Assembly: GCA_964457525.1 (NCBI GenBank)
Contig: CAYWGS010000003.1
Span: forward strand, 1 to 32,000
Source: an uncultured Erysipelotrichaceae bacterium
GTDB lineage: Bacteria; Bacillota_I; Bacilli_A; Erysipelotrichales; Erysipelotrichaceae
Length of the DNA stretch: 32,000 bases
Direction: 5' to 3'
Notes under the pieces: model-generated
Seen by the model: the letters and a program-made list of their open reading frames with translations, nothing else
The model's database searches: none
What the model was told of the DNA's origin: nothing
Made by a program: the position numbers and the translations under genes
Part shown: piece by piece, positions 1-32,000 of the stretch
How positions within the stretch are numbered: position 1 is the first letter of the stretch
How the letters are laid out: each line of letters starts with the position of its first letter

Positions 1-938
1 ACCGCAAAGTGGGTATTATTCTTTTGTAATTCAAAGAATAGTTCATCAATATGTTTTGATTCAGGCACAAAGTATGGCTTACGCATGATTTTAGCTAAAC
101 TAAATGCCTTAGTCTTAGCCTGATCATAGTATTTTAATAAATCCTTTAAATGCACAATCCCAACAATGTTATCGATACTTTCATCATAAATTGGGAATCG
201 AGTATATTGCTCATTCTTTAGAACTCGCTTAACTTCCGTAAGTGTTGCCTCAACTGGTATACCAGAGATTTCACGTCGATGTGTCATTACTTCAGAAACG
301 AGTTTATTATCAAACTCAAAGATGTTGTTAATCATCTCTTTTTCAGTTTCACGGATCGTACCTTTTTCTTCACCTACATCAACCATCATACGAATTTCTT
401 CTTCAGTTACTTGGTTGGGTTCCTCATCTGGATTAAATCCAAGCAATCGTAATACTGAGTTGGTTGTGAAACTTAGAAAATTAACAAATGGTAAAGCGAA
501 TATTGAGATAACGCGTAAAGTCCCAACAACCGCAAATGCAATTGGTTCTGCTTTGCTCATCGCAACTCGTTTTGGGACGAGTTCTCCAAAAACCAATGTT
601 GTATACGACAACAACAAAGTAATAATAATCACCGAGATGGTTTCCAGGATATCCACATCAATCGGAATATAGGTTATTAAAAAATTAACCAATGGTTCAC
701 TAAATTGATCAGACGCAAAAGCACTTGCCAAGAATCCTGCGAGTGTTACACCGATTTGAATGGTTGATAAAAAACGTGTTGGTGTTTCCAAAACCGTTAA
801 AACTTTTTTAGCTTTTAAATCACCTTCATCTGCTAGAAATCGAATCTTATTATCATTAATGGTGATAAACGCCATTTCGGAAGCAGTAAAGAATGCATTG
901 ACACCGGTCAAGATGATTAATAGGAACACTGCTATCAT
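1..938 (-). CDS. CNNM/DUF21 + CBS-pair transporter-associated protein (CorC/TlyC 'hemolysin' family), 3' end outside the window
   Basis: Own translation of the minus strand from ATG 938: MIAVFLLIILTGVNAFFTASEMAFITINDNKIRFLADEGDLKAKKVLTVLETPTRFLSTIQIGVTLAGFLAS..., the typical DUF21 membrane domain. CBS-like sequence follows (..EVMTHRREI.., ..VGIVHLKDLL..). GGGGG SD at 946-950. The plus-strand ORFs 322-672 and 760-954 are its antisense shadows. Confidence 0.85.
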   Translation of the reverse strand, partial: MIAVFLLIILTGVNAFFTASEMAFITINDNKIRFLADEGDLKAKKVLTVLETPTRFLSTIQIGVTLAGFLASAFASDQFSEPLVNFLITYIPIDVDILETISVIIITLLLSYTTLVFGELVPKRVAMSKAEPIAFAVVGTLRVISIFALPFVNFLSFTTNSVLRLLGFNPDEEPNQVTEEEIRMMVDVGEEKGTIRETEKEMINNIFEFDNKLVSEVMTHRREISGIPVEATLTEVKRVLKNEQYTRFPIYDESIDNIVGIVHLKDLLKYYDQAKTKAFSLAKIMRKPYFVPESKHIDELFFELQKNNTHFA

Positions 939-1027
939 ACAGTTACCCCCTTAAATACCAGTTTAACTGTAGACATCATTAAGGTATTGGTGTGACATCG
1001 CTGGTCACAGCCACTATCGTCGTTCAT
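935..1027 (-). CDS. Candidate 30-aa upstream ORF (MNDDSGCDQRCHTNTLMMSTVKLVFKGVTV) translationally coupled to the CNNM gene
   Basis: Perfect AGGAGG (1033-1038) lies 5 nt before ATG 1027. Its TGA stop overlaps the CNNM ATG as ATGA (935-938). An extended -10 TGtTATGAT (1053-1061, minus) sits just upstream. No homology recognised. Confidence 0.3.
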   Translation of the reverse strand: MNDDSGCDQRCHTNTLMMSTVKLVFKGVTV

Positions 1028-1071
1028 AAAATCCTCCTATAAAATATGATTTATCATAACATACCCACATC

Positions 1072-2262
1072 TTATGTCAAGTTTACCCATTGAATCAAAG
1101 CTTCCTTCGTGTTTTCAACTTTATTTAACATTACTGCTTCTAAACAGTCATTGAGTTTCTCTTGAATCGCTTTCCCTTTAAAATTCAAAACCATTAAATC
1201 ACGACCATTAATCTTTAGGTCTTTTATTGATACCACTACATTTTCTTGTATTAAGCGTTTAAGCATGTCATGACTCATTTCTTGATAATGTTCTAAATCA
1301 ATCATCTTTTTAAGCTCCATCGCTTCTAAAAGAATTGAATTCGGGTAAGCCTGCATCATACGTTTAATATCAATTTCTTGATCATTATACACGTGCTTGA
1401 AACACATATAAAAATCAACACAATCTTTAATTACTTTCTTCGGCATCTTCAAATGATTACAACGTACTCGTATCGTTTCCTCATCTTTATCAATAAAGAA
1501 GAGACTCATTCTTTTCAACCAGGTATCACAATGATTAACAACATCTAAGTACTTACACTCCAATATTTCAGGTATAAACACTGAAAGAATATCACGACTC
1601 TGATAAATATATGGAAATGGATTAGGCGCTTCTAACATTAATTTAAATTCTTGATAAATTCTTTCTACCGCTAATGCATTGATTAGGAAGGATTGTTTAC
1701 GCATCGCTTCAAGTGTATCCTTTTCGATACTAAACCCTAATTGACAGGCAAAACGAATACCTCTAAGGATTCTTAATGCATCTTCATAGAAACGTAGTTC
1801 AGGATCTCCCACACAACGAATTATTTTCGATTCAAGATCTTTTTGTCCATTCACAAAATCAATCATTTCTCCACTCGATCCAATTGCTAGTGCATTTATC
1901 GTAAAATCTCGTCGAACCACATCTTCTTTTAGTGATGGAGTAAAAATAACTGATTGAGGTCTTCTATGGTCTTTGGTCTCTTGGTCTAATCGATATGTTG
2001 TGATTTCAATCCAATCACCATTAATTTTTACTCCGATTGTGCCATGATCTTTGCCTATATGAGATTGTTTATAGGATGAAAAGATTGCTTCAATCTCATG
2101 AGGTAATGCGTTTGTTGCACAGTCAATATCATGTGTTTCTCGGCCTAATAGAAAATCACGAACAAAACCACCTACTAAATAGGCTTCATATCCATGGCTT
2201 TCAAGTTCATTAAGAACAATTTTTGCAGGTTGTGGAAGATTTATCATAATATGTAATAACAT
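1072..2262 (-). CDS. cca: CCA-adding enzyme (tRNA nucleotidyltransferase)
   Basis: GGFVRDFLLG...DIDCAT (GGxVRD / DxD head-domain motifs) and RRDFTINA motif. The start is uncertain (ATG 2262 or ATG 2247 = MINLPQ...); neither has a clear SD. Confidence 0.9.
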   Translation of the reverse strand: MLLHIMINLPQPAKIVLNELESHGYEAYLVGGFVRDFLLGRETHDIDCATNALPHEIEAIFSSYKQSHIGKDHGTIGVKINGDWIEITTYRLDQETKDHRRPQSVIFTPSLKEDVVRRDFTINALAIGSSGEMIDFVNGQKDLESKIIRCVGDPELRFYEDALRILRGIRFACQLGFSIEKDTLEAMRKQSFLINALAVERIYQEFKLMLEAPNPFPYIYQSRDILSVFIPEILECKYLDVVNHCDTWLKRMSLFFIDKDEETIRVRCNHLKMPKKVIKDCVDFYMCFKHVYNDQEIDIKRMMQAYPNSILLEAMELKKMIDLEHYQEMSHDMLKRLIQENVVVSIKDLKINGRDLMVLNFKGKAIQEKLNDCLEAVMLNKVENTKEALIQWVNLT

Positions 2263-2281
2263 TACTTATATGCATAATATT

Positions 2282-2290
2282 TGTTATAAT
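2282..2290 (+). promoter_or_regulatory. Extended -10 promoter element (TGtTATAAT) for the GntR array
   Basis: TG at 2282-2283 and TATAAT at 2285-2290, 49 nt upstream of ATG 2339. It is the only strong -10 in the 76-bp divergent cca/GntR intergenic region. Confidence 0.5.
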
Positions 2291-2302
2291 TATGCACAAA
2301 GG

Positions 2303-2314
2303 ATGTATATACAT
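2303..2314. promoter_or_regulatory. Candidate GntR/HutC operator, perfect palindrome ATGTATATACAT
   Basis: 12-bp perfect inverted repeat with a GT...AC core, the pattern generally found in GntR-family operators. It lies just downstream of the -10, at about +7 to +18 of the predicted transcript. Confidence 0.35.
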
Positions 2315-2338
2315 TAGTATAACATAATCAAAATACGC

Positions 2339-3079
2339 ATGAATTACATACGAATTGATAAGTTTTCAAAAACACCCTTATATATTCAATTAAAAGAGTC
2401 GATTAAAAACGCAATACAAACGGGTGTACTAAAAGATAAAGATAAATTACCGACCGAAGAATTTATTGGTCAGGTTTTTAACATATCCCGCTCAGTTGTA
2501 CGTCAAGCCTATCAGGCTTTAATTGATGAAGGACTTGTGACACGACACCAAGGAAAAGGAACATTTGTAAACAAGAAAGTACACTTTTCGAATATCTACT
2601 TTAAGAAGAACTTTAATGAAGAAGTAGAACTCAAAGGATTCAAACCGAACTCAAAGGTGTTAAGCATTGATGTTGTTAATCGTGAAGATATCATACCTTT
2701 TAGTTTAGACTATCCCCCATACCCACATTATTATTGTATAAAACGTGTAAAACTAGCGGATAATACACCGATTAGTTATGAAGTGTTCTATTTCCCAACG
2801 AACTTATTTAAGAATTTAGAGAAGCACATTACACATGAAGCCTCAATTACAAACATTATTACAGATATCTATAATTTCCCGAATCTATTAGGCGAATGTA
2901 TGATAAGTGCTGTCGAAGTAGACGATACTCTTGCAAGTATACTAGATGTTGAAGAAGGATCTGTAGCGATTAAGTTTGATATTTTACATTTCAATCATAA
3001 TCGTGTTCCTGTATTCTTTAAGGTTTCCTATTATCCAGGTGAACGTAACAGTATCGATGTTGAGATCAAAGGAGAATAA
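2339..3079 (+). CDS. GntR-family transcriptional regulator, HutC subfamily (wHTH + UTRA-like domain), paralog type A1
   Basis: KLPTEEFIGQVFNISRSVVRQAYQALIDEGLVTRHQGKGTFV is a GntR wHTH. The C-terminal ~150 aa are UTRA-like and end SYYPGERNSIDVEIKGE. No SD before the ATG. Confidence 0.9.
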   Translation: MNYIRIDKFSKTPLYIQLKESIKNAIQTGVLKDKDKLPTEEFIGQVFNISRSVVRQAYQALIDEGLVTRHQGKGTFVNKKVHFSNIYFKKNFNEEVELKGFKPNSKVLSIDVVNREDIIPFSLDYPPYPHYYCIKRVKLADNTPISYEVFYFPTNLFKNLEKHITHEASITNIITDIYNFPNLLGECMISAVEVDDTLASILDVEEGSVAIKFDILHFNHNRVPVFFKVSYYPGERNSIDVEIKGE

Positions 3080-3080
3080 A

Positions 3081-3818
3081 ATGGATTACATAACTATTGA
3101 TAAAGAAAGTGCTTATCCATATCACCAACAGATTTATCAAAGCGTCAAAGAAGCCATACAAAGTAAACGTTTATTACCTGGAGATAAACTCGCTACAGAA
3201 GAAGAGATTTGCCATCTGTTTGATGTATCAAGACCGGTTGTCCGTCAAGCTTATAACAAGTTAATCGAAGAGGAATTAATTGAGCGCCACAAAGGTAAAG
3301 GCAGTTTTGTATGCCAACCTAAAAAGAAATACACCATTCTTCAATCTCTTTCTACCTTAACTGAACAAATAAGTATGAATGATATGCATCCTACAATCAA
3401 AGAATACATAAGAGAAGTCATTGATTGTCCATCTGAACTGTTTTCCGCTTTTAATATAACAGAGTCCATAAAAGTTATTCACTTAAAAAGAATCTATCTT
3501 GGGGATAATTTCCCACAATTCTATGTTGAAGCGTATATGCGATGTGATTATTATGATAATGCTTTTAATGATTTATCAAAAGACGAAACTGTACAAGAAT
3601 ACACCAAAAAACTTAGTAATTATGATCGATTACATTCAAGACGTCTTCTAACCGCAATTAAAATTCCACCAGAAGTTTGTGAGATATATAAAATCCCAAA
3701 AAACTCAGTTGGATTCAAAATCGAATCATTTACGTTACTTACAAATGGAGAGATTGCGGATTACTCTGTTACTTATCTTCAAGGCCTCGGAACACGTATG
3801 GCTGTAAACTATTTCTAA
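3081..3818 (+). CDS. GntR-family transcriptional regulator, HutC subfamily, paralog type B1
   Basis: ATG 3081 is preceded by AAAGGAG (3068-3074), and MDYITIDK.. aligns with the N-termini of the other three paralogs, so the ORF-track start at 2976 is rejected. wHTH: KLATEEEICHLFDVSRPVVRQAYNKLIEEELIERHKGKGSFV. C-terminus: GFKIES...DYSVTYLQG...NYF. Confidence 0.9.
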   Translation: MDYITIDKESAYPYHQQIYQSVKEAIQSKRLLPGDKLATEEEICHLFDVSRPVVRQAYNKLIEEELIERHKGKGSFVCQPKKKYTILQSLSTLTEQISMNDMHPTIKEYIREVIDCPSELFSAFNITESIKVIHLKRIYLGDNFPQFYVEAYMRCDYYDNAFNDLSKDETVQEYTKKLSNYDRLHSRRLLTAIKIPPEVCEIYKIPKNSVGFKIESFTLLTNGEIADYSVTYLQGLGTRMAVNYF

Positions 3819-3822
3819 ACCT

Positions 3823-4587
3823 ATGAACTATATACACTTAAATAAATTTCTAAATATCCCTCTTTATCTTCAATTAAAAGATTGTATAAAAGAAGCAATT
3901 CTCACCGGAGAGTTAAACGATAAAGAAAAATTACCAACAGAAGAAGCCATCTGTGCTGTTTTCAACATATCTAGACCAGTTGTTAGACAAGCATTTAATG
4001 AACTGATCAAAGAAGGGTTAATTACTCGAATCCAAGGAAAAGGTAGTTTCGTTCACAAGAAACTCATGATTTCAAACTTAATGTATACCGTATATGGTTA
4101 TGCGAATGAAGTAAGAAAATATGGGTTAGATCCAGAATCTACAATTTTCAGTAAGGAAATTGATAAAAGAGAAAATCTACCCTATGAATTACAATGCCTT
4201 AATGATGATTTTTACTTAGTTAAACGAATTCGTAAAGGAAGTAATATCCCTCTATTCTTAGAGTATTATTATTTACCCGTTTCAAAGTTCCACAATTTTG
4301 AAAATCTATTTTTAGATAATACAGGATTCGCAAATCTATTAAAGTTGAGTTATGGTTATGATGGATTTGAAATTAATACACAAATGACCGCAATACTTGC
4401 GGATGAAGTTCTTTCGGATTTACTTGAAATTCAAGTAGATGATCCAATTTTTAAGTTTATCGTAAGAACTCAAAAGAAAGATGACAAAGAGCTCTATGTA
4501 TATAAACTTTCTTTTTTCCCAGGTGACCGTCATCAAATAGAAATAACAGAGAAAGGAGATAAGCTCTATGGAATTTATAAAGATTGA
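3823..4587 (+). CDS. GntR-family transcriptional regulator, HutC subfamily, paralog type A2
   Basis: MNYIHLNKF..PLYLQLK..KLPTEEAICAVFNISRPVVRQAFNELIKEGLITRIQGKGSFV; C-terminus SFFPGDRHQIEITEKGD, parallel to A1. It starts 4 nt after the B1 stop and has no SD. Confidence 0.9.
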   Translation: MNYIHLNKFLNIPLYLQLKDCIKEAILTGELNDKEKLPTEEAICAVFNISRPVVRQAFNELIKEGLITRIQGKGSFVHKKLMISNLMYTVYGYANEVRKYGLDPESTIFSKEIDKRENLPYELQCLNDDFYLVKRIRKGSNIPLFLEYYYLPVSKFHNFENLFLDNTGFANLLKLSYGYDGFEINTQMTAILADEVLSDLLEIQVDDPIFKFIVRTQKKDDKELYVYKLSFFPGDRHQIEITEKGDKLYGIYKD

Positions 4588-5254
4588 TAAGAGTAACTCC
4601 ATTCCGTTGTATCTTCAAATCGTTCAGTCAATTCGAAGCGCAATCAATGATGGTACATTACAAATGGACTCAAAACTTCCTACAGAAGAAGAATTGGGTC
4701 AAAAATTCGGTTTATCTCGACCTGTAGTAAGACAAGCATACAAGCAATTAATGGAAGAGCGATTAATCTATCGTCAAAAAGGAAAAGGAAGCTTTGTTTT
4801 ACCAAAAGAAGAACATGTAAATTTATTAAAACTATTGTTTCCTCTAACGGAGAAAATTAAAACAAACCAAATTTCTGAAAATATAGAAGAGTTAGAACAT
4901 CGTTTAGAAACTTATGATCCAAAAAGTATGCCCTCAATTCATCTTGAGAAAGGCGAAAATGTTTATATTACAAAAAAAATGTACTTTGGTGAAAGACGCA
5001 CTATGTTCTATATGGAGATTTATCAACCAGAGAAATATTATCCATATGAGAAAGAAAATATTACGATTCATCGTTTAGTACATGTGGTTAAGTTGAGCAA
5101 CGATATCTGCAAGTTATTTAATATTCCTAATCAGTCTGCTGGATTTAAGATTACAAGTACAAGCTATAACCAAGAAAATATAATCGTAGATTATAGTATT
5201 GCCTATGTACAAGGATATAATGTCTCCATCATTCTGGATTATTTTAAACAATAA
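4568..5254 (+). CDS. GntR-family transcriptional regulator, HutC subfamily, paralog type B2
   Basis: AAAGGAG (4552-4558) precedes ATG 4568, and the gene overlaps A2 by 20 nt. wHTH: KLPTEEELGQKFGLSRPVVRQAYKQLMEERLIYRQKGKGSFV. C-terminus GFKITS...DYSIAYVQG...DYF, parallel to B1. Confidence 0.9.
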   Translation: MEFIKIDKSNSIPLYLQIVQSIRSAINDGTLQMDSKLPTEEELGQKFGLSRPVVRQAYKQLMEERLIYRQKGKGSFVLPKEEHVNLLKLLFPLTEKIKTNQISENIEELEHRLETYDPKSMPSIHLEKGENVYITKKMYFGERRTMFYMEIYQPEKYYPYEKENITIHRLVHVVKLSNDICKLFNIPNQSAGFKITSTSYNQENIIVDYSIAYVQGYNVSIILDYFKQ

Positions 5255-5305
5255 CTACACACATCGTATGAAATCTGTTAATATTTTATAAAAGGTTAAA
5301 ATAAA

Positions 5306-5605
5306 ATGCGTAAAATTCTCACAATTATCTTCGCTCTTGTTCTATTTGTGTTAGCCATTTTAATACAATTAGATCTCATTACCATTCTTACTGTAAGCGC
5401 CACGAGCTTAAATGCTACACCTACAAGTGTTTATGTACTTTGGACAATTCTACTACTGTTTGAAAATCTAACGTACTCATTCTTTATCAATAACGCAACG
5501 ATTATTTTATTGATAAGTAATATACTAATTCTTATTTCATTTGGAATTCTGTTCTTACTTTATCGCCATGAAAGTAATCTATCAAAAAGACGTTATACAT
5601 TTTAG
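5306..5605 (+). CDS. Small hypothetical membrane protein (99 aa, about 3 predicted TM helices)
   Basis: Hydrophobic stretches ILTIIFALVLFVLAILIQL, VYVLWTILLLF and IILLISNILILISFGILFLLY. It follows the GntR array with no intervening terminator and precedes a strong terminator. No family recognised. Confidence 0.5.
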   Translation: MRKILTIIFALVLFVLAILIQLDLITILTVSATSLNATPTSVYVLWTILLLFENLTYSFFINNATIILLISNILILISFGILFLLYRHESNLSKRRYTF

Positions 5606-5625
5606 ACCCTAGGGTCTTTTATTTT
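5604..5625 (+). terminator. Rho-independent terminator after the GntR array / membrane protein unit
   Basis: AGACCCTAGGGTCT perfect palindrome (5604-5617) followed by TTTTATTTT. It overlaps the stop codon of the convergent tag gene. Confidence 0.8.
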
Positions 5626-6175
5626 GACTATGATAAGGACACTCGACAATATGATCATCCACCATACCAATCGCTTGCATGAAAGAATAGATGATGACAG
5701 AACCCACAAACTTAAATCCACGTTTCTTTAAATCTAGACTAATTTCTTTTGACAAATCTGTTTCAGCTGGCATTTGATTCTCTTTTTCTAAATTATGATT
5801 AATGGGTTTATTATCCACATATTTCCAAAAGTAATTCGATAAACTTCCAAACTCTTGAATAATATTTTGAGCACACAAAGCATTCGTACGTACTGCTTTT
5901 ATTTTAAGTTTATTCTTTATCACATTATAGTTTAATCGAATATTCTCTAAATCCTCATCACTAAGTTTTGCACATTTATCAATATCAAAATTATGAAAAG
6001 CAACGCTGTAATGTTCACGTTTATCAATAACAGTACTCCAAGATAATCCAGCTTGTGCTCCTTCTAAATTTAACATCTCAAAAATAAATCGATCATCATG
6101 ACTTGGAATACACCATTCTTCATCATGATATTTTCTCATTTTTACATTATTCCCTGGCCATGTACACTCTCTCAT
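5609..6175 (-). CDS. tag: DNA-3-methyladenine glycosylase I
   Basis: Close end-to-end resemblance to E. coli Tag (..YHDEEWC.P..DD...FEML.LEGAQAGLSW..; C-terminal KKRGFKFVG..I.YSFMQA.G.V.DH). GGAGGA SD. Confidence 0.9.
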   Translation of the reverse strand: MRECTWPGNNVKMRKYHDEEWCIPSHDDRFIFEMLNLEGAQAGLSWSTVIDKREHYSVAFHNFDIDKCAKLSDEDLENIRLNYNVIKNKLKIKAVRTNALCAQNIIQEFGSLSNYFWKYVDNKPINHNLEKENQMPAETDLSKEISLDLKKRGFKFVGSVIIYSFMQAIGMVDDHIVECPYHSQNKRP

Positions 6176-6183
6176 TGTTCCTC

Positions 6184-6215
6184 CAAAAAAAAGCCCATAT
6201 TAAATCATATGAGCT
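6184..6215 (-). terminator. Rho-independent terminator between the RNA methyltransferase gene and tag
   Basis: On the minus strand: AGCTCATAT-gattta-ATATGGGCT (one G-T pair), followed by TTTTTTTT, which runs directly into the tag SD (GGAGGA). Confidence 0.65.
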
Positions 6216-6222
6216 TCATTTG

Positions 6223-7422
6223 CTATTTCCTTTTTAAAATAACAACACTTTCCACATGAATCGTTTGAGGGAATAAATCCACACCAAAACGTTTCACAAT
6301 TTGATACGATTTCGATAGCTGCAATAAATCCTTCGCCTGTGTTACTGGATTACATGAAATATAGATAATTGTTCCTGGTTTCTTTTGAGCAATAGTATCC
6401 ATAAATGCATAACCAGCTCCTTCACGAGGAGGATCCATCACTAAGATATCAAATGCTTGTGTTGTACTTTTAATCCATTCTGTCGCATCTTTCTGAACAA
6501 ACTGGATATTCTTTATACCATTGAGTTCCGCATTGCGTTTACCAATCTGAATGGAATCTGGATTGCTTTCGACACTGATCAATGTCTTTACTTTATCACT
6601 CACTAGCATTCCAATAACACCTACTCCAGCGTATGCATCGACACATACATCTGTAGGTTTTAGATCACTGTACTGAATAACTTCGTTAAATAATCGTTCT
6701 GCTTGATCGATATGTATTTGGAAAAATGTACGAGATTGAATGTTAAATACCTTATCATTCAGCTTCTCTTGAATATAACCCCTGCCAAATACAACTTCTT
6801 CTTTCTTACCTAACAAGAATGAACTCTTGATTGGATGATAGTTCTCAATAATCGTCGTAATCTCAGGATGAGCATGACGTATTGCCGCAATAAAGTTCTT
6901 ACGACCAGGATACGGTGTCTTACCTACCACTAAAGTTAATAACACTTGATTCGTATGTTTTGATACACGTACTAAAGCATGTCTTAAAATACCTGTTTGA
7001 CGATCTTCATCAAATGGTTCGATACGATTCTTTTTCATTAAATCTTTGAGACTTAAGAAAATCTTCTCTGCGACTGGGTGTTGGATAACACAGTGATTGA
7101 TATTGATGAGTTGATGTGACTTAGGTTTGTAGAAACCCGCAATGATTTGAGTATGATGTTGCTTAAAAGAGATACTATTTTTATGACGATACTCTGTCAC
7201 TTGATCTGCAGAGATAAACTCTACATCTTCTTTTAACTTAAACACTTCTTTTAATTGATTCTTTTTCCACTCAACCTGTTTCTCATAAGGCCAAGTGAGG
7301 AGTTGACATCCACCACACACCTCAAAATAAGGACAATACTGTTCTTTAGGTGCTTTCGATCCTTTAATATCTTCTAAGTCACTTGTGGATAAACGCAACT
7401 CAGTTACGATTTCTTCAAACAT
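6223..7422 (-). CDS. 23S rRNA/tRNA (uracil-5-)-methyltransferase, RlmD(RumA)/TrmA family, without an obvious N-terminal TRAM domain
   Basis: Fe-S cysteine cluster CPYFEVCGGCQL, SAM-methyltransferase motif VMDPPREGAG, and catalytic YISCNP. Confidence 0.85.
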   Translation of the reverse strand: MFEEIVTELRLSTSDLEDIKGSKAPKEQYCPYFEVCGGCQLLTWPYEKQVEWKKNQLKEVFKLKEDVEFISADQVTEYRHKNSISFKQHHTQIIAGFYKPKSHQLININHCVIQHPVAEKIFLSLKDLMKKNRIEPFDEDRQTGILRHALVRVSKHTNQVLLTLVVGKTPYPGRKNFIAAIRHAHPEITTIIENYHPIKSSFLLGKKEEVVFGRGYIQEKLNDKVFNIQSRTFFQIHIDQAERLFNEVIQYSDLKPTDVCVDAYAGVGVIGMLVSDKVKTLISVESNPDSIQIGKRNAELNGIKNIQFVQKDATEWIKSTTQAFDILVMDPPREGAGYAFMDTIAQKKPGTIIYISCNPVTQAKDLLQLSKSYQIVKRFGVDLFPQTIHVESVVILKRK

Positions 7423-7423
7423 T

Positions 7424-8173
7424 TTACTCCAACTCTATGGATACTGGACAATGGTCAGACCCAAATATATCATCATGAATACGCGCTTCTTTAAGCTTCT
7501 CTTTTAATCTCTCTGAAATCACAAAGTAATCAATTCTCCATCCTACCCCTTTTTCACGGGCATTCATTCGGTAGGACCACCAAGAATACTGAACTTTCTC
7601 TGGATAGAGTGTTCTAAATGTATCAATAAACCCTGCTTCAAGTAATTGCGTAAATTTCGCACGTTCTTCATCACTAAAACCAGGATTAAATCGATTGGTT
7701 TTAGGATTCTTTAAGTCTATTTCATTATGCGCTACATTCAAGTCTCCACATAAGATAACAGGCTTGAATTGGTCGAGTTCAACTAAGAAATCTCTAAATG
7801 CATCTTCCCATTCCATACGATAACTCAAACGTTTTAATTCTTCTTGAGCATTTGGAGTATAGACACATACTAAATAGAAATCATCATATTCCAACGTCAC
7901 AACACGACCTTCATGATTGTGATCTTCAATATGAATCCCATATCGAACCGAAATCGGTTGATGTTTCGCATAAATAGCGGTACCCGAGTACCCTTTCTTC
8001 TCTGCATAATTAAAATACTTTACATAACCCTGCGGACTAAAATCAAATTGTCCTTCTTGCATTTTTGTTTCTTGTAAACAAACAAAATCAGCTTCAAAGT
8101 TATGAAAGATTTCTTCAAAGCCCTTATTAAAAATGGCTCTTATTCCATTAACATTCCATGATACAAATTTCAT
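7424..8173 (-). CDS. xth: Exodeoxyribonuclease III (AP endonuclease)
   Basis: MKFVSWNVNGIRA..., CLQETK, GDLNVAH and SDHCPV are canonical ExoIII/ExoA motifs. The stop lies 1 nt before the methyltransferase start, consistent with an operon. Confidence 0.92.
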   Translation of the reverse strand: MKFVSWNVNGIRAIFNKGFEEIFHNFEADFVCLQETKMQEGQFDFSPQGYVKYFNYAEKKGYSGTAIYAKHQPISVRYGIHIEDHNHEGRVVTLEYDDFYLVCVYTPNAQEELKRLSYRMEWEDAFRDFLVELDQFKPVILCGDLNVAHNEIDLKNPKTNRFNPGFSDEERAKFTQLLEAGFIDTFRTLYPEKVQYSWWSYRMNAREKGVGWRIDYFVISERLKEKLKEARIHDDIFGSDHCPVSIELE

Positions 8174-8221
8174 ATGACACCTCCCCTATAGTATAAACAA
8201 TGTCCATCTAAATGTCATCTA

Positions 8222-8230
8222 TGATAAAAT
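8222..8230 (+). promoter_or_regulatory. Extended -10 (TGaTAAAAT) placed 6 nt upstream of the rlmA ATG (leaderless-type promoter)
   Basis: TG 8222-8223, TAAAAT 8225-8230, ACGTCT, ATG 8237. No SD is present. Confidence 0.5.
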
Positions 8231-8236
8231 ACGTCT

Positions 8237-9028
8237 ATGCTTCAATGTCCAATTTGTAAAAAGAACTTAACTCAAGCCCATAAATCATATGAGTGTGAGA
8301 ATAAACATCATTTCGATCAATCCAAAAGTGGATACACCAATCTCTTTTTAAGTAACTCAAAACGAATTCATGGAGATAATGATGAAATGATTTATGCAAG
8401 ACATCGATTTCTTCAAGCAGGTTATTATTCATTCCTACTTGATAAGATAATTGAGATTATGCAAACACTATCAATCAAAACCTGTGTAGATTTAGGCTGT
8501 GGTGAAGGATATTATACAAATGCTTTATCTAAACAGTTTATAGATACACAATTTATTGGATTTGATTTATCCAAAACTGCCCTAAAAATCGCAAGTAAAC
8601 AATCCAATGGTCAATACTTTTGCGCAAGCATTGCGGATACACCCATCAAAGATCATTCTGTCGATTGTGTATTATGCATCTTTGCGCCGTTTAAGATCGA
8701 AGAAGTAAAACGAATCCTTAAACCGAATGGTTTTTTTATCGTAGTAAACCCACTTCCTTATCACCTATACGAATTAAAACAAGCACTCTATGAAACGGTT
8801 AAACTTAACCCAGAGTTCAACTTAGAATCGGATAATATGATTCATATCGAACAGTATGAAGTCGAACAAATCATCCACTTAGAGACATCTGAATCCTTAA
8901 GCGATTTACTTGATATGACCCCCTATCGATACAAAGCAAAAGAATCAAATATCCAATTATTCTATCAACTCGACTCACTCACTACCCGATGTTCATTTAG
9001 ATGTGATGTTTATAAATATACCCAATAA
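8237..9028 (+). CDS. rlmA: 23S rRNA (guanine-N1)-methyltransferase, RlmA family
   Basis: N-terminal Zn-ribbon-like CPICKKNL...YECENKHHFDQSKSGYTNL resembles E. coli RlmA (CPLC...[20 protein letters not shown]). SAM motif VDLGCGEGYY. Confidence 0.8.
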   Translation: MLQCPICKKNLTQAHKSYECENKHHFDQSKSGYTNLFLSNSKRIHGDNDEMIYARHRFLQAGYYSFLLDKIIEIMQTLSIKTCVDLGCGEGYYTNALSKQFIDTQFIGFDLSKTALKIASKQSNGQYFCASIADTPIKDHSVDCVLCIFAPFKIEEVKRILKPNGFFIVVNPLPYHLYELKQALYETVKLNPEFNLESDNMIHIEQYEVEQIIHLETSESLSDLLDMTPYRYKAKESNIQLFYQLDSLTTRCSFRCDVYKYTQ

Positions 9029-9102
9029 ACTTGTACTTTAATTAAAAGATAGTTATAATGAATTCGTTTTACACTTAGAATGTGCATAATGGAGGAATTA
9101 CT

Positions 9103-9753
9103 TTGGAAAGTATTTTTGGACTTTTAATATCCATTTTATATATTGTGATTATCATCGCAATATCAACACGTTTAACCCATTTACCTTTTGAATTCAGTCG
9201 AACTTTCACGCATATTTTAGTAATGAATTGGTGGCTTATTGCGACGTTCTTTATTAAGGACTATTGGTTAGCTATCACAGCTCCTATCTTGTTTGTTATT
9301 TTCAATACATTAAATGTCATTTACAATTTTATCCCCGCAATCAATACAAAAAGAAGAGATTCAAACAAAGGCCCTATCTACTACGCTTTAGCAGTATTCA
9401 TTCTGACTGCCGCTACCTTCCATACCCCTTCATTTCATATCGTTGGTGGTATTGGTTTACTCGTAATGGCCTATGGAGATGGATTTGCAGCACTCATTGG
9501 TCAGAAATACGGTACACACACATACACCATATTTAAAGGACATAAAACATTTGAAGGTAGCTTCACAATGTTAGTCGTATCAATGATTGTGATTACAACG
9601 TATCAATATCTACAATTAGGAACTGTTGATTTCATCCAAGTCTTCTTACTTAGTTTAGTTGCGACTCTCGTAGAAGCAATCTCCCCCTTTGGAATTGATA
9701 ATCTATTTATTCCAATCCTTGTTTCTTTACTCTATTTCATCATGATACTTTAA
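9103..9753 (+). CDS. SEC59/DGK1/VTE5-type (CTP-dependent polyprenol/diacylglycerol kinase-like) integral membrane protein
   Basis: Polytopic membrane protein with YGDGFAALIGQKYG...FKGHKTFEGS, typical of the phytol/dolichol kinase-like family. The likely start is TTG 9103, 6 nt after GGAGGA (9091-9096). The ORF-track GTG 9082 is in the same frame. Confidence 0.65.
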   Translation: MESIFGLLISILYIVIIIAISTRLTHLPFEFSRTFTHILVMNWWLIATFFIKDYWLAITAPILFVIFNTLNVIYNFIPAINTKRRDSNKGPIYYALAVFILTAATFHTPSFHIVGGIGLLVMAYGDGFAALIGQKYGTHTYTIFKGHKTFEGSFTMLVVSMIVITTYQYLQLGTVDFIQVFLLSLVATLVEAISPFGIDNLFIPILVSLLYFIMIL

Positions 9754-9779
9754 AAGGCCTCTCGGCCTTTTATTTTTTT
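9753..9779. terminator. Bidirectional rho-independent terminator
   Basis: AAAGGCC-tctc-GGCCTTT flanked by an A-run and a T-run (TATTTTTTT). It lies between two convergent genes. Confidence 0.8.
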
Positions 9780-10030
9780 AGTACTTCTTCTAATACCATT
9801 CTTACGTCATCTTTAGTCATAATTCCTTCAAAGAGTTTACGATCTTCTAAGAAGAAACTTGGTACTAAGTAATAATCATAAGAGTTTGCGAATTCAACTT
9901 CAACTTGTTCATCCACATGTCTTATTTGAATGTCTTTATAACGATCTTCTTGCATGAGTTCATCTAAGTACTTATTCGCACGAATGCAATATGGACAATT
10001 CTTTAATTTAAAATATGTTAGTTCTTTCAT
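9770..10030 (-). CDS. Small glutaredoxin-like thioredoxin-fold protein (86 aa)
   Basis: CPYC active-site motif near the N-terminus (KLKNCPYCIRANKYL); the size and pattern fit the glutaredoxin/NrdH-like fold. Confidence 0.7.
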   Translation of the reverse strand: MKELTYFKLKNCPYCIRANKYLDELMQEDRYKDIQIRHVDEQVEVEFANSYDYYLVPSFFLEDRKLFEGIMTKDDVRMVLEEVLKK

Positions 10031-10036
10031 GACAGA

Positions 10037-10045
10037 ATTTTAACA
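10037..10045 (-). promoter_or_regulatory. Extended -10 (TGtTAAAAT) 6 nt upstream of the glutaredoxin-like ATG (leaderless-type promoter)
   Basis: The minus strand reads TG-T-TAAAAT-TCTGTC-ATG (ATG = 10028-10030). No SD. Confidence 0.5.
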
Positions 10046-10078
10046 TAGCGAATTCAAAGAATAAACCTGAATGCTTTT

Positions 10079-10087
10079 TGATATAAT
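10079..10087 (+). promoter_or_regulatory. Extended -10 (TGaTATAAT) for lplA-lpd
   Basis: TG 10079-10080 and TATAAT 10082-10087, followed by SD AGGTGA (10094-10099) and ATG 10105. Confidence 0.5.
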
Positions 10088-10104
10088 CTAAATAGGTGAA
10101 AAAA

Positions 10105-11070
10105 ATGAAACTAGAACTCTATCTTTCGCATCATCATAATCCTCATTACAACCTATCGCTTGAACAACACCTTCTTGAAACTTGCCCTGTAGATACTGTT
10201 CGCTTCTATTTATGGCAAAACGAACATACTGTAGTGATTGGGAAGAACCAACACGCTTTATCTGAAGTGCATTATGAAAAGTTGATTCAAGACAAAGGTA
10301 CCTTAGCGCGAAGAACATCCGGTGGTGGTGCCGTTTATCATGATTTAGGTAATCTAAACTTTAGCTTTATCGCATATGGTTCTCTCTTTAATATTTCCAA
10401 ACAAATGGAAATGATTGCGGAAACATTGAGACAACTTGGATATAATGCCCAAGTAAATGGACGCAATGATATCGAAGTTGATGGAGCTAAAGTCTCTGGT
10501 AATGCCTTTGCCCATTTAAAGAACCAACACTTGCATCATGGTACACTCCTCGTCAATGTGGATAAGCCAAGTCTTGGTAAGTACTTAAATGTTAACCCTA
10601 AGAAACTACAACGTAAGAATGTTGGATCGGTTGTCGCAAGAATCGCCAATCTAAATGAGATAAAACCCATCACTATTCAAGAATTAATGGATACGCTCTT
10701 CAATACAGTTCAATCTTTCTATCAAACCCATTCGCATATTTATCCACTTCCTTCTGATTTTAATGAATCAAACGTAAATGAATTTAGTTCTGAAGAATGG
10801 CTATTGGGTAAACAATCCAATGAAAAAGTTATGTTTGAAGAATGTTTTGATTACGGATGTATCAAATGGATGATGGAAGTTGAGAATGGCAAAATAACAA
10901 GTAATCATATCTATACAGACAGTATGGATACCGATTGGTGTAGATCAATTGAAAAGGCAGTCATAGGATATCATGCGACTGAATCTGATTTACTCAAAGT
11001 TTTGAATACACTTGATCAAGATGAAAAGATTGATGCGATTATTCAAGCATTATCAAATAAGGAAAAATAA
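10105..11070 (+). CDS. lplA: Lipoate-protein ligase A
   Basis: RRTSGGGAVYHDLGNLNFSF (LplA signature) and KVSGNA lysine motif. ATG 10105 sits behind the AGGTGA SD and is preferred over the ORF-track GTG 10096. Confidence 0.9.
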   Translation: MKLELYLSHHHNPHYNLSLEQHLLETCPVDTVRFYLWQNEHTVVIGKNQHALSEVHYEKLIQDKGTLARRTSGGGAVYHDLGNLNFSFIAYGSLFNISKQMEMIAETLRQLGYNAQVNGRNDIEVDGAKVSGNAFAHLKNQHLHHGTLLVNVDKPSLGKYLNVNPKKLQRKNVGSVVARIANLNEIKPITIQELMDTLFNTVQSFYQTHSHIYPLPSDFNESNVNEFSSEEWLLGKQSNEKVMFEECFDYGCIKWMMEVENGKITSNHIYTDSMDTDWCRSIEKAVIGYHATESDLLKVLNTLDQDEKIDAIIQALSNKEK

Positions 11071-11073
11071 ACC

Positions 11074-12378
11074 ATGAAATTAATCATCATTGGGGCAGGT
11101 CCTGCTGGTTATACAGCCGCATTCACAGCTGCTAAAGCGAAATGGGAAGTCCTACTCTTTACGAATCATAATTTAGGTGGAGTTTGTTTAAATGAAGGAT
11201 GTATTCCTACCAAAAGTTTATTAGAAGATAGTTTTCATCTCTATAAAACGCAATTAATGGATAATGAACTAAACCCAATTAAAAGTGTCATTCCAGTTTA
11301 TCAACACAAATCAGATGTTCAATTAGAACTTCAAACCAATTTAGAAAAAGCACTGATTGCATCTAAAGTTCAAGTCATTCATTCAAAAGTTCATTTCATC
11401 AGTAATACAGAAGTCATGGATCATGAAGGACATCGTTATACCGCAGATAAATTCTTAATCTGTACAGGGGCTAAACCCTCCAGCTTTATCCAGATTGATG
11501 GAGCGCTTACCAGTTATGAAGTGCTAGATCAACCCATCACATCCAAACAATCCATTTTAATCATTGGGGCAGGCGTTATTGGGGTAGAACTTGCGAGTTT
11601 TCTAAGAATGATGTCACATGAAGTAACACTCATTGAACTTGCGCCACGTATTCTATCTCAAGTACCGAAAGAAGCTGCACAAACGTTAGACCGTGAATTA
11701 AAACGAATGGGGATACAAATATTCACGAATACTAAGGTTGATTCCTATACAAAAGATTCACACTATCATATTGAGTTTAACAATGAGACACATGAGTATG
11801 ACCAAGTGATTATTGCGACTGGTCGTATCGCAAACACTAATTCACTTCAACTTCAAAACACAGATATTGAAACTGAACGAGGTTATATTAAAGTGAATTC
11901 AAACTTCGAAACGAGTGTTAAAAATATCTATGCTTGTGGTGATGTGGCGGGTTCGATTCAGTTAGCCCATGTCGCAAGTGATCAAGCTGAACAGCTCATT
12001 CATCATTTAATCGATAATACAGAAATATTGAATAAGATTATTCCTTATGTCATCTATACACCTTTACAAATTGCGTATGCAGGATTAAGTGAAGAGAAAG
12101 CTAAAGAGTTAAATATAAACTATAAAGTTAAGAAAGTACTATTCAACTCAATCGCAAAACAGAAGATAAAAATCAATACTCGTGCGTATTTAAAATGCTT
12201 AATTAATGAAAATTATGAAATGATTGGATGCGAAATTGTAAGCAGTGAAGCATCTGAACTCATCTCCACTTGTTTAGTTATCATGGAGAATAAATTAGAC
12301 TGTCGTGAGATTCACAAAACAGTGTATGCTCATCCAAGTTTAAGTGAAGTTTTTAAAGACATATCCTTTGAGCTTTAG
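11074..12378 (+). CDS. lpd: Dihydrolipoyl dehydrogenase (E3 / L-protein); a related flavoprotein disulfide reductase cannot be excluded
   Basis: FAD motif IIIGAGPAGY, redox-active GGVCLNEGCIPTKSLL, NAD motif IIGAGVIGVE, and C-terminal AHPSLSE His-Glu motif. Its position between lplA and the gcv operon supports the call. Confidence 0.8.
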   Translation: MKLIIIGAGPAGYTAAFTAAKAKWEVLLFTNHNLGGVCLNEGCIPTKSLLEDSFHLYKTQLMDNELNPIKSVIPVYQHKSDVQLELQTNLEKALIASKVQVIHSKVHFISNTEVMDHEGHRYTADKFLICTGAKPSSFIQIDGALTSYEVLDQPITSKQSILIIGAGVIGVELASFLRMMSHEVTLIELAPRILSQVPKEAAQTLDRELKRMGIQIFTNTKVDSYTKDSHYHIEFNNETHEYDQVIIATGRIANTNSLQLQNTDIETERGYIKVNSNFETSVKNIYACGDVAGSIQLAHVASDQAEQLIHHLIDNTEILNKIIPYVIYTPLQIAYAGLSEEKAKELNINYKVKKVLFNSIAKQKIKINTRAYLKCLINENYEMIGCEIVSSEASELISTCLVIMENKLDCREIHKTVYAHPSLSEVFKDISFEL

Positions 12379-12395
12379 TTAAAGATTGGTATAAT
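12368..12395 (+). promoter_or_regulatory. Candidate sigma-A promoter of the gcv operon
   Basis: TTGAGC (12368-12373), 16-nt spacer, TGgTATAAT (12387-12395). It overlaps the lpd stop codon. Confidence 0.5.
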
Positions 12396-12416
12396 AAACT
12401 ATATAGTTGGTTGAAC

Positions 12417-12564
12417 ATTCCGGGAGAGATCTAATCATAGGCACCGAAGGCGAAATGCGCATAAACGCTCAGGTAAAAGGACCGGAATAGGACAAAACTT
12501 CGTAGAGAGAGTTAATCCACCGAAGAGGCAATCGAAAGAGAATCTTTCAGGTAAAAAGACGAAG
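12417..12564 (+). promoter_or_regulatory. Tandem (two-aptamer) glycine riboswitch
   Basis: Aptamer 1 (12417-12488): P1 ATTCCGG/CCGGAAT, GGAGAG, CACCGAAGG, CTCAGGTAAAAGGAC. Aptamer 2 (12498-12564): P1 CTTCGT/ACGAAG, AGAGAG, CACCGAAGAGGCAA, TTCAGGTAAAAAGAC. It lies directly upstream of gcvT, the classic context. Confidence 0.88.
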
Positions 12565-12590
12565 GCGCTTATTTTTTAAGCGCTTTTGTG
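12565..12590 (+). terminator. Riboswitch expression-platform terminator
   Basis: GCGCTTA-ttttt-TAAGCGC followed by TTTTGTG. Its 5' side abuts or overlaps the 3' strand of aptamer-2 P1, consistent with a glycine ON switch. Confidence 0.7.
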
Positions 12591-12604
12591 CGTAAAGGGA
12601 ACCT

Positions 12605-13672
12605 ATGGAAAAGATAACGCCTTTGTATCATTGGCATAAGAATCATCAAGGGAATATTGTAGAGTTTGGTGGCTACCTTATGCCTCTACATTATTCGAAT
12701 GGCATCTTGCATGAACATCATACTGTTCGAACTAAAGTAGGATTATTTGATGTAAGTCATATGGGAGAATTTAGTTTTTCTGGGAAAGATGCGCTTGCGA
12801 ATCTAAACTATGTGATTAGTAATGATTTTAGTGATTTGGAAATAAATAAAACACGATATGGTATCTTAGTACGAAAAGATGGGACTGCAGTCGATGATTT
12901 ATTGGTTTATCGTATGGCTGAAGAAGAATACTTCGTTGTGGTAAATGCCGCAAATATAGACAAAGATGAAGCTTACTTTAAGGAACATTTATTTGGAGAG
13001 GTAACGTTTAAAAATCTAAGTGATTATTATGGACAAATCGCAATTCAAGGTCCACTATCTCAAGAACTTTTAAAGCGATTAACACCACACAATGATATGG
13101 CCTATTACAGTTTCACACAAAATGTGGATATTGCAGGAAAGAACGTTATTGTAAGTCGTACCGGCTATACAGGTGAAGATGGATATGAGATTTACACCAA
13201 AGCTGAAGATACTGAATTCTTATGGGATTTATTTCTAAAAACAGGTGAAGATCTTGGCGTTGAACCTTGTGGATTAGGTTGTCGCGATACACTAAGACTA
13301 GAAGCCGCAATGCCATTATTCGGACATGAACTTAATGATGAAACAACTCCACTTGAAGCTGGTTTATCGATGTTCGTGAAATTGGATAAGGAAAAATTCA
13401 TCGCAAAAGAAGCGTTAAGTGAAAAACCACTTAAACGTAAAATTGGTCTTCAACTCATTGATCGAGGTATTGCACGTGAACACTGTGATGTTTATTTCAA
13501 TGGTGAAAAAGTAGGAACTGTAACTTCAGGCACGAAGAGTCCAACCCTCAATCAATCCATCGCGATGGCATTTGTCCCTGCGGAGTTGTTTAAGGAAACT
13601 CAGTTTGAGATTGATGTTAGAGGAAAATTATTAAAGGCAGAAAAGGTAAAATTACCGTTTTATAAACGATAA
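12605..13672 (+). CDS. gcvT: Glycine cleavage system T protein (aminomethyltransferase)
   Basis: Typical GcvT sequence (..TVRTKVGLFDVSHMGEF.., SRTGYTGEDGYEI) with operon context. SD AAAGGGA. Confidence 0.95.
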   Translation: MEKITPLYHWHKNHQGNIVEFGGYLMPLHYSNGILHEHHTVRTKVGLFDVSHMGEFSFSGKDALANLNYVISNDFSDLEINKTRYGILVRKDGTAVDDLLVYRMAEEEYFVVVNAANIDKDEAYFKEHLFGEVTFKNLSDYYGQIAIQGPLSQELLKRLTPHNDMAYYSFTQNVDIAGKNVIVSRTGYTGEDGYEIYTKAEDTEFLWDLFLKTGEDLGVEPCGLGCRDTLRLEAAMPLFGHELNDETTPLEAGLSMFVKLDKEKFIAKEALSEKPLKRKIGLQLIDRGIAREHCDVYFNGEKVGTVTSGTKSPTLNQSIAMAFVPAELFKETQFEIDVRGKLLKAEKVKLPFYKR

Positions 13673-13684
13673 AAGGAGCACAAA

Positions 13685-14050
13685 ATGGAAAAATATTACG
13701 CAGAATCACATGAATGGGTTATGGCATTAGATGACAATACAGTTGTTGTTGGAATTTCTGATTACGCGCAAAGTGCACTTGGAGATATCGTCTTCTTGAG
13801 TAATGCGGAAGTGGGCGATACTGTTTCTTTTGGAGAACGTTTTGGGGATGTCGAATCCGTTAAGGCTGTATCTGAAATCTTATCTCCTGTCGATGGTAAA
13901 GTTGTGGAAGTGAACAAAGCATTAGATGATCAACCTGAGTTATTGAATGCTAAACCGTTAGAAACTTGGATTATCAAAGTTGAAGGTAAAATTGATCCAT
14001 CTAAATTAATGACAGAAGCAGAATACTTAGCCCTAGATAAAGGACATTAA
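13685..14050 (+). CDS. gcvH: Glycine cleavage system H protein (lipoyl carrier)
   Basis: Lipoyl-lysine motif GDVESVKAVSEILSP; 121 aa. Confidence 0.95.
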   Translation: MEKYYAESHEWVMALDDNTVVVGISDYAQSALGDIVFLSNAEVGDTVSFGERFGDVESVKAVSEILSPVDGKVVEVNKALDDQPELLNAKPLETWIIKVEGKIDPSKLMTEAEYLALDKGH

Positions 14051-14051
14051 T

Positions 14052-15368
14052 ATGGCAGATTACCTATCGAATACACCTAACCAACAAGCTTCAATGTTAA
14101 AGGAATTAGGGTTTAATTCTCTTGAGGATCTATATTCTAATTTACCTCATGACTTAATCCTTCAACGTCCCCTCGATCTTGAACTTGGTCAAAGTGAGTT
14201 CAAAGTACTAGATACATTAAAAGAACTTGCAGGTAAGAATAAAGTCTATAAAACCATTTTGCGTGGTGCTGGTGTCGAACATCACTATATTCCAAGTGTT
14301 GTAAAACAACTCAGTAATCGTGAAGAGTTCGTAAGTGCTTATACACCATATCAATCTGAGTTATCTCAAGGTATTTTACAATCCATCTTTGAATATCAAA
14401 GTTCTATGTGTGAAATCACAGGAATGGATGTATGTAATGCCTCTGTATATGATGGTGCGACTGCAGCTGCTGAGGCCATCCAAATGGTGATTGAAAAGAA
14501 TCGTAGAAAAATACTTGTGCCTAAGAATATGCACCCACAAGTCGTTCATGTCATGCGTACCTATACACAATGGTTAAACATTGAGATTATCGATGTTGAA
14601 TGTCATGAAGGTCTAGTTGATATGAATGATCTAAAATCAAAATGCGATGATCAATGTGCCGCATTATTCATCCAACATCCAAACTATTTTGGTTGTTTAG
14701 AAGATGTTCAAGACTTAGCACAAACCGTCCATACCTATGGTATTAAACTCGTTCAATATACCAACCCGATGACACTTGGTTACTTAAAATCTCCTCGTGC
14801 AAACGGTGTTGATATCGCGATCGGAGAAGCACAACCTCTCGGTATACCGATGTCCTATGGCGGCCCTTTCTTAGGTTTTATGTCCGCAAGTGCTGATTTA
14901 GTTCGTCGCTTGCCGGGTCGAATTGCAGGTCAAACCGTAGATGAAAATGGCAAACGCGCATTTACTTTAACTCTTCAAGCCCGTGAACAACATATTCGTC
15001 GTGAAAAAGCGAGTTCAAGTATTTGTTCCAATCAAGCATTGATGGCATTGACCGCTTCTATGTATCTTGCGTCTGTTGGACCTAGTGGATTAAAAGAAGT
15101 GGCGGAATACAGTATGCGTAAAGCACACTACTTCGCAAATGAACTAGTGAAGTTAGGATTCAAACTAAAATACAATAGTCCATTCTTCCATGAGTTTGTG
15201 ACAGTTGGACCGGTTGAAAATATAATTATTGAGCGTGCATTGGATGAAATTAATGTCTTATCTGGATTGAGTTTAAGTTCACATGAAACACTTTGGTGTT
15301 GTACAGAAACCACTTCTAAGGAAGATATTGATCGTGTCATCCATCGTTTAAAGGAGGTCGTCGCATGA
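14052..15368 (+). CDS. gcvPA: Glycine dehydrogenase (decarboxylating) subunit 1
   Basis: Typical split P-protein alpha subunit (..[16 protein letters not shown]..). ATGA overlap with gcvPB. Confidence 0.95.
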
Positions 15369-16807
15369 GTCAACTCATTTTTGAAAGAAGTGTTTCATCA
15401 AGACGTGCTGTACGCTTTGATGCGTGTGATGTGCCTGAAGTTAAACTTGATGATAAATATGTAAGACAATCCAAAGCACGTTTACCCGAAGTCAGTGAAG
15501 TTGACATTGTTCGTCACTACATGGAACTTTCAAGAAACTCCTTTGGCGTAGATAATGGTTTCTATCCTCTTGGATCTTGTACCATGAAGTACAATCCTAA
15601 ATTAAATGAATTTACAGCTAGCTTAGATGGCTTTACCTCCATCCATCCAGATCAAAGTTTAAACACTGTGTCTGGCACAGTAGAACTTATGGATAATCTT
15701 AGCCTTGTGCTTGCAGAGATTACTGGTATGGATGCTTTCACACTACAACCTGCTGCTGGAGCACATGGTGAATTTACAGGCTTACTTCTCATTCGTGCCT
15801 ATCACAATGCGCGTAATGATCATAAGCGCACAAAAGTTATCGTTCCAGATAGTTCACATGGAACAAACCCAGCAAGTGCAAGTATGGCTGGTTATACCGT
15901 AGTAAGTGTTCCATCCAATGATCAAGGTGGTGTTGATGTAGAAGCTCTAAAAGCCGTTCTCAGTGATGATATTGCGGCTCTCATGTTAACAAATCCAAAT
16001 ACCTTAGGTTTATTCGATCCTAATATCTGTGAGATTTCAAAACTCGTTCATGATATTGGTGGATTACTCTATTATGATGGGGCAAACCTCAATGCGATAA
16101 TGGGTACCGCAAGACCAGGGGATATGGGTTTTGACGTTGTACACCTTAACTTACATAAAACATTCTCTACCCCTCATGGTGGAGGTGGTCCTGGTAGTGG
16201 TCCAGTCGGTGTTAAATCGTGTTTAGTTCCATATCTTCCACAAGGCACCTTAATTAAGGAAGCCTATAGATATCGCTACATTGATGAAAGAGATACCCTC
16301 AGTATTGGACGTATGCGTTCTTATTACGGTAATTTCTTGGTCAATGTACGTGCTTATACCTATATCTTATCGCTTGGACGTGATGGACTAAAATCCGCAA
16401 GTCAGAATGCAGTTCTTAATGCGAACTATATGATGAATGCCCTCAAGGATACCTTCCCTATTGCTTACCCACAAACTTGTATGCATGAATTTGTCGTAAG
16501 CCTTGAAACTCTCAAGAAAGAAACAGGTATTAGTGCTAAGGATATCTGTAAAGCACTCTTAGACTATAAGATGCATCCACCTACCATGTACTTCCCACTC
16601 ATTGTTCACGAAGCACTCATGATTGAGCCAACTGAAACTGAAAGTAAGGAAAGTATGGATAACTTCATTCAAGTTCTAAAAGACTTGAAACAGCTCGCAT
16701 ACGATGACCCTCAAAAGATTCTCAATGCGCCATACACAACTCCAGTCAAACGTGTCGATGATGTACAAGCTGCACGTAATCCAATTCTTAAGTATCCATT
16801 TAAATAA
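15365..16807 (+). CDS. gcvPB: Glycine dehydrogenase (decarboxylating) subunit 2
   Basis: PLP-lysine region [18 protein letters not shown]. Confidence 0.95.
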
Positions 16808-16825
16808 GTAAAATACACCTTAATG

Positions 16826-16874
16826 AAATGCACCCCAAAAGTTAGACAACTAACAGAAAGGAGTGCATTTTTTA
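16826..16874 (+). terminator. Probable terminator of the gcv operon (long imperfect hairpin + T-run)
   Basis: AAATGCAC (16826-16833) pairs with GTGCATTT (16863-16870). An inner GTTAG-acaa-CTAAC hairpin is present, followed by TTTTTT. Confidence 0.45.
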
Positions 16875-16906
16875 TGATTATCTTTCTTTATATCATATAA
16901 AGTATT

Positions 16907-17413
16907 ATGCTCATTTATCTATTAATGAAGATTGAACAATCCTTATGCAGAGAATATTTAAGATCCATTTCGTTTACTCAAATACTCCTCATAATCCCTA
17001 TTTATATCCTTAACCTAAACATAAGTTCTTATCTACTCTTATCCGTCTTATTTACATTAGCTTGGATGGATGATCAGCTTAAAGCTGTTAGTGATCGATT
17101 ACTAATCCTATATTTCATATCAATATTGTTTCATTACATTAATCACCCGATTCCGATTAGTGTTATTAATCTATTCATTTGTTTAGGATTACTCATCTTT
17201 TCAAAATTATCTAATGGATTGGGAATAGGAGATGTCTATATCTTTTTTGGCTTAGCATTTATCCTAACACTCCAAGACTTTATGTTTGTAATCAAGTATT
17301 CTTGTTGGTTTGGACTAATTCTAGAACTCATAAAAAAGGCAAAATCATCTTTTGCCTTTATTCCATATATTTATATAGGATTAGTCGTATTCCTTATCTT
17401 AAATCTTTATTAA
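16907..17413 (+). CDS. Polytopic membrane protein, prepilin-peptidase-like (A24 family) by motif
   Basis: 168 aa and very hydrophobic. AWMDDQLKAVSD and GLGIGDVYIFFGLAF resemble the two Asp-containing motifs of A24 peptidases (GxGDxK-like). C-terminal FAFIPYIYIG. The call is weak. Confidence 0.4.
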   Translation: MLIYLLMKIEQSLCREYLRSISFTQILLIIPIYILNLNISSYLLLSVLFTLAWMDDQLKAVSDRLLILYFISILFHYINHPIPISVINLFICLGLLIFSKLSNGLGIGDVYIFFGLAFILTLQDFMFVIKYSCWFGLILELIKKAKSSFAFIPYIYIGLVVFLILNLY

Positions 17414-18125
17414 TCTTATCGTATATTTTGGGTAAATCTGAGATAGATATAATTCCTAATGGTTTTTGATTACTCGCTCCATCTTGAGTGATAATCAAAG
17501 CATTCAAACGTTTTCCTAACGCAAGTGAACGTTCAAATTGTGATACAACAGATAGAAGTGTAGAATGCGATGGAATAAACTCTACCATACGATTCTTTTC
17601 GTCTTGTTCCAAGATTTCCTTCATTGTGATATTTGGAATTTCACCTTGTATATTTTCGATATTCTTAACTAAGTACTCATAAATAAGGTCTGTTGTAATT
17701 AAACCCTTAAAATGCATCTTATGATCGTATACTGGTAATTTAGAGTAATGTTTCGGTAATAATTTCTTTAATACAGGCTCTAATAAATCAGTATCTAAAC
17801 AATATTCTACCTTTGTAAGATAATTCGGAGAAACACGTTCAGGTTGAGTCAATAGTTCCGCTATGTGTTCTATCGATTCAACCTCTTTTAAATGAGGTTC
17901 CGCAATAACTTCACCATCAATTCGCTCATGCACAATCGCATTTCGCAAATCCCCAAACTCTTCTAGATAACGTTGAAAACGATGATAATTGCGATCCATG
18001 TTTGACATTCGACGTACGAGTTCAGAATAAGAAATGTAACGATCTGATTTAATTCTTCGGTTCATTTCTCCTTCAATCGCTGTGAATGCGATAAGGAAGC
18101 GTTCTGAATTTGGTTTATTACTCAT
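17394..18125 (-). CDS. HEPN-like (Rx4H) N-terminal domain fused to a CBS pair; function unknown
   Basis: FGDLRNAIVHE (R61-N-x3-H66; nt 17928-17945) sits in a helical ~95-aa N-terminal domain. The C-terminal half reads as two CBS repeats (..SKLPVYDHKMHFKGLITTDLIYEYL.. and ..NALIITQDGASNQKPLGIISISDLPKIY). ATGA overlap with the upstream HAD gene. Confidence 0.6.
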   Translation of the reverse strand: MSNKPNSERFLIAFTAIEGEMNRRIKSDRYISYSELVRRMSNMDRNYHRFQRYLEEFGDLRNAIVHERIDGEVIAEPHLKEVESIEHIAELLTQPERVSPNYLTKVEYCLDTDLLEPVLKKLLPKHYSKLPVYDHKMHFKGLITTDLIYEYLVKNIENIQGEIPNITMKEILEQDEKNRMVEFIPSHSTLLSVVSQFERSLALGKRLNALIITQDGASNQKPLGIISISDLPKIYDKINKDLR

Positions 18126-18943
18126 GGTTTTAATCCATCCAGTTCTTTTTGTGCTAAGAGTGATTTAAAGATTGCTTGAATAATCTTATCAACCTCTTGA
18201 CCCTTACGATAATCAGCCTCAACCACAAAATCAACACGTTTATCCTCAAATAAGGCATCACTCTCATGCGTACGTTTTTTGCCATATGGCACAACCGCTA
18301 TCGCATGTCCCCCGTTCATTTTCACAAGTTTCATACTTGGAACATCCGTAAATCCATCCCCAATATAAATCATATGACTGAACGGTATTGGCCGTTCTTC
18401 TTCTTTTTGATAACGATTTAAATCCGCATCATTGGAAATATCCAATATTCCTTTATTAATACGATATAGGAATTGTGTTTTTATCGTATAGTTAACCGAT
18501 AACTTAGGCCAAATTGCTTGTCCATTCTTATCGTATAAATACTCACATGCATAAATCTTCTTAAAATAAGATGCGATGGGCGTATTCTCAATAATCTCTT
18601 TTAAACCTGATGAAATAATATAATGCTCAAGTTCGATATTTAACAGCATCGCTACTTCATCAATGTGTTTGAACCAATCCACAACACCTGGATAGAACTC
18701 AATCTGTGAACCATACTTGCCCAACATCTCTCTACTTAGCTTAATACCACGATTCTGCGTTTGTACAATCATTTCGTGTAAGTAGGTTAGGATATGATCC
18801 ATTTCTTCTTTCTCAGCTTTTGCTTTGACATGTGACCAAAAGGATTTCGAATCTTCAATTTTGAGGTCATCGAAAAAACCATATTCTTGCATATCTTTGT
18901 AGGACAATGTTTTATCAAAATCATAGAGTATTGCGATTTTCAT
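18122..18943 (-). CDS. HAD-superfamily phosphatase (subfamily IB-like, MtnX/PSP-like cap)
   Basis: Motif I YDFDKTL, motif II ISSG, motifs III/IV K...IYIGDGFTDVP. SD AGAGG. Confidence 0.8.
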   Translation of the reverse strand: MKIAILYDFDKTLSYKDMQEYGFFDDLKIEDSKSFWSHVKAKAEKEEMDHILTYLHEMIVQTQNRGIKLSREMLGKYGSQIEFYPGVVDWFKHIDEVAMLLNIELEHYIISSGLKEIIENTPIASYFKKIYACEYLYDKNGQAIWPKLSVNYTIKTQFLYRINKGILDISNDADLNRYQKEEERPIPFSHMIYIGDGFTDVPSMKLVKMNGGHAIAVVPYGKKRTHESDALFEDKRVDFVVEADYRKGQEVDKIIQAIFKSLLAQKELDGLKP

Positions 18944-18972
18944 GAGAACCTCTTATCTTTATTCAATCGAAT

Positions 18973-18981
18973 TGTTATAAT
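18973..18981 (+). promoter_or_regulatory. Extended -10 (TGtTATAAT) 6 nt upstream of the Nudix ATG (leaderless-type promoter)
   Basis: TG 18973-18974, TATAAT 18976-18981, CACACT, ATG 18988. No SD. The same AT core read on the other strand (TGaTTATAA) is the only -10-like element available for the divergent HAD operon. Confidence 0.5.
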
Positions 18982-18987
18982 CACACT

Positions 18988-19371
18988 ATGAAACATGTTG
19001 TGATTGGTATTCTATACAAGAATCATCATCTTTGTGTCGCAAAACGACTTTCTGAACCCTTCAAAGGATATATTGAATGTCCTGGGGGAAAAGTTGAATT
19101 AGATGAAACACTTGAAGATGCATTAAAACGAGAATTGTTTGAAGAAATTAATCTTCAGAACTTTGAATATCAGTATTTAAGAGAAATACTTGTACTCAAT
19201 GAGCATGGTTCATTTACATTACACTTCTATAAAATAACCACCAATGAAGAATGTACACCGAAGGTTTATACTGAACTTCTATGGGTCCATAGAGATCAAA
19301 TAGAAACCTTAAACTGGATACCCCATAATCTTCCTTATATCGACTTCTTTAAACAAGTTGATCAGCTTTAA
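18988..19371 (+). CDS. Nudix hydrolase (MutT-like)
   Basis: Near-canonical Nudix box GGKVELDETLEDALKRELFEEINL (Gx5Ex7REUxEE). 127 aa. Confidence 0.85.
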   Translation: MKHVVIGILYKNHHLCVAKRLSEPFKGYIECPGGKVELDETLEDALKRELFEEINLQNFEYQYLREILVLNEHGSFTLHFYKITTNEECTPKVYTELLWVHRDQIETLNWIPHNLPYIDFFKQVDQL

Positions 19372-20332
19372 ATACAATATTTGCTTGTTTACGCGCTTGA
19401 TCTAAACAAGACATCAAAATCTCAGTATTCTTAACATGCGATTGGTAGGTTAGCCAATCGTTATTTTTTATTATCTGCGCAAATGCTTTGATTTCTTCAA
19501 CCATCGCATTTTGAGCTTGTTCAACCCCTAATTCACGTGTTTCCTTTGGTGTTATGAGTTGAACAGATACTAATCTTGAAGGTTGTTCAGGAATGACAAT
19601 TGCACCCCTTTCACCACTAATATAACTAAAGTTCATACCACGACTATCTTTACCAATCACACAAACACACACTTTATCAGGATACTTCAATGTGAGTACA
19701 CCCGATAAATCAATCCCATTTACATACTTATTGCACTCATAATGAAGTGATTCAGGCTTACCAAATAACGCAATACATAATCCCATTGGATAGACACCTA
19801 AATCCATAAGTGCTCCACCGGAATGATTTAAATCAAAGATATTAGGAATCGTACCTTGAGCTAATAAGTCATAACGACTCGAATACTGAACCATTGAACT
19901 GTTCATAAGTTTGATTGGTTCAATTTCATGTAGGTGTTCTTTTATCACCTTCAGATTTGGAAGATGCATCAAAGTCATCGCATCGAAACAATAGTGCTTT
20001 GTTTCATTAGACACTCTCATCAATTCATTAAACTCAGTCAGATTACTAACAAATGGTTTTTCACAAATAACATGTTTATGTGCTTTAAGCGCATCTAAAC
20101 ATTGCGAGAAATGCACATCATTCGGACTTGCGACATAAAGAACATCCACATCCATTTGACTCAATAATGTATTCCAATCACTAATAACTGGTACTTCATA
20201 TTGTTTCGCAAAATCTAAACCCTTTTCTTCACTTCTTGAATATACGTAAGCTAATTCAAAATAAGGTTCATGTTTTAATGCATCTAGAAAATGATGTGTA
20301 ATAACAGATGTACCTACTGTTGCGAGTCTCAT
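19349..20332 (-). CDS. Gfo/Idh/MocA-family NAD(P)-dependent oxidoreductase
   Basis: N-terminal Rossmann fold, the EKP motif (VICEKPFV) and family-typical length. ATGA overlap with the upstream pyrophosphatase gene. Confidence 0.85.
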   Translation of the reverse strand: MRLATVGTSVITHHFLDALKHEPYFELAYVYSRSEEKGLDFAKQYEVPVISDWNTLLSQMDVDVLYVASPNDVHFSQCLDALKAHKHVICEKPFVSNLTEFNELMRVSNETKHYCFDAMTLMHLPNLKVIKEHLHEIEPIKLMNSSMVQYSSRYDLLAQGTIPNIFDLNHSGGALMDLGVYPMGLCIALFGKPESLHYECNKYVNGIDLSGVLTLKYPDKVCVCVIGKDSRGMNFSYISGERGAIVIPEQPSRLVSVQLITPKETRELGVEQAQNAMVEEIKAFAQIIKNNDWLTYQSHVKNTEILMSCLDQARKQANIVFKADQLV

Positions 20333-21972
20333 AATCCACCTCTTCCTTCTACCACACTGGATAGTTTTGGCATAACTTGTTTCTTTCTGGATAATAAATC
20401 AGGGAATAAACTGAGCTTATGATTGTCAATACCTGGGAATGCTTCTTCCGCAATCCACTTTTCCTTACCCATATAGAGTAAAGCAGACCCATGATGCTCA
20501 AGACTTGTAAACAATAACAGTACTAAATCTATTCGTTTCTCTTCGACATAAGTGCTCATTGCCTTAAGAATATCTTCTCGAACTGTTTCGATTTGGTTAA
20601 TATCAAATAAGCTCATTTGACCAACTCTTACACGATAATTACCTACCGTAAATTCTTTAATGTCATTTTCGATAATATCCAATGCGGATTTCTCATGAAG
20701 ACCTGCTCCTTCAGTAAAGATATCCTTCGCCAATGCGTCTGTATTTAACTCCGCAATACGTGCACATCGTTGCGCTGTATGAATATCTGTGAGTGTAGTT
20801 GTAGGTGATTTAAAGTTAAGTGTATCCGACAAGATTGCGGCACAGAGTAATCCAGCCATATTTTTCTCAAGTGGTACGCGATTCTCATCGTAAAGATTCG
20901 CAATAATCGTACAAGTACTTCCCACTAATTGATTTCTAAAATTAATTGGTTTGCTCGTTTGAATATCCCCGATACGATGATGATCCACAACCTCGATTAA
21001 ATCCGCTTCAGCTAATCCATCCACACTTTGTGCTGTTTCATTATGGTCCACTAGAATGATTTGTTTACGGCGCGCATTCAACAAGTGATAACGAGAAATT
21101 AAACCAAATATCTTACCCTTATCATCCACAACTGGATAACTACGATAACGTGACTTAACTACTTTATTTAATACATCATCCACAAACTCTGACTTATCAA
21201 ATGTAACAAGATTTGTAGACATAATAAATTTTATTGGTGAGGAATAGAAAATATAACGAGAGGTATTTAATGTCCCATGACCAGAAAGAATAATCGCACA
21301 TCCCTTTTCTTTCGCATACTTAATTACTTCGTCTTTTACATAATCTGCCCATACGATAACTAAACAAGCCGCATCCTTTTCAATTGCTTGTAGTTGCGCT
21401 TCTGTATCATTCCCTACAATTACAGTACGATCTTTCAATTCATAATTATCAAGTTTATGTTCCGCAACCGCAACAATCGAAACCTTACCATTTAAACGTG
21501 TTACTTTTGGTGCATAAATTAAGGCACCACTAATGGTTTTTACAATGTACTCAATCGGTGTTTTACTCAAGAGCTCAATACTCTTTGCCGTATCTCCCAT
21601 CGCTACCGTTGATATGTTGGAATTGGTTAATACCCCAAGTAGAACATTATTATCATCCACAACACATAAGACCTTCTTTTCAGTACTCATGAGTTGCCAA
21701 GCTTCAAAGATCGTTGTTTCTTCTTTGATGGTAACTGCTCTATCGATGTCAATCTCATTCAAACGCATTCTTGCATCATCGAGAATCATTGGTTCATTAA
21801 AACCAAAACGTTTTAAAATGTAGTCTGTTTCATGATTAATTGCACCCAAACGACATGCTATAGCTTCATAACCAAGCTTTTGTTTTAGGTTTGCATATCC
21901 GATTGCGGAACAGATTGAATCCGTGTCTGGATGCTTATGTCCCGTAATATGGATTGGAAAATTAGTAGGCAT
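20329..21972 (-). CDS. Family II (DHH) inorganic pyrophosphatase with inserted CBS pair + DRTGG domain (CBS-PPase)
   Basis: HKHPDTDSICSA (DHH motif I), VVDHHRIG (DHH), DHHA2-like C-terminus, and a ~250-aa CBS/DRTGG insertion. 547 aa. Confidence 0.88.
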   Translation of the reverse strand: MPTNFPIHITGHKHPDTDSICSAIGYANLKQKLGYEAIACRLGAINHETDYILKRFGFNEPMILDDARMRLNEIDIDRAVTIKEETTIFEAWQLMSTEKKVLCVVDDNNVLLGVLTNSNISTVAMGDTAKSIELLSKTPIEYIVKTISGALIYAPKVTRLNGKVSIVAVAEHKLDNYELKDRTVIVGNDTEAQLQAIEKDAACLVIVWADYVKDEVIKYAKEKGCAIILSGHGTLNTSRYIFYSSPIKFIMSTNLVTFDKSEFVDDVLNKVVKSRYRSYPVVDDKGKIFGLISRYHLLNARRKQIILVDHNETAQSVDGLAEADLIEVVDHHRIGDIQTSKPINFRNQLVGSTCTIIANLYDENRVPLEKNMAGLLCAAILSDTLNFKSPTTTLTDIHTAQRCARIAELNTDALAKDIFTEGAGLHEKSALDIIENDIKEFTVGNYRVRVGQMSLFDINQIETVREDILKAMSTYVEEKRIDLVLLLFTSLEHHGSALLYMGKEKWIAEEAFPGIDNHKLSLFPDLLSRKKQVMPKLSSVVEGRGGL

Positions 21973-22065
21973 AGGAATCTCCTTAGTGTTTTATTCTTTT
22001 CTTAATTAAATTTTATCAAATATCTATATTTTAATCTATTAATCCATTAAAATAGAGTTGAGAAT

Positions 22066-22614
22066 ATGCAAATACAGTGTGGCGAGTATTTAGTTAAACC
22101 TGCTCATGAAATAAAAGCTGATTTATGGCTTAAATTTCATCAAGAAAATCGATTCTATGTCGATAATTTTTCTACGACTAAACCCAATGATTTCTATACG
22201 ATCGAATTCCAACAGAAACTCGTTGTACAAAGTCTTATCGATTTTGAACGCGATCAAGGCTATACTTTTGGAGTACTTAGCCATAACTCTAAAAAAATCT
22301 TAGCCAAGATTAAAACCCAGCGTGACTTAAACCGTAATCACAATTATGTCACCATTGAACTAATTATCGACTATCGATTTAGAAATATTGAATTTGGTGA
22401 AAGCATCTTAAAATGTATTATCGATTTCTTATTTAAATCTCGAGAGATCCATAAGATCTACGCTCAAATCCTTACTGATGATGTCTATTCTATACAACTC
22501 TTCACCCAAAACAACTTTCTACATGAAGGTAAATTAATGAAATCTTACCATGTGAATGGTGAATGGAGAGATCATCTCCTTTATGCTCTTATCAATCCAG
22601 GTAATAGCAAATGA
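22066..22614 (+). CDS. GNAT-family N-acetyltransferase (RimJ/RimL-like)
   Basis: The length and C-terminal pattern ..KIYAQILTDDVYSIQLFTQNNFLHEGKLMKSYHVNGEWRDHLLYALI are typical of Acetyltransf_3-type GNATs. Confidence 0.7.
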   Translation: MQIQCGEYLVKPAHEIKADLWLKFHQENRFYVDNFSTTKPNDFYTIEFQQKLVVQSLIDFERDQGYTFGVLSHNSKKILAKIKTQRDLNRNHNYVTIELIIDYRFRNIEFGESILKCIIDFLFKSREIHKIYAQILTDDVYSIQLFTQNNFLHEGKLMKSYHVNGEWRDHLLYALINPGNSK

Positions 22615-22958
22615 ATCAAAACGAACTCAATCAACTCATTCGTGACTTCTGTGAAGATCGGGATTGGGACCAGTTCCACTCAATTAAAGATTTAGCAATC
22701 GGTCTAAGTACAGAAAGTAACGAACTCTTACAACTCTTTCGGTTTAAAGATAATGAACAATCGCTTGAGTATCTCAAAGAAAATCGAAAGAAAGTAGAAG
22801 ATGAATGCGCTGATGTTTATTATTATCTTCTTAGACTCGCTGATTTATATAAGATTGATCTAAATCAAGCCTTAGAGAATAAGATGATGGATAATGAGAA
22901 GAAGTACCCTAAAGAACTTGTAAAGGGCAAAAACTTAAAATACAACGAATACAAATAA
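22611..22958 (+). CDS. MazG-like nucleotide pyrophosphohydrolase (small all-alpha NTP-PPase)
   Basis: RDWDQFHS.KDLA..L..ES.ELLQLF and EDECADVYYYLLRLA are EExxE/D-type metal motifs of the MazG/dCTPase-like family. ATGA overlap with the GNAT gene. Confidence 0.8.
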   Translation: MNQNELNQLIRDFCEDRDWDQFHSIKDLAIGLSTESNELLQLFRFKDNEQSLEYLKENRKKVEDECADVYYYLLRLADLYKIDLNQALENKMMDNEKKYPKELVKGKNLKYNEYK

Positions 22959-22981
22959 AAGGGATTATTAACCCCTTTTTT
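22957..22981. terminator. Weak bidirectional terminator
   Basis: AAAGGG-attattaac-CCCTTT with flanking A and T runs, between convergent genes. Confidence 0.4.
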
Positions 22982-23900
22982 ATATGATATTCTTTAATTC
23001 TTTTCCTAATTTAAATTGATGACAATTATACTCAAAGATTTTCCACAAACGCTCTTTCGTATAATCCCCAGTTCCACTGACATGAGGGGTTAGAACTAAG
23101 TTCTTACAATCCCATAATCTTGATTCTTTCTCAACGGGCTCTTTCGCCATAACATCCAGTGCACAAAAAGCTAAGTGTTCAGATTCTAACGCTTCTACTA
23201 ACGCATCCTCGTCAATAATTCTTCCTCTACCTACATTAAGTAGAATCGAACCCTTCTTCATATTGAAGATTAATTCACGGCTAAATAAATTCTGTGTTTG
23301 ATCATTCAATGGTAGTGTAATCACAACAACATCACTCATCATAACCGCAGTCTCTAATTCCTTAACCGAGTACACTGTATTAAATCCTTCAGTCTCAGTT
23401 CCTCTTGAATTAACCCCAATAAAATTAACATTAAAAGGTTCCAATCTCTTTCGAATCGCTTGTCCGATACTTCCAATTCCAACAATACATACATTCATCT
23501 GTTCTAGTTCACGATTATGCACTCTTACCCATTGATGTTGTTTCTGTTGTTCATAGTTCGGTAATGCATTCTTATAATACATAAGAATATACATCACAAC
23601 CCATTCCGCAATTGGATCACTAAATACATCCTTCGCATTGGTAAATAGAATCCCTTTAGATTTCCACTCATCAACCGGTAGATTATTGTATCCCGCATAT
23701 GAGTTCTGAATCCATTTTAATTTGGAAAATTTATCAACACCTAACTTCTTCACATGATTTGCCCCAAAGACAAAATCATAGTCTTCTGGATGTTTAATCT
23801 CTTCTGAATCCAAAATAATATCGTAATCAAACCCCATCGAATTTAATCGTTCCTTTAAATCAACAGGCAATGTTTCAATTTCGCTAATAAGTGCTTTCAT
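22980..23900 (-). CDS. D-isomer-specific 2-hydroxyacid dehydrogenase family protein
   Basis: NAD motif VCIVGIGSIGQAI, NVGRGRIIDE, and catalytic TPHVSG. Confidence 0.85.
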   Translation of the reverse strand: MKALISEIETLPVDLKERLNSMGFDYDIILDSEEIKHPEDYDFVFGANHVKKLGVDKFSKLKWIQNSYAGYNNLPVDEWKSKGILFTNAKDVFSDPIAEWVVMYILMYYKNALPNYEQQKQHQWVRVHNRELEQMNVCIVGIGSIGQAIRKRLEPFNVNFIGVNSRGTETEGFNTVYSVKELETAVMMSDVVVITLPLNDQTQNLFSRELIFNMKKGSILLNVGRGRIIDEDALVEALESEHLAFCALDVMAKEPVEKESRLWDCKNLVLTPHVSGTGDYTKERLWKIFEYNCHQFKLGKELKNII

Positions 23901-23995
23901 AAGATCTCCTTTAACATAAATTATGCCATAATTTACTTTGGTTTTCTTAATATATACTTTTTTGAATGATATAATAGTTTTGGCGAGGATAAACT

Positions 23996-24799
23996 ATGTT
24001 AGAAATCATTAAAGCAATCATCCTAGGTATAATTCAAGGTATTACAGAATGGCTACCTGTTAGTTCAACAGGACACTTAATTCTATTTAATAAATGGTTC
24101 CCATTAGCCTTCTCAAAAGAATTTGTAGACTTGTTTTTAGTCTTTATTCAGCTTGGCTCGATTATTGCGGTAATAATCTTATTCTTCAAGAAATTATTTC
24201 CCTGGTCATCCTCTTCTAAAGCTCATCAACACAATACTATCCTCCTTTGGGTTAAGATTGTGATTGCGGCCTTCCCTGGCGCAATCATTGGATTCTTGTT
24301 TGACGATATTATTGATACTGTATTGTATACACCCCTTGTTATTGCGATTACATTAATTGTGTATGGTATTCTGTTTATCCTTATCGAAAGAACAAAGAAA
24401 GATCATCCAAAAGACTCGTTAGGTTTAATTACCTATAAAGACGCGCTATTAATCGGTATCTTCCAAGTATTAGCTCTCATCCCTGGAACATCCCGTTCCG
24501 GCGCAACAATCCTTGGCGCAATCCTACTTGGTGCGAGTCGTACAGTAGCGGCAGAATTCTCATTCTTCCTTGCTATACCGATGATGTTTGGCGCAAGTTT
24601 CTTGAAACTAATCAAAGCCGGATTTAGTTGGACACCCTTTGAATGGTCTGTGCTTGCGACTGGTACCATCGTCGCATTTGTTGTTTCTCTCTTAGTTATT
24701 CGCTTCCTAATGGATTATGTTAAGAAACATGACTTCACAACATTTGCCTATTATCGTATTGCATTAGCGCTTGTTGTATTAACTCTATTATTCGTATAA
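23996..24799 (+). CDS. uppP: Undecaprenyl-diphosphate phosphatase
   Basis: GIIQGITEWLPVSSTGHL and PGTSRSGATI are signature UppP/BacA motifs. SD GCGAGGA; extended -10 TGaTATAAT at 23967-23975. Confidence 0.93.
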   Translation: MLEIIKAIILGIIQGITEWLPVSSTGHLILFNKWFPLAFSKEFVDLFLVFIQLGSIIAVIILFFKKLFPWSSSSKAHQHNTILLWVKIVIAAFPGAIIGFLFDDIIDTVLYTPLVIAITLIVYGILFILIERTKKDHPKDSLGLITYKDALLIGIFQVLALIPGTSRSGATILGAILLGASRTVAAEFSFFLAIPMMFGASFLKLIKAGFSWTPFEWSVLATGTIVAFVVSLLVIRFLMDYVKKHDFTTFAYYRIALALVVLTLLFV

Positions 24800-24800
24800 A

Positions 24801-24826
24801 AACCTGCATTATATTGCAGGTTTTCT
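24801..24826. terminator. Bidirectional rho-independent terminator
   Basis: AACCTGCA-ttatat-TGCAGGTT flanked by AAAA and TTTTCTTT, between the convergent uppP and ygiD-like genes. Confidence 0.8.
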
Positions 24827-25600
24827 TTAGTTCATCAAGTAACAAGTCATCGACATCGATCCCATTAAACAAGTTTGATTAAATATTTGTATGGAATCTT
24901 CTTTTTGAGTTGCTCCTAAAACATATAATAATGGATAAAAATGCTCGGTTGTATAAAACGCAAAATCAGATGATTTGCCTGCTCTCTTATATTCCACGAC
25001 ATTCTCAAAATTTCTATTTTTAATATGATTCAATACATATTGATCAAAATCAATTGCCCAAGGATAACCACCATCCATATCCCAATTGATTCTAGACAGG
25101 TTATGCACCACATTTCCACTTCCTAAGATTAAAATTCCTTCATCTCTAAGAACACTTAATTTCTGCCCTAACTCATAATGGCCTTGTGCACTTAAATTTC
25201 GATCGATACTGATTTGTACAACAGGTATATTAGCTTCTGGATACATTTTACACAACACCGACCATGTTCCATGATCGATACCCCAACTGTTGTCCACCTT
25301 AATATCGAGTTTAATATCATTTATCACATGCATCGCCAGTTCTGGTGAACCCTTACAATCATAAACAAGTTGATACAAATCATCAGGAAATCCAAACATA
25401 TCATAGATTTGTTTAGGGTGTATTTCATTATTGATACATGTGCCTTTAGTCACCCAATGCGCTGAAATAACCAATATTGCCTTAGGTTGCTCAAATTGTT
25501 TCGAAATTTCTTTCCAACCTTTTACAAATTGATTCTCTTCAATCGCATTCATTGGTGATCCATGTCCTACAAACAAAGCAGGCATTCTTTTTTGAATCAT
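24827..25600 (-). CDS. ygiD: 4,5-DOPA dioxygenase extradiol-like protein (LigB superfamily, YgiD type)
   Basis: Collinear with E. coli YgiD: RMPALFVGHGSPMN, VISAHW, WG.DHG.W, MYPEA.IPVVQ.SID, GSGNVVHNL, EH..PLLYVLGA. Confidence 0.88.
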   Translation of the reverse strand: MIQKRMPALFVGHGSPMNAIEENQFVKGWKEISKQFEQPKAILVISAHWVTKGTCINNEIHPKQIYDMFGFPDDLYQLVYDCKGSPELAMHVINDIKLDIKVDNSWGIDHGTWSVLCKMYPEANIPVVQISIDRNLSAQGHYELGQKLSVLRDEGILILGSGNVVHNLSRINWDMDGGYPWAIDFDQYVLNHIKNRNFENVVEYKRAGKSSDFAFYTTEHFYPLLYVLGATQKEDSIQIFNQTCLMGSMSMTCYLMN

Positions 25601-25611
25601 ATTAACCTCGT

Positions 25612-26517
25612 TTATTGTTTCTCCAATAACTCTACAATTCTTTCACACAACTTATGTGTAATAAGCGCATCCTCTCCACTTACTGGACTGGATGTTTTAT
25701 TTTTAACCGCATCTAAGAAAGCATTTCTTAGATTCTCAAAACCACGCTTGGTTAAGGTTGGAGTCCAATCACTTTCAGACTTCTTGATAAAAACACCTTT
25801 TTCATAAGTCTCTAAACTTGATAGATTACGAATAATACTCTTTCGTTGTGGATGCATGACTTCAATGACTTCTTCTGTAACACCATTGAGATAATTCATA
25901 ATGAGTAAACCTTGATTGGAATGTGTTATGAACTGAACCACCACATGAACTAATTTACCATCTTGTTTTTTACCATGAACTCTTACATCAATGATTTCAT
26001 CTTGTAATAAGAAACGAGTCGTATCTACTACATGTACGAAATCTTCCACAATGAAGCGACGAATGTTATCAGGATATAAATCACGATTCTTCTGATAAAC
26101 GACTAAGTCTGGTTTACCATGTTTCATAACTTCTTGAACAATTGGTACAAATCGACGATTAAACCCAGTCATAAACAAGGTATTCTTTTCTTTCGCGATA
26201 CGTACCAATTCTTCTGTTTCACTTAAATTCATCGAAATTGGTTTATCGAGATGGCACGGTATTCCTGCTTCTAAAATCTGTTTAGCCATGACATAATGAG
26301 CTTCTGTTTTAGATGTCACATAAATCGCATCCACACCACTTTTAATTAAATCATCTAAACTGCTATACCCTTCTGATAGATGATATTGCTTCATCACATT
26401 ATTCAATGTTTCAGAATTACGTGTACATGGCACAATCAGCACATCATTTAAATTCGATAGAATGGGTAAATATGCTTTCTTCGCAATATCCCCAATACCT
26501 ACTATACCTACTCTCAT
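25612..26517 (-). CDS. Gfo/Idh/MocA-family oxidoreductase
   Basis: MRVGIVGIGDIAKKAYLP Rossmann start and a DKP variant of the EKP motif (HLDKPIS). ATGA overlap with the upstream kinase gene. Confidence 0.85.
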   Translation of the reverse strand: MRVGIVGIGDIAKKAYLPILSNLNDVLIVPCTRNSETLNNVMKQYHLSEGYSSLDDLIKSGVDAIYVTSKTEAHYVMAKQILEAGIPCHLDKPISMNLSETEELVRIAKEKNTLFMTGFNRRFVPIVQEVMKHGKPDLVVYQKNRDLYPDNIRRFIVEDFVHVVDTTRFLLQDEIIDVRVHGKKQDGKLVHVVVQFITHSNQGLLIMNYLNGVTEEVIEVMHPQRKSIIRNLSSLETYEKGVFIKKSESDWTPTLTKRGFENLRNAFLDAVKNKTSSPVSGEDALITHKLCERIVELLEKQ

Positions 26518-27404
26518 AACTGTTCGACCTTCATCTTTCCAATTAAATATGCTCCATATAGCGGTGGATATGAAATGGGTTGTATATCCAAATCACTCGG
26601 CAATAATTCTTTAAGTGGTTTCAGTATCACATCTCCAGATTCAAACACACCCCCTGATAAACGGACTGTTTTCAACTCAGGATTACGTTTAATACTTGTT
26701 TCAATTAACTCTGCTAATTCATGTGCAGCTTGTTTAAAGATATGTATTGCGTGTTTATCACCTTTTGTAGAAGCGATATAACAAACTCTCGCAAGTGATG
26801 CGATCGCTTCTTTAGGACGTGGATGTTCACTTAAAATTTTGATAAGTTCACTCTCATCACTTAAGACTAAACTATCCATAACACAATCATATAATGCAGA
26901 TTTCTTTAATCGACCATCCGCCATTTTACTAAATACACTTAATACTTGTTTACCAATCCAGAATGCGGAACCTTCATCCCCAATCCAATAACCCCAACCA
27001 CCTACACGACTTCTTTGTCCTTTGTATTGGCTAAGTGCAATGGATCCTGTGCCAGAAATAATCATAACTCCATCACTTCCTTTTAAAGCAGACATCAATG
27101 CACAATCCACATCACTCTGAATGGAGTATTTCTCTGTTGGAAATTTACGTTTAATCGCATTTTCGATGGATTTACGAATCTTGGGATTCATTCCATAACC
27201 CGCTAATCCAAAACTAATAAAATCTACTTTTTCATTTTCACATAAGGAATCTACACCAAAACGTAAGGCTTGCGCCATCTTTGTGTAGCCTACTTGTAGA
27301 GGATGAAGCGATGGATGTTCAACACTCTTTAACATCACACCATTTTCATCATATAAGGCAAAACGAGCCTTAGTACCACCTGCATCAATTGCGATTATTT
27401 TCAT
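26514..27404 (-). CDS. BadF/BadG/BcrA/BcrD-type ATPase (N-acetylglucosamine/amino-sugar kinase-like)
   Basis: MKIIAIDAGGTKARF (ASKHA phosphate-1 motif) and ISGTGS. ATG 27404 is preceded by AGGTGA (27410-27415). The ORF-track GTG 27413 lies inside that SD. Confidence 0.8.
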   Translation of the reverse strand: MKIIAIDAGGTKARFALYDENGVMLKSVEHPSLHPLQVGYTKMAQALRFGVDSLCENEKVDFISFGLAGYGMNPKIRKSIENAIKRKFPTEKYSIQSDVDCALMSALKGSDGVMIISGTGSIALSQYKGQRSRVGGWGYWIGDEGSAFWIGKQVLSVFSKMADGRLKKSALYDCVMDSLVLSDESELIKILSEHPRPKEAIASLARVCYIASTKGDKHAIHIFKQAAHELAELIETSIKRNPELKTVRLSGGVFESGDVILKPLKELLPSDLDIQPISYPPLYGAYLIGKMKVEQL

Positions 27405-27440
27405 AGTTATCACCTATTTCTATTATAGACGAAAACTAAA

Positions 27441-27464
27441 TAAAAATGCCTGTTTCCAGACATT
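27441..27464 (-). terminator. Terminator of the DUF438 gene
   Basis: Minus strand: AATGTCTG-gaaa-CAGGCATT followed by TTTTATTT, immediately after the stop codon. Confidence 0.55.
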
Positions 27465-28637
27465 TTATGAAGCTAAACGTTTTTCACCTTCTAGACTACG
27501 AATCTCACTAATCTCTTGAGTTACTTCTAAACAACCTAAGTACTCACCCGCTTCATCTCTTACCGCATAATAACGGATGTATACAAATTGACCTCTAAAG
27601 TTAATCCAGAAATCTTCATGATCTTTTTTACCGGATCTTAAATCTTCCACAATCGCTTTAACAATATGAACACTTTGTGGTGGATGACATAAATGAACTG
27701 GTCTTCCAATAACAGATGCTGGACGATCAAAGATACGATGTTTGCCTTGTGATACAAATTTAACACGATCATTCGCATCTACAAAAGTCATATCTAAAGG
27801 TAATGTATTCATAATCGCATTCACTTCAGTTGTGGATAAGCGACCCATGGACATACGTACATCTCCATCTACCACTTCAGATTCTGACGAAGTTTGAACT
27901 TCTTCCTTACTTTGATAAATAGCATTCTCAGGATTCTCTAATGCTTGTGCAATCGCTTTAAAATCATTTTCACTTAACGTATCTCTGAGTAGTGGGAACA
28001 GAATCATATTCTCTTTGGTAATCATTTCTTTAACCATATCCACCATTTGATAGAATTTATCCATGATTAATGAAACATCATCACTACTGCTTAATGTAAT
28101 AAACGCATCTTTTAATTTCTCACGAATTTGATTGTCCACACCCCACATTACTTGCGGAATGGTTTCAATTCCATGTTTCTCTAAGAATGGAAAGAATACA
28201 TTCTCTTTCTTAGAATAGTGGGCATCAATCGATCTAAATTTTTCAATTAGATCCAGTAAATAGGGTTTCACTACACTTAATTTTAATTGTGTTTCTTGTT
28301 TAAACTTTAATGCTTTCTCAACTAATGTCGTATACTCATTATTCTCTTCTTCAAAGATGGATATTGGATTAATCGTCAATACATCTTGATGAAGTTCAGA
28401 TAATGAACCTTGGAATAGTGACGCATGCACATCACAAAGACTTTGAATTTCTTCTACACTGACTCCATCTTGTACTAAGTTATATTCCATCTGTGCAATT
28501 TCCGCCCCAGTCACATAGGCAAAATCTCGTTTAAATTCTGCTTCTACTTCACTTCGATCTTCACCTCGATGTAATCGTTGAATTAATTTTTTAAGTTGTT
28601 CCTGACGTTTACTAACGTTATCAATAATTTCGCTCAT
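27465..28637 (-). CDS. DUF438 / hemerythrin-like / PAS domain protein
   Basis: N-terminal DUF438-like helical region, hemerythrin-type H..KEN.FFP.LEKHG, and a C-terminal PAS-like region (..HLCHPPQSVHIV...YLGCLEVTQEISEIR). ATG 28637 sits behind GGAGG (28645-28649) and is preferred over the ORF-track GTG 28655. Confidence 0.75.
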   Translation of the reverse strand: MSEIIDNVSKRQEQLKKLIQRLHRGEDRSEVEAEFKRDFAYVTGAEIAQMEYNLVQDGVSVEEIQSLCDVHASLFQGSLSELHQDVLTINPISIFEEENNEYTTLVEKALKFKQETQLKLSVVKPYLLDLIEKFRSIDAHYSKKENVFFPFLEKHGIETIPQVMWGVDNQIREKLKDAFITLSSSDDVSLIMDKFYQMVDMVKEMITKENMILFPLLRDTLSENDFKAIAQALENPENAIYQSKEEVQTSSESEVVDGDVRMSMGRLSTTEVNAIMNTLPLDMTFVDANDRVKFVSQGKHRIFDRPASVIGRPVHLCHPPQSVHIVKAIVEDLRSGKKDHEDFWINFRGQFVYIRYYAVRDEAGEYLGCLEVTQEISEIRSLEGEKRLAS

Positions 28638-28675
28638 CTTAATACCTCCAAGCACATCATAACATAAATATAAAA

Positions 28676-28703
28676 ATAAAATGTGATGTACATCACATTT
28701 TAT
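28676..28703. promoter_or_regulatory. 28-bp perfect palindrome containing a consensus CRP-type box TGTGA-N6-TCACA
   Basis: ATAAAATGTGATGTACATCACATTTTAT, with TGTGA at 28682-28686 and TCACA at 28693-28697. It lies about 40 bp upstream of the expected DUF438 transcription start and overlaps the regulator's stop codon. Confidence 0.7.
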
Positions 28704-29370
28704 ACAATAATATTTCTCTTCTGGATTGAAGTTTAATCTTATTCTCTTTCTCCAACTGCTTTAACTTACGATTCACACTCTCACGACTCACTCCAAGACG
28801 CATCGCAATTTCATCTTGACTCAGTGGACAATTAAGCTTAATCCCATCTGCTTGCTTAACTCCATAATCCTGACTAAGTTGTTTGAGTAGATTCATCAAT
28901 CGAACTTCCAAACTCTCAATATATACCGTTGATAACTCATTCTCCAATTGATTTACACGATGATTTAATTCATTTAATATCGATAACGCTAAGTCTGGTT
29001 CGTTCTGAATCAAATCTTGCATGGTCCTATTATCAATCATACAGAGAGCACCTTCTGTAACTGCTTGGATTGTATAGGGTAGTTCTTTCTCTTTAAACAA
29101 GCTATCTTGTCCAAAGAAATCACCCGTCTTAAACAATTGAATTACCTTGGCTTTTCCTTCTGAAGTAACACTGACTGCTTTAAACTGACCACGACTAACA
29201 ATCACAAACTCTGAGATTTTATCCCCTTGGTTTAAAAAGATATCCCCAGGTTTAAATCCAATGCGATGGACATGCTTAATAATACGGCCCCGTTGGACAG
29301 CATTCAAATTACGAAAAAGACTGATTTGACTGATACAAATTGGTGCTTTACACGTTAGACAACTTTCCAT
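28693..29370 (-). CDS. Crp/Fnr-family transcriptional regulator with FNR-like cysteine set
   Basis: cNMP-binding-like beta-roll (GDIFLNQGD...) and C-terminal HTH SQDEIAMRLGVSRESVNRKLKQLE. Cysteines C4, C7, C12 plus C110. Confidence 0.9.
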   Translation of the reverse strand: MESCLTCKAPICISQISLFRNLNAVQRGRIIKHVHRIGFKPGDIFLNQGDKISEFVIVSRGQFKAVSVTSEGKAKVIQLFKTGDFFGQDSLFKEKELPYTIQAVTEGALCMIDNRTMQDLIQNEPDLALSILNELNHRVNQLENELSTVYIESLEVRLMNLLKQLSQDYGVKQADGIKLNCPLSQDEIAMRLGVSRESVNRKLKQLEKENKIKLQSRREILLYKM

Positions 29371-29841
29371 TTAGGCCCATTCCTTACACACATCTACCCA
29401 CTGTGTTGATTTTGATAGTTTTTCAAGTTCATTTAAGTTTAACTCAATAGCAGAAGAAGCACTTCCACACGCTGGATAAACTGTTTCAAAACGTTTGAGC
29501 GATTCATCCAAGACCACAACACAGTTCTCATTTACTGCGAAGGGACACACTCCCCCTATCGCATGACCGACTTTTTCCTCAGTCTCTTGATAGTCAAGCA
29601 TTCTTGCCTTTAAATTGAATTTGGACTTAAACTTACTATTATCTATTTTGGCATCTCCAGCCGTCACAATCAAGAGTGTTTGGTCAAAATAACGAAATGC
29701 GAGTGTCTTCGCAATTCGTTTGCCTTCTGTTTTTAATGCTTCAGCCGCAAGATCTACGGTTGCGCTAGATACATCAAATTCGATGATTCGATGTTCATAC
29801 CCTAATTCTCTAAAATATGTTCTTACTTGATCAATTGCCAT
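29371..29841 (-). CDS. ybaK: YbaK/EbsC-type aminoacyl-tRNA editing domain protein
   Basis: 156 aa with a ..IGGVCPF.. motif and YbaK-like length and pattern. Its stop directly abuts the regulator ATG (TAAATG). Confidence 0.8.
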   Translation of the reverse strand: MAIDQVRTYFRELGYEHRIIEFDVSSATVDLAAEALKTEGKRIAKTLAFRYFDQTLLIVTAGDAKIDNSKFKSKFNLKARMLDYQETEEKVGHAIGGVCPFAVNENCVVVLDESLKRFETVYPACGSASSAIELNLNELEKLSKSTQWVDVCKEWA

Positions 29842-29883
29842 AATTACCCACTCTTAAGCAATAATGTAACATGTTTCTTTAAA

Positions 29884-29908
29884 TAAAAAAAGAGTCAGTT
29901 CTGACTCT
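29884..29908 (-). terminator. Rho-independent terminator of hsp20
   Basis: Minus strand: AGAGTCA-gaac-TGACTCT followed by TTTTTTTATTT. Confidence 0.8.
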
Positions 29909-29910
29909 GT

Positions 29911-30315
29911 CTACTTAACTTCAATACGTTTCATGACTTCGGTTTCGCCTTTAATTGGTAATACAACCTTTAAGACACCTTCTTCAAACTTCGCATCGAT
30001 AAGATTGTGATCAATATTGTTAAAGCGAATTTGTCGAGTAAACATCGATTGACTTCTAGAACGATAGATATACTTCTTATTATCTTCTTTCTCTTCTTCA
30101 GTATGTTCCGCCTTGATGGTTAAGAGATCATTGTTAAAGGACATATTGATTTCTTCCTTCTTAAACCCAGGCAAGTCAACTTCGACAACATATTTATTAT
30201 CCTCTTGATATACATCAAGATGGGAGTTTGAACTGAAGCTAGGTAAGAAGAATTCATCATTAAAGAAGTCATCAAGAATTGAAGTAGTAGGACGTCTCAT
30301 TAAACTATTTCTCAT
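29911..30315 (-). CDS. Small heat-shock protein, Hsp20/alpha-crystallin family
   Basis: Alpha-crystallin domain DVYQEDNKYVVEVDLPGFKKEEINMSFNNDLLTIKAEH...GVLKVVLP. SD AGGAGG. Confidence 0.92.
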   Translation of the reverse strand: MRNSLMRRPTTSILDDFFNDEFFLPSFSSNSHLDVYQEDNKYVVEVDLPGFKKEEINMSFNNDLLTIKAEHTEEEKEDNKKYIYRSRSQSMFTRQIRFNNIDHNLIDAKFEEGVLKVVLPIKGETEVMKRIEVK

Positions 30316-30330
30316 ATTTTTTCCTCCTTT

Positions 30331-30357
30331 TTAGCACTCTCGATATCTAAGTGCTAA
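30331..30357. promoter_or_regulatory. CIRCE operator 1 (HrcA binding site) in the hsp20 leader
   Basis: TTAGCACTC-tcgatatct-AAGTGCTAA against the consensus TTAGCACTC-N9-GAGTGCTAA (1 mismatch). Confidence 0.85.
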
Positions 30358-30366
30358 TACATTATT

Positions 30367-30394
30367 ATAATATCATATTTTTTAGCACTGTCAA
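30367..30394 (-). promoter_or_regulatory. Candidate sigma-A promoter of hsp20
   Basis: Minus strand: TTGACA (30389-30394), 16-nt spacer, TGaTATTAT (-10 at 30367-30372). The -35 lies inside the spacer of CIRCE 2. Confidence 0.5.
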
Positions 30395-30408
30395 CACTTC
30401 AGTGCTAA
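30382..30408. promoter_or_regulatory. CIRCE operator 2 (HrcA binding site) overlapping the hsp20 -35
   Basis: TTAGCACTG-tcaacactt-CAGTGCTAA, a perfect 9-bp inverted repeat with N9 spacing. It differs from the consensus at one symmetric position. Confidence 0.8.
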
Positions 30409-30423
30409 ATTTGTTAGAAATCA

Positions 30424-30452
30424 TTGAACTATCTTGTGAATGGTGTTACTAT
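30424..30452 (+). promoter_or_regulatory. Candidate promoter of the HD-domain gene
   Basis: TTGAAC (30424-30429), 17-nt spacer, TGtTACTAT (-10 at 30447-30452). Confidence 0.45.
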
Positions 30453-30488
30453 CGACTCGTTTATGTCACTGACATCCAAAGGAGTTTC

Positions 30489-31028
30489 ATGAAAGCCGTA
30501 TTCTCTCCCTTACCGATCAATGAATCACATCCAATTACACAAGAATTTCTCAGTCATGTCGATGATTTAATTCATCATCCGACTGTCTTAACTCTAAATA
30601 ATTATTCTCAACACTTAAATACAAGTCGTTACCAACACTCATTGAATGTGGCTTATTATGCCCATTTAATCGCACGTTATTTCGATGTTAATCATAGAGA
30701 GTGTGTTCGTGGCGCATTCTTACATGATTTATTTCTTTATGATTGGAGAACAGAACAAACCACCCCAGGTAAACATGTAAATGTTCATCCAAGGGAGGCA
30801 CTCAAAAATGCTAAGATGATTACAGAAGTATCTTCAATCATGGAAGATACAATTGTGAATCATATGTGGCCACTCGGTGATGCACAACCACAAACAAAAG
30901 AAGCCTGGATTGTCCAAGCTTCCGATAAATTATGTGCTGTGATGGAAATTGTCCATCAAATTAAACTAAAGAGTTTCCATCATAACCTTGCAGGTTTGAT
31001 GTTAGGCTTAATCTTATTCTTACGATAG
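30489..31028 (+). CDS. HD-domain phosphohydrolase with C-terminal hydrophobic helix
   Basis: RYQHSLNVAYYAHLIA (His) and GAFLHDLFLYD (HD) motifs. ATG 30489 sits behind AAAGGAG (30478-30484). The ORF-track GTG 30351 would read through both CIRCE elements and is rejected. Confidence 0.8.
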   Translation: MKAVFSPLPINESHPITQEFLSHVDDLIHHPTVLTLNNYSQHLNTSRYQHSLNVAYYAHLIARYFDVNHRECVRGAFLHDLFLYDWRTEQTTPGKHVNVHPREALKNAKMITEVSSIMEDTIVNHMWPLGDAQPQTKEAWIVQASDKLCAVMEIVHQIKLKSFHHNLAGLMLGLILFLR

Positions 31029-31048
31029 ATGCTTAGGCATCTTTTTTT
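31027..31048 (+). terminator. Rho-independent terminator of the HD gene
   Basis: AGATGC-ttag-GCATCT followed by TTTTTTT. It overlaps the last codons of the convergent DUF1667 gene. Confidence 0.75.
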
Positions 31049-31398
31049 ATGGTACGAGACGCAATAATATCAATCCCAGACCCTAAGATGTTCTTCACAA
31101 TCACTTGATTCAATTCAATCGGTGCATGTACAACCAATTCATCTAATTCGTCTCTAATTCTAAAGATATCCTCTTTCTTAATTGCACTTGAACTTACAAC
31201 AGGGCAACGTGATAATTTAGATCCTATAACTTGAACCGTTGTGGTAAACATACGTCTAGGTTCCGTTACCTCTTGGACCGCGTATACTTCACCTCGTTTA
31301 CATTGATTTCCAGAACAGGTAAAGTTTCCTTCATCTTCTACGATTTGAATTAAACATCCCCTTGGGCATACAATACACGTTAGTTCTTGTTTTTTCAT
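31033..31398 (-). CDS. DUF1667 domain protein (Cys-rich partner of FAD-dependent oxidoreductases)
   Basis: CIVCPRGC...CSGNQCKRG is the characteristic DUF1667 N-terminus. 4-nt overlap with the upstream flavoprotein gene. Confidence 0.85.
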   Translation of the reverse strand: MKKQELTCIVCPRGCLIQIVEDEGNFTCSGNQCKRGEVYAVQEVTEPRRMFTTTVQVIGSKLSRCPVVSSSAIKKEDIFRIRDELDELVVHAPIELNQVIVKNILGSGIDIIASRTIKKDA

Positions 31399-32000
31399 GA
31401 TTCAATCTCCAAGTGTAAATCACCTTTTACTTTTTCTAAGAGACTTAAAGGTAGATTAATCATTTCCATCTCAGCTGGTAATATTTGAGTCTTAGGAAAT
31501 GACACAATCACTTCATTATTCGACTTAAGCACAACCCGAACATTCTTTAATGGTTTACGAACACGATACTTTAGTTTGATGGCTTGTTTCTTATGAATCT
31601 GTTGAGGAAGAACATAAATAAAGTTCGTATCACTTTCAACTTGAATCAAATCATTTTCTTTTGTCTCATGATTCAAATAACGAACAATGGATTCCCCAAC
31701 CTTATCCCCTTCTTCACTCACAAAATCCACTACATCATGAATGTGTAAACTATTACCACAAGCAAATATACCTGGAATCGATGTTTCATAATCTTGATTA
31801 ATCTTAGGTCCTTTAGTACGTGGATCCATCTCAATACCACAATTCTCTGTAATGATATTATCTGGAATTAATCCAACCGATAATAATACGGTATCCACAT
31901 CTACACTAAACTCTGTCCCAGCAATTGGATTTAGATTTTCATCAACTCGACTGAGTTCAATGGAAGATACACGACCATTCCCATGAATTCGTGTGATGGT
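31395..32000 (-). CDS. NAD(P)/FAD-dependent (pyridine nucleotide-disulfide type) oxidoreductase, 5' end outside the window
   Basis: My translation shows the frame stays open from 31898 to the window edge (TITRIHGNGRVSSIELSRVDENLNPIAGTEFSVDVDTVLLSVGLIPDN...). GIFACGN is the FAD-binding C-terminal motif. The ORF-track GTG start at 31898 is internal. Confidence 0.8.
   Translation of the reverse strand, partial: TITRIHGNGRVSSIELSRVDENLNPIAGTEFSVDVDTVLLSVGLIPDNIITENCGIEMDPRTKGPKINQDYETSIPGIFACGNSLHIHDVVDFVSEEGDKVGESIVRYLNHETKENDLIQVESDTNFIYVLPQQIHKKQAIKLKYRVRKPLKNVRVVLKSNNEVIVSFPKTQILPAEMEMINLPLSLLEKVKGDLHLEIES

Follow-up and report, generated by a model that had tools for sequence, protein, structure and literature searches.

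A Slowly Evolving Operon of a HAD-IB-Type Phosphatase and a HEPN-Like/CBS-Pair Protein in One Erysipelotrichaceae Clade

Introduction

The combination of a nucleotide-sensing CBS module with a HEPN domain has an experimentally characterized example, i.e., DS-11 from E. coli (WP_000257686.1), which was validated as an anti-phage protein in 2026 by the DefensePredictor study in Science (PMC13092281). Its phage defence is lost on mutating Tyr157 of the CBS module or R330/H335 of the HEPN domain, and its authors propose that a CBS-bound adenine derivative gates the RNase, where the activating derivative “remains to be discovered” (PMC13092281). Other HEPN-CBS fusions (with or without an HD domain), e.g., alr3009 and Pelobacter gi 118580987, were noted computationally by Anantharaman et al. 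in 2013, along with the proposed logic of a nucleotide-sensing CBS pair that regulates RNA cleavage (PMC3710099).

[quoted passage not shown] Further defence HADs are Chp (CARF-HAD, PMC12715507) and PUA-Cal-HAD/DS-9 (PMC12871103, PMC13092281), which act on ATP, dATP, IMP or dNTPs within an abortive-infection response. Finally, MntA-HepT is a two-gene operon in which an Rx4H HEPN RNase is combined with an enzymatic partner.

Here, we analyse a two-gene locus from an uncultured Erysipelotrichaceae bacterium that encodes a HAD-IB-type phosphatase (in the following HAD) and a HEPN-like/CBS-pair protein (HC). It is located on contig CAYWGS010000003.1 within a stretch of 32,000 nt (positions 1 to 32,000, forward strand), to which we refer as the window.

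Like DS-11, HC holds a CBS module and an Rx4H HEPN domain (a probable one in HC) in a single protein. There is, however, no family-level homology, i.e., the NCBIfam model NF053863 (DS11_antiphage) scores 14.3 bits vs. a cut-off of 260 and covers only the CBS stretch. Furthermore, DS-11 starts with its CBS module and ends with a C-terminal HEPN domain, whereas the HEPN-like domain of HC comes first; DS-11 is longer (365 vs. 243 aa) and has no phosphatase partner. The 2013 fusions show the same domain combination as HC, but no HAD partner was described for them, and they are compared here by description only.

The HAD matches the PDC-S34 model PDLC05002 over its full length (E 6.6e-111, residues 2-269 on model positions 6-273 of 284). 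In contrast to the PDC-S34 genes of RM operons, no hsd genes are found in the window or at the other paired loci, and the HAD gene is coupled to HC among housekeeping genes. Chp and DS-9 are HAD-fold phosphatases as well. Nevertheless, they belong to other HAD subfamilies: DS-9 is annotated as HAD-IA, while our HAD is matched by HAD-IB-type models only (PF06888; TIGR01488 below cut-off), with no DS-9 among its NCBIfam matches, and the partners of Chp and DS-9 are CARF plus transmembrane helices or PUA-calcineurin rather than CBS or HEPN. MntA-HepT shares with the locus the two-gene operon, the enzymatic partner and the Rx4H HEPN RNase (for HC a candidate one). It differs in that its partner is a nucleotidyltransferase instead of a phosphatase, that the HAD is absent from most HC loci, and that the HepT profile match of HC is insignificant.

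That is, the pairing of HAD and HC is new, and its parts are already known from phage-defence candidates elsewhere. A preliminary description of the window, made from the sequence alone, had considered the module to be without named counterpart. This stands for the pairing itself, which is undescribed, but not for the parts, given PDC-S34, the fusions described in 2013 and the validated DS-11. A literature search for HEPN-CBS or CBS-HEPN by those names returned nothing, and the literature searched neither mentions PDC-S34 by name nor reports an experimental test of it.

Gene Organization of the Locus

The features of the locus are compiled in Table 1. Both minus-strand reading frames and their short overlap are present as initially described. 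Among 29 paired loci, with protein identities down to 42%, nearly all show a stop/start overlap of 4 or 8 nt, which also supports the earlier claim of a single translationally coupled unit. A two-gene operon co-expressing two proteins is the best explanation.

Table 1. Features of the HAD-HC locus. Positions refer to the window if not given as residues.
Feature	Position	Strand	Basis
HAD-IB phosphatase gene, 273 aa	18122..18943	-	ORF list and motifs; PADLOC candidate family PDC-S34
HAD catalytic motifs	D8-x-D10-x-T12, S111-S112-G113, G195-D196-G-x-T199-D200		read from translation
HC gene (HEPN-like + CBS pair), 243 aa	17394..18125	-	ORF list
HC N-terminal helical domain, residues 1-95, probably divergent HEPN	17841..18125	-	AlphaFold, pLDDT about 90
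R61-N62-A-I-V-H66, candidate HEPN Rx4H catalytic motif	17928..17945	-	sequence and homologue conservation
CBS (Bateman) pair, residues about 106-243	17397..17810	-	Pfam, Foldseek
ATGA stop/start overlap of HAD and HC genes	18122..18125	-	sequence
Terminator-like hairpin GGCAAAA-GAUGA-UUUUGCC, then U run	17332..17359	-	spotted by eye
AAGAGG, Shine-Dalgarno-like, upstream of HAD start codon	18949..18954	-	read from sequence

The HAD start and that of a divergent Nudix gene (18988) are only 44 nt apart. At the other end, the terminator-like hairpin lies 35 nt past the HC stop codon and within the 3' end of a convergent plus-strand ORF. It folds with -11.2 kcal/mol (z -3.2 vs. shuffles) and is missing from the consensus terminator scan. 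The consensus scan for promoters and terminators yielded no more sites than expected by chance, and the locus is devoid of RNA elements according to scans for Rfam families and tRNAs.

HAD Phosphatase

The HAD scores 31.4 bits against Pfam PF06888 (cut-off 27) and 29.9 bits against TIGR01488 (HAD-IB), where the latter is below the respective cut-off of 45. The motifs DFDKT (8-12), SSG (111-113) and GDGFTD (195-200), which had been pointed out before, are present and conserved across 46 homologues, i.e., D8, D10, T12, S111-S112-G113, K155/K164 and D196-G-x-T199-D200 are near-invariant. The 273-aa protein thus carries motifs I-IV of the HAD superfamily phosphatases, and judging from these residues the enzyme looks catalytically intact. 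Its substrate is probably a nucleotide or another small phosphoester. The 46-sequence comparison revealed no residues peculiar to the paired HAD clade, and a relative of solved structure was not detectable by sequence.

The HAD family counts >7,800 proteins, mostly without the CBS-pair partner HC. Members of PDC-S34 are frequently found inside type I RM operons. Homologues with 39-53% identity are located between hsdS and hsdR in type I RM operons.

CBS Pair

The two CBS-like repeats, which had likewise been read from the sequence, turn out to be real both by Pfam score and by Foldseek comparison of the model. The pair reaches 26.3 bits against Pfam CBS (cut-off 24) and is detected in 103/103 HC homologues. 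The CBS region of the AlphaFold model matches solved CBS pairs, i.e., those of AMPK-gamma, CorC, MJ0922 and AcuB, with Foldseek E-values of about 1e-6. HC thus shows the two tandem CBS motifs of a Bateman fold.

CBS2 bears G224-I-I-S227-x-x-D230, the canonical ribose-binding motif, in which G224 (92/103), [ST]227 (101/103) and D230 (99/103) are conserved among the homologues; the counterpart in CBS1 is less regular. The pair may read an adenosine-type ligand.

N-Terminal Domain of HC

HEPN domains are described as a four-helix layout with an Rx4-6H motif at the end of helix 3, where R is directly followed by a polar residue (N/D/H), and with an acidic residue that is typically part of Ex3[KR] (PMC3710099). 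We compared HC with this description based on AlphaFold predictions and homologue alignments. The whole-protein model (pLDDT 90.2, pTM 0.80) retrieved only CBS pairs in a Foldseek search of the PDB, and the N-terminal domain was thus modelled separately. The predicted helices (pLDDT 90) are H1 (6-25), H2 (33-43), H3 (51-66/69) and H4 (79-93), with an insert (45-49) between H2 and H3. R61..H66 is placed at the end of H3, ahead of the loop to H4. The predicted layout is in accordance with the HEPN description.

The stretch FGDLRNAIVHE, on which the HEPN assignment had originally been based, can be confirmed; its R61 is encoded at nt 17943-17945 and its H66 at nt 17928-17930. A lone sequence may carry an Rx4H string by chance; what goes beyond chance is its conservation across homologues. 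The preliminary description had itself named the conservation of R61 and H66 as a test, and its outcome is clear: all 103 aligned HC homologues, with a mean identity of about 31%, share L60, R61, N62, H66, A75 and P77. R-N-x3-H is also found in 146/147 representatives of HC clusters. In total, 189 HC homologues were retrieved, and the N-terminal domain is common to 1,327 representative clusters (50% identity).

Position 18 is E or D in 100/103 and position 22 is K or R in 78/103 HC homologues, which fits Ex3[KR] as second HEPN motif. The HC of the window itself reads E18...N22-R23 at this site. Beside the Rx4-6H motif with its polar residue and the predicted helix layout, HC thus also shows the second acidic residue.

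Among 17 HC members, the recurring weak Pfam matches of the N-terminal domain are nearly all to HEPN families. RiboL-PSP-HEPN is matched in 12/17 members (best E 5.1e-5, always under the 28.4-bit cut-off), followed by DUF3644 (7/17), which is a HEPN domain according to the literature, HepT-like (4/17) and Apea (1/17). In Pfam, no HEPN family match of the HC N-terminal domain exceeds the curated threshold.

The PDB neighbours of the N-terminal model with best TM/RMSD are HepT structures, i.e., 5yep_C (TM 0.53 at 4.0 Å) and 6m6u_H (TM 0.50 at 4.6 Å), and further HepT/HEPN neighbours are 7bxo_F (TM 0.46) and 1wwp_A (TM 0.42), all with Foldseek E-values >1. A specific relationship to HepT found no support: hhalign against a HepT alignment of 118 sequences, for which a HepT gene encountered incidentally in L063 served as seed, gave P = 0.1 although the motifs are in register. 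A profile search of the domain against PDB sequences found nothing under E = 1, and Foldseek against the viral structures of BFVD provided no meaningful match.

With regard to the early HEPN assignment, the invariance of the Rx4H motif and the helix layout thus speak in its favour, while none of the matches to HEPN families or folds reached significance by Pfam, hhalign or Foldseek. Since no family match is significant by sequence or fold, HEPN identity is probable yet unproven. We therefore regard the N-terminal domain of HC as a probable divergent HEPN domain, based on predicted structure and motif conservation.

Genomic Context and Evolution

HAD and HC are flanked by the gcv operon, a prepilin-peptidase-like gene, the Nudix gene, a GFO oxidoreductase and a CBS-pyrophosphatase. 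This annotation agrees with the initial impression of housekeeping flanks without defence neighbours. A search of the remaining window for defence systems returned only one unlocalised PDC-S07 candidate match.

The two genes are adjacent in every locus of the clade (42-90% identity) for which upstream sequence is available. Outside this Erysipelotrichaceae clade, the HAD adjoins HC in 0/46 sampled loci, among which no conserved neighbour of HC of any kind was seen either. That is, the synteny of both genes asked for by the preliminary description is observed within one clade but not across Bacillota. The paired HADs are monophyletic, and the pairing has a single origin followed by vertical inheritance. 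The co-divergence of HAD and HC (r = 0.95) is no proof of an interaction, since such a value is expected for any vertically inherited neighbours.

The pair evolves as slowly as GcvPA and is part of a block that is syntenic to about 55% identity, and the genes on either side of the pair are rearranged between subclades. HAD and HC thus form a slowly evolving core-genome operon in one Erysipelotrichaceae clade that was assembled once. Slow evolution among housekeeping genes is atypical for defence systems.

Proposed Function and Alternatives

We tentatively read the operon as encoding a nucleotide-gated RNase that is co-expressed with a nucleotide phosphatase, at a probability of about 0.4. The HAD-IB phosphatase of the PDC-S34 family would act on a nucleotide or small phosphoester. 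An adenosine-type ligand bound by the CBS pair would control the geometry of an HC dimer, and this ligand-driven geometry could switch a metal-independent endoribonuclease of HEPN type (R61/N62/H66) on or off. Each protein occurs alone in other lineages, which speaks against the HAD as an obligate antitoxin; more likely, it would be a modulator that shifts the nucleotide pool read by the CBS pair, or a parallel effector that depletes nucleotides. Core-genome fixation and slow evolution suggest a stress- or infection-triggered growth brake that has turned into normal physiology. The idea of a ligand-gated RNase, already put forward in the preliminary description, fits the HEPN-CBS proposal from 2013 (PMC3710099) as well as the DS-11 mutagenesis (PMC13092281).

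HC might instead be a non-catalytic regulatory subunit without RNase activity, i.e., the CBS pair senses adenine nucleotides and the N-terminal domain binds or regulates the HAD or another enzyme, comparable to AMPK-gamma, CbpB or AcuB. HAD and HC would then make up a metabolic phosphatase under nucleotide control. The insignificant HEPN matches by sequence and fold, the conserved translational coupling, and the housekeeping setting with its slow evolution are all compatible with such a role, and the solved CBS structures nearest to HC are those of regulatory proteins. HC also has a weak NCBIfam match to CbpB. However, HC is found without HAD in every sampled locus outside the clade, such that the N-terminal domain cannot be a dedicated HAD-binding module. 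In addition, the strict invariance of R61, N62 and H66 at the position of the HEPN active site is more typical of catalysis. We hold a purely regulatory HC to be unlikely.

Similarly low are the odds that both proteins are functionally independent and merely co-transcribed, i.e., that they became neighbours once and were kept so by inheritance. The HAD would then be a small-molecule phosphatase, and HC an autonomous regulator or nucleotide-gated RNase. Both families are mostly found alone, the HAD is without pair-specific residues, and the pairing has a single origin with subsequent vertical inheritance. On the other hand, about 29 loci with identities as low as 42% have kept the 4- or 8-nt overlap while both flanks were rearranged between subclades, which argues for selection on co-expression. 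If the genes were independent nonetheless, the locus would reduce to two generic annotations.

A more far-reaching variant of the gated RNase is a two-component abortive-infection or stress system that was domesticated in one lineage. Here, the PDC-S34 HAD would generate or clear an adenine-nucleotide signal, which the CBS pair would read and upon which a new clade of HEPN RNases would fire. We consider this quite unlikely; if true, it would provide a function for the RM-embedded HADs and the ligand logic of >1,300 clusters of HEPN-like/CBS proteins.

A toxin-antitoxin module analogous to MntA-HepT, i.e., HC as HEPN toxin and the HAD as enzymatic antitoxin restraining HC or its activating ligand, is highly improbable: the putative antitoxin gene does come first with overlapping stop/start as in toxin-antitoxin operons, and HEPN toxins with enzymatic antitoxins exist (e.g., MntA-HepT, 6m6u/7bxo), but the 46 HC loci outside the clade lack both an adjacent HAD and any conserved neighbour, the HAD family is >40 times the size of the HC family and mostly without HC, and slow evolution at a fixed core-genome position is unlike toxin-antitoxin loci. 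The antitoxin-like partner considered in the preliminary description is unlikely for the same absence of HAD from the sampled HC loci outside the clade and of HC from most of the HAD family.

Given a functional coupling, the operon would be a natural experiment that links two poorly understood families, i.e., the very large family of HADs that recur inside type I RM operons, which has no solved structure among its relatives, and the widespread HEPN-like/CBS proteins, which fall into about 1,300 clusters when grouped at 50% identity. The HAD substrate could then point to the CBS ligand and vice versa, which would complement the DS-11 result. Furthermore, the fixation in the core genome raises the question whether modules of phage-defence type may sometimes serve ordinary physiology.

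Other Contexts of Both Families

One Erysipelotrichaceae genome (L070) harbours both families 4.4 kb apart. The two genes do not form an operon there, and the HAD of L070 is not a member of the paired clade. A metallophosphatase is encoded just downstream of HC in Planococcus, Planomicrobium and Psychrobacillus. A general pairing of HC with phosphoesterases was likewise rejected, i.e., this metallophosphatase is lineage-restricted, has an ABC-transporter/glyoxalase context, and the neighbour in Bhargavaea and Sporosarcina differs. Elsewhere, both families are also seen in defence-type contexts: the HAD lies in type I RM operons as noted above, and HC adjoins RM, HNH, Gabija and Septu genes in a minority of loci. 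Most unpaired homologues have ordinary neighbours.

Domain assignment of the gene pair

The sequence-level reading of both genes in the preliminary description is borne out, i.e., the ORFs, their ATGA stop/start overlap, the HAD motifs, the Rx4H string and the CBS signal, which exceeds the Pfam cut-off. The phosphatase (HAD) carries DFDKT at residues 8-12, SSG at 111-113 and GDGFTD at 195-200. It passes the cut-off of Pfam PF06888 (31.4 bits vs. 27) and resembles the HAD-IB models with scores below their cut-offs; no solved-structure relative was detectable by sequence. For the HEPN-like/CBS-pair protein (HC), an AlphaFold model computed from an alignment of 31 homologues is confident (pLDDT 90.2, pTM 0.80) and predicts a Bateman fold preceded by five helices; Foldseek relates this Bateman fold to the CBS pairs of AMPK-gamma, CorC, MJ0922 and AcuB (E about 1e-6). 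The HC gene faces a convergent ORF for a prepilin-peptidase-like membrane protein (Peptidase_A24, 28.4 bits), with which it shares 20 nt at its 3' end; a terminator-like hairpin falls within the last 80 nt of this ORF.

Coordinates of the features discussed. L handles denote genomic loci carrying HC or HAD homologues.
Feature	Sequence	Position	Strand	Remark
HAD gene	window	18122..18943	-	273 aa, upstream gene
HC gene	window	17394..18125	-	243 aa, downstream gene
ATGA stop/start overlap	window	18122-18125	-	HAD and HC genes
R61 and H66 of HC	window	within 17928-17945		in FGDLRNAIVHE
Prepilin-peptidase-like ORF	window	16907-17413	+
Terminator-like hairpin	window	17332-17359
Glycine riboswitch aptamer	window	12411-12494	+	Rfam RF00504, 66.8 bits
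gcvT-gcvH-gcvPA-gcvPB	window	12605-16807
Nudix, GFO/IDH/MocA, CBS-DHH genes	window	18988-21972
Type I RM operon with embedded HAD homologue	L083	1207-11759
Type I RM operon with embedded HAD homologue	L084	3239-11759
Type I RM operon with embedded HAD homologue	L088	2172-10681
Metallophosphatase beside HC homologue	L058	6715-7542
Metallophosphatase beside HC homologue	L076	6941-7750
Metallophosphatase beside HC homologue	L066, L069, L071, L080
HepT/DUF86 gene	L063	8555-8917	-	FRNRLIHAY
HC homologue and overlapping upstream gene	L086	5943-7681		KLRNSLVH
SprT gene	L086	8731-9459

A single protein could carry an Rx4H string by chance; the conservation of the string goes beyond that. R61, N62 and H66 are invariant across 31 HC homologues (37-88% identity), together with the flanking LxE[FY][GA]DLRNAI[VI]HERIDGxxIAEPH. 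A profile of residues 1-97 retrieves 1,327 representative clusters, of which 663 have E <= 1e-10; almost all of the 1,327 fall in the 230-250 aa range. RNx3H is present in 146/147 family representatives. In a 103-sequence alignment, L60, R61, N62, H66, A75 and P77 are invariant, so R61 and H66 pass the suggested check. H78 varies among homologues and is thus, judged by the alignment, unlikely to be essential.

The 2013 survey describes HEPN domains in which an insert separates helix 2 from helix 3 and which often have a further conserved acidic residue as part of Ex3[KR] (PMC3710099). The modelled N-terminal domain (pLDDT 90.1) has exactly this predicted layout (H1 6-25, H2 33-43, insert 45-49, H3 51-66/69 ending in the motif, loop, H4 79-93); position 18 is E/D in 100/103 sequences and position 22 K/R in 78/103. 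Weak Pfam matches recurring in HC homologues are almost all to HEPN families, all below cut-offs: RiboL-PSP-HEPN in 12/17 (best E 5.1e-5), DUF3644 in 7/17, HepT-like in 4/17 and Apea in 1/17. HepT toxins are the PDB neighbours of best geometry (TM 0.46-0.53, RMSD 4-5.6 A), yet all these matches have E > 1; hhalign against a genuine HepT alignment, seeded from the HepT/DUF86 gene of L063, brings the motifs into register but gives P = 0.1. That is, neither Pfam nor PDB structure comparison nor hhalign against HepT gives a significant HEPN match. The earlier HEPN claim is supported by motif conservation and the predicted four-helix layout but not by family comparison; a divergent HEPN domain that is not yet catalogued is the probable, not the proven, assignment. 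HC as a non-catalytic CBS regulator would agree with the non-significant matches, has to accommodate the invariant R61 and H66, and is in our view unlikely. The HepT/DUF86 gene itself lies about 1.8 kb from an HC homologue in a Trueperaceae genome.

Distribution and origin of the pair

Scanning one genome per species, we found HC relatives to be rare and patchy (217 of 185,579 species) and fetched 80 loci. Wherever HC identity is 42-90% and the locus includes upstream sequence, the HAD gene is immediately upstream of HC; all these loci are from uncultured Erysipelotrichaceae-type MAGs. HAD is adjacent in 0/46 loci at 31-38% identity (Planococcaceae, Trueperaceae, Nitrospirae, Chloroflexota, Proteobacteria, Cyanobacteria and others), so synteny holds only among the closer relatives. 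Nearly all of the 29 paired loci retain a 4- or 8-nt stop/start overlap. The paired HADs are monophyletic, with the RM-embedded and solo HADs as their sister group, and diverge in step with HC (r = 0.95); the pair therefore arose once and was then inherited vertically. Two independent, merely co-transcribed genes would fit the unpaired loci and sit less easily with the retained overlap; we regard this reading as improbable.

The unpaired HC homologues in the fetched loci have no common neighbour gene. Because homologues outside the clade lack both an adjacent HAD and such a neighbour, their genomic context rules out HAD as an obligate antitoxin and shows that HC is self-sufficient; an antitoxin-like HAD had been one option of the preliminary description. 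A toxin-antitoxin pair with HAD as antitoxin, to which the gene overlap would conform, is thus very unlikely. In the Planococcus/Planomicrobium/Psychrobacillus lineage, and limited to it, a calcineurin-like metallophosphatase gene directly follows the unpaired HC homologue, i.e., a second, unrelated phosphoesterase beside the HC family.

Proposed mechanism and known systems

The most likely mechanism, to which we assign a probability of about 40%, is a ligand-gated HC RNase with a co-translated, nucleotide-acting HAD; the steps beyond domain identity are inferred. HC would work as a dimer and as an RNase of HEPN type, with an adenosine-type ligand at the CBS pair setting its activity; the canonical G-h-h-[ST]-x-x-D motif is present in CBS2. 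HAD, co-translated with HC, would act on a nucleotide phosphoester and might either shift the ligand pool read by the CBS pair or deplete nucleotides in parallel. Such depletion has precedents in Chp, a CARF-HAD defence system that acts on ATP, dATP and IMP (PMC12715507), and in the PUA-Cal-HAD system, which acts on dATP (PMC12871103).

The 2013 survey had already recorded HEPN+CBS architectures from computational analysis and put forward the same idea of ligand gating (PMC3710099). In DS-11, an E. coli CBS+HEPN protein of validated defence function, the CBS Tyr and the HEPN R/H are both required (PMC13092281). It validates the CBS-HEPN logic but is not homologous to HC: against the NCBIfam model of DS-11, HC scores 14.3 bits (cut-off 260), and the two proteins have their domains in opposite order. 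The literature searched holds no description of a HAD + HEPN-like/CBS operon, and public sources name both proteins only generically. The claimed novelty thus applies to the operon, but not to the HEPN+CBS architecture or the HAD family, which is known as PDC-S34.

Defence or core function

HAD matches PDC-S34 over its full length in PADLOC (E 6.6e-111). PDC models are candidate families derived from genes that lie inside BREX, DISARM or type I RM systems; by sequence, HAD belongs to PDC-S34 without the embedding context that defines this candidate. The family has >7,800 matches and 47 near-invariant positions, including all catalytic residues. Homologues lie between hsdS and hsdR on Methylocystis and Rhodobacter plasmids (39% identity) and on metagenomic contigs (53%). 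RM-embedded HADs are accompanied by RhuM or Bro-N genes, one by Shedu, and by a downstream SprT/YgjP protease gene; a Synergistes homologue follows a RhuM gene, and others are solitary among metabolic genes. At L083, L084 and L088, the recurring passengers are RhuM or Bro-N, sometimes Shedu or DUF6680, with the SprT/YgjP-like metalloprotease after hsdR. Two other PDC-S34 models in PADLOC, PDLC05000 with 416 positions and PDLC05001 with 384, exceed HAD by 100-155 positions at the C-terminus, so some family members would have an additional domain there.

Besides this RM embedding, a defence link is favoured by motif-bearing HC homologues on plasmids adjoining RM methylase, HNH, SprT, Uma2 and helicase genes, by a few unpaired HC loci adjoining Gabija, Septu, HEC-05 or REase genes, by the rare and patchy phyletic distribution of HC, and by the validated defence function of DS-11. 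Against it, neighbours in the clade are gcv, G6PD, 6-phosphogluconolactonase, ferredoxin, GlpP, MFS, Nudix, GFO and CBS-pyrophosphatase genes, and no defence system was detected in the rest of the window, as the preliminary description had noted for the flanks. Base composition of the window is uniform, the block around the pair is syntenic to about 55% identity, and most unpaired HC homologues have ordinary neighbours. Furthermore, HAD and HC evolve as slowly as GcvPA and slower than the neighbouring Nudix, GFO and GNAT genes. Taken together, this suggests a module of defence-type ancestry kept as a core function.

The glycine riboswitch before the gcv operon is ordinary and confirms a housekeeping left flank. 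On the other side, the Nudix hydrolase gene starts 44 nt from the HAD start and is divergent; with the GFO/IDH/MocA oxidoreductase and the CBS-DHH family II pyrophosphatase it remains syntenic with the pair to about 55% identity. A stretch of 4.5 kb thus encodes two proteins regulated by CBS domains and two that hydrolyse nucleotides or phosphoesters, an arrangement that may reflect function or descent alone. One of the 32 other window ORFs (>=100 aa) matches the PADLOC candidate PDC-S07 (E 9.8e-23), and two match mad2, probably as generic methyltransferase hits. On a Chlorohelix plasmid (L086), which also carries a SprT gene nearby, the HC homologue overlaps by 4 nt an upstream 344-aa Eco57I-type methylase-domain protein, with the gene for a 945-aa DNA methyltransferase further upstream. 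An HC-type sensor-effector may here be coupled in another way, to an RM-like system.
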